From Nitrosopumilaceae archaeon (GTDB lineage Archaea > Thermoproteota > Nitrososphaeria > Nitrososphaerales > Nitrosopumilaceae), in contig JBQTHX010000034.1 in assembly GCA_052389415.1 (NCBI GenBank), positions 13,904-77,903 of the forward strand: a DNA stretch of 64,000 bases. Reading direction: 5' to 3'. Below are positions 1-64,000 of the stretch, in pieces; the stretch's first letter is position 1, and every line of letters starts with the position of its first letter. The notes beneath the pieces are model-generated. The model was given only the letters and a program-made list of their open reading frames with translations, did no database searches and had not been told where the DNA came from. The position numbers were made by a program, and so were the translations under genes.

Positions 1-886
1 TTCCAATCTAAAAACAAACATACTTGATAGAGAATCTTTAATTCTTGAAATATTTGATCATAACGCTACAAGCTCTGAATCAAAATTGCAGGTAAAGATG
101 GCACAGTTAAGATATGAAATGTCACACGCAAAGGAGAAAGTGCGGTTAGCAAAGATGGGAGAACAGCCTGGTTTCATGGGAATTGGTAAATTCGAGGTGG
201 ATGTTTATTATAATGATATCAAAAACAGAATGACAAGTATCAAATCAAAGCTAGAAAAAGCTGGAAAGCAACGGGCATTGCACAGACAAAGCAGAGATAG
301 GATGGGATTCAAAACTATTTCTTTAGCAGGATACACATCTGCTGGAAAAACAACTCTCTTTAATGCCTTAACAGGTGAAAACCAGGCAGAGAGTTCAAGT
401 TTGTTTACAACACTATCAACTACAACAAGAAAAATAAAACTTTTAGAAACTGAAGCTCTCATATCAGATACTGTAGGTTTCATAAGCAGACTCCCTGCCT
501 ACATGATTGAAGCCTTCAAATCTACCTTGGAGGAGCTTATCTATACTGATGTAGTGATACTTGTAATTGATATAAGTGATCCAATTTTTGATTTGAAAAA
601 GAAGTTCAAAAGTTGTATTTCAACATTGGATGAACTTGGTGTAGATCAAGATAAAATAATCTTTGCGCTTAATAAATCAGATCTTGTATTACCACATGAA
701 ATTTTGGAGAAGGTAGATTATTTAGGATTAAAAGAAAATAAAAAGTGGTTTCCTATCTCCGCAGCAACAAAACAGAATATGTCTCAATTAAAAGATCTTT
801 TGTTAATTATTTTGAAAAACCAACCTGTAATAACTGAAAAAAAGAAACGCAATCAATTTGAATTCAAGATTAATTATGAAGATTGA
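1..886 (+). CDS. hflX: GTPase HflX (5' end outside window)
   Basis: Frame is open from position 2 (..[12 protein letters not shown]..); G1 [19 protein letters not shown] and NKSD motifs. Confidence 0.93.
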
Positions 887-1403
887 GGTACTGAGAATCG
901 GTCAAAGACTAGTTCGTGATGATAGAGTAACAACACATATAGCACTTGTTTCAAGGGCGTTTGGTGCGTCCAAGATACTTATGCAGGAAGTCAATCCGGA
1001 AATTAAAAGGACCATATTTGAAATCAATAGAACGTGGGGAAGCACATTCGAAGTGGAAATAATAGACAATTGGAAAAAAGTTTTAAAAACGAAAAAGAAA
1101 TCTGCCAAAATAATTCATTTAACAATGTACGGCGAGAATATTGATTCCGTAATAGATAAATTGAAACAAGAAGAGGAGATCCTTATAATCGTAGGAGCAG
1201 AAAAAGTTCCTCGCGAGATGTATGACATGGCGGATTATAATGTGGCTATTGGAAATCAACCTCACTCTGAAATTAGTGCATTAGCAATATTATTAGATAG
1301 GATTTTGGAAGGAAGACAATTTCTCAAGAAATATGAAAACGCTCGGAAGGAGATTATTCCTACAAAGCGTGGAAAGAGAGTCCAGAACAAAACAATTGAT
1401 TAA
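876..1403 (+). CDS. trm56: tRNA (cytidine56-2'-O)-methyltransferase, SPOUT family
   Basis: [31 protein letters not shown] and NQPHSE motifs; ATG 876 preferred over TTG 858. Confidence 0.92.
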
Positions 1404-1425
1404 ATATAGAATCTGGTCAGAAACG

Positions 1426-1938
1426 ATGATGACTGTTAGTCATGAAGATCCCTTTGTAAAAATCGCTGCTTTGATTGGTGGTGACGAATACCTTAAAGTC
1501 GCCAGATCTCTTTTGAATACAGAAGATGCAACTGATGAAGAAATTGCTAGCTCTACTGGTCTAAGAATAAACATAGTAAGAAAAGTGCTATACGACCTCT
1601 TTGGAAAAGCATTGATTACCGGTATTAGAGTAAAAGATGAGAAAAAAGGTTGGTTTGTGTATCGATGGCGTGCAAGAAAGGATGAAGTAGATAATTTCAT
1701 AGAAAACCAAAAAAAGAAAATTGCTGAAAGACTGCAACAGAGATTGGATTATGAAAGCTCTGCTGAATTTTATCATTGTGGAAACGAAGACTGCACAAAA
1801 CTTACTTTTGAAAAGGCTCTGGATTTATCTTTTAAGTGTCCTACTTGTGGAAAACTTGTAAATATAATAAAGAACGATAAACTCAAGAAAGCGCTTCAAC
1901 ATAAAATCGATGAATTGCACGAGGATCTAAAACACTAA
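1426..1938 (+). CDS. tfe: Transcription factor E (TFIIE-alpha homologue)
   Basis: Winged helix (TDEEIA..VRKVLYDL..GWFVYRW) plus Zn ribbon (YHC..C..FKCPTCG); start likely ATG 1426 or 1429. Confidence 0.92.
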   Translation: MMTVSHEDPFVKIAALIGGDEYLKVARSLLNTEDATDEEIASSTGLRINIVRKVLYDLFGKALITGIRVKDEKKGWFVYRWRARKDEVDNFIENQKKKIAERLQQRLDYESSAEFYHCGNEDCTKLTFEKALDLSFKCPTCGKLVNIIKNDKLKKALQHKIDELHEDLKH

Positions 1939-2588
1939 ACGATATAATGGAGTACAATCTCATTTTCCCGAATTTGAATATTTTTTAGTTTTAGTTTACA
2001 TGCATTCGTAATTTTTTCAAAACCATCTCCTTCAACGAATGAAATTGCATTTTTACCACCAAGTATGTGTGGAGTAACTGTCACTATAATTTCATCAACT
2101 AGGTTATCTTTGAGAAATGACCAATTGATTATTCCTCCACCCTCAACTAAAAGTTTTTTGATTTTTCTATTTTCTAAGATGGATAATAATTTTTTCAAGT
2201 TGACTCTTTTGTTACCGCACTTTATTACTTCTAATCCATAGCGTTGTAATCTTGCAATATTTTTTCCAGAAATATTTTCTGATACTGCGATTATGGTCGG
2301 AATTTTTTGACAAGTTTGGATTATTTTAGAATTAGATTTTATTTTACCTGATGAATCTAAGATTATTCTAATCGGATTTTTTCCTTTTGCATATCTTACA
2401 GTTAGATAAGGATTATCTTTCATCATGGTATTTTTTCCAATTAATATGGCATCTGCTTTAGAACGAAGTTTATGAATTCGTTCTAGATCTTTTTTTGAAG
2501 ATAATCTGGAATCACCTGCTTTTGTTGCTATTTTACCATCAAGGCTTATAGCCGCACAAAGTGTCACATGAGGTCTAGATCTTACCAT
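1935..2588 (-). CDS. arfC: 2,5-diamino-6-ribosylamino-4(3H)-pyrimidinone 5'-phosphate reductase (stand-alone RibD reductase domain)
   Basis: SLDGKIA, DAILIG..T..DNP and LLVEGGG motifs; no deaminase domain; riboflavin operon context. Confidence 0.88.
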   Translation of the reverse strand: MVRSRPHVTLCAAISLDGKIATKAGDSRLSSKKDLERIHKLRSKADAILIGKNTMMKDNPYLTVRYAKGKNPIRIILDSSGKIKSNSKIIQTCQKIPTIIAVSENISGKNIARLQRYGLEVIKCGNKRVNLKKLLSILENRKIKKLLVEGGGIINWSFLKDNLVDEIIVTVTPHILGGKNAISFVEGDGFEKITNACKLKLKNIQIRENEIVLHYIV

Positions 2589-3768
2589 GTACTATTTTTC
2601 CGCCTATCATAACTGCAGCGATTACAGTCTCTGATGCTCTATGCACTACTGAAGCATATGGATCGTGCATTGGTTCCAGATCTATTTGGTGTTTATCTAT
2701 GAAAATACAATCAGCTAGATTATTTTGTTGAATTGAACCAATTTTCATATTTTGAAGCATTTTTCCCGCATTTACGGTAGTCATTTTTAATATCGATTTT
2801 GGAGGGATCCTCTTTTTTTTGGTTGCCATTGAGATTTTCCATAGATAATCCATTTCTCTGAACATATCTGGCGAGTTAATCATAACATTATCAGTTCCAA
2901 TAGCAATGTTACATCCACAATCAGTCATTAAATTTACATCAGGAATTCCTTCAGCCAGAGAAGCATTCGCTCTTGGACAGACTACAATACTAGCTCCATT
3001 TTTAGAGGCGAGAAGAAGGTCTTTTTTTGATGCGTGCGTCATATGAATCAAAAAATTTGGTTTTAGGAACATTGCTCGCTGAGTTTCAGTCTTTCCGGTT
3101 ATTTTTTTAGAGATTTTACAACTTTCAGATGTTTCTGAAGAATGAATGGCCCTTAGTTTCTTGGTTTGTGAATAATATCTCAATACTGAATCGCTATTTT
3201 CATTTGGTCCACTTATTCCAAGACCATTACATATTTGCAACAGTTTAGAAAGTTCGGTTTTTTTAAAATCAGGTAAAGATATGTTTTTTTTAATTAACTG
3301 ATAATCCTGATAATAATCCAATCTTCCTAAAATGATTGATCTTATTGGAAGGCTGGATATTGCCTTTTGTAAGGTAACTATTCCCTCAAATCCTCCTTCT
3401 CTGAAATCAACAAAGGTTGTTATTCCTTTTTTCATCATGGTAATACAAGAAGTTCTAATAAAACTACAAAGATGCGATGGTTTTGTATTTTGAAGAATCC
3501 TTTGTTTAAAACCCTTAACAGGATGAATTTTTTTTTCTACTCCATATTCTATTCCTATATCCTTTGCTATTGAATCCCCTACATGAGTGTGCGAATTAAC
3601 AAATCCTGGTATTACTAAAAGTCCTTCACAATCATAAACTCGTTCTTTTTGGTGAGGCGTTAGAGTTGAATCTAGTTTATCAATAAATTGACCAGAAATT
3701 CGCATGTTTGTATGTTTAATGTACTCAAGTTCTTTGCCGTAAAGTACACTGATATTTTTTATCAGCAT
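2575..3768 (-). CDS. Metal-dependent amidohydrolase, deaminase-type
   Basis: PGFVNSHTH, HSSE (HxxE), HMTH and GTDN motifs; overlaps both neighbours. Confidence 0.85.
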   Translation of the reverse strand: MLIKNISVLYGKELEYIKHTNMRISGQFIDKLDSTLTPHQKERVYDCEGLLVIPGFVNSHTHVGDSIAKDIGIEYGVEKKIHPVKGFKQRILQNTKPSHLCSFIRTSCITMMKKGITTFVDFREGGFEGIVTLQKAISSLPIRSIILGRLDYYQDYQLIKKNISLPDFKKTELSKLLQICNGLGISGPNENSDSVLRYYSQTKKLRAIHSSETSESCKISKKITGKTETQRAMFLKPNFLIHMTHASKKDLLLASKNGASIVVCPRANASLAEGIPDVNLMTDCGCNIAIGTDNVMINSPDMFREMDYLWKISMATKKKRIPPKSILKMTTVNAGKMLQNMKIGSIQQNNLADCIFIDKHQIDLEPMHDPYASVVHRASETVIAAVMIGGKIVHGKI

Positions 3769-4511
3769 GTTAATTCAAGTATTCGTTGCTTGTTACCCAA
3801 ATCTCTCATTTCTCGTATGGTATCAAGTGATTTTGTTGCAAGATTGGCAGCTTCTCGTGCTGTTTTTGCTGTTCCCATTCCACAGTTCATAGAAACACCA
3901 TATTTTTTTTCTATCATTTCTAAAAATTTTGTTATGTTTTCTTTGGCAGTAGATGAAGAGACAATCATAAAGTTATCTCCTCCCATAAAGAAGGTGAGCG
4001 AATTGTAGTTTAGAAAGAATTCTAACATTTCCGAATATAATTTAAAAATCAATGAAGAGATTTCATATGGTGATTTTTTTGTGGAGATCGATGTAGAACC
4101 ATCGACGTCCATATGAATTATACTTACAGTTTGTTCTGATTTTCCATTTTTAAAACCAAAAATTTCGGATTCTTTGCTTAGTATAGTCTTTGATTTCCTT
4201 GCATCATACGCTTGAAGATTTGCTTCGAATGGAGATTGTCCGTATCCTATAGTCATTGAAAATTCTAGTTTGAATAGATCTTTTAGTTTCTTTTGGATCT
4301 CCTCATGATCATTTAGTGAAAGACCATTTGAGATCACAAATAACTCATCAAATCTATTTGCAAATACAAGACAGTTTTTTTCTGAGAACAGTCTTTGTGA
4401 TTCATTATACAAAGATGATTGAAGTATCTGGAGTTTGTGTTCTCTGTCGCTACCTAGAGTAAGTGTCCACGGACCATATCCTGTTATTTTGATGATAGTG
4501 ATCTGAATCAT
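3762..4511 (-). CDS. gch3: GTP cyclohydrolase III (archaeal)
   Basis: GYGPWTLTLGSDREHKLQ, RFDE, HMDVD and FMGGDN motifs. Confidence 0.9.
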   Translation of the reverse strand: MIQITIIKITGYGPWTLTLGSDREHKLQILQSSLYNESQRLFSEKNCLVFANRFDELFVISNGLSLNDHEEIQKKLKDLFKLEFSMTIGYGQSPFEANLQAYDARKSKTILSKESEIFGFKNGKSEQTVSIIHMDVDGSTSISTKKSPYEISSLIFKLYSEMLEFFLNYNSLTFFMGGDNFMIVSSSTAKENITKFLEMIEKKYGVSMNCGMGTAKTAREAANLATKSLDTIREMRDLGNKQRILELTC

Positions 4512-4921
4512 ATTATTTTCCCCATTTGATCTGAAATCTTCATCACGGCTTCCACTGCTCTTTCTGTCACTGGTTTTATTCTTGCTTGTGCCTGTCTCTC
4601 TGTCATTCCTGGCCCAGTGATTCCTAAGGTCACGGGTTTTTTGTATTTTATCGCCAAATCTATTAGCGATTTGGCAACTGCGTTAGCAATAAGTTCATCA
4701 TGTTTTGTTTCACCTTTTATTACAGCACCCAGTGTTACAACTGCATCAACCTCCTTTTTTTGTAGTAATGCATCTATCACAATTGGCATATCAAAAATAC
4801 CAGGAACTTTACAGGTGAATTTTATATTTAATTTAAGATTTTTTGCCTTCTCAACAGCTACATTAAGCATTTTAGAAGTAACTTCTTGGTTAAAATCCGC
4901 AGTCACAATTGCAATATTCAG
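4508..4921 (-). CDS. ribH: 6,7-dimethyl-8-ribityllumazine synthase
   Basis: VPGIFDMP, LGAVIKGETKHDE and LGITGPG motifs; frame extends past GTG 4906 to CTG 4921 (NIAIVTADFN). Confidence 0.92.
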   Translation of the reverse strand: MNIAIVTADFNQEVTSKMLNVAVEKAKNLKLNIKFTCKVPGIFDMPIVIDALLQKKEVDAVVTLGAVIKGETKHDELIANAVAKSLIDLAIKYKKPVTLGITGPGMTERQAQARIKPVTERAVEAVMKISDQMGKII

Positions 4922-4923
4922 AA

Positions 4924-5604
4924 TTAATGCACCCTAGAAAATTCTAATAGTTCTTTACCCTCTAGAAATGGAATAGCATTCTCTTGTGCATATTTCCTAG
5001 CTTTTTCTACTGATAGAGCTGCATATGACTCTGAATCTAGCATTTCACAAATTGCTGCAACAGGTGCTAGGTTTGAAAGATTCATCAGATATATCGACAT
5101 TTCTGTGTGGCCTAGTCTATTTGATAACAATCCATTTTGTGCTATTAACATAGGTACATGTCCAGGAGCTTTAAAGGATGAAATAAATTCCTGTTTTTTA
5201 TTTTTGTTAATTGTTTTATAAAGATTAGCCATTTCCTTTATTGTCATAGATCTGTCTCTATCAGTTATTCCGGTGTAAGTCTGTACATGATTTATTGAAA
5301 TCGAAAAGGATGGCTGATCACCATATGGTGCTTTTGTTATAATCATTCTTTTGGATTCTGTATCAACTTCTTGTGAGTTGGAAAGAATATCATGCATAAA
5401 ATGTAATCCCAAATCTTGAGCAAAAAAGTGATTTATCGAAAGACAAACGAGTCCCCCCGCATGTTGACGCATTCGTGCTATGTGTGCTGGAGTGACAAAC
5501 TCTGCTGCTACTACCATATCTACTTCATTCTCACGTTTTCCTTCATCATGAAGAAGAATGAATTCGCCTCGTTTTAGTGACGATATCGCTTCGTTTAATG
5601 ACAT
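4924..5604 (-). CDS. ribB: 3,4-dihydroxy-2-butanone-4-phosphate synthase
   Basis: RENEVD, TGITDRDR, PGHV, RLGHTE and ICEM motifs; start likely ATG 5604. Confidence 0.92.
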   Translation of the reverse strand: MSLNEAISSLKRGEFILLHDEGKRENEVDMVVAAEFVTPAHIARMRQHAGGLVCLSINHFFAQDLGLHFMHDILSNSQEVDTESKRMIITKAPYGDQPSFSISINHVQTYTGITDRDRSMTIKEMANLYKTINKNKKQEFISSFKAPGHVPMLIAQNGLLSNRLGHTEMSIYLMNLSNLAPVAAICEMLDSESYAALSVEKARKYAQENAIPFLEGKELLEFSRVH

Positions 5605-5676
5605 AAGATAAAATGTCGTTTTATTAATTATAAAGCTTACTACAAAATTAGTTACTACCAATAAAGTAGTAGTGTA

Positions 5677-6264
5677 TTATTTTTCAATTATGTATTTCCC
5701 AAGTATGTCAGTTTCAATATTAACTTTATCACCAATTTTTTTTGAATTGAGGTTTGTAATCTTCATTGTATGTGGTATAATACCAACAGAGATTCTATTT
5801 TTTATTACATCAACTATTGTTAAGCTGATTCCTTCCATTGTAATAGATCCTTTCTTAACAACATATTTTGTTAAATAATTTGGAAGTTTAATCCAGAGTT
5901 TAATCTCTTTTTTTAATTTTTCTATGTTTATTATTTTACCGGTCCCATCGATGTGTCCTAAAACAAAATGACCTTCCATTCTGTCACCAACTTTCAAGCT
6001 GCGTTCAATGTTTACTTTATCTCCAGATTCTAGATTACCAAGATCAGTTTTCCTCACGGTTTCTCCAATCATTTCAAATTCTGCCTCATTTTTAGAAATT
6101 CTGGTTATAGTAAGACAAACACCATTTATTGCAACACTGTGTCCAGCTTTGAGACCTCTGGCAAGTTTACCAAGATTCACTTTTATCTTAGCTGCACTTC
6201 GAGTATTTGTTTTCTTTTCAATTTTTTTTATTATTCCTATGCCTTCTATTATTCCTGTAAACAC
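5677..6264 (-). CDS. ribC: Riboflavin synthase, bacterial alpha-chain type
   Basis: MFTGII start, SVAINGVCLT, GHFVLGHIDG and VNIETD motifs. Confidence 0.93.
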   Translation of the reverse strand: MFTGIIEGIGIIKKIEKKTNTRSAAKIKVNLGKLARGLKAGHSVAINGVCLTITRISKNEAEFEMIGETVRKTDLGNLESGDKVNIERSLKVGDRMEGHFVLGHIDGTGKIINIEKLKKEIKLWIKLPNYLTKYVVKKGSITMEGISLTIVDVIKNRISVGIIPHTMKITNLNSKKIGDKVNIETDILGKYIIEK

Positions 6265-6335
6265 TTGATGAAAGTATTCTAGAGTGTATAAATTACTTAT
6301 TTTATTGAGCTGGTAATTTTGTGCCTAGATTGTTT

Positions 6336-7196
6336 CTAGATATTCTTCACTGAATCTAATAGAGCCTTAGCTCGCTTAAAATGAACCTCATCAATCATCT
6401 TTCCTTCCACTACTGTTGCACCTCTGTTTTTCTTTGTAGTCTCTACATAGACTTTACAGACCTTTTCTGCCCATTCTATCTCAGCTTTTGTTGGATGGAA
6501 TATATCATGTACTGTTGAGATTTGATCTGGATGAATAACGCATTTTCCAACATATCCGAGATTTCTTCCTAAGATACAGTCTTGTTCAAAACCAGTTTTA
6601 TCATTAAGATCTTGCCAAATGGCATCAATAGCGTATTTTCCTGCTGCCTTTGCATCTAGTGGAATTTTGGCTCTTGCATATTTTGCACCATCAGCTTGTT
6701 TAGTATATTCAATATCCAGATCATTTAACAAATCAAACACACCAAACACAACAAAAGGTGCTCTCAAACTTGATGATGCAATGCTATATGTATTTACTAC
6801 TCCCTGTGCAGATTCTATCGACGGTACTAGATCAATAGAACTTAGCCTTCGTTTTTTTTCAAAAGCAACAAGAAGTTTTTCTATTTTCTTCAATTCTTTT
6901 ACATTATTTACTTTTGGAATAACTATACCATCAATCCCTTTCTGAACTATTTGCAATAAATCATCTGGAATCAAGCCAGAAACTGGTGAATTTATCCGTA
7001 CATATACTTCAGATTTGTATTCGGAGCGGTTTGTTAAGGCTTTCTTGATAAGGTCTCTTGCAGAATTTTTTTCATTTAGTGGAACAGAATCTTCTAAATC
7101 AAAACATATCACATCTGCGGGTAGAGTCTTTGCCTTTTCTATAAATCTAGGATTGTTTCCTGGAACAAAAAATAAGCTTCGCAAAAGTCTAGACAT
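6336..7196 (-). CDS. CitE/HpcH family CoA-ester lyase
   Basis: RSLFFVPG, DLEDSV, IPKV and GKCVIHPDQ motifs. Confidence 0.85.
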   Translation of the reverse strand: MSRLLRSLFFVPGNNPRFIEKAKTLPADVICFDLEDSVPLNEKNSARDLIKKALTNRSEYKSEVYVRINSPVSGLIPDDLLQIVQKGIDGIVIPKVNNVKELKKIEKLLVAFEKKRRLSSIDLVPSIESAQGVVNTYSIASSSLRAPFVVFGVFDLLNDLDIEYTKQADGAKYARAKIPLDAKAAGKYAIDAIWQDLNDKTGFEQDCILGRNLGYVGKCVIHPDQISTVHDIFHPTKAEIEWAEKVCKVYVETTKKNRGATVVEGKMIDEVHFKRAKALLDSVKNI

Positions 7197-7210
7197 GAAG
7201 TAAACTGGAC

Positions 7211-8281
7211 TTAGGGTTTCATTAAGATTTTACCAAATAGGCCTTTACCAGTGAGCATTTTTGTATGTGCCTCTGTAGCCTGCTCAAATGGATATGTTGA
7301 ATCAATTACGGCTTTTATTTTGCCCTTACCCATCCAGAATAATCCTTGTTCTAATTCAGCTTTAGTTCCTTGAGTAGAACCAAGTATGTTAGTTCCTTTG
7401 AAGAAAATATGTCTTAAATCCGTTTTTGCATCGTACCCAGTAGTTGCACCACATGATACAAGCGTTCCACCATATTTTAGCAATGTAAGTTGTTGATTCC
7501 AATGTGTTTGACCGATATGATCAAACGATAAATCAATTCCAGGAACTCCGCCAGTCTTGGCACTAATTTCCTTAGTAATTTTAAAAACGTCTTTACTCCA
7601 ATCTTCTTTTCTATGATCTACAGCATAATCAGCCCCAAGTTCTTTTAGTTTATCTAATTTGTCAGGACTGGCAGTTGAGATCACTGTACAATTGTAAAGT
7701 TTTGCAATTTGGATACCAAAGCTTCCAACACCAGATCCACCACCCATAATTAGAACAATCTGACCTGGTCTGATCTTGGCTCTGCCTACAAGCATATGCC
7801 ATGCTGTAAGCATAGTCATCGATGCAGCTGCTGCTTCATCAAAACTGACTCCATCAGGAATCTTTGCGACGTTTACTTCTGGCAAATGGGTTATTTCAGA
7901 AAATGCTCCCCAAGTAGGGCCAGTCTGAAATCCCCAGATCATTCTTTTAACACAATCAAATTCTCGTCCATCAGTACATGCAGAGCAAACTCTACATGAC
8001 ATATTTGAATGAGAAACAACTCTATCACCTACTTTGAAATTTTTTACATCTTCACCAACAGCAATAACTTCGCCTGCTGCGTCAGAACCAGAAACATGAG
8101 GTAATGGTACTGCCACTGGTTGACCTCTCATTCCCCAGATATCATTATAGTTCAAAGCAGCTGCTTTAACTTTAAAAACTACTTCGTCTGGTTTTGGTTT
8201 TGGTTCAGAAATATCTTTTATTTTTAAGATTCGTTTAAAATTATCATCAGGCGCATACTCCTCATAGACTACTGCCTTCAT
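7211..8281 (-). CDS. Medium-chain dehydrogenase/reductase (Zn-ADH/enoyl-reductase-like)
   Basis: GSDAAG, structural-Zn CRVCSAC..C and GGGSGVG motifs; catalytic-Zn Cys/His replaced (LNYND, GSD). Confidence 0.85.
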   Translation of the reverse strand: MKAVVYEEYAPDDNFKRILKIKDISEPKPKPDEVVFKVKAAALNYNDIWGMRGQPVAVPLPHVSGSDAAGEVIAVGEDVKNFKVGDRVVSHSNMSCRVCSACTDGREFDCVKRMIWGFQTGPTWGAFSEITHLPEVNVAKIPDGVSFDEAAAASMTMLTAWHMLVGRAKIRPGQIVLIMGGGSGVGSFGIQIAKLYNCTVISTASPDKLDKLKELGADYAVDHRKEDWSKDVFKITKEISAKTGGVPGIDLSFDHIGQTHWNQQLTLLKYGGTLVSCGATTGYDAKTDLRHIFFKGTNILGSTQGTKAELEQGLFWMGKGKIKAVIDSTYPFEQATEAHTKMLTGKGLFGKILMKP

Positions 8282-8323
8282 ATTTACTGACGCTCAATTT
8301 GCCCCTAATATATTTTCGCTAAT

Positions 8324-8602
8324 CTATTTTCGATTAATTTTGAAATCCCGTTTTGGTTGTTGGATTGATTGTAAAATTTGTTTTAGTTGCTCATCGGAGA
8401 TCTGTCTGTTCAGTTTACCTTGTGATGCCATACCAATAAGATAATTTTCAACCATTGCAGCCAGTTCAGGTTTTACCATCTTAACGTTGTTTAATCGTAA
8501 TCTTGCCTGTGGTTCAAGTAAAGTACGCAGTGCTTGTTCTTTCATTAAATTAACTTCAGATTCATTGGCTTCTCTTTCGTTACCTTGATTGGGATTACTC
8601 AT
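8324..8602 (-). CDS. PDCD5/TFAR19 family DNA-binding protein
   Basis: LEPQARLRLNNVKMVKPELA..ISDEQLKQIL; next to rps19e. Confidence 0.88.
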   Translation of the reverse strand: MSNPNQGNEREANESEVNLMKEQALRTLLEPQARLRLNNVKMVKPELAAMVENYLIGMASQGKLNRQISDEQLKQILQSIQQPKRDFKINRK

Positions 8603-8611
8603 AAAACCACA

Positions 8612-9064
8612 TTATGAATATTTTTTAAGATTTGGATTTTTTACAATTAATTCATCTAGTATTTCTGTAGCAATTCCGTCTATTTTTTTCATTCCTTGAT
8701 GAGAAATGGTTCTTCCTTTTCCTTCCACTTTGTCTATGTAGCCAAGCTTTTCTAGATTGTGTACGGCTGTTCGAATTATAGAACCACCAGCATCTCGATG
8801 GTGGTTTCCGCCATATCCAACAGATTTTACTCCCCCATACATACCACGAAGATCTTTTACACCGATTGGACCATGCAAGTATATTTTTCTAAGAAGTGAC
8901 GCACATCTTGTATACCACCAATCATTTTTTTGTGGTGGTCTTTCTGCATGCGGACCAGTCTTGACAAAAGGAATCCAGCTGGGAGTTGAGATTTCTTCAT
9001 TTCTTAGTATCTCAGATAGCTTGTTAATCAGAACATCTGCTGGTACATCATATGCTTTTGCCAT
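8612..9064 (-). CDS. rps19e: 30S ribosomal protein S19e
   Basis: WIPFVKTG..ERPP..DWWYTRCASLLRK and YGG motifs. Confidence 0.96.
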   Translation of the reverse strand: MAKAYDVPADVLINKLSEILRNEEISTPSWIPFVKTGPHAERPPQKNDWWYTRCASLLRKIYLHGPIGVKDLRGMYGGVKSVGYGGNHHRDAGGSIIRTAVHNLEKLGYIDKVEGKGRTISHQGMKKIDGIATEILDELIVKNPNLKKYS

Positions 9065-9088
9065 GAAAATGAAAGTTTTTAGTTCGTC

Positions 9089-9095
9089 TTATAAA
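9089..9095 (-). promoter_or_regulatory. Probable TATA box (TTTATAA) for a leaderless rps19e transcript
   Basis: TTTATAA about 25 nt upstream of the ATG at 9064. Confidence 0.5.
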
Positions 9096-9404
9096 TCATT
9101 GAGCTTTGGAAATGATCTTTCTATATGTATGATTACAAAATTTGCATGTAATGCGAATTGCTTTAACAGAAGAACGGCCTATTCTAATTCTTGCGCCAAC
9201 TCCTGGTGCAATAAATTTTTTACATTTTTTACAAAAGTTAATTCTCATATGATAAGGCATTCTTATTCTATATTTTGTACTAATTTTTTTTGCAAGAGTT
9301 GCCTGTCGTTGAGCAAGTGATGGATTATTCCTTGAGTTAGATACAGCATTTTGAATCAGGATTTCCATTCTTTCCAAGGCAATTTGTCGTATTGCTTCTT
9401 TCAT
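9096..9404 (-). CDS. rnp4: RNase P protein Rpp21
   Basis: IALERM..FCKKC..PG..RIR..ITCKFC. Confidence 0.9.
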   Translation of the reverse strand: MKEAIRQIALERMEILIQNAVSNSRNNPSLAQRQATLAKKISTKYRIRMPYHMRINFCKKCKKFIAPGVGARIRIGRSSVKAIRITCKFCNHTYRKIISKAQ

Positions 9405-9440
9405 GGAAGTTAAATAATGTCTTGTCCTTAAAATACAATC

Positions 9441-10109
9441 TTGCTTTCATTGATTCTCGCAGAATCTGCGCTTGAGTTGGTTCCCAAAGAGCTTCAGACG
9501 CACAGTTCTGTAGTTGCATATAGTAAAAAAATGAGAAAAAATCCATCTAATATTCTTCTAGATGTTTCTTGGCATTTTGCAGCAATGAAGGGAATTAAGA
9601 ATGAGATAAAACGCGGCAGACCAGATTTGGTTCATTTCTGCCTTCTTGAATGTTGTACTATTCCTTTGTATTTTGAGAAGAAGATCAGAGTTTACGTTCA
9701 CACAGTACAGGATAAAGTAATTTTTATCGGTGATAATGTTAGACTGCCTAAATCTTATCACAGGTTTGTTGGTTTGATTGAGAAATTGTATCTTGAGAAA
9801 AAAATAGAACAGGATGGAAAGAAATTACTGGAGATAAGAGATATGACTATTGGCGAATTAGTTGATCAGATAGGTGCAAAAAAAGTAATTGGTTTTTCAA
9901 CAAGAGGGCATGAAAGTTCCTATGAAAAAGCTGCAAAAGATATTGAAAGTGATACATGCTTAGTAATCGGCGGATTTTCCAAAGGATATTTTTCTGATAA
10001 AATATTAAAAAGGATCGATAAGCTAGTTTCCGTCGATAGAAATCCTTTGGAGGCTCATGTTGTAATATCTCGCATATTGTACGAATATGAAAAAAGAATT
10101 ATTATGTAG
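9441..10109 (+). CDS. nep1: Nep1/Emg1 rRNA pseudouridine methyltransferase
   Basis: LAESALELVP, RGRPDLVH, RLPKSYHRF and IGGF motifs. Confidence 0.92.
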   Translation: MLSLILAESALELVPKELQTHSSVVAYSKKMRKNPSNILLDVSWHFAAMKGIKNEIKRGRPDLVHFCLLECCTIPLYFEKKIRVYVHTVQDKVIFIGDNVRLPKSYHRFVGLIEKLYLEKKIEQDGKKLLEIRDMTIGELVDQIGAKKVIGFSTRGHESSYEKAAKDIESDTCLVIGGFSKGYFSDKILKRIDKLVSVDRNPLEAHVVISRILYEYEKRIIM

Positions 10110-10130
10110 GTTAAAGATTGGCAGTGTTAA

Positions 10131-10204
10131 GCGGTCGTAGTATAGTTTGGTTAGTACACTGGCCTTCCAAGCCCGTTACCCGGGTTCAAATCCCGGCGAC
10201 CGCA
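10131..10204 (+). tRNA. tRNA-Gly (TCC), no intron, CCA not encoded
   Basis: Acceptor stem GCGGTCG/CGACCGC, T-arm CCGGG-TTCAAAT-CCCGG, anticodon TCC at 10166-10168. Confidence 0.95.
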
Positions 10205-10208
10205 TCTT

Positions 10209-11390
10209 TTATTCTAGACTGATAATTCCAGTTGATATCAAGTATTGAATTCCAGCAGCAAATGTCTTATCATCTATCTTGCCTTCATACCACAAGGCAG
10301 CGTTTTGTTTTATCCAGTTTGGAATTTTATCAACATTATGTTGTTTTTCTGTATGAGGAATAGATATTATTCTATGTTGTATAAGGTATTCAATTCCTTT
10401 AAGAAAATCTGTGTCATTTATAGCACCATCTACCCACCAACGAGCATTATTCTTAATCCAATTTGGAATGAGTATTTTGCTTTCTTCTAATTGTTTTACC
10501 ACAGATTGATGTGCATTCATACCGAAGATGTAAAGCCAAGCAACACCAGACTCAGTTTTGTTTATAAGATCACCATAAAGAATTATATCAGAATCTTGTG
10601 ATGAGAATTTTGTATTAACAAGATTTGTTCCACGTAGACTAACACTTATGCCATTTTTGATAAATTCTGGATAATCATTTAAGCTAGCGATTTTTATAGC
10701 AAAGAATCCACCGCTAGTTTCTTCTGCAGTAATTTCTTTTACAATCATTTTCCCACCAGCTAGTTGTATTAATTGAGCAGCAAATTCTTGTTGAAACGGG
10801 TTTATTATTTCGTGGTTTTTATCAGAATATGAATAGTCAATTTTTCCTTCTGGTGGTTTGTTACAGGTATCATTTCGCCATTTTTCAGATGATGTAACAG
10901 CATCAATCATCAATTGACCATGAAGAAATTCATGGTACATCATAATTTGATTTTCAATTTTTTTTATTCTCGGATCTTTTTGTAAATCTTGCATTATATA
11001 TTCAGAATTTATCTTTAATTCGTTATCACAGTCCATCGTAATCTTACCGTCGGTTGTTGTAACAGTACACTTCCAGGTGTACGTTCCACCTGTTATTACT
11101 CCTTCATGTGTTTGACTTTCATCGAATCTTGTCAATTTCGTTTTGATTACACTGACTACCTGATCATTTTGATCAGCAGAATTACATGGAAAAGAAATAA
11201 TCAAAGGTTTTTCAAATGATTCAAGCACCTCACTTACATCTTTTTTTTCAATTTCAAGTCTTTCAAACTCAGCGAGTAATTTCTCGAATAGTTGTTTTTC
11301 TTGAGCCGTCGGTGAAACGCTATCATCACCAAAAATCGGTATTAAATTTGTACATAATAGTAATGCAATAAGAAACCCCGGGTATCTCAA
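10209..11390 (-). CDS. Secreted putative zinc metalloprotease with two C-terminal IPxW surface domains
   Basis: Signal peptide, YHEFLH (HExxH), IPNWIKNNARWW and IPNWIKQNAALW repeats. Confidence 0.65.
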   Translation of the reverse strand: MRYPGFLIALLLCTNLIPIFGDDSVSPTAQEKQLFEKLLAEFERLEIEKKDVSEVLESFEKPLIISFPCNSADQNDQVVSVIKTKLTRFDESQTHEGVITGGTYTWKCTVTTTDGKITMDCDNELKINSEYIMQDLQKDPRIKKIENQIMMYHEFLHGQLMIDAVTSSEKWRNDTCNKPPEGKIDYSYSDKNHEIINPFQQEFAAQLIQLAGGKMIVKEITAEETSGGFFAIKIASLNDYPEFIKNGISVSLRGTNLVNTKFSSQDSDIILYGDLINKTESGVAWLYIFGMNAHQSVVKQLEESKILIPNWIKNNARWWVDGAINDTDFLKGIEYLIQHRIISIPHTEKQHNVDKIPNWIKQNAALWYEGKIDDKTFAAGIQYLISTGIISLE

Positions 11391-11416
11391 TATGCAATTC
11401 CTTCTTTGCTCAATAA

Positions 11417-12520
11417 TTAAGAGTTGGGACTGAGTCGTACTTGTTTCTTAAATTCATCCCATCCAGGCTTCGGTTTTTTGTCAACGTCAATTAATCCAGC
11501 ACCACAAATGTATTCAGCAGTTCGCTTCAACACGAACTCATTTCCAAAGCTTATGTCAAAATCTGGGTTTAGACTATTAACACAGCTTTCTATGGGTCTG
11601 TCATATTGTCTGAACCACGAAAGAAACTCGAATTGAGGCTCATTTTTTCTAAAAAAATCATATGCTATTTGCATGAATTTTGTCTGGCCGTCTTTGCTAC
11701 CACCAACAGATTCGGCAGTTGTCCAGCTTATTTCCAATAATGCTATCTGCTTGTCTTCCACAAGATCTAAAATTTTTTCAAGGTTTTTTCCTGCCTCTTC
11801 TGGCGTTTTGTTGACTTCATTTAATACATCTACAGGAAAATAGGTAAAAGCAACAAAATCTCCCTGATTTAGCTTACCTACAAGATCTTCTTGCTCATGA
11901 TTTAATACTCCATGAAGAGAAAATGAGTTTCCAAATTTTACATTAGGATGTTTTTCTTTAAGATAGTTATAGACTTCTATAAAAAACTCTTCGTATTTCG
12001 TAATGTCATTTTCATGTTCACGAAAATATGCATCTATTCCTCCACCTATGATCACATAGTCAATAATATCATATCTGGATAAGACGTCATCTAGAATTTT
12101 GACAGTTTTTTGCTTTAAATCATCATCAAGTTGTGGCTCTCCCATCCAATTTGGAAACGGGCCAAACATGCGGTTGTTAATTATAGAAAAGTATAATGTA
12201 ACCTTAAGATCATTTTGTTTACTAAGACTCATTAGTGTATCAGAAATTTTCCAATCGTATTGTCCTTTTTGTGGTTCCAATGCAGACCAGAAGAGATACA
12301 CATTACTTCTTCCAATTCCTGTAGATGCAGCATCTGCATACGCATCTTTTAGTTCTGGAATTGTTGGAGTGGGGGAAGGAGTCATTATGTATAAACCAAG
12401 TTTTTCATTCTTTTGTACTATCTCAGGTGATGTTGACAGGAATATTGTTATCGTGATAATTGCTATGATACCTGATATTGTAGCAACTCCTAGAATTTTT
12501 TTATTCAATATTTGTATCAC
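11417..12520 (-). CDS. Membrane-anchored glycoside hydrolase-like TIM barrel (clan GH-A-like)
   Basis: N-terminal TM, WSALEPQKGQYDW, FTYFP, LLEISW and GLIDVDKKPKPGW motifs. Confidence 0.65.
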   Translation of the reverse strand: MIQILNKKILGVATISGIIAIITITIFLSTSPEIVQKNEKLGLYIMTPSPTPTIPELKDAYADAASTGIGRSNVYLFWSALEPQKGQYDWKISDTLMSLSKQNDLKVTLYFSIINNRMFGPFPNWMGEPQLDDDLKQKTVKILDDVLSRYDIIDYVIIGGGIDAYFREHENDITKYEEFFIEVYNYLKEKHPNVKFGNSFSLHGVLNHEQEDLVGKLNQGDFVAFTYFPVDVLNEVNKTPEEAGKNLEKILDLVEDKQIALLEISWTTAESVGGSKDGQTKFMQIAYDFFRKNEPQFEFLSWFRQYDRPIESCVNSLNPDFDISFGNEFVLKRTAEYICGAGLIDVDKKPKPGWDEFKKQVRLSPNS

Positions 12521-12557
12521 AAATGATTGATAGTAAAAAAGTTATGATTAATGTTGA

Positions 12558-15215
12558 CTATCCAGATGTACAGCCGCTGTATCCACATTCTATGCAGAGG
12601 TTACATCCTTCTGCAAAGACTAGATTATTTTTGCACGTTGGACACAACCTTTCTTCTAGTTGTTCTTGTGTGAGTTGGTTTTGTTGTATTCTTACTTCAC
12701 TGTCAGGAATTTTGATTTGTAATGCTTTTTCAATCTGTGTTTTCAGATATGGATTAGTAACACCCTTTGCTATAAATTCAGTTAGATATGCACTAGGAAC
12801 TACTTGGAATGTTTTTTGTACATTGTCACCAGTCATATGAAGAACTTGCTCATGTCTTGAACCATCTCTGAATACTGTAATTCCTTTTAATCCAAGTTCA
12901 TGTGCTAACAAATATGATGCTTTAACATCATCTGCAGTCACATCATTAGGCATGTTGATTGTTTTGGCTATTGCGTTTCCAATCCATCTTTGCCATACAG
13001 CTTGTGCCATCAGGTGGTCAGTCCAGTGGATGTCCATAGCTGTCACAAAAATTTTCTGTATCCATTCAGGAATTTCTGGGATTCCTTTTACTGATCCATA
13101 ATTGTTTGCAATCTTTTCCAGTATTTGATCATTGTATAATCCATGTTCTTTTAAAACAGATTCGAATATCTTGTTAGTGTAGAAAAATCTACCAACTGTA
13201 ACACGTTTTTCAAATACAAGTGCAAACATGGGTTCCATTCCATTGGAACAATCAGCTATCATAGAAAGAGTTCCTGTAGGAGCTACTGTAGATGTTAACA
13301 CATTTCTTATTCCGTGTTTTTGGATTTTTTCAATTAGGGCGTCCCAATCATAATAGTGTGCACTTTTTGGTTTTTCATAATAACCTCCAATTGGAATTTT
13401 TCCTTCAGGGAACTCTGTTTTCTCGCAAAGGGGGAATGCACCTCGTGTTTTTGCTAAAGCCACACTTTCTTCCATTGAATAATAGCTCAAAGCCTCTGCT
13501 AATTTTTCTTGGAATTCATAACCTTCTCGTGAATTATACGGGATTCGCAGTTTGAACAGAAGATCAGCAACACCCATTACACCCAGTCCTATTCTACGGG
13601 AATCTTTTGAGGCCTTGTCGATTTCGGGTATTGGGTAATTATTTGTGTCTATTACATCATCTAAGAATCTTGTAGTCTTTCTGATTACTTCTTCATATCG
13701 TTGCCAATCAAACTCATATTGTCCATCAGCTTTTCTTTTCACAAAGTTTGAGAGATTGATAGATCCAAGATTACATGACTCGTACGGATACAAGCTTTGT
13801 TCTCCACATGGATTAGTTGCTCGCAATGGTCCACCACGTGCTTTAGCAAATACATTATACTTGTTTATCTGATCAAAAAAGATCAGTCCAGGTTCAGCAC
13901 TCTTCCAAGCTGACAGCGCTATTAGATCAAGAAGTTGATGTGCGTTTACTTCACGCACTGGACTCTTGTCACGTGGACTTCGCAGAATATATTTTCCATC
14001 AGACGAATTTACAAGTGAGCTCCAAAAGTCTTCCCACACTCCTACACTCACATTAAAGTTTTCTAAAACTCCTGGTTTTGTTTTTGCAGTGATAAATTTT
14101 TCAATATCAGGATGCCATGCTTCAATTATTCCCATGTTTGCACCTCTGCGTTTTCCTCCCTGTTTAACAACTTCTGTTACAGTATTGATAATATTCATGA
14201 AAGAGACAGGCCCCGAGGCTACACCAGATGTAGATGCAACCATGTCGCCTTCTTCTCTAAGATCAGAGTAATTGATACCAACTCCTCCTCCAGATTTGAA
14301 GATCAAAGCCGCATCTGAAGATGATTTCATTATTTGTTCCATATCATCAGGCATTGCAAGAACAAAGCATGCAGATAGTTGTCCTAGTCTTCCCCCAGCA
14401 TTCATCATGGTAGGAGAATTTGGTAGAAAGTCTTGAGATATCATCATATCATAGTATTCTGTGATTCTTTCCGCATAGTTATCAAATTGTTTTGCTGCAA
14501 GCATGGTGAGGAATTCCTTTATACTTACTTTCATCTGGCCTTGTTTGGCAAGATCAATGTAATGAGAGATCAGTCCTCTAAAGTGCCACTTGTTAAGATG
14601 ATATTTACCTATTTTGAATTTGTAATTAAAATCATCAAGTTTATCAAGATATTTTTTGGCATCTTCTATGTTCTGGGTTCTTCCACCATTAACTTCGAAA
14701 ACAGAATTATCCTTTAGAACATCTGCAAGTCCAACTAATACTGCAACGCGTTCAAACATCTCTCCTGGACTTTCTATTATTTCACCTTTGTTGTTACGAA
14801 ACAGATATCGTGATGCTAAGACTCGCAAACAATTAATGTCAAATTTCTTTGATACATCGTCAAGAAGTTTTGCATTTAGAATTTTCATCTTTTCTTCTCG
14901 AATCTTTCTTCGTTCGTGTCTGTAAAGTATGTAGGATTTCGCGATTTCACCTAATCCTTCATCTATTAGAATGGATTCCACCATATCTTGAACGTCTTCT
15001 ACGCTTGGTGGAGAAGAGGCTGAAAATCCATGTTTTAAGAGCCTCATCATAACTCCTTCAGCAAGCTTATCTGCCAAACTATGATCTGGTCTTCCACAAG
15101 CGACTAGTGCTTTGTATATTGCATTTGAGATCTTGTCTTTCTGAAAATTTAATACTCGCCCATCTCTTTTTTTTACTTCAATAATCGAGTTTTCTATCTG
15201 TGAAAAGTCAGTCAA
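12558..15215 (-). CDS. nrdJ: Adenosylcobalamin-dependent class II ribonucleotide reductase with N-terminal ATP cone
   Basis: VKKRDGR ATP cone, PNSPT, LSACFV, TNPCGEQ, CNLGS, APTGT and C-terminal Cys cluster; no intein seen. Confidence 0.93.
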   Translation of the reverse strand: MTDFSQIENSIIEVKKRDGRVLNFQKDKISNAIYKALVACGRPDHSLADKLAEGVMMRLLKHGFSASSPPSVEDVQDMVESILIDEGLGEIAKSYILYRHERRKIREEKMKILNAKLLDDVSKKFDINCLRVLASRYLFRNNKGEIIESPGEMFERVAVLVGLADVLKDNSVFEVNGGRTQNIEDAKKYLDKLDDFNYKFKIGKYHLNKWHFRGLISHYIDLAKQGQMKVSIKEFLTMLAAKQFDNYAERITEYYDMMISQDFLPNSPTMMNAGGRLGQLSACFVLAMPDDMEQIMKSSSDAALIFKSGGGVGINYSDLREEGDMVASTSGVASGPVSFMNIINTVTEVVKQGGKRRGANMGIIEAWHPDIEKFITAKTKPGVLENFNVSVGVWEDFWSSLVNSSDGKYILRSPRDKSPVREVNAHQLLDLIALSAWKSAEPGLIFFDQINKYNVFAKARGGPLRATNPCGEQSLYPYESCNLGSINLSNFVKRKADGQYEFDWQRYEEVIRKTTRFLDDVIDTNNYPIPEIDKASKDSRRIGLGVMGVADLLFKLRIPYNSREGYEFQEKLAEALSYYSMEESVALAKTRGAFPLCEKTEFPEGKIPIGGYYEKPKSAHYYDWDALIEKIQKHGIRNVLTSTVAPTGTLSMIADCSNGMEPMFALVFEKRVTVGRFFYTNKIFESVLKEHGLYNDQILEKIANNYGSVKGIPEIPEWIQKIFVTAMDIHWTDHLMAQAVWQRWIGNAIAKTINMPNDVTADDVKASYLLAHELGLKGITVFRDGSRHEQVLHMTGDNVQKTFQVVPSAYLTEFIAKGVTNPYLKTQIEKALQIKIPDSEVRIQQNQLTQEQLEERLCPTCKNNLVFAEGCNLCIECGYSGCTSG

Positions 15216-15278
15216 ACGTCTCCCGGCAACAGTAAGAAAAGAGAGTATAATAAAGATTGAGGCGAAAAAAAATTTCCT

Positions 15279-15302
15279 AAAATTGATTTTTGGATCAATT
15301 TT
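15279..15302. promoter_or_regulatory. Perfect 9-bp inverted repeat AAAATTGAT-N6-ATCAATTTT upstream of nrdJ
   Basis: Read directly; lies about 25 nt upstream of a TATA-like TTTATTAT on the minus strand (~15247-15254). Confidence 0.5.
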
Positions 15303-15446
15303 GTTGACATCATTTCATTTTGAATAAAAGAATAGATCTTTTCAAAATAAAAATGAAAAAAATATTATTATAAATTTCAGAAAAATATGATCGCATTTTC
15401 TAAATTTTTAGAAAGATCTATTATTAATTATGGAGAGCAAATATTA

Positions 15447-17555
15447 TCATTGCGCTTGGGCTAAAATGTATGGTGATTTACAGGTAGGACACTTGTCTGT
15501 AATTTTCTCATCTTTTAGGCCACAGTTACCACATATAGATACTTTTCTGATCGGTTTGAAAGTTCCTACAAGTTCGCTTGCTTTTTCTATTGCTTTTTTG
15601 ATTCCTGCAGTATCCATTTCATTAGGGATTTTTAGTTGGATCAAAAATCCACCGTTTAACATCTTCGAAATATGATTGCACTCTATTATCTTGTCCGTCT
15701 TTTGGGTCATTCCGTCTATTTCTGAAGCAATTAACGTCATACCAGCGCTATAGGCATCTCCTTCTACAAATTGATGAATGGACATCTTACCGTATTTTTC
15801 GCCGTCTAGGGTAGAAAATCTTGTGGAAGCATCACTTTCAGTCATAGATATAGTAACGTTATCGCCCATTTCTTTTCCCTTCTTGGCTGCAACCTCAATG
15901 GCTGTTTCTAGCACTTTAGCCATTATTTCGTTTCCGGCCTTGTTGTTTTCATAGCCAAGTATACCCAACACGGCCTCCTTCAAACCTATTAGATTAACCA
16001 CAAGAGTAACAGATCCTTTTTGCATGTACTGTGTATTACTAGCAAGAATAGGATTTAGTCCTCGTCTAGTAAGATCGGAGATGTCTTTCTTTCTAAGTGA
16101 CATCGCAGCAAGCGCAGGCTTCATTAAGATTGCAAGACGCGCTCTAAAGTAGGTTTCATCTTTATTGGATTCAAATGCTAGCCTTGGCAGGTTTATTGAA
16201 AGTGACTGTAAGTTAATTGATGTGCCAGTGTTTTTTGTATCTCCACGTAACAAGCCATGATTAGAGACATGACCTTTGGAGAAAATTGTTCTACCTCCTA
16301 ATGCTATAATCTCGGAAAGTATCTCAGAAAACTCGGAAAGTTTTCCTTTTTCATAATCAATTATCAATCCAATATGTGGGATTGGCGTTGATTTGAGGTA
16401 TTTCTTATATCCAGCAAGCAAAGCCCCAATGATCTTAGAGTCAGAGCCAAGAGGAATCCTAAATGATGCTAGAGTTGAGTTTTGGTTATATTTTGGCGCA
16501 GCCGATGTTATTGCAAACGCATTTGCTATTTTTTCTTCAACTTCAGAAAGAATTTTTGAAAATTTTTGCAAAACTGTTACCAATCCATCTATAATTACTT
16601 CTTGTGAGGCCTCTTTTAGGAGCAAAGCCGTAAGTAATGAAAGTGATGTCATAAGATCATCTAGAGTCTTAATCGGAGGCATCCTAGTCACGCCAAGGAA
16701 TTTTCCACGCAGATCTATTCCATCTTCAAGAAGTTCTTTAATATTTACAAATATCGTATCTGGTAAGAGTGACCAGATTCCAGTGTTTGTCAAATGTATA
16801 TCTCCTGACAGATGTGAATCTGCCACATCCTTTGGCAAGGTGTTAAGGACAAGATTTTCACCAAAAACTGTCTGACCAGTCTTGAAAAGTAACCCTTCTA
16901 CACCATTATGAATACCATCGACGTTTGTTATCATTTCATGAATATCATACGCAGGTAGACCCAATCTAGCTAACTTGTGCCTATATTCCTCATGGCCATG
17001 CTCCAAAAGAACGGCATTAACCATTTCACGTATGAGCGAAGATGTAAGATAAGTCGTTTGAAATTTGTATATGCGATTTTCTACTTCTTCTGTTATTTTT
17101 TGAGCCAGTTCCAATGGAAGGCTGCCTTCACGCACAAGGGATTGTATTATCTTGTGAGAGTTGAATTCCTCTATTGCTTCATGTGACGTTCGTACATACA
17201 TTTTTCCACTCTCAATAATAGAGCGTTCCTCGATCTGCCTTGCAAGACTTAGAACAAGTTTTCCAAGATTTGTTATAGTATATCGTCTTTCAGATTTATT
17301 TAAAGCAACGAGAGATTGCCTTAATAGTTTTCTAAGATGATAAGCAAATTTACCACTTTCCTTTTTTGATTTAAAGCCAGCAAGCGATTTTAGTTCAGAA
17401 TACGTAAGTGGTCCTTTTGAGTTTAAAATACGAAGTATGTCTATCCTGTTTGGACTTGCCATAACAGAAAAGATCATTCTTACTCGCTTTGATGCAGATT
17501 GTAAAATTCCTCCCCGTTTTTGATCTCCAAAATCCTCACTTAGCTCCATAGGCAT
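15447..17555 (-). CDS. Winged-helix + ATP-cone + degenerate NrdD (class III RNR) fusion; putative regulator
   Basis: ArsR-like wHTH, ATP cone (YVRTSHEAIEEFNSHKIIQSL), NrdD-like LPKDVADSHLSGDIH and SINLPRLA, C-terminal CGNC..CPTC; no glycyl-radical RxxGY. Confidence 0.75.
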   Translation of the reverse strand: MPMELSEDFGDQKRGGILQSASKRVRMIFSVMASPNRIDILRILNSKGPLTYSELKSLAGFKSKKESGKFAYHLRKLLRQSLVALNKSERRYTITNLGKLVLSLARQIEERSIIESGKMYVRTSHEAIEEFNSHKIIQSLVREGSLPLELAQKITEEVENRIYKFQTTYLTSSLIREMVNAVLLEHGHEEYRHKLARLGLPAYDIHEMITNVDGIHNGVEGLLFKTGQTVFGENLVLNTLPKDVADSHLSGDIHLTNTGIWSLLPDTIFVNIKELLEDGIDLRGKFLGVTRMPPIKTLDDLMTSLSLLTALLLKEASQEVIIDGLVTVLQKFSKILSEVEEKIANAFAITSAAPKYNQNSTLASFRIPLGSDSKIIGALLAGYKKYLKSTPIPHIGLIIDYEKGKLSEFSEILSEIIALGGRTIFSKGHVSNHGLLRGDTKNTGTSINLQSLSINLPRLAFESNKDETYFRARLAILMKPALAAMSLRKKDISDLTRRGLNPILASNTQYMQKGSVTLVVNLIGLKEAVLGILGYENNKAGNEIMAKVLETAIEVAAKKGKEMGDNVTISMTESDASTRFSTLDGEKYGKMSIHQFVEGDAYSAGMTLIASEIDGMTQKTDKIIECNHISKMLNGGFLIQLKIPNEMDTAGIKKAIEKASELVGTFKPIRKVSICGNCGLKDEKITDKCPTCKSPYILAQAQ

Positions 17556-17616
17556 GTCTAGATTGCATCAGTAAATAAGATTTGTGACGAAAAAGATCAT
17601 ATAGTTACATTTTTAA

Positions 17617-17778
17617 TCAGTTTTTTTGTACATCTACAGAAAATTCTGCTGTAGAAAGAGTTTGCCCACAAGATGGACACTTGTTATTATATGGTCTTGT
17701 AATTTCTCGAATGGATTTTAGCATTCGCATATTTGCTATTTTTGCACCACATTTACCACAAACAACATCAACTGACAT
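17617..17778 (-). CDS. Small Zn-ribbon protein, 53 aa (not in ORF track)
   Basis: Manual translation MSVDVVCGKCGAKI..NNKCPSCGQTLSTAEFSVDVQKN; TATA-like element upstream. Confidence 0.75.
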   Translation of the reverse strand: MSVDVVCGKCGAKIANMRMLKSIREITRPYNNKCPSCGQTLSTAEFSVDVQKN

Positions 17779-17849
17779 TAGTTGATATTTTTTGTTTATA
17801 TTATAAAAGAACTGTTTTGGTTTTTTTTAATCAGTTTAGTAAATTTGAT

Positions 17850-18215
17850 TTACAGTTTTTCTAACAACATACCACGCTCGTCATAACCAGCAATTTTGGT
17901 TTTTGCTCCAAGAGGGAGATCAGAGGGCGAAGTAATATTTTGCATAAAGCCAGACACTTGAAGATCTGCCTGATCTAATTTTATTACAACCCAAGCATAT
18001 GGAGTGTATTTTTCATATCCTGCTGGAGGAACTGTAATTATAGTATAAGTAACAACCTTGCCCTTTCCTTCTATTAAGACATTTTCGAATCCCTTATTTC
18101 CACAATTTTGGCAAAAATAGGTCGTTGCAAGATGCAAATAGCCACATTTTGTGCATTTCCGGGCAAGAATCTTGCCTGCTTTTGCATTATTAACGAATTC
18201 CTCTTTTGCCGACAA
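17850..18215 (-). CDS. DUF35 Zn-ribbon/OB-fold protein (thiolase partner)
   Basis: KCTKCG..FCQNCG and GKVVTYTII..PY motifs; TTG 18215 just after thiolase stop. Confidence 0.88.
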   Translation of the reverse strand: MSAKEEFVNNAKAGKILARKCTKCGYLHLATTYFCQNCGNKGFENVLIEGKGKVVTYTIITVPPAGYEKYTPYAWVVIKLDQADLQVSGFMQNITSPSDLPLGAKTKIAGYDERGMLLEKL

Positions 18216-18216
18216 G

Positions 18217-19371
18217 TTATACACTTTTGAAGATATGTACTGCACAGCTTGCGCCTGTTGCCCCGAAGTTGTGGGTTAGACCAATTTTTGCGTCTTTTAC
18301 TGTTCTTTCGCCGGCCTTTCCAGTCAGCTGATCAAACACTTCAACGACCTGACCAATTCCAGTTGCGCCAATTGGATGTCCTTTTGATTTTAGTCCTCCA
18401 GATGGATTAATAGATATTTCACCGTTTAATTTTGTCATTCCTTGTCGCACTGCTTCAACTGCTTTTCCTTTTTCAAAAAATCCCAAGTCTTCAGTATCAA
18501 CTAGTTCAGCAATTGTAAAGCAGTCGTGTACTTCTGCAAAGTCAACATCTTTTGGTGTAATTCCTGCCATTTTGTATGCAGCCTGTGCTGCAATCTTTGT
18601 GCTTGGTATAGTGGTAATATGCTCACGTCCTTGCAGTGCAGCAGGTGATCCACCCCTGCCTGATCCAATCACTTGAATGTAATTTTTTGAATGTTCTTTT
18701 GCAAATTTTTCACTACACAAGATTACTGCACTTGCACCATCAGAGAAGGGACAACAATCATATAATTTAAGCGGACTAGCGACAACTGCAGATTTCATAA
18801 CATCATCAACCGTTATTTTTTTTCTTAAATGTGCTTTTGGATTAGCAAAACCATTTTCATGATTTTTTACTGCAACCATTGCAAGGTCTTCTTCAGTTGC
18901 TTTAAATTCTGCAAGATAAGCTCTGGCCATTGATGCAAATAATCCTGGAAATGATGCACCGGCTCCTCCTTCATAAAAAAAATCAGAACAATAAGAAAAA
19001 TATGTTGTAGTCCATTCTGTTCCAGTATGAGTTACCTTTTCAACACCTGTAGCTAAAACTGCGTCATAAAATCCAGCAGCCACATTAGCATAGGCTTCTC
19101 TGAATGAAACAGAACCACTTCCACAAGCAGATTCAATTGATAATGATGGCACCTCAGAAATTCCAAGGTTGCTCATTATAACAGGGCCCAAGTGAACTTG
19201 TTTGTCTGCGATACCAAAAACGTTTGAAATGTATCCTGCTTGAAGTTCCTTTGGTTCAATACCAGCGCTCTCAATAGCTTCGACAGATGCCTGAACGGCA
19301 ATGTCTGTAATACTATCTTGTAATTTTCCATACTTCGTGCTTCCTGCACCAATAACGCAGACCTTTTCCAC
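18217..19371 (-). CDS. Acetyl-CoA C-acetyltransferase (archaeal thiolase)
   Basis: ESACGSG, EVHDCF, KGHPIGATG and HNFG motifs. Confidence 0.92.
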   Translation of the reverse strand: MEKVCVIGAGSTKYGKLQDSITDIAVQASVEAIESAGIEPKELQAGYISNVFGIADKQVHLGPVIMSNLGISEVPSLSIESACGSGSVSFREAYANVAAGFYDAVLATGVEKVTHTGTEWTTTYFSYCSDFFYEGGAGASFPGLFASMARAYLAEFKATEEDLAMVAVKNHENGFANPKAHLRKKITVDDVMKSAVVASPLKLYDCCPFSDGASAVILCSEKFAKEHSKNYIQVIGSGRGGSPAALQGREHITTIPSTKIAAQAAYKMAGITPKDVDFAEVHDCFTIAELVDTEDLGFFEKGKAVEAVRQGMTKLNGEISINPSGGLKSKGHPIGATGIGQVVEVFDQLTGKAGERTVKDAKIGLTHNFGATGASCAVHIFKSV

Positions 19372-19444
19372 AAATCTCGCTGACTATATTCCCTATAAAA
19401 ATTCTTCATTAATCTCCAACTATAGGAAAGATGATTTGAATACT

Positions 19445-19903
19445 ATGACATTAAATGTTAAGAAACCTTTTGTTATAAAAGATGAAATTTTGATTTCACG
19501 AAACATGGTAAAAATTTCAAAAAGAAAAATTACTAAAATGAAAAATGAAATTATACAATATTATGATAAAAATGGATTTCTTTCGTGGTCTGAAAAAAAA
19601 AGAAAATATGTAATTCTTGGAACAAATTATCCTAAAAATGGTTTAGTAGAATGTCCAGAGTGCCATATTGGAAAATTAATGTTGATTCGATCTAGAAAAA
19701 CAAAAAAAAGATTCATTGGATGCTCAAATTATTATAATGGCTGTAAAGCATCGTCTCCTTTAATACAAAGAGGTATGATCTGCACAACAAAAATTCCATG
19801 CCATGTGTGTTCATGGCCAATGATTCTTTTTAGATACTCAAAAAAACAAAAGTGGTCAAGACAATGTTGTAACATTATATGTAAAAGCAGAATCAAAAAT
19901 TAA
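19445..19903 (+). CDS. Stand-alone topoisomerase-I-type C4 zinc-ribbon protein
   Basis: CPEC..RFIGCSNYYNGC and CHVC..QCCNIIC; start 19445 or 19505. Confidence 0.75.
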   Translation: MTLNVKKPFVIKDEILISRNMVKISKRKITKMKNEIIQYYDKNGFLSWSEKKRKYVILGTNYPKNGLVECPECHIGKLMLIRSRKTKKRFIGCSNYYNGCKASSPLIQRGMICTTKIPCHVCSWPMILFRYSKKQKWSRQCCNIICKSRIKN

Positions 19904-20702
19904 ATTTTGAATAGATATCAGTTCTTCTATTTTTTAAAAGTGGGAGTTTTTTTCTCACTTGCTTTATTCGCTCTAATGAAACATCTGCAATTCCAATCCC
20001 TTCTTTCTTTTTCATATCTAGCAAAATTTTTCCAAATGGATCAACGACTAGACTTCTTCCGCAATAAATATTTCCCACTTGATCTGGTGCAATAACATAA
20101 CAACCATTTTCAATTGCTCGTGCTTTGTTAATCGTTACCCAGTGTTCTTCTTTCATCTCACCTTTTACCCACGCTGATGGGACTATCAAAAATTCTGAAC
20201 CTGTTGATGCTAATGTTCTTGATATCTCAGGAAATCTCAGATCATAGCAAATCATCATTCCTATAGTACCTAATCTTGTTTTGATTGGCTTAGAAATTCT
20301 AGAACCAGGATACAATTTTTTTGATTCTTTCATCCCTAGTGCATCATAAAGATGAATCTTCCGATATGTAGATACTATTTTACCTCTTTCATCGATAAGA
20401 AAAGAAGTATCATACACTCTATTTGGCATTGGACTTTTTTCATAAATCGTTCCGACAACTTGAATTGAATTTTGTTTTGCACTTTTTGCAATAGTAGAAA
20501 CAAAAATTCCAGAAATTTTTTCAGCTAGATTTACTAATTGGTTTGATGATTGCGAAGAAGGAGTATAAAACATCATGAATTCAGGAAAAGCACACAATTT
20601 TGCACCTCTTTTCGCGGCTTTGTTTATGTAATTAGTTATTTTTTTTAGGTTTGTATGTTTGTCACGATCAGCTTTGAATTGCACTACAGCAATTTTTGTC
20701 AT
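19893..20702 (-). CDS. Carbon-nitrogen hydrolase (Nit1/YbeM-like)
   Basis: FPE, YRKIHLYD, ICYDLRFPE and ARAIENG motifs. Confidence 0.9.
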   Translation of the reverse strand: MTKIAVVQFKADRDKHTNLKKITNYINKAAKRGAKLCAFPEFMMFYTPSSQSSNQLVNLAEKISGIFVSTIAKSAKQNSIQVVGTIYEKSPMPNRVYDTSFLIDERGKIVSTYRKIHLYDALGMKESKKLYPGSRISKPIKTRLGTIGMMICYDLRFPEISRTLASTGSEFLIVPSAWVKGEMKEEHWVTINKARAIENGCYVIAPDQVGNIYCGRSLVVDPFGKILLDMKKKEGIGIADVSLERIKQVRKKLPLLKNRRTDIYSKFNF

Positions 20703-20737
20703 GAATCATCTAAATTGATTTAAAATAAAAAGGTAGT

Positions 20738-20914
20738 TTAAAGAGGATTTCCAGCCATGTACCAATTTTCTTTTGGATTTTCCTCAAAGACTACTATCAC
20801 ATGATTTTCTTTTGTTTTCAGGATTTCCACAGCAGATTTTGTAATTGCTTTTGCAAAATCTTCTTTTTGTTTTTCAGTTCTGCCAGGATACATAGAGATT
20901 GTTATCAGTGGCAT
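20738..20914 (-). CDS. 4-oxalocrotonate tautomerase family protein, 58 aa (not in ORF track)
   Basis: Manual translation MPLITISMYPGRTEKQKEDFAKAITKS..VIVVFEENPKENWYMAG; catalytic Pro1. Confidence 0.9.
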   Translation of the reverse strand: MPLITISMYPGRTEKQKEDFAKAITKSAVEILKTKENHVIVVFEENPKENWYMAGNPL

Positions 20915-20982
20915 GATTAGAGATATTTAATGATGAATTTATTCTTTTGAAAAATAAATAATTATGAAATAAATTAACTCTT

Positions 20983-21714
20983 TTAATTTCCTTTCCAACC
21001 ATATCTGGTGCCATAAGTGAACTCAGATCGATGTGTTTTTTTGTAGATATATCCAGTTATGAGACCTATTAGGAAACCACCTATATGTGCTAAAAATGCC
21101 ACATTTGAGCCACCAATTGAACTTAAGAAGAGCGGCAATACGTTCTGAAATATGAACCAAAAAGGGAGATACCATTTTGCAGATATGTGCAACATTCTCA
21201 TAAAGAACCCAAAGAACATGAAAGTCGTGATTTTTGCATTGGGATATAATGCAAGATATGCGCCTAGAACTCCTGAAATTGCACCGGATGCACCAATAGC
21301 TGGAATGGGGCTTGATGTATCCCATGCAATATGTGCAAACCCAGCAACAAGTCCCCAGAAGAGATACAAAATAAGATACTTTCCTCTACCAAATCTATAC
21401 TCAATATTATCTCCAAAGATGTACAGGAATAGCATGTTGCCCCCGAGATGCATTATTCCTGCATGAAGAAACATGGAGCTGAAAAGCGGTGCAATAACTC
21501 CGTAATTTCTTTTATCAAATCCTTCCACGATATCAGCAGGAACAGTTCCATATTGATGAAACAAAACTGCAGCTCTTTCATTTGAAAATTCAAAGATTTG
21601 TCCAGTGGATGCTACTTCCCATAAAAATATTATCGCGTTTATTGCGATTAATGCATAAGTAAGTTTTGGTCTATAACCTGCTGGCTTTGGATTTTCATCA
21701 CGAATTGGAATCAA
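20983..21714 (-). CDS. Rhomboid intramembrane serine protease
   Basis: HLGGNM, GASGAISG and AHIGG motifs. Confidence 0.92.
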   Translation of the reverse strand: MIPIRDENPKPAGYRPKLTYALIAINAIIFLWEVASTGQIFEFSNERAAVLFHQYGTVPADIVEGFDKRNYGVIAPLFSSMFLHAGIMHLGGNMLFLYIFGDNIEYRFGRGKYLILYLFWGLVAGFAHIAWDTSSPIPAIGASGAISGVLGAYLALYPNAKITTFMFFGFFMRMLHISAKWYLPFWFIFQNVLPLFLSSIGGSNVAFLAHIGGFLIGLITGYIYKKTHRSEFTYGTRYGWKGN

Positions 21715-21763
21715 TTATAGATGAATTCAGTTAGTTTGTATAATAATATTTGTTGAATTTAAG

Positions 21764-23407
21764 CTAGACAGAGATTATTCCTTGTTTTATCATGTATTGA
21801 ATTCCCGATGCAAAGTCTTTGTCTCCAATTGAACCTTCTGCCCACCACTTTGCATTATTTCTGACCCAATCTGGAATCTTGATGTTTTGATTTGCTCCAC
21901 CATTTTCTGATACAGGTATTACAATTATTCCTTGTTTTATCATGTATTGAATTCCCGATGCAAAGTCTTTGTCTCCAATTGAACCTTCTGCCCACCACTT
22001 TGCATTATTTCTGACCCAATCTGGAATTTTTATTATATCTGTAGGTATACTTGCTACAGTTGATGGAATAATAACATGACCTCTAGCAATACCCAATCGG
22101 CTAGATTCAGTCTTTCCACCTATTGTGATTGATTTGATATCAATTTCCAAAGTGTATACACCGTTGTCTTCAAATGTGAACGATTGTATGCCTACAGCGC
22201 CTTTAGCATCAAGATCTGCTTTAGAAAATACAGGAGTTCCATTTTTATCCAGTATCTTTAGATCATATTTTACATCTCCTCCCACTTTATTACCTGAGAA
22301 TGCATCAAAGAAAGTCACTTTGAGTTCAGTCTTTGCATTTGGTTTAAGATCAGCCGGTGACCAATCTAGTTCTGCCCTGAATCCTCCAAAATCAGTTAGA
22401 ATTTCAGTCGAGGTTTGAGCATCTGCAATTCCTGGGGATAGGGTGAAATCCATTGTTTTTGTAGTAGACGGTATTTTTTTTGACATCTCCAAAATGTCGT
22501 TTTTGTTTATTAAATAATGAAGTATCAATTCGTCTTCTTTCGAATAAGGATCTATAGCAAGCATCCTTCCAACCAGAGGTATTCCATTTACTTTAGCAGA
22601 AAACGAGGCATTATCTGCAAATTCCTTAAACGATTTTGGGATCTGGATCTCTTCATGAACAAATATGTTCTGACCTTCTAGTCTTGATACGTCCCAATCA
22701 AATGGCATAGAAAATGAGATGAGTTTTTTTGATTCATCAAATTTGAAATCTTTGATTCTATCGTAGTAAGAAACGATTGTGGTATCATAAGATTTTGTTT
22801 GATAAGTAATCGATTTTTTGAAAACATCTCCAACACTTAGATATGAGTTAAAGGTTGGTTCTTCGCCTTGAATGAAGATATTTTTGGCTGCATCGATTCC
22901 AATGAATTTGATTTCGAAATGATATAGTCCTCCTTCTAAAAATACTGGAGCGTCTACCCGGACTTGATCATTAGCTGCAGTCCATCCACCCAGAGTGGGT
23001 TCAATATCACCATAAGCCTGCCACTTTCCCGGTGTATCAGTTGGTTTGAATTTGATTGTTAAAATTCCTGACTTTGTATAGAACAGTTCTCTCATGAGAA
23101 GTTGACCTTCCTTTTCTATTTTAACAAAAAATGAATCAGATGTTATTGTTTGATTGTTGTTAGCATCGAATAATCTTAGTTTCAGAAAAGTATCCTGTGT
23201 CGTATCAGAAGTAAGAATAGGAGGACTTACCTGAATGAAAAGACTCGCTTGTCTATCACCCACGCTTGCTGGTGGCAAGTTTTCCATAGTAAGACCATCA
23301 CCATATGCTTCAAAATTTGTTAGAAAAAATCCAATCGATATTAGTGTAAAAGTACACATTATTGAAAGACAATAATTATGAAGAATCTGCATATATGATG
23401 AAAACAC
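21764..23407 (-). CDS. Secreted surface protein with two identical C-terminal IPDW domains
   Basis: Signal/TM; paralogous to 33117-34484 (GGLYH, MPFDW, VHEE, VNGI); tandem IPDWVRNNAKWWAEG repeats. Confidence 0.75.
   Translation of the reverse strand: MFSSYMQILHNYCLSIMCTFTLISIGFFLTNFEAYGDGLTMENLPPASVGDRQASLFIQVSPPILTSDTTQDTFLKLRLFDANNNQTITSDSFFVKIEKEGQLLMRELFYTKSGILTIKFKPTDTPGKWQAYGDIEPTLGGWTAANDQVRVDAPVFLEGGLYHFEIKFIGIDAAKNIFIQGEEPTFNSYLSVGDVFKKSITYQTKSYDTTIVSYYDRIKDFKFDESKKLISFSMPFDWDVSRLEGQNIFVHEEIQIPKSFKEFADNASFSAKVNGIPLVGRMLAIDPYSKEDELILHYLINKNDILEMSKKIPSTTKTMDFTLSPGIADAQTSTEILTDFGGFRAELDWSPADLKPNAKTELKVTFFDAFSGNKVGGDVKYDLKILDKNGTPVFSKADLDAKGAVGIQSFTFEDNGVYTLEIDIKSITIGGKTESSRLGIARGHVIIPSTVASIPTDIIKIPDWVRNNAKWWAEGSIGDKDFASGIQYMIKQGIIVIPVSENGGANQNIKIPDWVRNNAKWWAEGSIGDKDFASGIQYMIKQGIISV
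21774..22027. repeat. Perfect 104-bp direct repeat, two copies, 150-bp period
   Basis: 21774-21877 is identical to 21924-22027. Confidence 0.95.
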
Positions 23408-23459
23408 TTGGAGGATTCTATTTAATTCTTAGTTAGATTCCTACTAATGATATAAATGA

Positions 23460-24620
23460 TTGAGGATTACAGGCATGAATGAGAAAATGATAAAGTGGAA
23501 AAAGATTTTTTCTTTTTTAGTTATTTGTACAGTTGGTCTTGTTTCTTATTTTTTACTCAATTTTGAATCTAATAATGACCACAATTTTGCTTTTGCGCAA
23601 AATTCCTCAATTGCAATTATTACGATAGCAGATGATGATAGATTACTTTCAGGTGCGGAATATTCTATCACACCGGACCCGTTCAAGATGACTGGAACTT
23701 TGTTCATTAAAGATAATTCATTATTAGATTCTGAAAAAGAAATTGATGGAGTTATCTCATTATCTAGTGTAAAGAATGGAAACTATATCATCAAACAGAC
23801 GGGAGCACCTTCTGGATATATTTTATACAAAATTTCAAAAACAATCGGAATAGAAAATTCTTCAACTTCTGTAACTTTTACCAACAATCCTGAAACTAGT
23901 TTAGTTGAAAAAAATTCTATTCAAAATATTACATATACAGCAAAATTTGTTTGCGGATCAGTCTTTGGAGATGAAGGACCATTGAGGCCTGGTCATTATG
24001 ATACAGACATCAGTATTTTTAATAAACAGAATTTTCCAATTAAATTATTATGGAACGTTGTGGTAAATGATGGTCCAATCTCAAATGCAATAATAAAAAA
24101 TTTAGAAAGTGAAACAGCTACCGGAATTTTTTGTAAACAAGTAAGAGAATTACTTGGTCTTGGAAATAACAGCGAGAAACTGACAGAAGGTTTTGTAGTA
24201 GTGAGAATTCAGTTAGATTCCATACTTGAAACTGCAGAAAGTAAGATTCTAAGAAATATTTCTGAAGGTGAGATCAATTTGCTTGATGTTCAGGTATTTT
24301 ACACAGCAAATGCTCTTCCTACTTTACCACATGAGGTGATTGTAGACAAAATTTCATTTTATATTATCCAAGATAAGAGTGGAAAGATCCCAAGTGAAGT
24401 AATACGTAAACCACTTGATGTATCCATACCATCTCAACTCAATGAGATATCAAACACTGAATCCAGAATCAAGAACATTTTGGCAGAGAAGTATGATCTT
24501 TCCTTAGAAGATATGGAAAAAATCATTCTTAGAATAAGACATGTATCAGTAGGAGTAGGTAGTTTAATAGACGATCATGCAATATCATTACATGTTGTGG
24601 AACCTCAAGCAAGTTCATGA
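23460..24620 (+). CDS. Exported protein with SpaA/CnaB-like domain plus unknown domain
   Basis: N-terminal TM; LSGAEYSI..DGVISLSSVKNGNYIIKQTGAPSGY; YTAKFVCG domain. Confidence 0.6.
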   Translation: MRITGMNEKMIKWKKIFSFLVICTVGLVSYFLLNFESNNDHNFAFAQNSSIAIITIADDDRLLSGAEYSITPDPFKMTGTLFIKDNSLLDSEKEIDGVISLSSVKNGNYIIKQTGAPSGYILYKISKTIGIENSSTSVTFTNNPETSLVEKNSIQNITYTAKFVCGSVFGDEGPLRPGHYDTDISIFNKQNFPIKLLWNVVVNDGPISNAIIKNLESETATGIFCKQVRELLGLGNNSEKLTEGFVVVRIQLDSILETAESKILRNISEGEINLLDVQVFYTANALPTLPHEVIVDKISFYIIQDKSGKIPSEVIRKPLDVSIPSQLNEISNTESRIKNILAEKYDLSLEDMEKIILRIRHVSVGVGSLIDDHAISLHVVEPQASS

Positions 24621-24690
24621 TTCTATTTTTTATTTATTTTAGATATGAAGATAAGAAAAATTCTTATCCATAATTAGGAGTAGTAGAGTA

Positions 24691-25674
24691 TTGAGAATTC
24701 TTTTAACGCTAGGTTTACTATCCTTTTTAATATTTCCTGTTTATGCTCAAGAACAATCTGAACAACTTGTTGTTTTGACTGACAAAGGTACTTTACTAGT
24801 AGGACTGTCCACAATTCCTGCACAGCCACAACCAGATGAACTGGCCAAGATAAAAATCGATTTTATTAATAAAGATACAAACACAAACCAACAACATATA
24901 GATTATTCAGTAGAAGTTACCAAAGGTGACATCCAAGTATTTGGAATTCCGTTAACACATACAGCTGAAGGCTCAGCTACGATCCCTTATGAATTTCAAG
25001 AAAGTGGAACATACCAGATCTCCGTTGATGTTCATTTGATCTTGTTTCAACCAATTCCTAAAGAAACAGCTTCATTTGCAATTATAGTTGGAAATGATTC
25101 ACAGCCAAATGGATGTTTAATTGCTACTGCAGCATATGGTTCTGAATTATCTCTCCAGGTGCAATTTCTTAGAGAGTTCAGAGATACGACTGTAATGTCA
25201 ACTTCAGTTGGTTCAAGTTTTATCAATGCATTCAATGCTGTTTACTATTCTTTCAGTCCTACTATAGCAGATATAGAAAGGAATAATCCAATTTTACAAG
25301 AGTTTTTCAAGACTAGTATTACACCGCTCCTAGGAATTTTATACGTTGCAAAACTTTCTGGCATAGGAGGTGATACAGTTGCTGTGCTGACTTCAGGAAT
25401 GATGGCATCATCTCTCATTGGTGCTGTGTATCTTTGGCCAATAGGACTTTTAACAAAATCTTCAAGAGAAGTGAGTCGATCTAAAATCATTATTGCGATT
25501 ACAGCGATTTCTATTATGCTAATAATAACAATAATTTCAAGCTTAATGGAAAATGAACAATTGATGATGGTTTCAACATCGGGATTAGTTTTGTCTATTG
25601 TAGGAACAGGTGCGATGTTATCTTCAGCGGCGATTTGGAAATTAGTACAGAAAATCAAGATCACCTTTTTATAA
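24691..25674 (+). CDS. CFI-box-CTERM surface protein
   Basis: Signal peptide; GCLIATAAYGSEL..VQFLREFRD..YYSFSP; C-terminal TMs. Confidence 0.82.
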   Translation: MRILLTLGLLSFLIFPVYAQEQSEQLVVLTDKGTLLVGLSTIPAQPQPDELAKIKIDFINKDTNTNQQHIDYSVEVTKGDIQVFGIPLTHTAEGSATIPYEFQESGTYQISVDVHLILFQPIPKETASFAIIVGNDSQPNGCLIATAAYGSELSLQVQFLREFRDTTVMSTSVGSSFINAFNAVYYSFSPTIADIERNNPILQEFFKTSITPLLGILYVAKLSGIGGDTVAVLTSGMMASSLIGAVYLWPIGLLTKSSREVSRSKIIIAITAISIMLIITIISSLMENEQLMMVSTSGLVLSIVGTGAMLSSAAIWKLVQKIKITFL

Positions 25675-25696
25675 GCCTGTTCCAAATATCCACAAC

Positions 25697-26572
25697 ATGA
25701 AGTCAAAATCACTAGGTTCATTCTTTGTTGTTTTGACCCTTGTAGCTGCAATTGTTGCATTTACACCAAGTGCCTTTGCTGATCATGCAAAAGTTGATGT
25801 AAGCATACCAGCAGGATCAGCAACACTAGGTTGTGAAGAGACAGACTCTTGTTACGAACCAAATGAAGCAATAATAGATGTAGGTGGTGAAGTCACATGG
25901 AAAAATGATGACACTGCTGCACACACGGTAACAAGTGGAGATCTTGAAAATGATCCTGTCAATGTAGGAACTAAATTCGACAGTAGTTTGTTTGGTCCTG
26001 GAAAAACATGGTCCAAAAAATTTGAAGATGCTGGGACATTTCCTTACTTCTGTCAAGTTCATCCATGGATGACAGGAATTGTAACTGTACAAGCTGAAAC
26101 AATGGAAGATGAAGAACCTCATGAGGATGAAATGACTTATGCAAATGCAATGTCAACTGACGGCTCAGTGAATATAGAAATTGAATCTAGTATCCCAGCT
26201 GCGGATGAAGAAATGTCAATACATGTTACCTTTACAGATGCTGATGGAAACACGATCCAGCATGTGAACTATGACATAAGTGCAATGCAAGATGGAACAG
26301 AGGTCCTTTCAGAAAATGGTGCACATGAACATGAAGGTGAAGGTATGCATACAACTAATGCGTTATCCTCTGATGGCGCAGTTGATATTAAAGTAACAAT
26401 TCTTGGAATAGGACTTCCTGATGATGAAGCAAATTGGACTGGTCCACAAGGTGAGGCAGTTTCATTGCAAGTAGTTCCAGAATTCGGTACAATTGCGGCA
26501 TTAGTACTTGCGATAAGTATAGTTAGCATCCTAGCAGTAACTGCAAAAAGTAGAGTTATTCCAAAACTCTAA
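25697..26572 (+). CDS. Blue-copper (plastocyanin-like) protein with PEFG-CTERM anchor
   Basis: AHTVTSG and YFCQVHPWM type-1 Cu ligands; VVPEFG + TM + basic tail; TTTATAA about 23 nt upstream. Confidence 0.92.
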   Translation: MKSKSLGSFFVVLTLVAAIVAFTPSAFADHAKVDVSIPAGSATLGCEETDSCYEPNEAIIDVGGEVTWKNDDTAAHTVTSGDLENDPVNVGTKFDSSLFGPGKTWSKKFEDAGTFPYFCQVHPWMTGIVTVQAETMEDEEPHEDEMTYANAMSTDGSVNIEIESSIPAADEEMSIHVTFTDADGNTIQHVNYDISAMQDGTEVLSENGAHEHEGEGMHTTNALSSDGAVDIKVTILGIGLPDDEANWTGPQGEAVSLQVVPEFGTIAALVLAISIVSILAVTAKSRVIPKL

Positions 26573-26576
26573 ACCT

Positions 26577-27218
26577 TTATTTTCTTTTTATCATAGCAAC
26601 TATCGCTAAGATTACTCCAGCTGCTCCAAGAGAAAGCCCAAATATTCCAAAGTTATAGGCCGTTTCTGAGCTTACGTTGCTTGAAGTTTTTTCTAATTCA
26701 CCAATCTTTGATTTGAGCAAAGTAATTTCCTTTTGCAATCCAGACATAGAATTTTTCAGTGATACTACATCTTGATCAGATGAGCCAGAAGTATCAGGAA
26801 ATGAAAGTGATGATTTGTCTTCCACATCCTCAATAGTAACTTCAGAGCTTATTGGAATTCCATTAATATCCCCCTTTAACACTATAACAAGACTACCAGT
26901 TCTAGAAGGGATTATTTTTGAACTATAATGACCAGCCTCTGGATCGGAATCAATATCAAGGGTTTTGTCCAACCCACCAGATTTTATTGTCGCTACCAAA
27001 TTCCTGAAGGCATTTTTTATGCCACTTTGTCCATCTGGTGTATTCTCATTAATTTCAAAAGTTATTGCGTTCATAAACCCAACAAGTGGTGGTTCATCTC
27101 GCCAACCTATCTCAATTTCAAAATTTTCTACTGCTATAGTTTTGTGTGCAGAAGCTGATGATAACCCACTAACAAGTAATAATGATGAAATCAAAATGAA
27201 TGAAGAAATTCTATTCAT
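26577..27218 (-). CDS. Exported, C-terminally anchored protein, possibly metal-binding
   Basis: Signal ending ASA|H, IGWRDEPP, coiled coil, C-terminal TM + KRK. Confidence 0.7.
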   Translation of the reverse strand: MNRISSFILISSLLLVSGLSSASAHKTIAVENFEIEIGWRDEPPLVGFMNAITFEINENTPDGQSGIKNAFRNLVATIKSGGLDKTLDIDSDPEAGHYSSKIIPSRTGSLVIVLKGDINGIPISSEVTIEDVEDKSSLSFPDTSGSSDQDVVSLKNSMSGLQKEITLLKSKIGELEKTSSNVSSETAYNFGIFGLSLGAAGVILAIVAMIKRK

Positions 27219-27318
27219 AAAATACGTCTAACTGTTACGTGTTATTATCTTTGCTTAATTCTGGTACATACATAAAAGTAATCAATTGTTTAAATTATCA
27301 TAAGAAGATATTGCAACT

Positions 27319-30090
27319 ATGAGAAAAATCTTATTTTTTATTTCTATAATTATTGTTTTTACTAATCTTGGTTTAGCATACGCTCATCCAGAAATAAGGG
27401 TGAGTGAACCTGCAGAATTTTCAAATATTTCTGTGGGAACTACCCAAGTTATCATTCGTTATTCAGAGACAGTAGAGATTGATTATAGCGTTATCAGGGT
27501 TCTGGATAATGCTGGAAATCAAGTTGACAATAGCGATACAAAATATTTTGATAACGAACAGTCACTTATCGTTACTACAAAACCATTGGACGATGGTGTG
27601 TATACAGTAACAAGTAAAGTACTTTCTAGGGTGGATGGACATGTAGTAAATGATGCCATCGTTTTTTCTGTAGGTAATGCAGCAATACCACCTGATTTTC
27701 AAGTGAAGAAAATACAAGGACCATCAATATATCTGCCAGAAGCAGCAGCACGATTTCCAGGGTTAGTCGGACAGGTAGTTGTGTTGGGCTCTGTTCTTTA
27801 TTCATTGCTGATTTGGAAATCCCTTAAAACAAAGAAAACTATGAGAGAAAACTCTGATGTGTTGGAGAAAACTCATTCGCATTTATTCTTAAAATTAACT
27901 GGTATTGGTTTGTTGCTGGTTTTAGCATCTAATATTCTGATGTTGGCTGTTCAAGCCATAAATCTGCAAACTACAGCTATTGAGGTAATAAAAACAGGAT
28001 TTGGAACAACTTGGCTTGCACGAATGATATTGACAATCATTTTACTTGCACTGTGGTTCTGGTCAGAAAGAAGTTCATCTATTGGTAACATTCGACAATT
28101 TCTAATTCTAGGATTCTCACTTGCATTGATTTTTACTACCACTATGTTTGGTCATGGGGCAGCACTCATGAATGAACCCTCAATAGTATTGGATTTTGTC
28201 CACAACCTTCTAGCCTCCGTATGGATTGGTGGAATAATTTATTCTGTCTTTGTACTGATTCCTTCATTTTCTAAATTAGGATCTGACAAGAAAGAACAAT
28301 TTTCTCTTTTAATCTTACCCAAAATTTCTAGTGTTGTAATAATTTCGGTGGGAATTCTGATTATCACAGGTCCCACACTACTTTGGTTTTTGGAAAGTAA
28401 TATCGAATTATTATATGATTCAACGTATGGAAAATTAATTCTTATAAAAATCGCACTTGGAAGTAAAATGATCGCAATAGGTGCCTATAATCAATTTAGA
28501 ATTCAAAAACCAGCACTGAAAACTATGGAGTTTGGCAGAATATTTGTTTACGATAAATTTAGAAGGTCATTAAAAATAGAATCAATCGTCGGGATAGTAC
28601 TTCTTGGTGTTGTGGCTATGTTAGTAAATGGCTCCCTTCCACAGTATGAATTACAAGAAACACAAGCTGAGGGCATATTAGAGTACAAAACAATACAGTT
28701 TTCAAATGCGGCTAAATTCGATATTTCCATAAATCCTCTCTCAACTGGTACAAATACCGTTACCACATCTATCAATTCTCTAGATGGAGAACCATTAAAC
28801 GACATATCTGAAGTAATATTGAAGGTTTCAAATCCTCAGAAAGATATTTCTCCAATTGATATTAGGCTAGTTCCAACCAATTCTGCTGATTCTAACTCTC
28901 TTACAAAATTTGTAGGAAATGCAACAATTGGTTTTTCAGGAACGTGGCATATAGAAATTGTAGCTCTAAGGACACAGAATGCAAATGAAGCTATATCTTT
29001 TGATGTTCTGATAAAACCTAGACTTTCTGAATTACAGACAAACATCATAGAGTATAGTTTTCCAGACAAAATTGTTGCACCACTCTTTCCTGTTTTTGAT
29101 GGTAAAAATACAATATGGATTAGTGACACCAACAAACCACGAATATGGAAATTTACTATAGATGATAAACGATTCAGGCCGTATGAATTTGATGGGCAAA
29201 TTTCTGTCACATTGAATATAGACAACGATGGTAAGATATGGTATACTGATACACCAAACTCAAAGATAGGATTCTTTGATCCATCCACAGAAATATTCGA
29301 AAACATTGATCTTCCAATAAAATCTGTCCCAGTATTTATGGAAACTGATTTTAGTAATAATATTTGGGTTGCGTTAGCAGACAAAAATATACTACTAAAG
29401 TATGAACAGGAAAAGCAGACATTTACCGAACATAAAATTTCAGCTGCACCTCTTTCTGGACCAACTGCACTTATTTTAGACAAATTTGGAAATATCTGGT
29501 TTGCAGAAGCACAAGCTGGAAAAATTGGTGTGATCAACCCAGAGACTGGCACGTCTAAAGAATTTGTTCCTGAAAGCCCACTAGAAGAACCAACTGCTCT
29601 ATTCTTTGATAATGATGGAAACCTATGGGTAGCTGAGCATACAGCACCCGCCATTACCAAGTTCGATACTACTCTTGAGACCTTCGAGCAGATTCCCGTA
29701 TTGGATGCGAATGCCCTCCCTTTTGGAATGGCTTCAGACAAATTTGGCAATATTTGGTTCGGTCAACATACTATTGACAAACTAGGTGCTTACGATCCTT
29801 TTAATGACAATTTCAAAGAGATTCCGATTCCCACTCAACAATCATTCACTCAATTTATCACATCTGACAACGATGGAAATATCTGGTTTGCAGAACAACG
29901 CGGTCAAAAGCTTGGAATGGTGTCCATAACAGAAATTCCAAGACAACCAATAATTTCGCAAGATGAAACATTTGAAATCAGATATGCAGATCTTGTATCA
30001 CCCTTCATAGCAACAGGCATTATTGCAACATCATTATTCTTTGTAAAGAGCATTAAGGACAAAAGAAAATTAGACATTCTGGTAGACTGA
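27319..30090 (+). CDS. CopC-CopD-Ig-like-beta-propeller (Vgb-like) copper uptake/resistance fusion
   Basis: AYA|HP..LSRVDGH (CopC); GHG, VHNLLASVWIGG and YGKLILIK (CopD); repeated DxxGNIWFxE blades; C-terminal TM. Confidence 0.85.
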   Translation: MRKILFFISIIIVFTNLGLAYAHPEIRVSEPAEFSNISVGTTQVIIRYSETVEIDYSVIRVLDNAGNQVDNSDTKYFDNEQSLIVTTKPLDDGVYTVTSKVLSRVDGHVVNDAIVFSVGNAAIPPDFQVKKIQGPSIYLPEAAARFPGLVGQVVVLGSVLYSLLIWKSLKTKKTMRENSDVLEKTHSHLFLKLTGIGLLLVLASNILMLAVQAINLQTTAIEVIKTGFGTTWLARMILTIILLALWFWSERSSSIGNIRQFLILGFSLALIFTTTMFGHGAALMNEPSIVLDFVHNLLASVWIGGIIYSVFVLIPSFSKLGSDKKEQFSLLILPKISSVVIISVGILIITGPTLLWFLESNIELLYDSTYGKLILIKIALGSKMIAIGAYNQFRIQKPALKTMEFGRIFVYDKFRRSLKIESIVGIVLLGVVAMLVNGSLPQYELQETQAEGILEYKTIQFSNAAKFDISINPLSTGTNTVTTSINSLDGEPLNDISEVILKVSNPQKDISPIDIRLVPTNSADSNSLTKFVGNATIGFSGTWHIEIVALRTQNANEAISFDVLIKPRLSELQTNIIEYSFPDKIVAPLFPVFDGKNTIWISDTNKPRIWKFTIDDKRFRPYEFDGQISVTLNIDNDGKIWYTDTPNSKIGFFDPSTEIFENIDLPIKSVPVFMETDFSNNIWVALADKNILLKYEQEKQTFTEHKISAAPLSGPTALILDKFGNIWFAEAQAGKIGVINPETGTSKEFVPESPLEEPTALFFDNDGNLWVAEHTAPAITKFDTTLETFEQIPVLDANALPFGMASDKFGNIWFGQHTIDKLGAYDPFNDNFKEIPIPTQQSFTQFITSDNDGNIWFAEQRGQKLGMVSITEIPRQPIISQDETFEIRYADLVSPFIATGIIATSLFFVKSIKDKRKLDILVD

Positions 30091-30103
30091 GTTCAAGACC
30101 AAC

Positions 30104-30949
30104 TCATACCTGTTTTATATTTGGAATGATTGTCTTATTTTTTATTAAACCACTGGATCTTATTCCGAGTGAGATTGAAAAGATTACAATCGATACCAAT
30201 ACAATCATTCCACCGGGAGCTATGTTAAACATATAAGAAGATAATATTCCTATTATCACTGAAGAAACTGCGAAGGTCATGGATAATATTGTGGTTTGTT
30301 TGAAACCACGTGAAAAAAGCATTGCTGTCACGTTAGGAATAACAATTAGCGATGAGATGAGTAAGATTCCTACAAGCTGCATAGAGCTAACCACAGTAAT
30401 TCCCGCAATTGCAACAAGTAGATAATTTAATTTTTCAACTGGAATTCCGCTTACCTTTGCTTGTTCTTCGTTAAAGGTTGTGTAAACTAGTTGCCTATAC
30501 ACTAGCAAAATGATAATCAAAATAGATCCCGTAAGAGCAAGTATCAAAATTGTATTTTCTAAACTAACAAGCAAAATACTTCCAAAAAGAAAACTGAATA
30601 TGTCAATCGTAAATCCCCCTGATAGACTAATGAGAATAACACCTGCAGCAAGACCCGATGAGAGTAAAATCGCGACAGTTGCGTCCCCCGAAATTTGGAA
30701 TTTTTGTCTAATCTTAGTGAGTCCAAGAGCGCTTGACACTGAGACTCCAAAAGCAACCCATATCGGATAGATTCCAAGAAACAACCCAGCAGCAATACCG
30801 CCAAAGGCTGCATGTGCAAGAGCATCACCAAAAAGTGAATATCTTCTAAGAACTAGGAAGAGTCCAACAACTGAACACATCAGAGCTATAGCTATGCCAG
30901 AAATCAGTGCTCTATGCATGAATCCATATGAAAGAATTTCAAAAATCAA
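30104..30949 (-). CDS. znuB: Zn/Mn-type ABC transporter permease
   Basis: GDALAHAAFGG, FLFGSIL and VGILLISSL motifs. Confidence 0.88.
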   Translation of the reverse strand: MIFEILSYGFMHRALISGIAIALMCSVVGLFLVLRRYSLFGDALAHAAFGGIAAGLFLGIYPIWVAFGVSVSSALGLTKIRQKFQISGDATVAILLSSGLAAGVILISLSGGFTIDIFSFLFGSILLVSLENTILILALTGSILIIILLVYRQLVYTTFNEEQAKVSGIPVEKLNYLLVAIAGITVVSSMQLVGILLISSLIVIPNVTAMLFSRGFKQTTILSMTFAVSSVIIGILSSYMFNIAPGGMIVLVSIVIFSISLGIRSSGLIKNKTIIPNIKQV

Positions 30950-30950
30950 A

Positions 30951-31682
30951 CTAATCTCCGTGATGATGCATGTGCATTTGCATCGATGATTCAGAATACA
31001 TCTTTAGCAGATTTTCACTTTGAAAGAACTCCTCTGATACACCATGGAAGAACAAGGTTCTATTGAGGCAGGCTACTTTTGATGCAAGTTTAGCAACTGC
31101 ATCCAGATCATGTGATGACCAAATTATTGTGATGTTTTCTTTTTGATTTAGATCATGCAAGATTTGATAGAATAATTCTTTGCTTTGAGAATCAATTCCA
31201 GTTACTGGTTCGTCAAGTATCAGAATTTGTGGATCATTTACTAGCGCTTTTGCAATAAAGACTCGTTGTTGTTGTCCGCCAGATAGATCGCCAATGCGTC
31301 TGTGACTTAGCTCATGGAGCCAAACTTTTTGCAAAACTTCATCTACTTTGCCACTTTTCGAATTTTTTGTCAAACCCATTCCAACTACTTCTGATATGGT
31401 AGCAGGAAAATTTTTTTCAAAGATAGGTTTCTGTGGGACATATCCTATTTGTTTAAGATATTGCTTTGATTTACGTATGTTTGTACCAAAAAATCTAATC
31501 TCACCTTTATAGTCATTAAGAAGACCAAGCATACAGCCAAAAAGAGTGGTTTTGCCTGCACCATTTGGGCCTATTATTCCCAAAAAATCCTGAGATTCTA
31601 CTGAAAAGTTTAGGTTCTCCAAGGCTAAAATGCCTCGATAGTCAACAGTAAGGTTTTCAATTTCTACAATTTTCATGAACAC
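30951..31682 (-). CDS. znuC: Zn/Mn-type ABC transporter ATPase
   Basis: GPNGAGKTT, GYVPQ, LSGGQQQR and LDEP motifs; His-rich tail. Confidence 0.9.
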   Translation of the reverse strand: MFMKIVEIENLTVDYRGILALENLNFSVESQDFLGIIGPNGAGKTTLFGCMLGLLNDYKGEIRFFGTNIRKSKQYLKQIGYVPQKPIFEKNFPATISEVVGMGLTKNSKSGKVDEVLQKVWLHELSHRRIGDLSGGQQQRVFIAKALVNDPQILILDEPVTGIDSQSKELFYQILHDLNQKENITIIWSSHDLDAVAKLASKVACLNRTLFFHGVSEEFFQSENLLKMYSESSMQMHMHHHGD

Positions 31683-32590
31683 AATTCCTCCATGAGGTGT
31701 GACAGGTTTTTCTCCATTCTTGTTATATAATCAGAATCTTTCTCAAAGGTCTCTATAGGACTTAGAATCAACACCTTAGCTCCTATCTCGGCAGCAATAA
31801 CTTCAGATATTCTTGGGTTTATTGTTTCTTCAGTAAAAATAAAATGTAGATCTAAATCTTGTGCTTTTTGAATAATTTGTTGTATTGTTGTTGCTGTTGG
31901 TTCTCCGCTTGGATTAATCCCAAGTATTGTGTTTTGATTAAGACCATATTCGTTAGCAAAATAAGAAAATGCGTCATGAGTTGCAAGAAAATCTTTTTTT
32001 ACGCAAGATGAGAGTTCGTTTCTTATCTTTGTGTCAAGTTGGATAAGCTTGGAATTATATGCATTAAAATTTTCTTGGTAATAATCAGCGTTTTGAGGAT
32101 CAATTTTGATCAAACCATTTAGTATATTTTGTGTTTGTTTTTTAGCTAACACCGGATTAAGCCACACATGCGGATCATTTTGAATTTCAACTTTAAACAT
32201 GCGCTCATCTTTTACTAATAATGATATCCCATTACTTGTGTCGATAATCAAAATATTGGGGTTAACTGAAATTAGTTTTGCAACCCACGGTTCAAAACCA
32301 GCACCATTTATCACTATCATATCAGCTTCTTGCATTTTTTGAAGATCCTGAATTGATGGTTCCCAATCATGTGGTTCTATTCCTGGTGGAATGATAGTGG
32401 ACACATCAATTTTTTCATCACCGATTATTTTTGTAAATTCGTATAATGGATAAAACGATGCAAAAACTTTTAGCTGTTGCTTTTCTTCAATAGCAGTTAC
32501 ATCGCTATTTTCCGATGACCATAGTACAAATGCAGAAAGTGGAATTATTGTAGATATAGCAAGTATTGCAAGATTTGTGTCGTTATTCAC
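31673..32590 (-). CDS. znuA: Zn/Mn-type ABC transporter substrate-binding protein
   Basis: EPHDWEP, DPHVW and HDAF motifs. Confidence 0.88.
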   Translation of the reverse strand: MNNDTNLAILAISTIIPLSAFVLWSSENSDVTAIEEKQQLKVFASFYPLYEFTKIIGDEKIDVSTIIPPGIEPHDWEPSIQDLQKMQEADMIVINGAGFEPWVAKLISVNPNILIIDTSNGISLLVKDERMFKVEIQNDPHVWLNPVLAKKQTQNILNGLIKIDPQNADYYQENFNAYNSKLIQLDTKIRNELSSCVKKDFLATHDAFSYFANEYGLNQNTILGINPSGEPTATTIQQIIQKAQDLDLHFIFTEETINPRISEVIAAEIGAKVLILSPIETFEKDSDYITRMEKNLSHLMEELCS

Positions 32591-32607
32591 ACCAATTATT
32601 GTAAAAC

Positions 32608-32638
32608 GTTATTAATAAATCTAAGAAATATTAATAAC
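32608..32638. promoter_or_regulatory. Putative operator GTTATTAATA-N11-TATTAATAAC
   Basis: Perfect 10-bp inverted repeat between the divergent znuA-like and nikR-like genes. Confidence 0.7.
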
Positions 32639-32680
32639 ATTTACTACTAAACTTATAACATACTTAATAATATTCTAATT

Positions 32681-33064
32681 GTGCCAATCGTCTCAATATC
32701 ACTAAATGATGAAATTCTCTCGGAGATTGACAAACTACAAAAATCCATGGGATTTTCTGGTAGATCTGAAATAATACGAGCAGGTATCAGAAATTTGATT
32801 TCAGAAGAAAAGCAACGAAGCAATCTTTCTGGTTTAATACACGCAATTCTTATGATTATTCACGATGAAGAGTCTGAACAAATAGTCACTGGTATCAAAC
32901 ACAATCATGAAGAATTAATTGGGACGCATCTACACAGCAAGATTGAGGGGAATAAGTGCATGGAATTATTTTTGTTACATGGTGAAGCAGAGAAAGTAGA
33001 TATTATGACAAAGGATTTTAAAACCAATAAAAAAATGGAACACGTCAAGTTAGTTGTTACTTAG
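32681..33064 (+). CDS. NikR-family ribbon-helix-helix metal-responsive regulator
   Basis: IVSISL..GRSEIIR RHH; H..THLH..C..E metal site. Confidence 0.88.
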   Translation: MPIVSISLNDEILSEIDKLQKSMGFSGRSEIIRAGIRNLISEEKQRSNLSGLIHAILMIIHDEESEQIVTGIKHNHEELIGTHLHSKIEGNKCMELFLLHGEAEKVDIMTKDFKTNKKMEHVKLVVT

Positions 33065-33116
33065 ATTATATTTTTAATAGCAGAAATTTATATTCGGAGC
33101 AAGTTGAGAGGTTCCG

Positions 33117-34484
33117 TTGGATTATAAAATTTTTTCAATAGTTTTTGTTCTAATAATTATCATACCAACTGTAACTCAAGCCTTTGGTCATGGTCTTAGC
33201 ATAGATACTCCACCCCCTGTGAACTATCAGGGACGTGACATCACGATCACTGCCGAGATGTTACCTTCTTTTTATGACGATAATTTAGTAGACAAACAGA
33301 TCAAAGTACGTGCGTTTGATCCTAAGACTGGAGAAAATATAAAAAATGTAAATTTTTTGATAGGTCTAAATTATAAAGATGAAATGATTTTTAGAAATTA
33401 TTTCTTTAGTGAAAATGGTGATTTAACAATTAAAGTATATCCTACTCGCGAAGGAGAGATTGAAATTTCTGGTGAAAAGGAGCCTTTACTTGGAGCTTGG
33501 ATGGTCACCGATGAAAAACCAATAGAATTAAGAGGACCTGTCTTTAATTCTGGCGGATTATACCATTTAGAGATAGAGATACGCACTGTAGATGAACCTG
33601 ATAACTTACTTGATGAGCCCATCAAATATGATGCATACATCAGTATTGGTGATACGACCTATCATGATCAAAAAACTAAAGATGGTCAAGATGTGAATTT
33701 CAGAGTAAGGTCATATTATGATACAATAACGAATTTTGAATACAACTCTCATGATAAAATCATATCATTTGAAATGCCATTTGATTGGAGTGAGCAAAAC
33801 ATTAGTCAGATTCCATATGTCCACGAAGAATTATTATTTCCAAAAAATATCTCAGAACTTTTAGCGCCCAGTTATGTAGGACAGGTAAATGGTATTGATT
33901 TGTTTAAATCGTCTATAACCATAGATGATTATTCTGTTGAGGATGGAAGAATTGTACATTTTTTGCTGATACAAGATCATCTTAAATTCCTAAGGGATCA
34001 ACAAAAAAAATCTGGCGATTTACCAAATTATATGAAGTTCAAACTAATTGCAGATGATGAAATAAAATTTCCGCTTGTTGCCTCTACTAACGATCAACGA
34101 TTTCAAGTAGATCTTTCATTGGATCCTCCAGTAATTCAAACTGGAGAGAAAATGAAATTTATCTTTACTATAAGAGATTCTGCAACGCTAGAGACAAAAC
34201 AACATTCAACTTATGATTTTGTAATCTTAAGTAATGGAAGAGAGATTCATAGAACATCTGGAAATGCAGTAATAGGAGGTGGATTTGAAGAGTATACTTT
34301 TACTGAGGAACAAAAAGGTCCCATTATTATCCGATTTGAAAAAATCGCTGGAACATCAGCATCAACCCAATTTGCCCTAGTGGTTGTTCCTGAATTTGGA
34401 TCGTTTGCAATTATAGTTCTAGTACTTATGATGAGTTTCATTATCATATTGAGATTACACAAGTTTTCGCCTCTAAGTAGGTGA
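33117..34484 (+). CDS. PEFG-CTERM surface protein
   Basis: Signal AFG|H; VVPEFG + TM; paralog of 21764-23407. Confidence 0.82.
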   Translation: MDYKIFSIVFVLIIIIPTVTQAFGHGLSIDTPPPVNYQGRDITITAEMLPSFYDDNLVDKQIKVRAFDPKTGENIKNVNFLIGLNYKDEMIFRNYFFSENGDLTIKVYPTREGEIEISGEKEPLLGAWMVTDEKPIELRGPVFNSGGLYHLEIEIRTVDEPDNLLDEPIKYDAYISIGDTTYHDQKTKDGQDVNFRVRSYYDTITNFEYNSHDKIISFEMPFDWSEQNISQIPYVHEELLFPKNISELLAPSYVGQVNGIDLFKSSITIDDYSVEDGRIVHFLLIQDHLKFLRDQQKKSGDLPNYMKFKLIADDEIKFPLVASTNDQRFQVDLSLDPPVIQTGEKMKFIFTIRDSATLETKQHSTYDFVILSNGREIHRTSGNAVIGGGFEEYTFTEEQKGPIIIRFEKIAGTSASTQFALVVVPEFGSFAIIVLVLMMSFIIILRLHKFSPLSR

Positions 34485-35417
34485 TCAGAAGCCTTTTTCA
34501 TTCAACATTAGTGCAAGTAGAGCTGCCCGTGTGTCTTTACCATATTCTGCTTGTTTGAAGTATTTTGCGTGGTTTGTTAGATCTACTTCAGGTGAAATTT
34601 CATCAACACGCGGTAGAGGATGCATGATGATTGCATCATTTTTCATTTTCTTTATTATTTCAGGACCAATTTTGTAGGTACCTTTTACTTTGTTATATTC
34701 TTCTGTATCTGCAAATCTCTCTTTTTGTATTCTTGTTACATATATAACATCAAATTCGTCTAGATTTTCTTCCAGGTTAACCGATTCTGTAAATGATAAT
34801 CGTTTTTTGATTTCATAAGTGGAATCAGTTCTAATCTTTAGTGCTTGTGGAGAAATAAGATGAACATCTACTTTGTAATTACCAAGTGCATATAGTAGAG
34901 AATAGACAGTTCTTCCATACTTCAAATCGCCAACAATAGCTATTTTCAAACCATCTAGTTTCTTTTTTTCTTTTCTCATCGTGTAAAGATCCAGAATTGC
35001 TTGTGTTGGGTGTTCTTCAGTTCCACTACCTGCATTTATCATCGGTTTTGTAGAAACTTCAGCTGCAAATCTGCTTGAACCATCAAGTGGGTGCCTTAAT
35101 ACGAGAATGTCAGAGTAAAGTGACATGATTTTCACAGTGTCAGCAAGGCTTTCACCTTTTTTTGCAGAAGAAATGGAAGCATCCGCGATTCCTATGGATG
35201 TACCACCAAGTGATGCCATTGCTGCTTCAAAGCTAAGTCTTGTTCTAGTACTTGGTTCAAAGAAAAGATATCCTAATGTTTTTCCACGTGCAATTTCACG
35301 TCTTTCATTTGGATTCATATCGATTATTTTATCAGTAGCGTTAAAAATGGTGTCAAACTTTTGTTTGTCAAAATCACGTATTGAGACAATGTCTTTTTGG
35401 AAAAAAGAATTGCTCAT
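34485..35417 (-). CDS. pyrB: Aspartate carbamoyltransferase catalytic subunit
   Basis: FFEPSTRT, HPTQ and MHPLPR motifs. Confidence 0.96.
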   Translation of the reverse strand: MSNSFFQKDIVSIRDFDKQKFDTIFNATDKIIDMNPNERREIARGKTLGYLFFEPSTRTRLSFEAAMASLGGTSIGIADASISSAKKGESLADTVKIMSLYSDILVLRHPLDGSSRFAAEVSTKPMINAGSGTEEHPTQAILDLYTMRKEKKKLDGLKIAIVGDLKYGRTVYSLLYALGNYKVDVHLISPQALKIRTDSTYEIKKRLSFTESVNLEENLDEFDVIYVTRIQKERFADTEEYNKVKGTYKIGPEIIKKMKNDAIIMHPLPRVDEISPEVDLTNHAKYFKQAEYGKDTRAALLALMLNEKGF

Positions 35418-35459
35418 TCTAATTCAATAATATATATGAGTACTATACAAAGTATTCCA

Positions 35460-35921
35460 ATGTCAGAGTCCGATCTTATTGTTAGACGAATAAGAAATGG
35501 TACAGTCATTGATCACATTGAAGCTGGTAAAGGTCTCAAAGTTCTAAATGCACTTGAAATTGATGGAAAAGATGGAAATGTAATAACAATTGCGTTAAAT
35601 GTACCAAGTGCAAAAGTTTCAAAAAAAGATATCATTAAAGTAGAAAACAGATTTCTTAAAGACGATGACACAAATAAACTTGCATTGATTGCTCCGAAGG
35701 CTACTGTTAACATAATCAAGGACTACAAGCTGGTTGAAAAAAGACGTGTTACTTTACCAAATGAGATTGAAAGAATTTTTCGATGTTCAAATCCTGATTG
35801 TATTACAAACAGTGGTGAAGACATTGAATCAATAATGGATGTAGTGGACAAAAATGGACTTGTTCTTAGATGTAGATATTGTACAAGAATTTTAGATGTT
35901 AACGAGCTAAAGTATTACTAG
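35460..35921 (+). CDS. pyrI: Aspartate carbamoyltransferase regulatory subunit
   Basis: NGTVIDHI, KDIIKVE and CSNPDCIT..CRYC motifs; ATG 35460. Confidence 0.95.
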   Translation: MSESDLIVRRIRNGTVIDHIEAGKGLKVLNALEIDGKDGNVITIALNVPSAKVSKKDIIKVENRFLKDDDTNKLALIAPKATVNIIKDYKLVEKRRVTLPNEIERIFRCSNPDCITNSGEDIESIMDVVDKNGLVLRCRYCTRILDVNELKYY

Positions 35922-35922
35922 T

Positions 35923-36234
35923 TTATTGTCCCAAAATGATGAACATCATGACGATACCGTAAATTGCAATTGATTCAACCATACCGACAAAGATGAACAC
36001 TTTAGATTGTAGAGCTGGATTTTCGCTAATTACCGCAAGACCGGCAGAGCCTACATAACCAAGACCTACACCTGCTCCAAGTGCGGCAAGACCAAATGCA
36101 AGCCCTGCTCCCATCAACTTCGAAGAACTGTCTCCTGTAGTACTAGCTGCTGGTTCTTGAGCAAATGCAACTCCAGTAAAACCTGAAATTGAAATAACTA
36201 ATGCAACAATGAGTGCATAGGTTACGTATTTCAT
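35923..36234 (-). CDS. atpK: A-type ATP synthase subunit K (c) with N-terminal signal-like extension
   Basis: GAGLAFGLAALGAGVG..VESIAIYG single hairpin. Confidence 0.92.
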   Translation of the reverse strand: MKYVTYALIVALVISISGFTGVAFAQEPAASTTGDSSSKLMGAGLAFGLAALGAGVGLGYVGSAGLAVISENPALQSKVFIFVGMVESIAIYGIVMMFIILGQ

Positions 36235-36287
36235 TCTCAAAGTAGGCTCCTTCTCACGCCATATTTAAATCATGATATGATATTCGA

Positions 36288-36419
36288 TCAGATTTTGTCA
36301 AGAGTTTTCTTTTTGAAAGTCTTCAGATCATTTTTTATTGTTTCAGAAAATGATTCGTGATTCTCATCTAGTTTATGTTTTGCTTCTTCTAGCAATTTTT
36401 TAATTTCTTCCTTATCCAT
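36288..36419 (-). CDS. Small charged helical protein, 43 aa, in ATP synthase operon (not in ORF track)
   Basis: MDKEEIKKLLEEAKHKLDENHESFSETIKNDLKTFKKKTLDKI; ATG overlaps atpD stop (TAATG). Confidence 0.7.
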   Translation of the reverse strand: MDKEEIKKLLEEAKHKLDENHESFSETIKNDLKTFKKKTLDKI

Positions 36420-37054
36420 TATGATTTTCTCCTTTCAATGACAGCTTTAACTTTTTTTAACCTTGCGAATTCTTCACGTTCTCTTTCTTCGAGTGTAGAA
36501 AGAATAAATTTAACTCGCAGTTGGTATTGTGGAATGATAACATTTTCTAGTGCATTAAGTAGCTTCTGAGTTTTTTCGAGGGCTTTTGCAAGGCTAAAGA
36601 TAGAGTTTTCATATTCAGCTGCCTTGCAGATTTGTGAAAGCATTGTCTTGATCTGTTTTGCAGCTCTATCTATTGAAGCGTTTGTATCAGCAAAACCATA
36701 GGGCATAGATTTTGTATCAGATTCTTTTACTGAAAGGGCCGGAATTGATACATCTACTACGCGTTTGACTGTTACATCAACTTGCATCACTGCTGGAGTA
36801 GATTGTGCGACAGAGTCTACGGTATTTGTACCCAATGAAAGATATGCATCGTTTACAGATCTGTATATATCCTGAAGTGGATTCCAGATGTCTCCTCTAG
36901 CTTTAGTTGCTTCATTTATCATTTCATCAATTCTTTTTAGTAAAACTTCACGTTTGTCATCAAGAATCTTTTGTACCATCTTTGCAACTTGGCTGGATCG
37001 TTTATACTTTAGGAGCTCTATTTTTGTTGCAGTGACATTTTGTCCAAAGGACAT
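36419..37054 (-). CDS. atpD: A-type ATP synthase subunit D
   Basis: TKIEL..LDDKREVL; NALENVIIP..LEEREREEF. Confidence 0.93.
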   Translation of the reverse strand: MSFGQNVTATKIELLKYKRSSQVAKMVQKILDDKREVLLKRIDEMINEATKARGDIWNPLQDIYRSVNDAYLSLGTNTVDSVAQSTPAVMQVDVTVKRVVDVSIPALSVKESDTKSMPYGFADTNASIDRAAKQIKTMLSQICKAAEYENSIFSLAKALEKTQKLLNALENVIIPQYQLRVKFILSTLEEREREEFARLKKVKAVIERRKS

Positions 37055-38440
37055 TTAGCTTGCCTTGTAATATTGATCGATAAATTTGTCTTTGACTTTG
37101 GTAAGCTCACCTTTTGGTAAGATAGAGCCAGTTTTCCATTCTAATCCAAGTGTTTCTTCAAGAACTCTATTTTCGTCCACACCTTGTGACAAGACATTTT
37201 GTTCAAACGCATCTCCTACGTCCATGTATTTTATATCGACTCCAGTAAGCCCTGCCTTTCCAACTATTTCAGAAAGAGCTCTTACTTCTTGTGCTCTTGA
37301 ATAGGCATCATACATTTGATTGGCAATTTCCATATGATCTGCACGTGTTCTTCCCTCACCTACACCATCTTTCATGATTCTACTAAGACTCATCAAGACA
37401 TTGACCGGTGGATAGATACCTTTCCTAAACAGATCTCTACCTAATACAATCTGACCTTCTGTAATGTACCCAGTAAGATCAGGAATTGGATGTGTGATAT
37501 CATCAGCTGGCATACTAAGTATTGGCATCTGTGTCACACTTCCCTTTTTATCACGTAGTCTTCCTGCTCTTTCGTAAATTGTTGAAAGGTCTGTATAGAG
37601 ATAGCCAGGATAACCTTTTCTTCCAGGTACTTCTTCTCTTGCTGCACTAATTTCACGCAGAGCCTCTGCATAATTTGTCATGTCTGTAAGAATAACAAGA
37701 ACATGCATGCCAAGGTCATATGCTAGATATTCAGCTACGGTAAGTGCAACACGAGGAGTAATGATTCTTTCAATTGCAGGGTCATCAGCTAGGTTAAGAA
37801 AGAGTACACTTCTTTTAAGAGCACCCGATTCTTCTAGACTTCGTTTGAAGTACTGTGCTTCACTGTATTGCACCCCAATTGCTGCAAAGACGACAGCAAA
37901 TTCTTCACCACTTCCTATTACTGTTGCTTGTCTTGCAATTTGAGCAGCTAAGATGTTATGTGACATTCCAGAACCAGAGAATATTGGAAGCTTTTGACCT
38001 CTCACGAGTGTCAACATTCCGTCTATGACTGAAACACCAGTTTGGATGAAGTCTTTTGGATATTCTCTCTGCTCTGGATTCATTGGTTCTCCGTTAATAT
38101 CTAAAAATTTTGAAGCTATTGGATCAGGCAATCCGTCATTTGGTCTGCCAAGTCCATCAAATACTCTACCAAGAACCTCAGCAGAGACTGGCATCGTCAT
38201 TGTTCTTCCGATAAATTTTGCTTTTGTTCCGGATATAGAAAGACCTGTTGTTCCTTCAAAAACCTGAACTACAGCTTTTCCGTTTCCAATTTCCAAAACT
38301 TTACCCAGTCTTTTTTCTCCATCTGTTGTCTGAATCTCTACAAGTTCGTCAAACGAAGCCTTCTCTACTCCATCAACTATAACAAGCGGTCCTTTAATTT
38401 CGGCTATTTTGCTGTATTCTATTCCGCCTTCTAGTGTCAA
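37055..38440 (-). CDS. atpB: A-type ATP synthase subunit B
   Basis: [28 protein letters not shown] and [15 protein letters not shown] motifs. Confidence 0.97.
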
Positions 38441-40215
38441 GTCGCGACTTTCACTCCCATAATATTTTTGAATTGTTCGTTCATCAATGAATCAAGTTGG
38501 TCAAGTTTTTCGATTTGATCATCAGGAACCTCCATTCTTGCTTTTAAAATATTACTGATTACAGACATAGCGCGGATATCTGGAAGAGTTGCACCTTCCT
38601 TTAGCGCACGCTGACCTCCCTTGAAGAAGTTAACCATGAGTTTTAGAAGTTTGAGTTGTTTTTTAGGACTGCAATAAGTATCTACATTGTCAAAGGAGTT
38701 TTGTTGTAAGATTCCTATCTTTATCATTCTCGCAACTTCTAAGATTAATTTTTCTTCGTCAGGTAGTGCTTCAGGTCCCAGCAATCTTACGATTTCTTTG
38801 AGAGTATCTTCTCTTTGCAATACTGAATATGCCTCATTTCTTAAGTGCAACCATTCATCACTAACATTTGCACTCCACCATTTCGCAATATCAGAAAGAT
38901 AACCTGAATAACTATTCATCCAATTGATTGATGGGTAATGTCTAGAATATGCTAGTCTTGCATCTAATGCCCAGAAAGTCTTGATGAATCTAATGGTGTG
39001 AGTTGTAACGGGTTCTGTAAAGTCACCACCCGATGGCGATACAGCGCCGACAAGAGTTACGGATCCCTCTCTTTCTGGACCTCCAAGAGCACTTACACGT
39101 CCTGCTCTTTCATAAAATTCTGCTAATCTTGATGCAAGATATGATGGATAACCTTCTTCTGCTGGCATCTCTTCTAACCTTCCACTCATTTCACGTAAAG
39201 CTTCTGCCCATCTACTTGTAGAATCTGCAACAAGCACAACATGTTTTCCCATGTCTCTGTAATATTCAGCGATTGTAACTCCTGTGTAGATGCTTGCTTC
39301 TCTTGCAGCTACTGGCATGTTACTTGTATTTGCAACAAGTACAGTTCTTTCCATCAAAGGCCTTCCAGTGTTTGGATCTTTTAGATGTGGAAATTCTACA
39401 AGAACTTCGGTCATCTCATTTCCTCGTTCACCACATCCAATGTAAACTACGACTTGGGAGTCTGCCCACTTTGCAATTTGGTGTAGTGTTACAGTTTTTC
39501 CAGTACCAAATGCACCTGGAATAGAACCTGTTCCGCCTTTTGCTATTGGAAAGAACGTATCAATAACACGTTGTCCTGTAATCAGGGGTACTGTGGGATC
39601 AAATCTTTGTTTGTATGGTCGCGGTTTTCTTACCGGCCATCTATGATACATCTTTAGAGGTCTTTTCTTTCCATCACTTTCAGTGACAGCAATCTCTGTC
39701 TCAAGGTCGTATTCACCCTCGCTCACAATGCTGATAAGCTTGCTATCAGGATGATCAGGTGGAACAAGAATACTGTGTTTGATTAATTGAGTTTCGTCAA
39801 CTGTACCAAGGACATCTCCTCCCTGTATTTTATCACCTACTTTGACCGTTGGGGTAAACTTGTATTTTTTCGTCATATCTACGGGTGTTGTTGTAACACC
39901 TCTACCAATGAAAGCTCCAGATTTTTTAGAAAGTTCGTTTAATGGTCTTTGTATTCCATCATAAATTTGCCCAATTATTCCAGGACCAAGTAAAACACTT
40001 AATGGATTTCCAGTACCAATAACTGGTTCACCTGGTTTCAGTCCACTTGTTGATTCGTAAACTTGTATAAATGCAACGTCGCCTGTCAGACGAATTACTT
40101 CACCAATAAGATTCAAACTTCCTACTGAAACCGTTTCATACATTTTTGCATCAGACATTCCATCTGCTTTTACAGCAGGACCGCTAACCCAAACTATTTT
40201 TCCTTTTGCGACCAT
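38437..40215 (-). CDS. atpA: A-type ATP synthase subunit A
   Basis: [16 protein letters not shown] and [13 protein letters not shown] motifs; no intein. Confidence 0.97.
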
Positions 40216-40217
40216 AA

Positions 40218-40811
40218 CTATCTGCCGAATCTGATTGCAATGTCTTTCCTTATTAAAGGCTTTAGACGTTCAATTCTCGCATCGATTGTATTATCGAAGC
40301 TCATCGATCCATCCTTTGATTTTACTACTAGACCACCAAGACAATTAATTGTTTTAGAAGATAATGTTGCACCTGGAAATTTAGATAAAATTGATTGAAC
40401 TACTGACTTGTCTTTTGAATTGCATTCAATAATAACATCAGAAGTCCCAAGTCCTTTTACTGATTCATCAAGTAATTGAGTCACAAGTTTAGTGTAATCT
40501 TCATTTCGTACCAAGTCATTCAGCTTTTCTATAGCTTTTGCAAATACTTTCTCAACAGATTCTTCAACGTGTAAGAGTTGCTTGTTCCTAGCTTCAAGAG
40601 CAGCACTGCCAGTGATTTGTTTTTGAAGTTTGTCAGCTTCCTTTTTACCATCTACAAGTATCCTATCATAATCTTGCTCCAGTGAAGAAAGCGAGTTTGA
40701 GAGCGTGTTCTTAGAGTCATCAAGTGATTGGCTTAAGGTCATCAGAAGTTCGTTTTCAGATTGATTCAGAATCTTATCAACAGTTTTCTCTAATGCAGGG
40801 CTAGATGTCAA
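40218..40811 (-). CDS. atpE: A-type ATP synthase subunit E
   Basis: Helical N-terminus, [17 protein letters not shown]; operon position. Confidence 0.9.
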
Positions 40812-40908
40812 CGATCAGGCGTTTTAATGCTAACAGATTTTAATGTTTTGACTCTGAAAAAAATTCTTAGAAACGTTTTAAAAACGTGAAATCACCCGAG
40901 AATCTGTC

Positions 40909-43011
40909 TTGGTTGTAGCAGAATTAATGTTGGGAACTATTATTGTACCAAGAACAGAGTCTCCAGAAGCGATTTCAAGGCTAACTGAATTTGAGTGGTT
41001 CCATAAGATAGAAACGCAAAATGATACTGTTACTCCTGAGATTGATGATCTGCTATTGAAAGTTCAAAAACTCTATCAAACAATTGATGAAGTTGTAAAA
41101 GGTCTTCAAATTCCAAGTAGAGTTGGAATAATGGAAATTTTGTTTAAAGGGTTAGTAATAAAAAGAAACCAGTATGAGCTTGATGAAATTGCAACTATGA
41201 TAAATGATTTGGAGAGAAAAAGTCATGCAATCATTGATGGACCGGCAAAACTTCTTGAGGATCATGGAAACACAAAACGTTCTCTTGAAGAATACACTAG
41301 CCTCAAAGAAACTCTAGAAGTTGTAAAAAAACTGAATATTAATTTAAGCAATCTTGGACAGATGAAATATTTTTACACAAATCTGTTTGTAATAAATTCC
41401 TCAGACTTCGCTGAGATTAATCGCACACTTGAAGGAATTACAATTTTCAAGTATGAACTAGATAGTAAGTTAAAAACAGCAATCATGATTTTTACTGATA
41501 GCCAAGACTCTGAACGAGTCCTCAAGGTTCTTCGAAGTTTCAATGCAAACCCGTTTATCATACCACAGGGAATTCCACAAAATCCTAGTCAAGCATATAG
41601 TCTAGTCGTTTCAAAAATTACTGAACTTACTGCCAAAGAAAAAAAACTTTCAAAGGAACTTGTAGAAACAAAAAAGAAAATTCGTGGTCCGATACTGTCA
41701 TTGCATGAAGGTTCCGGGATTGCAAAGGATGTCCTCGAAAAAATGCGCAAACCTGGAGGGACAAAACGATTTGCGGTAATACAAGGATACATCCCACGTA
41801 CAATGGAAAAAAAATTCATAGAAATAACAAAAAGATGGATGTCAATAACTGAGGAAATTGTTGATCCCAAATTACTCAGGGAGACTCCAGTTCTTTTTGC
41901 TAACAAGGCATGGACTAGAACATTTGAAGTCATTACAGAGAGTCAAGGAATACCGAAACGTGGTGAGGCGGACCCAACGCCGATGATAGCGATCATGTGG
42001 CCAATATTTTATGGGATCATGTTTGCTGATTTTGGCCATGGAATCTTGCTTATGCTTCTGGGATTACTGTTCAAATTCAAAGGTCAAGGAACACTTGCGA
42101 AATGGGGCATGCTAATTGCCATATCAGGTGGTTCAGCAGCCTTTGCCGGAATATTGACGGGCGAGGCATTTGGTTTTCATCTAGATGCATTTGCTCCGAT
42201 TCATGCACTCTTAGAAGAAGGTGGTCCACTTCATTCTATAGAGTGGTTAGTTGGAATCATTAGCGTATCTGAACTAAACTTTGAACAAGTGATTAGAATT
42301 CTAAAAGTTTCGATATTTCTTGGAATAATTCATCTAGTTTGGGCATTTGTTTTACACATCAGACGGCTTTATCGAAGAGGTGACAAGTTTACCATGTTTT
42401 CAGAAGCCATTCCAACTCTTGTAATGTATGGGGGAGTAGTAGTCATCATGATGACTGCCATTGGTTCTGGATACGACATAATGAACATGTATTCACGTAT
42501 TCACAATGAGCCTGTTCCTTGGGTCACAATACTTGTAGGTGATTGGGCACGTGTTTGGATTGTCGCAAGAATTGCGATACCTGTAACCATCGGTTGCATG
42601 GCAATGATAATGGTTGGAGGAGTACTTCACAATAAGAGACATCCAGGAGAAGGAGGCAGCATTATGAATGTTGTAATCGAAGTGCTATTAGTAAAAACTG
42701 TTGAGCTTTTATCACATACAATAAGTTATGCAAGAATTGGAATTATGCTTCTTGTTCATGCAGCACTTTTACTAACTGTAAATAATTCATATCATTCAAT
42801 GGGAGGAGCGGAGTCACCCGGTGGACTAGCTTTGATAATTGGCGGAAATCTTGGAATAATGATGATCGAAGGTTTGATCGTATACATTCAGTCTTTAAGG
42901 TTACATCTCTACGAATTTTTTACAAAATGGTATGATGGTGGTGGAAAACCATTCAAGAAGATTGCACCAGAGATGCTTTATAATCAACTCTTGTGGAAGA
43001 AAAGAGACTAG
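40909..43011 (+). CDS. atpI: A-type ATP synthase subunit I (a)
   Basis: DPTP..GIMFADFGHG, SYARI and QSLRLHLYEFFTKWY motifs. Confidence 0.95.
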   Translation: MVVAELMLGTIIVPRTESPEAISRLTEFEWFHKIETQNDTVTPEIDDLLLKVQKLYQTIDEVVKGLQIPSRVGIMEILFKGLVIKRNQYELDEIATMINDLERKSHAIIDGPAKLLEDHGNTKRSLEEYTSLKETLEVVKKLNINLSNLGQMKYFYTNLFVINSSDFAEINRTLEGITIFKYELDSKLKTAIMIFTDSQDSERVLKVLRSFNANPFIIPQGIPQNPSQAYSLVVSKITELTAKEKKLSKELVETKKKIRGPILSLHEGSGIAKDVLEKMRKPGGTKRFAVIQGYIPRTMEKKFIEITKRWMSITEEIVDPKLLRETPVLFANKAWTRTFEVITESQGIPKRGEADPTPMIAIMWPIFYGIMFADFGHGILLMLLGLLFKFKGQGTLAKWGMLIAISGGSAAFAGILTGEAFGFHLDAFAPIHALLEEGGPLHSIEWLVGIISVSELNFEQVIRILKVSIFLGIIHLVWAFVLHIRRLYRRGDKFTMFSEAIPTLVMYGGVVVIMMTAIGSGYDIMNMYSRIHNEPVPWVTILVGDWARVWIVARIAIPVTIGCMAMIMVGGVLHNKRHPGEGGSIMNVVIEVLLVKTVELLSHTISYARIGIMLLVHAALLLTVNNSYHSMGGAESPGGLALIIGGNLGIMMIEGLIVYIQSLRLHLYEFFTKWYDGGGKPFKKIAPEMLYNQLLWKKRD

Positions 43012-43784
43012 GCCACAGGTAATTCCAATCTATTTCCCCATTCTCCCCAAGAACCTAAATAGACTTTAACATTTTTGAATCCAAGTTTTTTTAGAGCTAG
43101 AAATGAGTTTGCTGCTCTATATCCACCTTGACAATAAGTCACTATCTCATCATATTGAGATAATTGTTGATAAAGTTCAAAAAGAGATTTACTGTCTTTC
43201 ATTGTTCCATCTTCTGTTATGTTACGGTTCCAATCAATGTGTATTGCTTTTGGAATATGACCACTTCTTGCAGCTCGTATTATTGTACCGTCAAATTCTT
43301 CCTTTGATCTAGCATCAACAAGTTTTATTTTGTCTAAATTTTTTTTTATGTATTCAAATCCCACAATGATTTCTTTGTTGAGTTTTCCAGAGAATTTTGA
43401 AGGTTTGAAGCCGTTTGTTTTTGTTTCTATGGGTAGACCTTCTTTTTTCCATTTTCTCATTCCACCCTCAAGCATGTAAACCTTTGAATGTGAAAGATAT
43501 AACAAGAGCCACACGCCTCGAGCTGCACTCATGCCGGAGATCTCATCATAAAATATGACTTTGCTTTCTGATGTTATTCCAACATAAGAAAATAGTTTTT
43601 GCATTTCCATGTCAAAGGCTTCCAAACCTTCTTTTGATGTATCAAACCAATGATACGAAAACAAGTCTAGATTCACAGCACCAGGAACATGTTCAACAGA
43701 ATAATCTTTGTATGATCTTGTGTCTATAACGATCAGGCTCTGATCGTCAAGCGTTCTTACCAATTCGTCAGTAGTGATAAACAT
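43008..43784 (-). CDS. Tandem-domain rhodanese/sulfurtransferase
   Basis: HVPGA, DARS, GHIPKA, YCQGGYRA and YLGSWGEW motifs. Confidence 0.92.
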   Translation of the reverse strand: MFITTDELVRTLDDQSLIVIDTRSYKDYSVEHVPGAVNLDLFSYHWFDTSKEGLEAFDMEMQKLFSYVGITSESKVIFYDEISGMSAARGVWLLLYLSHSKVYMLEGGMRKWKKEGLPIETKTNGFKPSKFSGKLNKEIIVGFEYIKKNLDKIKLVDARSKEEFDGTIIRAARSGHIPKAIHIDWNRNITEDGTMKDSKSLFELYQQLSQYDEIVTYCQGGYRAANSFLALKKLGFKNVKVYLGSWGEWGNRLELPVA

Positions 43785-43863
43785 GGAAGGAATTTAGTTG
43801 AAGATATCTAAATTCATTTCACAATAAGATTGAATAAAAATAAAAAGGAAAGTGTGAGTCGTA

Positions 43864-45333
43864 CTATTCGTTTACGTACGCTCTTTCTCCGTGCTGTGCT
43901 ATATCAAGACCTACTTCTTCCTCTTTTGGAGTAACTCGTATGCTTCCTGGCCACACTGCATCCATAATCTTGATTATGATTGCAGTAATACCTACTGCCC
44001 ATGCCATTGCTGCAAATGCACCAATTGCGTTGTTAAGTAGTTGTTGTGGATTTCCAAATGCGAGTCCATCAGCGCCCCATGGTGTAAATCGCTTTTCAGC
44101 AAATACACCAGTAAGGAGTGCACCGACTAATCCTCCAATGCCATGTACTGCCCATGTATCAAGTGCATCATCCCATTTGCGTCTGTTCTTAAACAGCACT
44201 GCGCCATAGCATACGCATGATGCAGCAATGCCGATAATAATTGCAGACATTGGGGAGACGAAACCTGATGCTGGTGTAATAGCTACAAGACCGGCTACAG
44301 CACCAGTTGCTGCGCCAATTGTAGAAGGTTTTCCAGTATGGGCCCATGATACTAACATCCATGTAACGGCTGCCATTCCTGTAGCAATTTGAGTTGCTAC
44401 AAATGCACTGACTGCGTTTGTGGCAGCTGCAAGTGCTGATCCAGCATTAAAGCCGAACCATCCAAACCAGAGCAAAGCTGCACCAAGAACTATCAGTGGT
44501 ATGTTGTGAGGTTCCATTGGAACCTTTCCATATCCTAATCTTCTGCCCAACATCAGAGCTATAACTAGTCCTGAGAAGCCAGATGTGATGTGGATTACGG
44601 TTCCGCCTGCAAAGTCAAGTGACGGAAGTGCGCCTGTCCAGCCTATTGCTGTACCACCAGTTCCTAGTGACCATGTCCAGTGAGCGGCAAAGTCATACAC
44701 GAATGTTGCCCATAGAAGTACAAAGATCACGAATGCACTAAACTTCATTCTTTCTGCTAATGAGGCTACAATTAGTGCGGGAGTGATTATAGCGAACATC
44801 ATCTGGAATACCATGACTGTCTGATTAGTAACAGTGACTCCGGTAATTCCACCGTAAACGTCTGATGGAACGTCATGAAGTACGTTATTGAGTCCTACCC
44901 AGTCTAAAGTGCCTATGAATCCATTTCCTGCATCTGGACCAAAGGCAAGACTGTAGCCCCATAGAGTCCATTGCACCGCGACAATTCCAGTTGTGATGAA
45001 TACCATCATCAACGAATTAGTTGCATTCTTTGATCTTGAAAGTCCAGCATAGAAAATTGCAAGTCCAGCGGGTGTCATTACCAACACGAGTGCTGAAGCA
45101 GTTAACATCCAAGCGGTGTCACCAGTATCTATCGGGCATGGAACTAAATTTCCATCTCCGTCTACTACCAGATTTTCGCTTTCATCTACTTCAAAGCAAT
45201 GATATTTTACTGCGGGATCGTCTGCCGTATAGGCAAAGGCGTTTCCCGAGAAATTTATTGCTAGTAGCGCAGAAGCTACTATTACAGCACTTATGGTAAG
45301 TACCTCGGACCTTCGTGCTCTCTTCCAAAACAT
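43864..45333 (-). CDS. amt: Ammonium transporter
   Basis: FQMMFAIIT, DFAGGTVIH, WFGWFGFNAGS and DDALD..VHG motifs; twin His intact. Confidence 0.96.
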   Translation of the reverse strand: MFWKRARRSEVLTISAVIVASALLAINFSGNAFAYTADDPAVKYHCFEVDESENLVVDGDGNLVPCPIDTGDTAWMLTASALVLVMTPAGLAIFYAGLSRSKNATNSLMMVFITTGIVAVQWTLWGYSLAFGPDAGNGFIGTLDWVGLNNVLHDVPSDVYGGITGVTVTNQTVMVFQMMFAIITPALIVASLAERMKFSAFVIFVLLWATFVYDFAAHWTWSLGTGGTAIGWTGALPSLDFAGGTVIHITSGFSGLVIALMLGRRLGYGKVPMEPHNIPLIVLGAALLWFGWFGFNAGSALAAATNAVSAFVATQIATGMAAVTWMLVSWAHTGKPSTIGAATGAVAGLVAITPASGFVSPMSAIIIGIAASCVCYGAVLFKNRRKWDDALDTWAVHGIGGLVGALLTGVFAEKRFTPWGADGLAFGNPQQLLNNAIGAFAAMAWAVGITAIIIKIMDAVWPGSIRVTPKEEEVGLDIAQHGERAYVNE

Positions 45334-45369
45334 TGGATCTTGTCCTTATTGAAAGTATAAAAAACATTG

Positions 45370-45469
45370 TATCATATTTGACGATTTTTATGATATATTA
45401 ATCAGATAATAAGTATTATAATGTACTGAATTATATGATAATAACGTAAAATGAAGATTTTATATCATA
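45370..45469. promoter_or_regulatory. Four TATGATA/TATCATA boxes in the amt divergent promoter region
   Basis: Copies at 45370-76, 45389-95, 45434-40 and 45463-69, forming two inverted pairs. Confidence 0.55.
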
Positions 45470-45533
45470 CCTATCAAAAATACGAGGTCATTAATTTTCA
45501 ATCTAATAAAATAATACGAAATAGATCATCTGT

Positions 45534-46238
45534 ATGAAAGAACAAGATTCATCCTTAAAATCTGTTGACGAACCAAAGCTGTCTATTTTTAAGACATTCA
45601 AAACAAGGAGAGAGAATCTAACTGGCGAGGCAATGCGTCAAAGATCAATCATAGCAAATCTTGCAACTGAGTCAAGACACATGATGAATACAAGGACTTC
45701 TTTAGCTCATAAAGTTGCAGAAAAGGGAAATACAGTGTGGCAAAATGTTTATTCCGGAATTTTTAGAGATCTTGATGAGGTCTTGCTTCCATTGGGAATT
45801 GTGGAGGAAGCAGGAAGGTTACCTCTAAAGCGAGGCCCAAAGGTTTTGCAAGAACATGGCATACCATATTACAAACTCACAGAGAGTGGCATGCTGGTAG
45901 CTACATCCCTTGATGAACTAAAGGATGAAAGGATAGAGATCCTAAAGAAATTCTTAGAGAATTATGAAATAAAAGAGGAAGAATTCAAAGAAGTGATTCT
46001 TACACTCCTGAATGTGGCGCCAAATTTTGTCTTTGCGTTACTTAGAAAATATGTTGAAGCATATGTTGATAAAAAGTTAGAGAAGCTTACTCCGTTTAAT
46101 TCAAATCGCTTGAAATATGCGCTTGATAAATCGTTGTCTACTTATGTTGAACTTTTAGAGGGTTTTTCTTCCTTGACAAGTTCTGAACGTGAATCTATAA
46201 TCAATTTTTTCCAATCAAATCTTATCTCCAAACATTAA
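45534..46238 (+). CDS. Hypothetical protein with probable winged helix, divergent from amt
   Basis: TRTSLAHKVA..YSGIFRDLDEVLLPLGIVE..PYYKLTESG wing signature. Confidence 0.6.
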   Translation: MKEQDSSLKSVDEPKLSIFKTFKTRRENLTGEAMRQRSIIANLATESRHMMNTRTSLAHKVAEKGNTVWQNVYSGIFRDLDEVLLPLGIVEEAGRLPLKRGPKVLQEHGIPYYKLTESGMLVATSLDELKDERIEILKKFLENYEIKEEEFKEVILTLLNVAPNFVFALLRKYVEAYVDKKLEKLTPFNSNRLKYALDKSLSTYVELLEGFSSLTSSERESIINFFQSNLISKH

Positions 46239-46264
46239 AATCCTAACTAAAGAGAAGTTACATA

Positions 46265-47311
46265 ATGGGCATAGGTGCTCCCCAGAAAATATTTGGTTCA
46301 GTAAAATCATTTAGTGCCCGTGGCAGGTTACTTGGAAAAGGAGAATTGCAAACACTGGCCGAATCACGAAATCTGGATGAACTTGTAACAAGAATAAAGA
46401 GTACGGTATACATTAATGCTGTATCAAAAATTACAAAACCAATCACCGCCGAAAAAATTGAATCAGCTCTTAGGAGTCATCTTGCGGATATCCATTTTTC
46501 ATTAGCAAAATCTGTGGGCGGAGGCTCTGAAATCCTAAATGTATACTATCTAAAATTCTTGATTTGGAATTTGAAGCTTATTTTCAAAGGAAAAGTATTA
46601 GGAAGATCCTATGAAGAAATAGAACCATATGTAAATTTGCATGCTGAAGAATTGATAGGCAGACGTGACATGGTAGTAAAAGCACTTGTAGCAAAGGATA
46701 TCGAGGAGGCTGTATCAAGTCTTGCCGCGAGTGAGTTTGGTGAAGAGATTGCAAAAGCGGTTACATTGTATAATGAAAAAAAGAATCTTCAAGTATTTGA
46801 TACGTATTTAGACAAAGTTTTTTACAAACAACTAGACAGTGCAGTAAAAGCATCTGGAGAACATGATCTTGTACATTTGATAAGTTTGGATATTGATTTT
46901 TACAATATACTTAGCATTTTACGCGGAAAGTTCTGGGGCCTTGATGAACAACACATCCTGGATCTTATTGTAACACAAACCGGATCAGCGCCTAAAGATT
47001 TGCTTGGGAGAATGATTAGTGCAGAATCTGTAAAAGATGCAATGTCAGAATTGTCAAGTACTGCTTACAAGGAATTGATTCCACAAACCGATAATCCTAT
47101 TGATGCGTTATCAGAATTTGAAAGAGCTTTTGAACTTGCTATTTACAAAGCAATTAACAGGACTTTTTCACGAATGTTTAGCTTTGCTACTGTGATTGGA
47201 ATATTGAAGCTTACAACCTATGAAATAAGAAACCTATCTGCAATCGCGTTTGCAGTAGAACAACAAATACCAGTACAATCAGTAATGACAAAACTTGTTA
47301 TCGAAGAGTAG
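46265..47311 (+). CDS. atpC: A-type ATP synthase subunit C
   Basis: NLKLIFKGK, IDFYNILSILRGK and YEIRNL motifs; 348 aa. Confidence 0.88.
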   Translation: MGIGAPQKIFGSVKSFSARGRLLGKGELQTLAESRNLDELVTRIKSTVYINAVSKITKPITAEKIESALRSHLADIHFSLAKSVGGGSEILNVYYLKFLIWNLKLIFKGKVLGRSYEEIEPYVNLHAEELIGRRDMVVKALVAKDIEEAVSSLAASEFGEEIAKAVTLYNEKKNLQVFDTYLDKVFYKQLDSAVKASGEHDLVHLISLDIDFYNILSILRGKFWGLDEQHILDLIVTQTGSAPKDLLGRMISAESVKDAMSELSSTAYKELIPQTDNPIDALSEFERAFELAIYKAINRTFSRMFSFATVIGILKLTTYEIRNLSAIAFAVEQQIPVQSVMTKLVIEE

Positions 47312-47566
47312 CAGTATTGTATAATTGATAGATTCCAATAAAAAATTCATGATTTTTGTTTATTTGTTAATATGTGATTAAAAAAATTCTGTCTTTTAGA
47401 GCCACAAAAATGAATATACTTTGATAATCTCATATCCTTTATCAGATTTTAACAAAGAATTACAATATTTTGTTTATTAGATATAAAATAACACATATAA
47501 AAAAAATATAAGAAAAATTTCATACTACGTAAATTTATAACCAATTTTTCACGATTATTATATGAA

Positions 47567-47860
47567 ATGATGTTGTCTGATCAAAAAAATTTAACATTGA
47601 TTACCCATACGCCAGTTAGACAAGATAGTCAGATGTTTAGAAAAAAACAAGAATTGAGCGTTGAGACTATTGTTAACACAGCCTGGGTAAGTACATTTCT
47701 TGCCCTGATACTAACAATCCCTTCTCTGGTGATATTTATGGGAATCTACTTTAGTACAGGAAATATCCTGTTAGGCGTATTGGTTGGTTTTGGCCTTCAC
47801 TTTGTAGGCCTTGGTTATTCTGACAAGATATCAAAAGGACTTTTACGATTAGTGAGCTAA
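47567..47860 (+). CDS. Small membrane protein (2 TM)
   Basis: Two hydrophobic helices; TTTATAA upstream. Confidence 0.6.
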   Translation: MMLSDQKNLTLITHTPVRQDSQMFRKKQELSVETIVNTAWVSTFLALILTIPSLVIFMGIYFSTGNILLGVLVGFGLHFVGLGYSDKISKGLLRLVS

Positions 47861-47894
47861 ATATATTACAGACACAGAACTAGGAATACCCACC

Positions 47895-48542
47895 TTGATG
47901 GGAGATAGAAATTACAGACACGTTATTACAGATGTATTAGAACGCATAAGTCATGATACAAAACTAGAAATTGAAAAGAATACCAAAATAATTCACTTTT
48001 CTGAAGTCGTAAGATGTTTGCGTCGTTCATATTTTGATCGAATAGATCCAATGGAACCAAAAGGACTCAGATTTTCGGATCTATTTAGAGAATTAATAAG
48101 AAAGATGCCATATGGTTCAATTCAGGGAGAATTCTCTGTAGACCCTGTAAAAATAAAGATTATTGCAGACATGATGGTTGACGACATTGTCATAATCTTT
48201 CGCCCAGTTTCTAAACTACCAGAAAAACTAATTCCCAGTGATGCGCTCTATCTGAATGCATGTCTTTGGATTCTCAAGAAGACTGATGGAATAGTATTAT
48301 ATCTTACAGAAAACGGTGACGAGGTATCATTTACTTTGATTCGTGATAATAAGATGTTTGAAGAATCTATACGTAGAGTAAAAATTTTGAATAGCTTGCT
48401 TGAAGAGAAAAAAATTCCAGTTCTAGAACCATCGTCAGAGTGCAACACTTGTCAGTATTATGAAAAATGCTATGCCAAGGAAAAGAAACCAGTTAGTTTC
48501 TCTATAGAGTCTTTGCTAGGTTTTAAGGATAAAGAAGATTAA
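47895..48542 (+). CDS. Solo Cas4-like PD-(D/E)xK-fold Fe-S protein, degenerate active site
   Basis: IHFSEVVRCLRRSYF plus C-terminal CNTCQYYEKC (1+3 Cys). Confidence 0.7.
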   Translation: MMGDRNYRHVITDVLERISHDTKLEIEKNTKIIHFSEVVRCLRRSYFDRIDPMEPKGLRFSDLFRELIRKMPYGSIQGEFSVDPVKIKIIADMMVDDIVIIFRPVSKLPEKLIPSDALYLNACLWILKKTDGIVLYLTENGDEVSFTLIRDNKMFEESIRRVKILNSLLEEKKIPVLEPSSECNTCQYYEKCYAKEKKPVSFSIESLLGFKDKED

Positions 48543-48566
48543 AAAATTTCGAAGGGAATTGGTTCC

Positions 48567-48683
48567 CTATTCTGGGCCAGTAGCTGCAACTGAGTGGCCT
48601 TTGCCGCGTAATGCAAATAACAATACACCAAAGGCGATGAATACGCCTGTAGTTATTGTATATGCTATCATCAATTCTGCCAT
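48567..48683 (-). CDS. Small single-TM protein, 38 aa
   Basis: MAELMIAYTITTGVFIAFGVLLFALRGKGHSVAATGPE; internal ATG of the tracked ORF. Confidence 0.55.
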   Translation of the reverse strand: MAELMIAYTITTGVFIAFGVLLFALRGKGHSVAATGPE

Positions 48684-48784
48684 GTTAAGGAATTTCCTTT
48701 CTAGAATCTTATATCGTTTATCTAAATAAGTTTCATTTTTTACAAATAATCTCATTTTTTGGATTTTATGATATTAAAGGCATC

Positions 48785-49342
48785 TCATTTGACAAAATCA
48801 AAGACTACCGAGTCTGCCAATCCACTAAATGCAGAAGTTGTGCTATAGAACGCTTCACCATGGATTCTCCATTGTGGAGTACCCTCTTGCAAAGTTAACC
48901 AAAATTCTGGATTGTTTCCTGTGTTTTTGATTGTGATTTTATTGCTTATAGCAAGTGATGATTTGGATAAAACCGTATAATAATTTGAACTTGCGTATTG
49001 TCCAGAGAGCCTTTCTCCAATTTGTCCATATCCAACTTTTACATCATTTTCAAAAATATCAAAACTTATCATTTCTAACAAGATTGGTTTATCATTTGGA
49101 TTTGAAATGTCAAATTCAAACTCTAATTCAGTTTCTTTTTCGGATACTGACAGGACAGAAATATTGTTTAGCTGAACACTTAGTGGTTGAATTTCTGAAG
49201 AAATGGTATTTAGTGTGCCTGGAAGTTTAACATCTTTTGGCACGATACTCTTCAGGAGATCTGAGCCTGGCAAAACTGCGACAGCTATTATGATTGCAGC
49301 AAAAATTCCAACCGCTATGCCTACTATAGGTTTTCTGTTCAC
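48785..49342 (-). CDS. LEA_2/WHy domain membrane-anchored protein
   Basis: TM anchor; FDISNPNDKPILLEMISFDIFENDVKVGYG. Confidence 0.75.
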   Translation of the reverse strand: MNRKPIVGIAVGIFAAIIIAVAVLPGSDLLKSIVPKDVKLPGTLNTISSEIQPLSVQLNNISVLSVSEKETELEFEFDISNPNDKPILLEMISFDIFENDVKVGYGQIGERLSGQYASSNYYTVLSKSSLAISNKITIKNTGNNPEFWLTLQEGTPQWRIHGEAFYSTTSAFSGLADSVVFDFVK

Positions 49343-49417
49343 TAAACTTATGAAATTAGTTCTTCTCTTAAACGTTGAGTTGAAAAGGCTTTAATTAAAA
49401 CTTGAGAAAATAATTTT

Positions 49418-49732
49418 GTGCAATATCATCAAGCAGTAAGAATAGGACAGGAAAGGGCTAGGAAATCTCAGATGAATCTTTTCAATCATGCAGGATTTGC
49501 TATGTTAACACTTACTGTAAAAAAATCAGAAGGAAAGTTTGTTCCAGTTGGAGAAAAGGAGTTTGTCGCAGTTGTGAGCAAATATGATGGGTGGCTTGCT
49601 GTCATCGTTGATGAGGAAGGATATGCAAAAGCACAATCCAAAGTTATGGAAGAGGAAGCAGCACGGGAGATTATGAAAAAAGCCATATCTGCAGGAATTC
49701 CTGAATATGATGGAAAAGTCAAGCTAGTATAA
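49418..49732 (+). CDS. Hypothetical protein
   Basis: 104-aa ORF filling the gap; no motif recognised. Confidence 0.65.
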
Positions 49733-50396
49733 TTTCAGTTCCTTCGGGAGAACCTTTTATTGCCTTTTCTAAGATCTTGATATCTGTCTTTATAATTCGT
49801 GTCTTGATTTTTGACCTTTCAATTACCTTCAATGCTACTATATCCATCAGATCGTAACCGCCAGCAATCGATTCTTGATGTACAAGCATTTTGCGAAGTT
49901 GTTTAATCTCAATTCGTTTGAACTTTTTTGCGTTCTTATTTTTGTTAGGATCAGAATCATAGATTCCGTCTACATCTGTCGCATTCAGAAATATTGAAGC
50001 ATGAACTTTCTCTGCAATAAGAGCAGCAGTGGCGTTTGTGCTCTGACCTGGATGAAGACCACCAGTTATGACAATTAGTCCACTATCAGCTGCGTGTGTT
50101 ACTTCCTTTAGATTAGTAGGAGGATGTGGGTATGCCTTGTCCTGTATTGCATAAATCAGAAGCTTTGCGTTTAATCTAGACACTTCTATTCCAAGTTCGT
50201 CTAGAGTTGACTCGTCTGCACCAGATGACCTTGCATGAGAGATGTAGTGTCTTGCAATTTTACCTCCACCTGCCACTACAATAGGCTGACAAAATTTGCT
50301 AATTCTAACAAAAAATGCTGCATAATCTTTCAAGATTTTTGAATCATCAATTCCAAACAATTTTCCAGATAATTTTATTACAATTCTTTTTTTCAT
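49719..50396 (-). CDS. pyrH: UMP kinase
   Basis: IKLSG, GGGKIAR, PGQST and [11 protein letters not shown] motifs. Confidence 0.93.
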
Positions 50397-51637
50397 GATT
50401 TGTTTTCACCAAGGATGATTTGTGCTGCAATTTCAACCTTTTTTCTATTTTTTTCTGCAGTATAAACTCTTAACAAGTTCATGAAACCTGATATTGCAGA
50501 GACTAATGGTATCTCTGAAATTGGAAGCTCATAGCCCTCCTTTTGTGAACCTTTTTTTGATGTCAGTATTATTGATTGAGATTCTTTTTTAGAAGGTGTG
50601 AGCGGAATAGTTGGAGTTGTTGACATGTCAATGAAGATTTCGGATTCTTCTATTTTGGATTTTCTAGAAATTTCTTTTCTTATTTCTGATGATTTTATGC
50701 CAAGGCTTTCTTTATGTTTTAGAACTTTTTCAAATACGCATTTGAGTAACCGACGATTCTGATAATCCTTTGCAAGCTTGCTTGCTCTTTTTAGATCTGA
50801 CGATGTTTGAGGCAATGCTGAAAGTTTTGAAATGACAACTTCATCTGTCAATTGGATATATTTGTCAAGATCATATGAGGAAAATTCTAATTCATCATCT
50901 GCAAGACTCATTGATTCTAGTAACATTACTTCAGCTGATCGTACAGTTTTATGAAAATAAACAGCTTTGAACATTTGATATCGTGAGATCATCATGGATT
51001 CAAATGAATAAAGCGAAGATCTGTCAAGAGAAAGTTTTTTTTCGTACACTCCAAGAGATTGAACTATTCTTTTAAAATCAATTTTTGCATGTTCAGCGCC
51101 AGTAAAGTATCCATCCCTTGGAAGATAATCCATCATATCTGCACTCAGTCCTCCTGAGATGATTTCATTCATGAATTGATGCTTTGAATTACCAAAAGCT
51201 AATTGGGTCAGAAACTTTTTATCAAAACCATATTTTGATAGAAAATCTCCAATTTCAGTCTGCAGTATGATCTTTTTGCCAATTTCTTCATGTGTGATTT
51301 TCTTTTTCTTTTGTAAAACTTCTTCAAATAGATGGGAAAATGGTCCATGACCAACATCATGTAATAACCCACCTAGTCGAAGATCTGCAACATCATCTGA
51401 ATTCAAAAATCCCCTATCTTTGAGAACATCGGATGCTTGTCCAGCTATATGCATTACCCCAAGAGAATGTTCAAATCTTGAATGTTGGGCGCTAGGATAA
51501 ACAAGATGTGCACCTGCTAGCTGTCGTATTCTACGTAATCTTTGGAAGATTGCTGTATCAATTACTTTAATCTCCGGTTCATAGATTCTGATAAAATCAT
51601 GAATCGGATCAATTATCTCAAGATATTTTTTTGTCAT
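50393..51637 (-). CDS. HD-domain dNTP triphosphohydrolase (SAMHD1-like)
   Basis: [34 protein letters not shown] and VYFHK motifs. Confidence 0.9.
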
Positions 51638-51641
51638 TTTG

Positions 51642-52223
51642 TCAATTAAGATATCTTAGAACAACTTCCATTACATCTTTATGGACTTTTGATTTGGTCT
51701 GTGAAGCGTCTACTATTTCCCACCCAAGTTCTTTTGCTAGAATTCTATAATTGTTAACGATTTTTTGTGCAAAATCTTTATTCTTTTCAAATTTGTCGCG
51801 CTGAATTTTTTTACGGTTAAAGGATTCTTTTGGTTTTACGTCAAGGACTATCACAAGATTCTCTTTTGGAAGACCTGCGTCTAGACCAGATAACCATTCT
51901 AATTCAAGACCATTTGTAATACCATAAACTAAATTGGATTGATAGTACCTATTCATGATAAGCACATAATCTTTTGAGAGAAATTTCTCTATCTCTTTTG
52001 ATTTTTCCCATCGGTTTGCAGCAAGAAGGCAATGAATCACTTGAGGTGGAAATTTCCTTTTTCCGCTCAGATAATTCTTGATTTCCTTTCCTATTGGAGT
52101 GGAATAATCAGGAAAGCTGAAAATTTTACATTTCAATTTTCTAGTCTTTAGTGATTTTGCAAGAAGTTTTGATTGTGTTCCTTTACCTGCTTGGTCAAAT
52201 CCTTCCAGTACTATTATCATCAA
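51642..52223 (-). CDS. tmk: Thymidylate kinase
   Basis: EGFDQAGKGTQ, ANRWE and NRYYQS motifs. Confidence 0.92.
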   Translation of the reverse strand: MMIIVLEGFDQAGKGTQSKLLAKSLKTRKLKCKIFSFPDYSTPIGKEIKNYLSGKRKFPPQVIHCLLAANRWEKSKEIEKFLSKDYVLIMNRYYQSNLVYGITNGLELEWLSGLDAGLPKENLVIVLDVKPKESFNRKKIQRDKFEKNKDFAQKIVNNYRILAKELGWEIVDASQTKSKVHKDVMEVVLRYLN

Positions 52224-52298
52224 ATTGTAATTAATAGAGTTCTAGATAAATTATGAATCTACAACGTTTATAACTAAAAAATACTTTATTACATAAAG

Positions 52299-52682
52299 AT
52301 GGGTCTAGTACATCACATGGCAAAAGAAGTCCTGAAGGAAATAGGCAATAAATCACGAGAATTTTACGAGTTTGTATTACCACCTATAGACATAATGCTA
52401 GATGATGAGAGTTTAATTGTTACAGTAGATTTACCAGGCTTTGATAAGAAGGATATCAAATTGAGAATAAATGGAAATATTCTTTCCATAACCGCAAAAC
52501 GAGAGACAGTTCATGATGGAACAATGATCTGGCACCAACGACCACATGAAGTGGATAAAAAAATTAGACTTCCCATAGATGTGAAAGAAGGTGAGGAAGC
52601 CGTTGGTTCTGCTAAATATCTTCATGGTGTTTTGACACTAAAGATTCCCACTAAGAATGGAAAAGATATTACAATAGAATAG
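52299..52682 (+). CDS. Small heat-shock protein (Hsp20 family)
   Basis: VDLPGFDKKDI and AKYLHGVLTLKIP motifs. Confidence 0.92.
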   Translation: MGLVHHMAKEVLKEIGNKSREFYEFVLPPIDIMLDDESLIVTVDLPGFDKKDIKLRINGNILSITAKRETVHDGTMIWHQRPHEVDKKIRLPIDVKEGEEAVGSAKYLHGVLTLKIPTKNGKDITIE

Positions 52683-54197
52683 CTAACGTCTTCTAAAAAG
52701 TGCAGATATCGCCATTATAATTATAGATACTATCATACCAATTTGTCCTGCAAATTCATTTGTGGTATATAGTACTGCAGAGCCAACAAAGACTGCAGAT
52801 GAAAGGATGCTTCCTGAAAGCAAGATACTTCCGGGATATCTTGGTATAATATTTTGAAATGATCTGTTATCATCAAGATATCGTTTGAGTTCAGGTGCTA
52901 TCGATATGGTAGCATCAATTGATTTTGCAAATCTGTTTATAGAATGTTTTAGTTCTTCCACATATGCATCTTTGATAAGATGTTCTTCTTCCAAAATGTT
53001 ACGCAAGACATTAACAAATCTAAATTTTACTTTGTGGGTGAGATAGATTCCTTCAAGAATTGTGGCCATTCTCATATAAAGTGCCAAGTGTTTTGGAAGC
53101 TTGAATGGAAATTTGCTCATGGTTTTATTTGCCAATTCCATTAATGCCCGTACTTCCATTGTGTCAGGTTTTTTTCCATGCATTGCCTGAATTGACATTT
53201 CTATTCCCTTTTCAATTACACTTGAGTTAAAACCAGGAACAAGCATGCCAAGCTCATTCATTGCGTTTACTGTTCTGGGAGGATCCTTTTCAACTAGTGA
53301 GAGATATAATCGAATTAACTTTAGTCGTGTTTCGTTGTCTAACCTTCCTACCATGCCAAAATCGTAGAGAATTAGAGAACCATCGTTTGTCACAGAAATG
53401 TTCCCAGGATGAGGATCCGCATGGAATATTTCGTGATGTAAAAGCATCGTGAAAAAGACCTTGTGTGCTTTGACAATGATCTGCTCTCTATCTATTCCAG
53501 CTTCATCTAATGCCTTTACATTAGTTATTTTGATTCCTGGGATGTACTCCATTGTTAGTACATGTTCTGAAGAGTGGTCATCCAACACAGAAGGAATCAC
53601 TACTTTTGGATAATTACGCATGTTTCTCTTTATTGTCTTTAGATTTTGTGATTCTATTCTATAATCCATCTCTTCATGTATTGTCTCTATGAATTGTAGT
53701 AGCATTGCCTCTGCAGAATAGCGCAAGTTTGGATCTACAAATTTCATTGCTATGGGAAGAAATTTTTTGAGAATCTTGATGTCTTCTTCTACAATTTTGT
53801 CAATGTTTGGTCTTTGAACCTTTATGATGACGTCTTTTTCTTTTATTTTGGCAAGATATACTTGCCCAAGAGATGCACCAGAAACAACATTAGTATCGAT
53901 GTGATCAAAGTTTTGTTCAATAGGACCAAGATCTTTTTCAATTATTGGTTTAACCTGGTCAAAGGGAACTGCTGGTACATCGTCTTGTAATTTTGCAAGT
54001 TCTTCCATGTATGGTTGTGGCAAAATGTCCGCTCTTGAAGAAAGCCATTGACCAAGTTTGATGTAAACCGGTCCAAGACTCACAAAAGCATTAAGAACTT
54101 TTTGCGCATTTTTTTGATATCTCTCTGTCTTGATGTTTTTACCTTCTCTTTTGACCCAATCTCTTCTGTCTTTTCGAAGTGTTAAAATAAGTGGCAA
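52683..54197 (-). CDS. UbiB/ABC1 atypical kinase; may start further upstream (~54239)
   Basis: LGPVYIKLGQ, ASLGQV, KVQRP, HADPHPGN and DFGM motifs. Confidence 0.92.
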   Translation of the reverse strand: MPLILTLRKDRRDWVKREGKNIKTERYQKNAQKVLNAFVSLGPVYIKLGQWLSSRADILPQPYMEELAKLQDDVPAVPFDQVKPIIEKDLGPIEQNFDHIDTNVVSGASLGQVYLAKIKEKDVIIKVQRPNIDKIVEEDIKILKKFLPIAMKFVDPNLRYSAEAMLLQFIETIHEEMDYRIESQNLKTIKRNMRNYPKVVIPSVLDDHSSEHVLTMEYIPGIKITNVKALDEAGIDREQIIVKAHKVFFTMLLHHEIFHADPHPGNISVTNDGSLILYDFGMVGRLDNETRLKLIRLYLSLVEKDPPRTVNAMNELGMLVPGFNSSVIEKGIEMSIQAMHGKKPDTMEVRALMELANKTMSKFPFKLPKHLALYMRMATILEGIYLTHKVKFRFVNVLRNILEEEHLIKDAYVEELKHSINRFAKSIDATISIAPELKRYLDDNRSFQNIIPRYPGSILLSGSILSSAVFVGSAVLYTTNEFAGQIGMIVSIIIMAISALFRRR

Positions 54198-54249
54198 AAG
54201 TTTGAGAAAGACTTTGATGGTTCTTTTTTTTGAAAAGATTGATCTACTC

Positions 54250-54633
54250 CTATAAATTTTTGATCTTCTTTGTCAGAGAATAACCAACGTATCCAAGTGC
54301 TATTGATGCTAGAAATCCTGTAAGTAAAGAGAGATTTTTTGAATCTTTTCTAATTTTATAGATTTGTGATGCAATGTTTTTGCCGCCAATTGTAGCACTT
54401 ACAAGGCCGACTAGAATTTCGGGAGCATCAAATATCAGATGACCTAAAGGATCTTTTCTTGGATCTACCTTGTCCACGTGAAGCAGATATTTGTCATCAT
54501 ATTCTCTGATGTGCAAGTTACCATATCGATATTGTTTATTTGCGCCATTTTTTTGGCCCAGTCTTGTTTCTTGAGCATGTTCAAGCATAAAAGGTCTGAT
54601 TTCTTTTGGGACCTCAATTTCATCCCAAGTCAT
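54250..54633 (-). CDS. Hypothetical membrane-associated protein
   Basis: QYRYGNLHIREY..HVDKVDPRKDPLGHL; C-terminal TM. Confidence 0.7.
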   Translation of the reverse strand: MTWDEIEVPKEIRPFMLEHAQETRLGQKNGANKQYRYGNLHIREYDDKYLLHVDKVDPRKDPLGHLIFDAPEILVGLVSATIGGKNIASQIYKIRKDSKNLSLLTGFLASIALGYVGYSLTKKIKNL

Positions 54634-54663
54634 GAAGAAAAATCTCTTGTACTAAATATAACT

Positions 54664-55965
54664 TTAGCTTGTTTGATTCAGTGGTTTCTTCTTTCGCTTT
54701 TTTATTCTAGTGTATGCAAGTACTCCAATTCCTGCTATCACACCCAAAATAATGAATGGTCCAAACTCTGCAAAGTTGCTTTTCTCCTCTTTTGGCATAC
54801 CCTTATAGAATATTGTGGTATCGTATGAAATCATATTTTCATTTCGTAAAGAATCCTTGTAGCGTACAATAATACGTACGTCGTGTTCACCTTCTCTTGC
54901 TTCACCATCAAATTCAATTGGAATGTTAAATGGTACAGGCGAATCTGGTTCTAGTTTGTCAATATACTGACTAGTTTTCTTGATGTTAGAATCTCCGAGT
55001 GGTTCTAATATAACAAATGCAAACAGACCATCAACATTTCCTTCGTTAAGGACCTCACCAATTACAGTCTGTTTATTGGACAAAGTGATAACATCAACAT
55101 TGTAAATTGATGCACTTATCAATCCGTTAACGTAAAAGTCGATAGTTCTGAGAACTGTTTTGGCTTCTCCATGTTCGTTAAAATAAGTTATTTCCATAGG
55201 GGCATGAAGTGTTTCATCTTTTAACCTGTCTGGTATGTAGACATTAAATTCAAAAGACTTTGTAGATTTTGGTTCAATATTTCCAATATTCCACTCATTT
55301 TGATCAAATACTGAATTTTCCAAATTTGTAACAGACTGTGCGGTAGCTGAAACACTTGTCTGTGTATTTTGCAAAACAACGCGAACATTAGATAATGCTG
55401 CGGTACCATCGTTTGAGATTTGAATCGTCACTGGATTATTTTTTATTGAAGTCAGGAAGGGATCTACTGATTTAATATTAAGAATACTTTTACCGGTAAC
55501 TTGAAAATCAAAGTTAAAGAAGGAATTTCTTGTTCCACTTTCTCTTAATCTTGAGAAATCTATCTTTACAGTGCCAGGATATTGTCCAATCTTGATATTC
55601 TTATCCAAATTAACATGGAAGGTTAGAGAAAAAATCTCACCAGCTAGAGCCACGTTACCAGTGTCTGCCATTATTAGTCCATCCTTGGTATTCGATGAAG
55701 AGAATCCCATTGGTAAGGACAATTCTCCTCGAATTCCAGTGATATCCTGAGTTCCTACAGCAGACATGACGATTGTAAATGGAACGTTCATGTCACCTGG
55801 TTCTACCTCCATCTTGTCCCTAAAATTGCCAAAGTAAGCATTAAGGAATTTTATTTCTCCAAACTCTCTTGCAAATGGTGAATTTGATGTTGTTGTCTGT
55901 GCATATGCAGCACCAAATAATTGCCCTATCAAGAATAATCCAAGTAATGCAAGTAATTTTCTCAT
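54664..55965 (-). CDS. COG1361-type exported Ig-like protein with C-terminal TM
   Basis: Signal peptide, NxGT..IGNIEP repeats, TM + KKRKKK; ABC operon context. Confidence 0.75.
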   Translation of the reverse strand: MRKLLALLGLFLIGQLFGAAYAQTTTSNSPFAREFGEIKFLNAYFGNFRDKMEVEPGDMNVPFTIVMSAVGTQDITGIRGELSLPMGFSSSNTKDGLIMADTGNVALAGEIFSLTFHVNLDKNIKIGQYPGTVKIDFSRLRESGTRNSFFNFDFQVTGKSILNIKSVDPFLTSIKNNPVTIQISNDGTAALSNVRVVLQNTQTSVSATAQSVTNLENSVFDQNEWNIGNIEPKSTKSFEFNVYIPDRLKDETLHAPMEITYFNEHGEAKTVLRTIDFYVNGLISASIYNVDVITLSNKQTVIGEVLNEGNVDGLFAFVILEPLGDSNIKKTSQYIDKLEPDSPVPFNIPIEFDGEAREGEHDVRIIVRYKDSLRNENMISYDTTIFYKGMPKEEKSNFAEFGPFIILGVIAGIGVLAYTRIKKRKKKPLNQTS

Positions 55966-56654
55966 GAGACAGCTACCTCCATTCCTTCTTGTTTTTCTTC
56001 AAAAGCACGACCGTCCTTTATTGTAATTACCCTATCGACGTCCCCAAATTGGTGTCGGTCATGTGTGACTATAATGAAAGTTTGTCCTAATTTTTTTACA
56101 AGAGATTTCATGAGTTGTATAATTATTTCAGCGGTAACTGAATCCAAGTTGCCTGTTGGTTCATCTGCTAAAACTATTGATGGATTGTTAATTAGACCTC
56201 TTGCGATGGCCGCTCTTTGAGCTTGACCTCCAGATATTTTATTAGCACGGTTGTTCATTTGTTTTTCAAGACCAACTGTTCTTAGGAGTTTTTTTGCTTC
56301 ATCAACAGCGGTTGCATCGGTTCTTTGGATTTTTCTTGGTAAAAGAATATTTTCTAAAACTGTTAGATCTGATAGAAGATTTGCAAATTGAAAAACAAAT
56401 CCTAACTTGGAATTTCTAAATGACGATATTTGGTTATCATTAAGAGTAGTTGTCTCAACTCCATCAAGAAAGATAGTACCGCTGGTAGGGCGATCTAATA
56501 ATCCAATCATGTTTAGTAATGTAGATTTACCAGAACCAGAGCTACCTACAATAAGAAGTAATTCTCCCCTGTTAACTGTAAAGGATACGTCATTGAGTGC
56601 GTGAACTGCGGTTTCACCCTCACCATACGTCTTGGTCAAATTTCTAACCTCCAA
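55962..56654 (-). CDS. ABC ATPase, LolD/MacB type
   Basis: GSSGSGKST, GFVFQ, ISGGQ and ADEPTGNLD motifs. Confidence 0.92.
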   Translation of the reverse strand: MEVRNLTKTYGEGETAVHALNDVSFTVNRGELLLIVGSSGSGKSTLLNMIGLLDRPTSGTIFLDGVETTTLNDNQISSFRNSKLGFVFQFANLLSDLTVLENILLPRKIQRTDATAVDEAKKLLRTVGLEKQMNNRANKISGGQAQRAAIARGLINNPSIVLADEPTGNLDSVTAEIIIQLMKSLVKKLGQTFIIVTHDRHQFGDVDRVITIKDGRAFEEKQEGMEVAVS

Positions 56655-56661
56655 AACTCCT

Positions 56662-57849
56662 TTAGACAGATCTCATTGCCTCCACTGGTAAGAGTCGAGT
56701 CGCTCTGTATGCAGGATATATTGAAGCTACTACTGCTAATGCAAATGAGGTCAGAGCAGTTTGTCCTATTTTTTCCCAATTATAGGTGACTTCCAAGGCC
56801 AAACTTCCCTCAAATTGCATTTTTGTTTCTTTTGCATAGAAAGTATATACCAAACCAAGACCAGTTCCTGCTGCTGCCCCTATTGCTCCAATTATCATTC
56901 CCTGAAACAAAAATAAAATAAGAACATCTTTTCTTTTTGCTCCTATTGCTCTCATAATCCCTATCTCTCTAGTTTTGCTAGATACAAGCATCATCTGAAT
57001 TGTTACAATAGCAAATGCGGAAGACATCATTCCAAAGTATCCAATAAGATTTATCAAAGCAATACCTGATCTAAAACCGCTAAGTTGTGTTTCTGCAGAT
57101 TCCTCTATTGTTTCTGCTTTGAAATCGTCAGATGGAAATGATCTCAAAAAGAAATCTTTGATCTCCGTTGCTTTTGTTGGATCACTTAGTTTTACTAGAA
57201 TAGCTCCAGTTTCATCAGTTCTATCAAGTATGCTTCGCAACGTGTCAATGTGAACAATAACACTGGTATCTAGTCCTTGTCCACCTGCAGACGAAGTTAT
57301 TCCAGTTACGATAAATCGCTTTAGCTGATCTTCTCCATGACTATCTACAAACTTTAATCTTACATTATCACCAACTTCAATTCCACCAAGATCACGTGCT
57401 ACTCTAGAACCCATTACTAGCGAATTTCTAGAAAAAACAAATTGGCCATCACCCACTGTATTGTGGATGGTAGATGCTTGTGTGTCTCTTAATGGATCAA
57501 CCCCGACTACTGGAATTCTATGTTCTTCGGATCTTTTTCCTAATTTTGTCGCATTTATCGAAGCGGATGCATCTAATCTTGATGTAGCACCTTCAACTCC
57601 GGGAATTCTTTCAAACCAATTTATCAATGCAATATCATTTTTATCGATATAATCTTCTTCGTTAGTTACTAGAATATCTCCAAATCTGTAATCTTTCAGA
57701 TCCCTAACAATTGCATCATACAATCCTTGAAAAATTACGAAATTTACATGAATTACAAGTATTCCTACAGATACTGCCAAGACAGCCCCTATGAGACTCC
57801 CTTTCTTGTTAGTCAGCATTCTTTTTGCTAGATGAATTCGGTAATCCAT
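56662..57849 (-). CDS. ABC permease, LolC/E/FtsX type
   Basis: KTREIGIMRAIGA and YPAYRATRLLPVEAMR motifs. Confidence 0.92.
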   Translation of the reverse strand: MDYRIHLAKRMLTNKKGSLIGAVLAVSVGILVIHVNFVIFQGLYDAIVRDLKDYRFGDILVTNEEDYIDKNDIALINWFERIPGVEGATSRLDASASINATKLGKRSEEHRIPVVGVDPLRDTQASTIHNTVGDGQFVFSRNSLVMGSRVARDLGGIEVGDNVRLKFVDSHGEDQLKRFIVTGITSSAGGQGLDTSVIVHIDTLRSILDRTDETGAILVKLSDPTKATEIKDFFLRSFPSDDFKAETIEESAETQLSGFRSGIALINLIGYFGMMSSAFAIVTIQMMLVSSKTREIGIMRAIGAKRKDVLILFLFQGMIIGAIGAAAGTGLGLVYTFYAKETKMQFEGSLALEVTYNWEKIGQTALTSFALAVVASIYPAYRATRLLPVEAMRSV

Positions 57850-57967
57850 AAGATCCTATTGAAATAGTCTGATATTTAATGTATATGACGTATTAGAATG
57901 ATATATACGACATTTTTATTAATGAATAGTATCTTTGTATTATCAAATGAGGTTACAGGGTTAGAAA

Positions 57968-58864
57968 TTGGACAAACTAGACATGCAAATTCTCACTCAT
58001 TTGTTGAATAATTGCAGAACGCCCGACAGAAAAATTGGACAGCAAGTGGGAATTTCAGGTGGTGCAGTGAAAACAAGAATTGCAAAAATGATTAACCAAA
58101 AAGTAATAGAGAAATTTGCATTAAAAATTGAACCGCCAATTTTGGGATTTAACGTAATTTATTTTGTCGTAGCTGGACAAGATTTAGAGTATATTCTAAA
58201 ACAGGTGAAACTCTTAGGTGAACCTTTCTTTGTTGTTCCTTGTGTTGGCGGAATAACTGTTTGCAGCATCGTAGTAAAAGATGATCCAGAGAAAAAAATA
58301 GAGCTAGCAAAAAACCTTATGAAAGATGTAAGGGTTCTCTCTATTTTTGAAGCAGAGAGTTTTGGTTTTAAATCAGAACTTACTAAAACTGATCTTGAGA
58401 TAATTAGCGTTCTTTTGGATTGTCCTCGTGCGCGAATTGACCAAATTGCAAAATCCACTAGGCTGTCAACAAAGACAATAACAAGATGTCTTGAAAAACT
58501 AGAAAACAATAATGCAATGCAATTTACTCTAGTATATGATCCTAGGAAATTTACTGGATACATTCCTTTTGCTATTCTTGTTTGGGTAGAAAAAGATGTG
58601 AAAAAAACTCTTGTAAAACTAGAAAAAGAATTTGGTGAATCGTTTTTGCAGAAACCGTTTATAGCAATGAATCAGATTGTTTTGTTTTTGTACAGTGATG
58701 ATATATTCAAACTTGATGAGGTAACACAAAATGTGCGAAAAGTAGACGGAGTTGCCTTGGCAGATCTTTTCATTCCAAAAAAGATTGCGTTTCCTGAAGA
58801 GTGGATTAAAGATAGCATCAAGTCTGCAATGAAGACACGACGCCTTCATCTAGCCTATCAATAG
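57968..58864 (+). CDS. Tandem Lrp/AsnC family transcriptional regulator
   Basis: Two HTH units: MDKLDMQIL..NCR and LTKTDLEII..PRARIDQIAK. Confidence 0.85.
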   Translation: MDKLDMQILTHLLNNCRTPDRKIGQQVGISGGAVKTRIAKMINQKVIEKFALKIEPPILGFNVIYFVVAGQDLEYILKQVKLLGEPFFVVPCVGGITVCSIVVKDDPEKKIELAKNLMKDVRVLSIFEAESFGFKSELTKTDLEIISVLLDCPRARIDQIAKSTRLSTKTITRCLEKLENNNAMQFTLVYDPRKFTGYIPFAILVWVEKDVKKTLVKLEKEFGESFLQKPFIAMNQIVLFLYSDDIFKLDEVTQNVRKVDGVALADLFIPKKIAFPEEWIKDSIKSAMKTRRLHLAYQ

Positions 58865-58897
58865 AATATATAGCAAATTTTCTGAACATAATGTGAT

Positions 58898-59416
58898 ATG
58901 AGGAAAAGGAAGATTTTCGAGGGAAGGATCCTTTCTTTGACTCTTTATGACGGAATCATAGAAAAACGAAAAGTGCGAAGGGAAATTATCGAGCACAGAG
59001 GTGCTGCAGCAATACTAGGAATTGAAAAAGGTAAGATTATTCTTGTAAAACAGCATCGTTTTCCACATGGATACGTTCTTGAAATTCCTGCAGGTACGAT
59101 GAATAAAGGTGAAAAAGATCCAAGAAAGTGTGCTTTTAGGGAATTCAAGGAAGAGACAGGTTATAAAGCAAAAAAAATGATTCCATTAATAAAATACTAT
59201 CCGTCCATTGGATATAATACTGAAATAATTCACTGCTTTATTGCAACAGGACTAAAAAAATCAAGTGATTTAGAATTGGATGATGATGAGATTCTTTCTG
59301 TTGTAAAAATTGATTTTAATAAAGTGTTAAGGATGATCCTGTCAGGAAAGATATCTGATTCAAAGACGATCTGTGCTGTTTTGACATACGCCATAAAGAA
59401 AAAGATTCCAATCTAG
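58898..59416 (+). CDS. NUDIX hydrolase (ADP-ribose pyrophosphatase-like)
   Basis: EIPAG..AFREFKEETG Nudix box. Confidence 0.9.
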   Translation: MRKRKIFEGRILSLTLYDGIIEKRKVRREIIEHRGAAAILGIEKGKIILVKQHRFPHGYVLEIPAGTMNKGEKDPRKCAFREFKEETGYKAKKMIPLIKYYPSIGYNTEIIHCFIATGLKKSSDLELDDDEILSVVKIDFNKVLRMILSGKISDSKTICAVLTYAIKKKIPI

Positions 59417-60393
59417 TTTTGATATACTGGTTTTACTAGATCTGCTACATCGGCCCAACAACGTGCTATCTTTTCAAAAGTATATACTAGATCAACAAGC
59501 TCGATGGATGTCTGTTTTTTAGGTTCCAAAGAGGTACGAATTTCGGTGCTTCTCCTTTGATAATTACGATGTAGTTTTATTGCGTCGATAGCAAGTGATC
59601 TGTTGTTTTCAATAAATGCTTCAATAGACTTTTTGTGTATTTCTTCGATATATTGCACAGTGTTAGAAATTTTCTTGAATTCATTTTTCATTCGTCCAAT
59701 CTCTGATATAGAATTTGCAAGCTCTACTATTGTATCTCCAGCGGTTTCGAGTAGGTTTGCAGCTATTCTATAGTCCAAGATATCAATATTTTCTAAATTT
59801 AATGCGTTAGCAAGCTTTGCGTCAACCATTGTGCTTCGGATTAATCTAACTAGTAAGAAATACTGTCTGTCAATTTCATCGTCTCTGTTTGCAATTGTTT
59901 GGAGCACTGTTTTGTCTTCTGACATTAATGCATTTAATGTGTCACGGAACATTCCAAGTGCAATTGAGCTCATCCGTTTTAGAATTTTTTCCGGACTAAG
60001 TGTTGTTGCATTCAAAAGAAAGTGCATGATAACATTAGAAGAATCTTCTTCTACGATTTCCATTCCCACAAGCCTTCGCATTGAAGTTCTTATTTTTTCG
60101 CGATCCTCTGTCGAAATCACAGATTTACCTTTTATCTTGATGATATCATATCCAAGAAGGTATGCGCCAGTAATGTTGGCAATGATGTTTTCTTCCTTTG
60201 AAACTGGATATAATATCATGACTTCCTTTGGAAGTTTGTGGTCACCAGAAAGTGTTATTGAAAGACTGTTTACACCTGTATCTAATTCAACTTCATCACT
60301 TTTTTCTAACTTATTTGCATCGATCCACTCTTTTGGAAGCGAAACCAAAATACTGCTCCCAATCTTCTGGAGCCGTCGAATAAATTTAGTCAA
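59413..60393 (-). CDS. Archaeal AbrB-PhoU phosphate uptake regulator
   Basis: RRLQKIGSSILVSLPKEW (AbrB); DDEIDRQYFL and EKIA..D (PhoU). Confidence 0.88.
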   Translation of the reverse strand: MTKFIRRLQKIGSSILVSLPKEWIDANKLEKSDEVELDTGVNSLSITLSGDHKLPKEVMILYPVSKEENIIANITGAYLLGYDIIKIKGKSVISTEDREKIRTSMRRLVGMEIVEEDSSNVIMHFLLNATTLSPEKILKRMSSIALGMFRDTLNALMSEDKTVLQTIANRDDEIDRQYFLLVRLIRSTMVDAKLANALNLENIDILDYRIAANLLETAGDTIVELANSISEIGRMKNEFKKISNTVQYIEEIHKKSIEAFIENNRSLAIDAIKLHRNYQRRSTEIRTSLEPKKQTSIELVDLVYTFEKIARCWADVADLVKPVYQN

Positions 60394-60455
60394 TTTATAT
60401 CAATATAAATTATTTAATCATTATTTTTATATTTTATGCGAATTTTAATGCGCTC

Positions 60456-61346
60456 ATGCAAGCAACTGCCTTTTGTCCTGGACACATTACAGGCTTCTTC
60501 AAGGCCGAAATGGACCAGAAAAGACCAGAACTTCAAGGCTCTCTTGGAGCGGGTTTTTGCATAAATGAAGGCGTTACAACTACTGTAAAGGTTACAAGCT
60601 CTGATAAACCTCATTTTAGGATCAAGGTAGCTGGATACCAGACTGATAATACACAGGTTTCTGAATTTGTTATTAATGAATTTTTTAAGATTGCCAAAGA
60701 AAGTTTTTTTGTTGATATAGAACACCATATTGCGATTCCAGTTGGATATGGACTTGGATCAAGTGGAGCCGTTGCACTGAGTCTTGCGCTTGCATTAAAC
60801 AAAGCAATGGATACAAACCTTTCACGAACACAAATTGGACAAATAGCACATAATGCTGAAATTTATTGTAAAACAGGTCTTGGAACTGTTCTGTCCTCAT
60901 ATTATGGAGGTTTTGAAATAAGAACAAAACAAGGAGCACCTGGTATTGGAAGTCTAAAAAAAATCTATAACGATTCTTCTGCTATTGTAATCTGTTTTTC
61001 TCCAATTTCTACTAAAGAATTCATCAAAGATCAGCTCCCAAGAATAAATGGTCTTGGAGGAAAGATGGTAGACAAGCTTCTAGAGTCAAGAAATTATCAA
61101 GACTTTCTTGACATGTCTTTGGAATTTGCAAAATATGTTAATGTGATCACGCCAAAGATGGATGTTGTCATAAAAGATCTTCAAGACAATGGTTTCAAGT
61201 GTGGTGTTGCAATGTTTGGAGAGACGGTATTTACACTAGTTCCAAAACAAAAAGAAGAACAGATAATGAACATTTTGAAAAAGTATAATGGCATTGTCAT
61301 TCGGTCAAAGATTGACAAAAGTGGAGCCAGAGTAGGCCAGTGTTAA
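60456..61346 (+). CDS. Pantoate kinase (GHMP family)
   Basis: PGHITGFF, GSLGAG, PVGYGLGSSGA, AEI..TGLG and MFGET motifs. Confidence 0.9.
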   Translation: MQATAFCPGHITGFFKAEMDQKRPELQGSLGAGFCINEGVTTTVKVTSSDKPHFRIKVAGYQTDNTQVSEFVINEFFKIAKESFFVDIEHHIAIPVGYGLGSSGAVALSLALALNKAMDTNLSRTQIGQIAHNAEIYCKTGLGTVLSSYYGGFEIRTKQGAPGIGSLKKIYNDSSAIVICFSPISTKEFIKDQLPRINGLGGKMVDKLLESRNYQDFLDMSLEFAKYVNVITPKMDVVIKDLQDNGFKCGVAMFGETVFTLVPKQKEEQIMNILKKYNGIVIRSKIDKSGARVGQC

Positions 61347-62083
61347 TCCCAAAATCACATCCCAGGGCTGCATCCCTGCACATAAGAGAAAAGCTTGTCC
61401 AAGGATATAGATCTGGTTTAGTCGTCGAGGAAGGCCTCATGGCTCATGGAAGAGGGGAGACGTTTGATTACCTAATAGGAGAAAAGACGTCAAAAAACGC
61501 CCTAAAAGCCATAAAAGCTGCAGCAAAAACACTTGTTTTGGCAAAATATCCTGTAATTTCAGTAAATGGTAACTTTGCTGCATTATGCCCTAAAGAGATT
61601 GTAAATCTTGCAAAAACTGTAAATGCAAAGATTGAGGTAAACCTCTTTTATGTCAACGAAAAAAGAAAAAGAGCAATTGCGAACATTTTGAAGAAAAATG
61701 GCGCAAAAGAAATTTTGGGGTTAGATCCAAGATCCTCACGAAAAATTCCAAAACTTGACAGTGCAAGACGAGTTGTTGATAAAAATGGAATATTTTCTGC
61801 AGATGTGGTTCTAGTGCCAATAGAAGATGGCGACAGAACGTTAGCCTTGAAAAAATTTGGAAAAAAAGTGATAACTTTTGATCTTAATCCACTTTCACGA
61901 ACTGCTCAGACTGCTGACATAACAATTGTAGATAATGTTACTCGCGGTATGAAAATGTTGATTGATATTTCTAAAAAAACAAAGAAAGAAGATCTCAAAC
62001 TACAAAATTTCGATAACCAAAAAAATCTTACCCAGGCTATACTTACAATGAAAAAAAATCTTGGGAGAAGAACTAATGCCTAA
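61340..62083 (+). CDS. 4-phosphopantoate--beta-alanine ligase (phosphopantothenate synthetase)
   Basis: IPKSHPR, AHGRGE, SVNGN, EDGDR and DLNPLSRT motifs. Confidence 0.92.
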   Translation: MLIPKSHPRAASLHIREKLVQGYRSGLVVEEGLMAHGRGETFDYLIGEKTSKNALKAIKAAAKTLVLAKYPVISVNGNFAALCPKEIVNLAKTVNAKIEVNLFYVNEKRKRAIANILKKNGAKEILGLDPRSSRKIPKLDSARRVVDKNGIFSADVVLVPIEDGDRTLALKKFGKKVITFDLNPLSRTAQTADITIVDNVTRGMKMLIDISKKTKKEDLKLQNFDNQKNLTQAILTMKKNLGRRTNA

Positions 62084-62909
62084 CTCTGTAAAGGACATCA
62101 CATCAAAGAAAGGCTCTGCAAAGATTTCTGTAATTACTGCATACGACTACACTACTGCATTACTTTGTGATAAAGCTGGAATGGATATTCTGCTTGTGGG
62201 AGACAGTGGTGGAATGGTTATGCTGGGATATCAAAATACAATTCCAGTAACAATGGAACAGATGTGTTTTTTTACAGAAGCTGTTAGTAGAGGAAGACAA
62301 AATGCGATGTTGGTAGCTGATTTGCCATTCATGTCATATCAAGCAAGTAAATCTCAGGCAATAGAAAATTCTGGTAGACTAATAAAAGCAGGGGCAGATG
62401 CGGTCAAGCTAGAAGGCGGTCGTGAGATAGCTGAAACAGTACACGCCATAGTAGAAACAGGAATACCAGTCATGGGCCACATTGGATTACAGCCTCAAAC
62501 TACCGTATTACAAGAAGGCTATAAGGTACAGGCAAAGACAAAGGATGCTGCACTAGAACTAATCGAAGATGCAAAAGCACTCGAAGAAGCTGGAGCTTTT
62601 AGCATTGCATTAGAGATGGTTACACAAGAAATTGCAAAGATAATTACAGGTTCCATTAAAATTCCTACAATAGGAATTGGATCTGGTCCAGATTGTGATG
62701 GACAGGTACTTGTCTTTCATGATGTGGTTGGATTGTATGAAAAACTAAAACCAAAGTTTGTTAAAAGATATCTTGAACTATCACAGGAAATTGTTAAAGC
62801 TGTTGAAGCTTACAAAAGTGATATAACTTCTGGTAAATTTCCTTCAAAAGAACACTGCTTTTCTATCGACAAATCAGAGCTTGAAAGGTTGAAAAGAGAA
62901 ATTGCGTGA
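62076..62909 (+). CDS. panB: 3-methyl-2-oxobutanoate hydroxymethyltransferase
   Basis: TAYD, LVGDS, VKLEGG, GHIGLQPQ and DGQVLV motifs. Confidence 0.95.
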   Translation: MPNSVKDITSKKGSAKISVITAYDYTTALLCDKAGMDILLVGDSGGMVMLGYQNTIPVTMEQMCFFTEAVSRGRQNAMLVADLPFMSYQASKSQAIENSGRLIKAGADAVKLEGGREIAETVHAIVETGIPVMGHIGLQPQTTVLQEGYKVQAKTKDAALELIEDAKALEEAGAFSIALEMVTQEIAKIITGSIKIPTIGIGSGPDCDGQVLVFHDVVGLYEKLKPKFVKRYLELSQEIVKAVEAYKSDITSGKFPSKEHCFSIDKSELERLKREIA

Positions 62910-64000
62910 CCATCCATCACTTGATATTGTAAGCTCAGATGGTACTGAGATTACTGGGAAAAAAATTGTTTTATGTATTACTGGAAGTGTTGCAGCATAC
63001 AAATCAATTGAGCTAGCTAGACTGCTTATGCGACATGGGGCTGATGTTATTTGCGTTGCAAGTAAAGCTGCTACCAATTTAATCAAGCCAAGTTACTTTA
63101 AATGGGCAACGGGAAACGAAGTAATAACAAAACTTACTGGAGATTTAGAACATATCAAGATTGCAGACTACAAAAGATCTGATATGATTATAGTTTATCC
63201 TTGTACTGCAAATACTCTTGGAAAATTGGCAAATGGGATAGACGATACACCAATCTCTACTGTTTTGAGCGTTGGATTTGGCTCAAAGATACCAATTGTT
63301 GTGGCTTTAGCCATGCATGAGGCAATGTATGAGAACCCGGCAGTGAGAAAAAACATGGATTTTCTAAAAAACAAGGTGGATTTTATTTCTCCTCAGATGG
63401 TTGAGGAAAAGGCAAAAGCTGCCGAACCTGAGCAAGTTCTTGATTTTGTTCTCAAAAAGTTTGGATCTTCTTCTAAATTACGTGGAAAAAAAGTACTCAT
63501 AAGTGCCGGACCTACCATTGAGTACATCGATCCTGTACGAGTAATTACAAATCAAAGTACGGGAAAGACTGGAGTCTTGTTAGCATCTGAGCTTGTTTCT
63601 GCTGGAGCTAAAGTCACTATGATTTATGGTCCAGGAAAAGAATTGCCTCCTAAAGGTGTTAGACTCGTAAGAGTTGAAACAAGTCAAGAGATGTTTGAAG
63701 CTATAAAAAAAGAAATGAAACAGAAATTTGACATTGTGATCTTAGCGGCTGCAGTTTCTGATTATATGCCAGAAAAATCGAGCTCAACAAAGATCAAAAG
63801 TGATCAGAATAGAATTATAGTAAAACTAAAACGTACATCAAAAATTATTGATCAAATTAAAAAAATCCAAAAAAATGTTTTTCTTGTAGGATTCAAAGCA
63901 GAAACTAACTTGTCTAGAGAAAAAATTATTAGTGAATCTAGAAGAAAACTGAAAGAATCAGATGCTAATCTTATAGTTGCAAATGATATTGGATTAAAAA
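62902..64000 (+). CDS. coaBC: Bifunctional CoaBC (3' end outside window; not in ORF track)
   Basis: Manual translation: ITGSVAAYK, PCTANTLGK, AMHEAM, SAGPTIEYIDPVRVITNQSTGK, AAAVSDY and VGFKAET. Confidence 0.93.
   Translation, partial: MRDHPSLDIVSSDGTEITGKKIVLCITGSVAAYKSIELARLLMRHGADVICVASKAATNLIKPSYFKWATGNEVITKLTGDLEHIKIADYKRSDMIIVYPCTANTLGKLANGIDDTPISTVLSVGFGSKIPIVVALAMHEAMYENPAVRKNMDFLKNKVDFISPQMVEEKAKAAEPEQVLDFVLKKFGSSSKLRGKKVLISAGPTIEYIDPVRVITNQSTGKTGVLLASELVSAGAKVTMIYGPGKELPPKGVRLVRVETSQEMFEAIKKEMKQKFDIVILAAAVSDYMPEKSSSTKIKSDQNRIIVKLKRTSKIIDQIKKIQKNVFLVGFKAETNLSREKIISESRRKLKESDANLIVANDIGLK

Follow-up and report, generated by a model that had tools for sequence, protein, structure and literature searches.

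A winged helix fused to a catalytically dead class III ribonucleotide reductase is a candidate nucleotide-sensing regulator of ribonucleotide reductase genes in ammonia-oxidising archaea and their relatives

Transcriptional control of ribonucleotide reductase (RNR) genes in archaea is, to our knowledge, an open question, because NrdR, the RNR-gene repressor of about 150 aa that binds DNA through an N-terminal Zn ribbon, is a bacterial protein. The locus described here raises the question of what an apparent anaerobic (class III) reductase, NrdD, joined to a DNA-binding domain, is doing beside a class II RNR gene in an aerobic archaeon. The window, a 64,000-nt stretch of a Nitrosopumilaceae contig (JBQTHX010000034.1, positions 13,904 to 77,903), contains a gene that we call REG, as we do its 702-aa product, a winged helix-turn-helix (wHTH) / ATP-cone / pseudo-NrdD protein. 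The features of the two genes, in window positions, are the following.

15447..17555, minus strand: REG gene, 702-aa wHTH / ATP-cone / pseudo-NrdD protein (open reading frame, Pfam domains, AF2 model, NrdD fold)
17250..17474, minus strand: ArsR-type winged helix-turn-helix, REG aa 28-102 (HTH_20 and DUF7347 over their cut-offs)
16983..17201, minus strand: ATP cone, REG aa 119-191 (PF03477 score)
15546..16949, minus strand: NrdD-fold barrel without catalytic residues, REG aa about 203-670 (PDB profile, structural alignment)
16794..16814, minus strand: HxxGxxH motif, kept, REG aa 248-254 (HLSGDIH; alignment)
16755..16757, minus strand: Thr267, at the first conserved NrdD cysteine ('NCC' motif; alignment)
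16257..16262, minus strand: Asn432-His433, at the finger-loop Cys-Cys, the thiyl-radical carrier (alignment)
15480..15533, minus strand: C-terminal Zn ribbon, CxxC-N10-CxxC, REG aa 675-692 (translation, alignment)
15216-15446: spacer between REG and nrdJ, 231 bp
12558..15215, minus strand: nrdJ, B12-dependent class II RNR with its own canonical ATP cone, the presumed target (open reading frame, domains)

REG reads, in order, as wHTH, cone, barrel and Zn ribbon. Pfam scores exceed their cut-offs for HTH_20 (aa 32-84, 32.9 bits vs 27), DUF7347 (aa 28-102, 41.3 vs 27.6), the ATP cone PF03477 (aa 119-191, 35.4 vs a gathering score of 25.8) and NRDD (aa 417-694, 92.4 vs 26.2). A sequence-only reading of this DNA had proposed the same composition, and every motif it quoted is found in the 702-aa translation. 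It had also noted an intact nrdJ directly downstream in the same direction; REG indeed lies 231 bp upstream of that gene, in the same orientation, and TIGR02504, with a cut-off of 400, gives the nrdJ product 736.6 bits. The NCBIfam NrdD equivalog model TIGR02487, by comparison, gives REG 84.3 bits against a cut-off of 326.35, a quarter of what is required.

Our preferred answer, which we regard as probable, is that REG works as a dimer, senses ATP/dATP and controls transcription of the RNR gene beside it; it would be an archaeal analogue of NrdR, with putative DNA- and nucleotide-binding activities. Built from a dead paralogue of a class III RNR, the protein would dimerise through an NrdD-type helical interface, so that a pair of ArsR-type winged helices would face a conserved site ahead of the BRE/TATA elements of the neighbouring RNR gene (here nrdJ). 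Binding of ATP or dATP at the REG cone would reposition the winged helices or alter how the protein oligomerises, in the manner of the cones of NrdD and NrdR, and RNR transcription would then track the dATP/ATP ratio.

REG was present in 60 of 61 sampled genomes of its family, the Nitrosopumilaceae, and in all 52 of the high-quality ones. Conservation along the protein was measured as mean identity to the window REG over the 106 other rows of a 107-row alignment (A1). The ATP cone is the most conserved region (56%, covered in all 107 rows), followed by the wHTH (52%, covered in 105 of 107), and the barrel segments are the least conserved (22-38%). As read from this alignment, the pattern is the opposite of an enzyme's. 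The REG cone opens on VRTS rather than on the KKRD or RKRDG of the canonical cones in the alignment, and the same variant start occurs in genuine NrdDs encoded next to Bathyarchaeial REGs (L050, L053 and L094). Nucleotide binding by the cone is presumed from its conservation and from the use of the same variant by live NrdDs.

The whole host genome (G000; 94% complete) was searched for related genes. Its only NRDD match is REG itself, its only two ATP cones are those of NrdJ and REG, and its only class I/II RNR barrel is that of nrdJ, the sole RNR found there. The sequence-only reading had noted that the window contains no nrdG activase gene, and none was found in the genome: no NrdG scores over cut-off (best 50 bits vs 131 and 39 vs 126), and the best radical-SAM open reading frame has its top scores on QueE models. 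A search for NrdR came back equally empty, with no TIGR00244 match at E <= 0.01. The genome does contain amoA.

Linkage to an RNR gene holds well beyond this contig. REG followed by a co-oriented nrdJ was found at 29/29 Nitrosopumilaceae loci with enough flank, which supports the link to nrdJ proposed from the sequence, and in relatives the link extends to nrdD. In one genome (L155), REG and nrdJ are divergent and share a common spacer. Three divergent copies from this family of archaea (L148, L152 and L153) have no nrdJ in the stretch of DNA examined, a point against the preferred reading. More distant loci were searched with a 17-row alignment of long forms. Among 62 Bathyarchaeial loci with a called downstream open reading frame, an RNR gene within the first two such frames was a genuine nrdD in 25 and a class II RNR in 5, and at L052 and L146 the nrdD is itself followed by nrdG. 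Outside the Nitrosopumilaceae the linkage is thus not universal, which also counts against the preferred reading: in a sample of the phylum with one genome per family, an RNR gene stands beside REG in 4 of 20 genomes.

The spacer between REG and nrdJ, together with the region upstream of REG, carries the following candidate regulatory elements.

15289..15310, minus strand: conserved 22-bp box, GTGTnAA-N5-TTGAnCyAAA, the candidate operator (alignment of 29 spacers)
15279..15302: perfect inverted repeat (9-bp arms, 6-bp spacer) that overlaps the box in its 3' half
15246..15254, minus strand: nrdJ TATA-like box TTTATTATA, preceded by a T-rich/GCC block (by eye)
17571..17579, minus strand: TATA-like box of REG itself, 16-24 nt upstream of the ATG (by eye)

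When the 29 spacers were aligned, the 22-bp box emerged as the top-conserved block upstream of the promoter, with 34 nt between its 3' end and the TATA box of nrdJ. The T-rich/GCC block ahead of TTTATTATA is conserved in the same alignment, and TTTATTATA is, by its sequence, a putative promoter element of nrdJ. A weight matrix of the box scores 27.0 bits at nrdJ and 21.4 bits at the next-best site of the genome, which lies inside a coding region, as do all four of the weaker genome-wide sites that were inspected; this uniqueness is partly circular, the box having been built from nrdJ upstream regions alone. Across genera the box forms no clean palindrome, which counts against the preferred reading. 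The 9-bp inverted repeat is found solely in the three closest loci (L012-L014) and is thus genus-specific. Repeats precede the RNR gene in both Nitrosopumilaceae and Bathyarchaeia; a single operator common to the two was considered and rejected, as the half-sites differ, and we claim no shared motif. Given the position of the candidate operator, ahead of the TATA box, we lean slightly towards ATP-dependent activation, relieved by dATP, over classical repression.

No box of the nrdJ type precedes REG itself (best score <=9.4 bits across 30 loci), a further point against the preferred reading, and a block, GTCAyAAATCTTAwTTAC, recurs by eye around its TATA-like box in the 30 loci printed. The 16-24 nt between this putative TATA box and the ATG suggest that REG mRNA is leaderless.

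The alternative that survives best keeps REG as a DNA-binding protein and changes either its signal, to redox, metal or cobalamin sensed through the Zn ribbon or barrel, or its targets, to a wider nucleotide-metabolism or replication regulon of which nrdJ would be a mere neighbour. We consider this unlikely. It draws on pyrB/pyrI genes that adjoin REG in 8/62 Bathyarchaeial loci, and on pyrB as the direct neighbour in 6 others of the 20 one-per-family genomes; yet pyrB faces REG in convergent orientation and, at loci that have nrdD, comes after that gene, so the adjacency may be a remnant left after nrdD loss. Genomes of the phylum often carry two to three REG copies, which would fit diversified targets, but a second strong match to the box was not found in the genome analysed here. 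In favour of this alternative, metals are what ArsR-family proteins typically sense; against it, the best-conserved module of REG is the cone, which REG has in common with the live NrdDs next to it.

Returning to the dimeric sensor that we favour, its scaffold was examined in structural models. An alignment-based AF2 model of REG (pLDDT 92.5) replaced a single-sequence one (pLDDT 35.1). The REG family profile matches PDB entries 9d3x (E 2e-42) and 1h78 (E 7.5e-33), and the 26 best Foldseek matches listed for the model (ranks 1-36) are all NrdD chains. With VIA-align, the model superposes on T4 NrdD (1h7b) with Z 29.3 and an rmsd of 2.9 Å over 440 residues; Z values are 24-29.5 for NrdDs and about 18-20 for class I/II RNRs and other glycyl radical enzymes (GREs). 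By both comparisons the model has the ten-stranded RNR/GRE barrel of the NrdD type, in agreement with the NrdD-like core that had been read from the motifs. A homodimer model of aa 205-702 reached an ipSAE of 0.76, with the best control at 0.00, at least 94% of contacts in agreement between runs and a partner pLDDT of at least 83. Among proteins solved as pairs, 20 of 30 reach this mark, against 1 of 23 among those solved as single chains, and the REG result may reflect likeness to NrdD dimers that have already been solved. With that reading in mind, the NrdD dimer interface appears to be kept, and the barrel is probably a dimerisation scaffold and signal transmitter.

A kept dimer interface could also serve contacts with other proteins. 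REG might regulate an RNR or attend it in the way of a chaperone, or might buffer dNTPs by binding them, its wHTH serving to contact proteins, and in Bathyarchaeia a dead paralogue could in principle pair with live NrdD. We give this reading little credence. The ammonia oxidisers have no NrdD to pair with and the enzyme encoded next door, nrdJ, is of a different class, while the wHTH ranks second in conservation within REG, is present in 105/107 rows and matches the DNA-binding structures of ArsR, HlyU and NolR.

The residues that remain in the barrel were compared in an alignment of 33 REG rows with 18 genuine NrdDs. The window REG retains 26 of the 85 positions that are invariant among the latter. 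Its only cysteines are at 626, 675, 678, 689 and 692. Thr267 occupies a column in which all 18 genuine NrdDs have Cys, and by eye none of the 107 family rows of the printed alignment has a Cys in this segment. Asn432-His433 aligns to a Cys-Cys pair that is invariant across the same 18 proteins. Cys400 of StNrdD, named as the thiyl-radical residue in PMC12662201, falls in an insert state of the REG family profile alignment. The protein terminates 10 residues past the last ribbon Cys, without the glycyl-radical loop (RxxGY), and nothing in it corresponds to Gly672 and Tyr673 of the genuine NrdDs (L052 numbering); the loop is present in all 18 genuine Bathyarchaeial neighbours, as RVTGY in 14, RVVGY in 3 and RITGY in 1. 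These comparisons uphold the earlier statements that the catalytic cysteines are gone and that the chain ends too soon for a glycyl loop. In total, REG is without the ENxN flap, the three catalytic Cys, the PAE loop and the radical Gly-Tyr.

Other parts of the barrel persist. The HxxGxxH, NLP, GLxE and GG motifs are still found in REG. The first of these has a His, a Gly and a His that do not vary among the 18 genuine NrdDs; of these residues, H248 and G251 recur in 33/33 REG rows and H254 in 28/33. A direct mapping of the specificity-site residues of Prevotella copri NrdD (PMC11226230) onto REG was tried and set aside: the numbering is apparently offset by 4, and Glu290 mismatched the aligned letter. 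We relied instead on NrdD-invariant columns, and in these the specificity-site and loop-2 positions are lost. Of the allosteric nucleotide sites that REG had been proposed to keep, the ATP cone alone is thus well conserved. The alignment supports the view of REG as a catalytically dead NrdD fused to a wHTH. That it is still an enzyme, either a reductase that receives its radical residues in trans or a catalyst of some different nucleotide reaction, is highly improbable: the kept barrel motifs, one of which aligns near a P. copri NrdD motif tied to substrate phosphate binding (with an uncertain numbering offset), are set against the absence of all three Cys, the flap, the PAE loop and the radical Gly-Tyr, a genome in which no activase was found, an aerobic host with amoA, and a TIGR02487 score at a quarter of its cut-off.

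How a dead reductase came to stand before a live one is addressed by the tree. The REGs, which comprise wHTH-bearing pseudo-NrdDs from across the phylum, fall into one clade (SH-aLRT 100), whose sister group is made up of genuine NrdDs from Bathyarchaeia, of the subtype with the same unusual cone. The computed tree shows a single origin of REG beside genuine NrdDs. The Bathyarchaeial form is longer and has a vestigial, mutated radical tail, and the tail-less form of the window is nested within a clade of dead wHTH-bearing Bathyarchaeial forms. The sequence-only reading had placed the death of the NrdD in an aerobic archaeon; this origin story needs revision, because the dead wHTH form is already present in anaerobic Bathyarchaeia, beside live nrdD and nrdG. 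We tentatively entertain a broader history, an ancient phylum-wide family of RNR regulators that arose by tandem nrdD duplication and passed from nrdD to nrdJ on the shift to aerobic life. In that history the dead barrel would bind a second nucleotide in a vestigial substrate or effector pocket, the cone would read dATP/ATP, and REG would be the archaeal counterpart of NrdR that has long been missing.

REG can be compared with several known systems. Like NrdR, it has an ATP cone, a putative DNA-binding module, a Zn ribbon and linkage to RNR genes, with an ATP/dATP read-out presumed; it differs in its 702-aa length, ArsR-type wHTH, whole dead NrdD barrel and C-terminal Zn ribbon, which is placed as in NrdD. 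NrdR proteins have an N-terminal Zn ribbon followed by a cone in about 150 aa, a layout that REG does not have, and REG is an analogue of NrdR outside the NrdR family. From NrdD it has the same fold, the same cone-linker-barrel-Zn ribbon order and a sister-clade relation to the Bathyarchaeial enzymes, but it lacks the three Cys, the NxN flap, the glycyl-radical domain and NrdG, and has gained an N-terminal wHTH. A parallel in logic is PurR of Bacillus subtilis, which joins a wHTH to an inactive phosphoribosyltransferase-like sensor domain: in both, a dead copy of a pathway enzyme with a winged helix would act as ligand sensor for the genes of that pathway. Fold, pathway and domain of life all differ, and no homology is claimed. 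With ArsR/SmtB regulators REG shares the wHTH, which matches HTH_20, and a profile of the REG family run against the PDB retrieves NolR, HlyU and ArsR chains (E 1.4e-4 to 1e-2). It differs from them in that the metalloregulator subfamily model NF033788 gives 23.4 bits, under its cut-off of 55, that no metal-sensing module was identified and that the wHTH makes up little of the 702 aa. No description of the REG family was found in the full-text literature searched, a body that does not include subscription journals and supplementary files, and look-ups of terms in PMC9669993 and PMC4390871 returned no mention of it.

In public records, the protein is labelled 'anaerobic ribonucleoside-triphosphate reductase', sometimes with '(formate)', as had been foreseen for automated pipelines. 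The label is an annotation trap and could lead readers to conclude that aerobic nitrifiers make DNA anaerobically. The family also outlines an evolutionary route in which the upstream one of two duplicate genes acquires a winged helix and its chemistry disappears step by step (in Bathyarchaeia the radical tail is mutated but present, and in ammonia oxidisers it is deleted), and in which the regulator is retained while the regulated enzyme is swapped for another RNR class. As a core gene of marine and soil ammonia oxidisers that is also widespread in Bathyarchaeia, REG provides a concrete candidate for the control of RNR genes in archaea.

We read REG, a winged-helix (wHTH), ATP-cone and pseudo-NrdD protein encoded next to nrdJ, as probably a dimeric, cone-controlled transcription factor for its neighbouring ribonucleotide reductase (RNR) gene: an archaeal analogue of NrdR, the bacterial RNR-gene repressor, on a dead class III RNR (NrdD). 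Fold, catalytic-residue loss, conservation pattern, phylogeny and synteny are computed results. The locus comprises:

12558-15215 (-): NrdJ, intact, with a canonical cone; next gene to REG, same strand, spacer 231 bp
15447-17555 (-): REG ORF, encoding 702 aa
REG aa 28-102: DUF7347, 41.3 bits vs cut-off 27.6
REG aa 32-84: HTH_20, 32.9 bits vs cut-off 27
REG aa 119-191: ATP-cone, 35.4 bits vs cut-off 25.8
REG aa 417-694: NRDD, 92.4 bits vs cut-off 26.2
17623-17778 (-): 51-aa ORF with two CxxC pairs, directly upstream of REG
17850-19371 (-): thiolase-like gene (384 aa) overlapping its 131-aa Zn-ribbon/OB-type partner; ordinary and unrelated to REG

All motifs listed in the sequence-only reading are present in the 702-aa translation. 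The NCBIfam NrdD equivalog scores REG at 84.3 bits (cut-off 326), and the only cysteines are 626, 675, 678, 689 and 692, with the C-terminal end ten residues past Cys692. The genome (1.43 Mb, 94 contigs, 94% complete) was searched whole: REG itself is the one NRDD match, nrdJ the one class I/II RNR barrel, and ATP cones number only two; amoA is present. That reading had proposed a genome check for nrdG, encoding the NrdD activase, and nrdR; this search of the 94% complete genome found no NrdG above cut-off and no NrdR, and the best radical-SAM ORF has its top scores on QueE models. The DNA of the 51-aa ORF is conserved in most loci of the window's family, the upstream sequences sharing C-terminal codons at their end, and the ORF has no NCBIfam match. 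The partner of the thiolase-like gene matches BbsA weakly (27.7 bits vs cut-off 250).

An AlphaFold2 model of REG, built with the 107-row family alignment A1, has a pLDDT of 92.5 and a pTM of 0.85. The 26 best rows listed by Foldseek (ranks 1-36) are all NrdD chains (top 9d3x, E 4.4e-20), and class I RNRs come next at E about 1e-6. The proposed superposition on NrdD holds, with VIA-align Z scores of 29.3 against T4 NrdD (1h7b; rmsd 2.9 Å, 440 residues) and 29.5 against S. thermophilus NrdD, where the aligned range begins at residue 117 and thus spans the cone; class I/II RNRs and other glycyl-radical enzymes give Z 18-20. Searched against the PDB, the family profile matches NrdD sequences at E 2e-42 to 7.5e-33 and the ArsR, HlyU and NolR winged helices at E about 1e-4.

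Catalytic residues were compared by aligning 33 REG-family members with 18 genuine NrdDs, encoded by neighbouring genes in Bathyarchaeia. The window's REG keeps 26 of the 85 positions invariant in these NrdDs, including or lacking the following:

Lost: ENxN flap after the cone
Lost: first conserved Cys (Thr267 in REG)
Lost: finger-loop Cys-Cys (Asn432-His433 in REG)
Lost: PAE loop
Lost: Gly-Tyr of the radical loop
Kept: HxxGxxH, 248-254
Kept: NLP, 455-457
Kept: GLxE, 524-527
Kept: D584 and Y602
Kept: GG, 635-636
Kept: aligned Zn-ribbon cysteines, 4/4

PMC12662201 gives Cys400 as the thiyl and Gly697 as the glycyl radical residue of S. thermophilus NrdD. When the REG-family profile is aligned to this enzyme, Cys400 occupies an insert state, and Gly697 lies beyond the end of the alignment. 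By eye, none of the 107 A1 rows shows a Cys in the first-cysteine column, and GCR occurs in the finger loop of one family row only, P0172. Single catalytic-looking features are found in long forms of the protein, namely the finger-loop Cys of P0172 (SSGCRLA) and the RRLGY tail of P0222; no row was seen with both a finger-loop Cys and an RxxGY tail. REG has not kept the positions that resemble the specificity-site Gln residues and the loop-2 GxQ of genuine NrdDs, the mapping to named P. copri residues being uncertain, and the retained allosteric specificity site supposed earlier is not borne out.

Homologues are numerous: 4185 of 8000 scored candidates match at E <= 1e-3. The 120 of these that were listed (74% to 100% identity) come from Nitrosopumilaceae, Nitrosotalea and Thaumarchaeota under source names that include 'anaerobic ribonucleoside-triphosphate reductase', 'ribonucleoside-triphosphate reductase (formate)' and 'ArsR family transcriptional regulator'. 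The gene is present in 60 of 61 sampled genomes of the window's family and in all 52 high-quality ones. An exhaustive search of representative proteins gave 1149 matches at E <= 1e-3, of which 181 reached E <= 1e-30; A1 combines the window's REG with 99 representatives of at least 560 aa (among 150 listed) and seven closer relatives. The wHTH is covered in 105 and the cone in all 107 of its rows, and a CxxC...CxxC ribbon lies near the C-terminus in 81 and is absent there in 26. Mean identity to the window's REG is highest in the cone (56%) and wHTH (52%) and lowest in the barrel (22-38%), the reverse of the pattern expected for an enzyme. When A1 served as the query, matches at E <= 1e-10 turned up in 263 of 301 genomes from across the phylum, in many of them two or three; genuine NrdDs or bare winged helices may account for the weakest. 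The C-terminal Zn ribbon is missing from a divergent sub-group of about 640-670 aa, which includes A1 rows such as P0127, P0129 and P0130 and loci L148, L152 and L153.

Bathyarchaeia and Hecatellales MAGs encode a long form of about 740-790 aa; the titles of all 80 kept loci name Bathyarchaeia/Bathyarchaeota, Hecatellales, Thermoproteota or an uncultured archaeon. In neighbouring NrdDs the glycyl-radical loop, WSRVTGYYQ..SGW, lies colinear with the tail that the long form keeps past its Zn ribbon, typically YGRxxxxYxPLxxW. The radical Gly is substituted in most long-form rows, and RxxGY is kept in few, e.g. P0222. REG and the genuine neighbouring NrdDs also share an unusual cone start, VRTS or VRRSDG. 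In a maximum-likelihood tree of 51 rows (33 REG, 18 NrdD) rooted on three canonical-cone NrdDs, all 33 REG rows group together (SH-aLRT 100) as the sister clade of the remaining 15 NrdDs. The tail-less rows, 16 with the window's REG included, also make up a single clade (100), which has a long stem and lies inside the long forms. This nesting within Bathyarchaeial long forms indicates that wHTH gain and catalytic death predate the ammonia oxidisers and that the tail was lost later; the earlier idea that an aerobe retired its NrdD is not upheld.

The proposed synteny with nrdJ is confirmed in the window's family: nrdJ lies downstream and co-oriented, 182-438 bp away, in 29/29 loci with enough flank (a contig end cuts the flank of the 30th). 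Further genomes of the family have an adjacent REG-nrdJ pair (L154), a pair with a 1.1-kb gap (L156) and a divergent pair with a common 767-bp spacer (L155); the stretches covered around the divergent REG copies L148, L152 and L153 contain no nrdJ. Some relatives have nrdD instead. Sixty-two of the 80 Bathyarchaeial loci had at least one downstream ORF of at least 150 aa called, and within the first two such ORFs a genuine co-oriented NrdD occurs in 25, a class II RNR in 5, and pyrB or pyrI in 8 further loci. Full-length NrdD copies reach 480-650 bits with PF13597. In L052 nrdD is followed by a radical-SAM gene, and the gene order in L146 is REG, nrdD, nrdG and, on the opposite strand, pyrB. 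The best matches from one genome of each of 20 other families in the phylum are followed by nrdD (3), nrdJ (1), pyrB directly (6) or none of these (9), with pyrB about 2 kb downstream in L128. A tandem pair of REG-like genes precedes pyrB in L145. Given its pyrB and pyrI neighbours, REG may control a wider nucleotide regulon; the pyrB neighbours, however, are convergent, and at loci with nrdD they come after it, so we read this adjacency as mostly a remnant. Linkage to RNR genes across two enzyme classes argues for control of RNR expression over partnership with one enzyme. In L056-L060 and L071-L118 the 400-900 bp REG-nrdD 'spacer' is conserved and looks protein-coding, its stop codon overlapping or abutting the nrdD start, so that a small gene probably lies between the two.

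Alignment of the 29 REG-nrdJ spacers revealed four conserved blocks:

15289-15310: 22-bp box, GTGTnAA-N5-TTGAnCyAAA, 3' end 34 nt upstream of the TATA box
T-rich/GCC block with a TATA-like box at 15246-15254
TAC block
GGGGAG, directly before the nrdJ start codon

A weight matrix of the box scores 27.0 bits at 15289-15310 and 21.4 bits at the next-best site in the genome, within a coding region, a weak test because the matrix was made from the same sites. Only the three closest loci have the perfect inverted repeat at 15279-15302. The promoter block of REG itself is conserved in 30 loci and has a TATA-like box 16-24 nt upstream of the ATG; the 22-bp box is absent upstream of REG in these loci (best score <=9.4 bits). 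Some genera (L027, L028, L037) have GATCCAAA-like repeats in arrays upstream of REG's promoter, with a perfect 8-bp palindrome pair in L027; the GATCCAAA core of these repeats also occurs in the nrdJ box of the window's genus, in its right half. Seven Bathyarchaeial REG-RNR spacers (L050, L094, L046, L047, L062, L070, L095) contain repeats, inverted or direct, whose half-sites are of the TATACA or TCTACA type and which immediately precede nrdD or nrdJ; L094, for one, has a perfect 8-bp inverted repeat around a 5-bp spacer. These repeats are unlike the Nitrosopumilaceae box and are possible operators of the long-form proteins.

Two copies of REG 205-702 are predicted to pair (median ipSAE 0.76, a mark attained by 20/30 proteins solved as pairs and 1/23 solved as single chains; best control 0.00) through helices around 212-231, 281-315 and 341-356. 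Contact agreement between runs is at least 94%, and partner pLDDT is at least 83. The prediction expresses likeness to NrdD dimers and may be model memory, since NrdD dimers have been solved.

The central idea of the sequence-only reading, a dead NrdD joined to a winged helix as an RNR-gene regulator, stands; DNA binding, nucleotide binding, the target site and the sign of regulation are what we infer. REG would dimerise, and its cone would control its action at the neighbouring RNR gene. We found no description of the family in open full text, and term look-ups in the RNR-evolution papers PMC9669993 and PMC4390871 turned up neither winged-helix fusions nor such archaeal proteins. The principle is already known from two sides, as a cone-bearing RNR regulator and as a dead enzyme serving as the sensor of a transcription factor.
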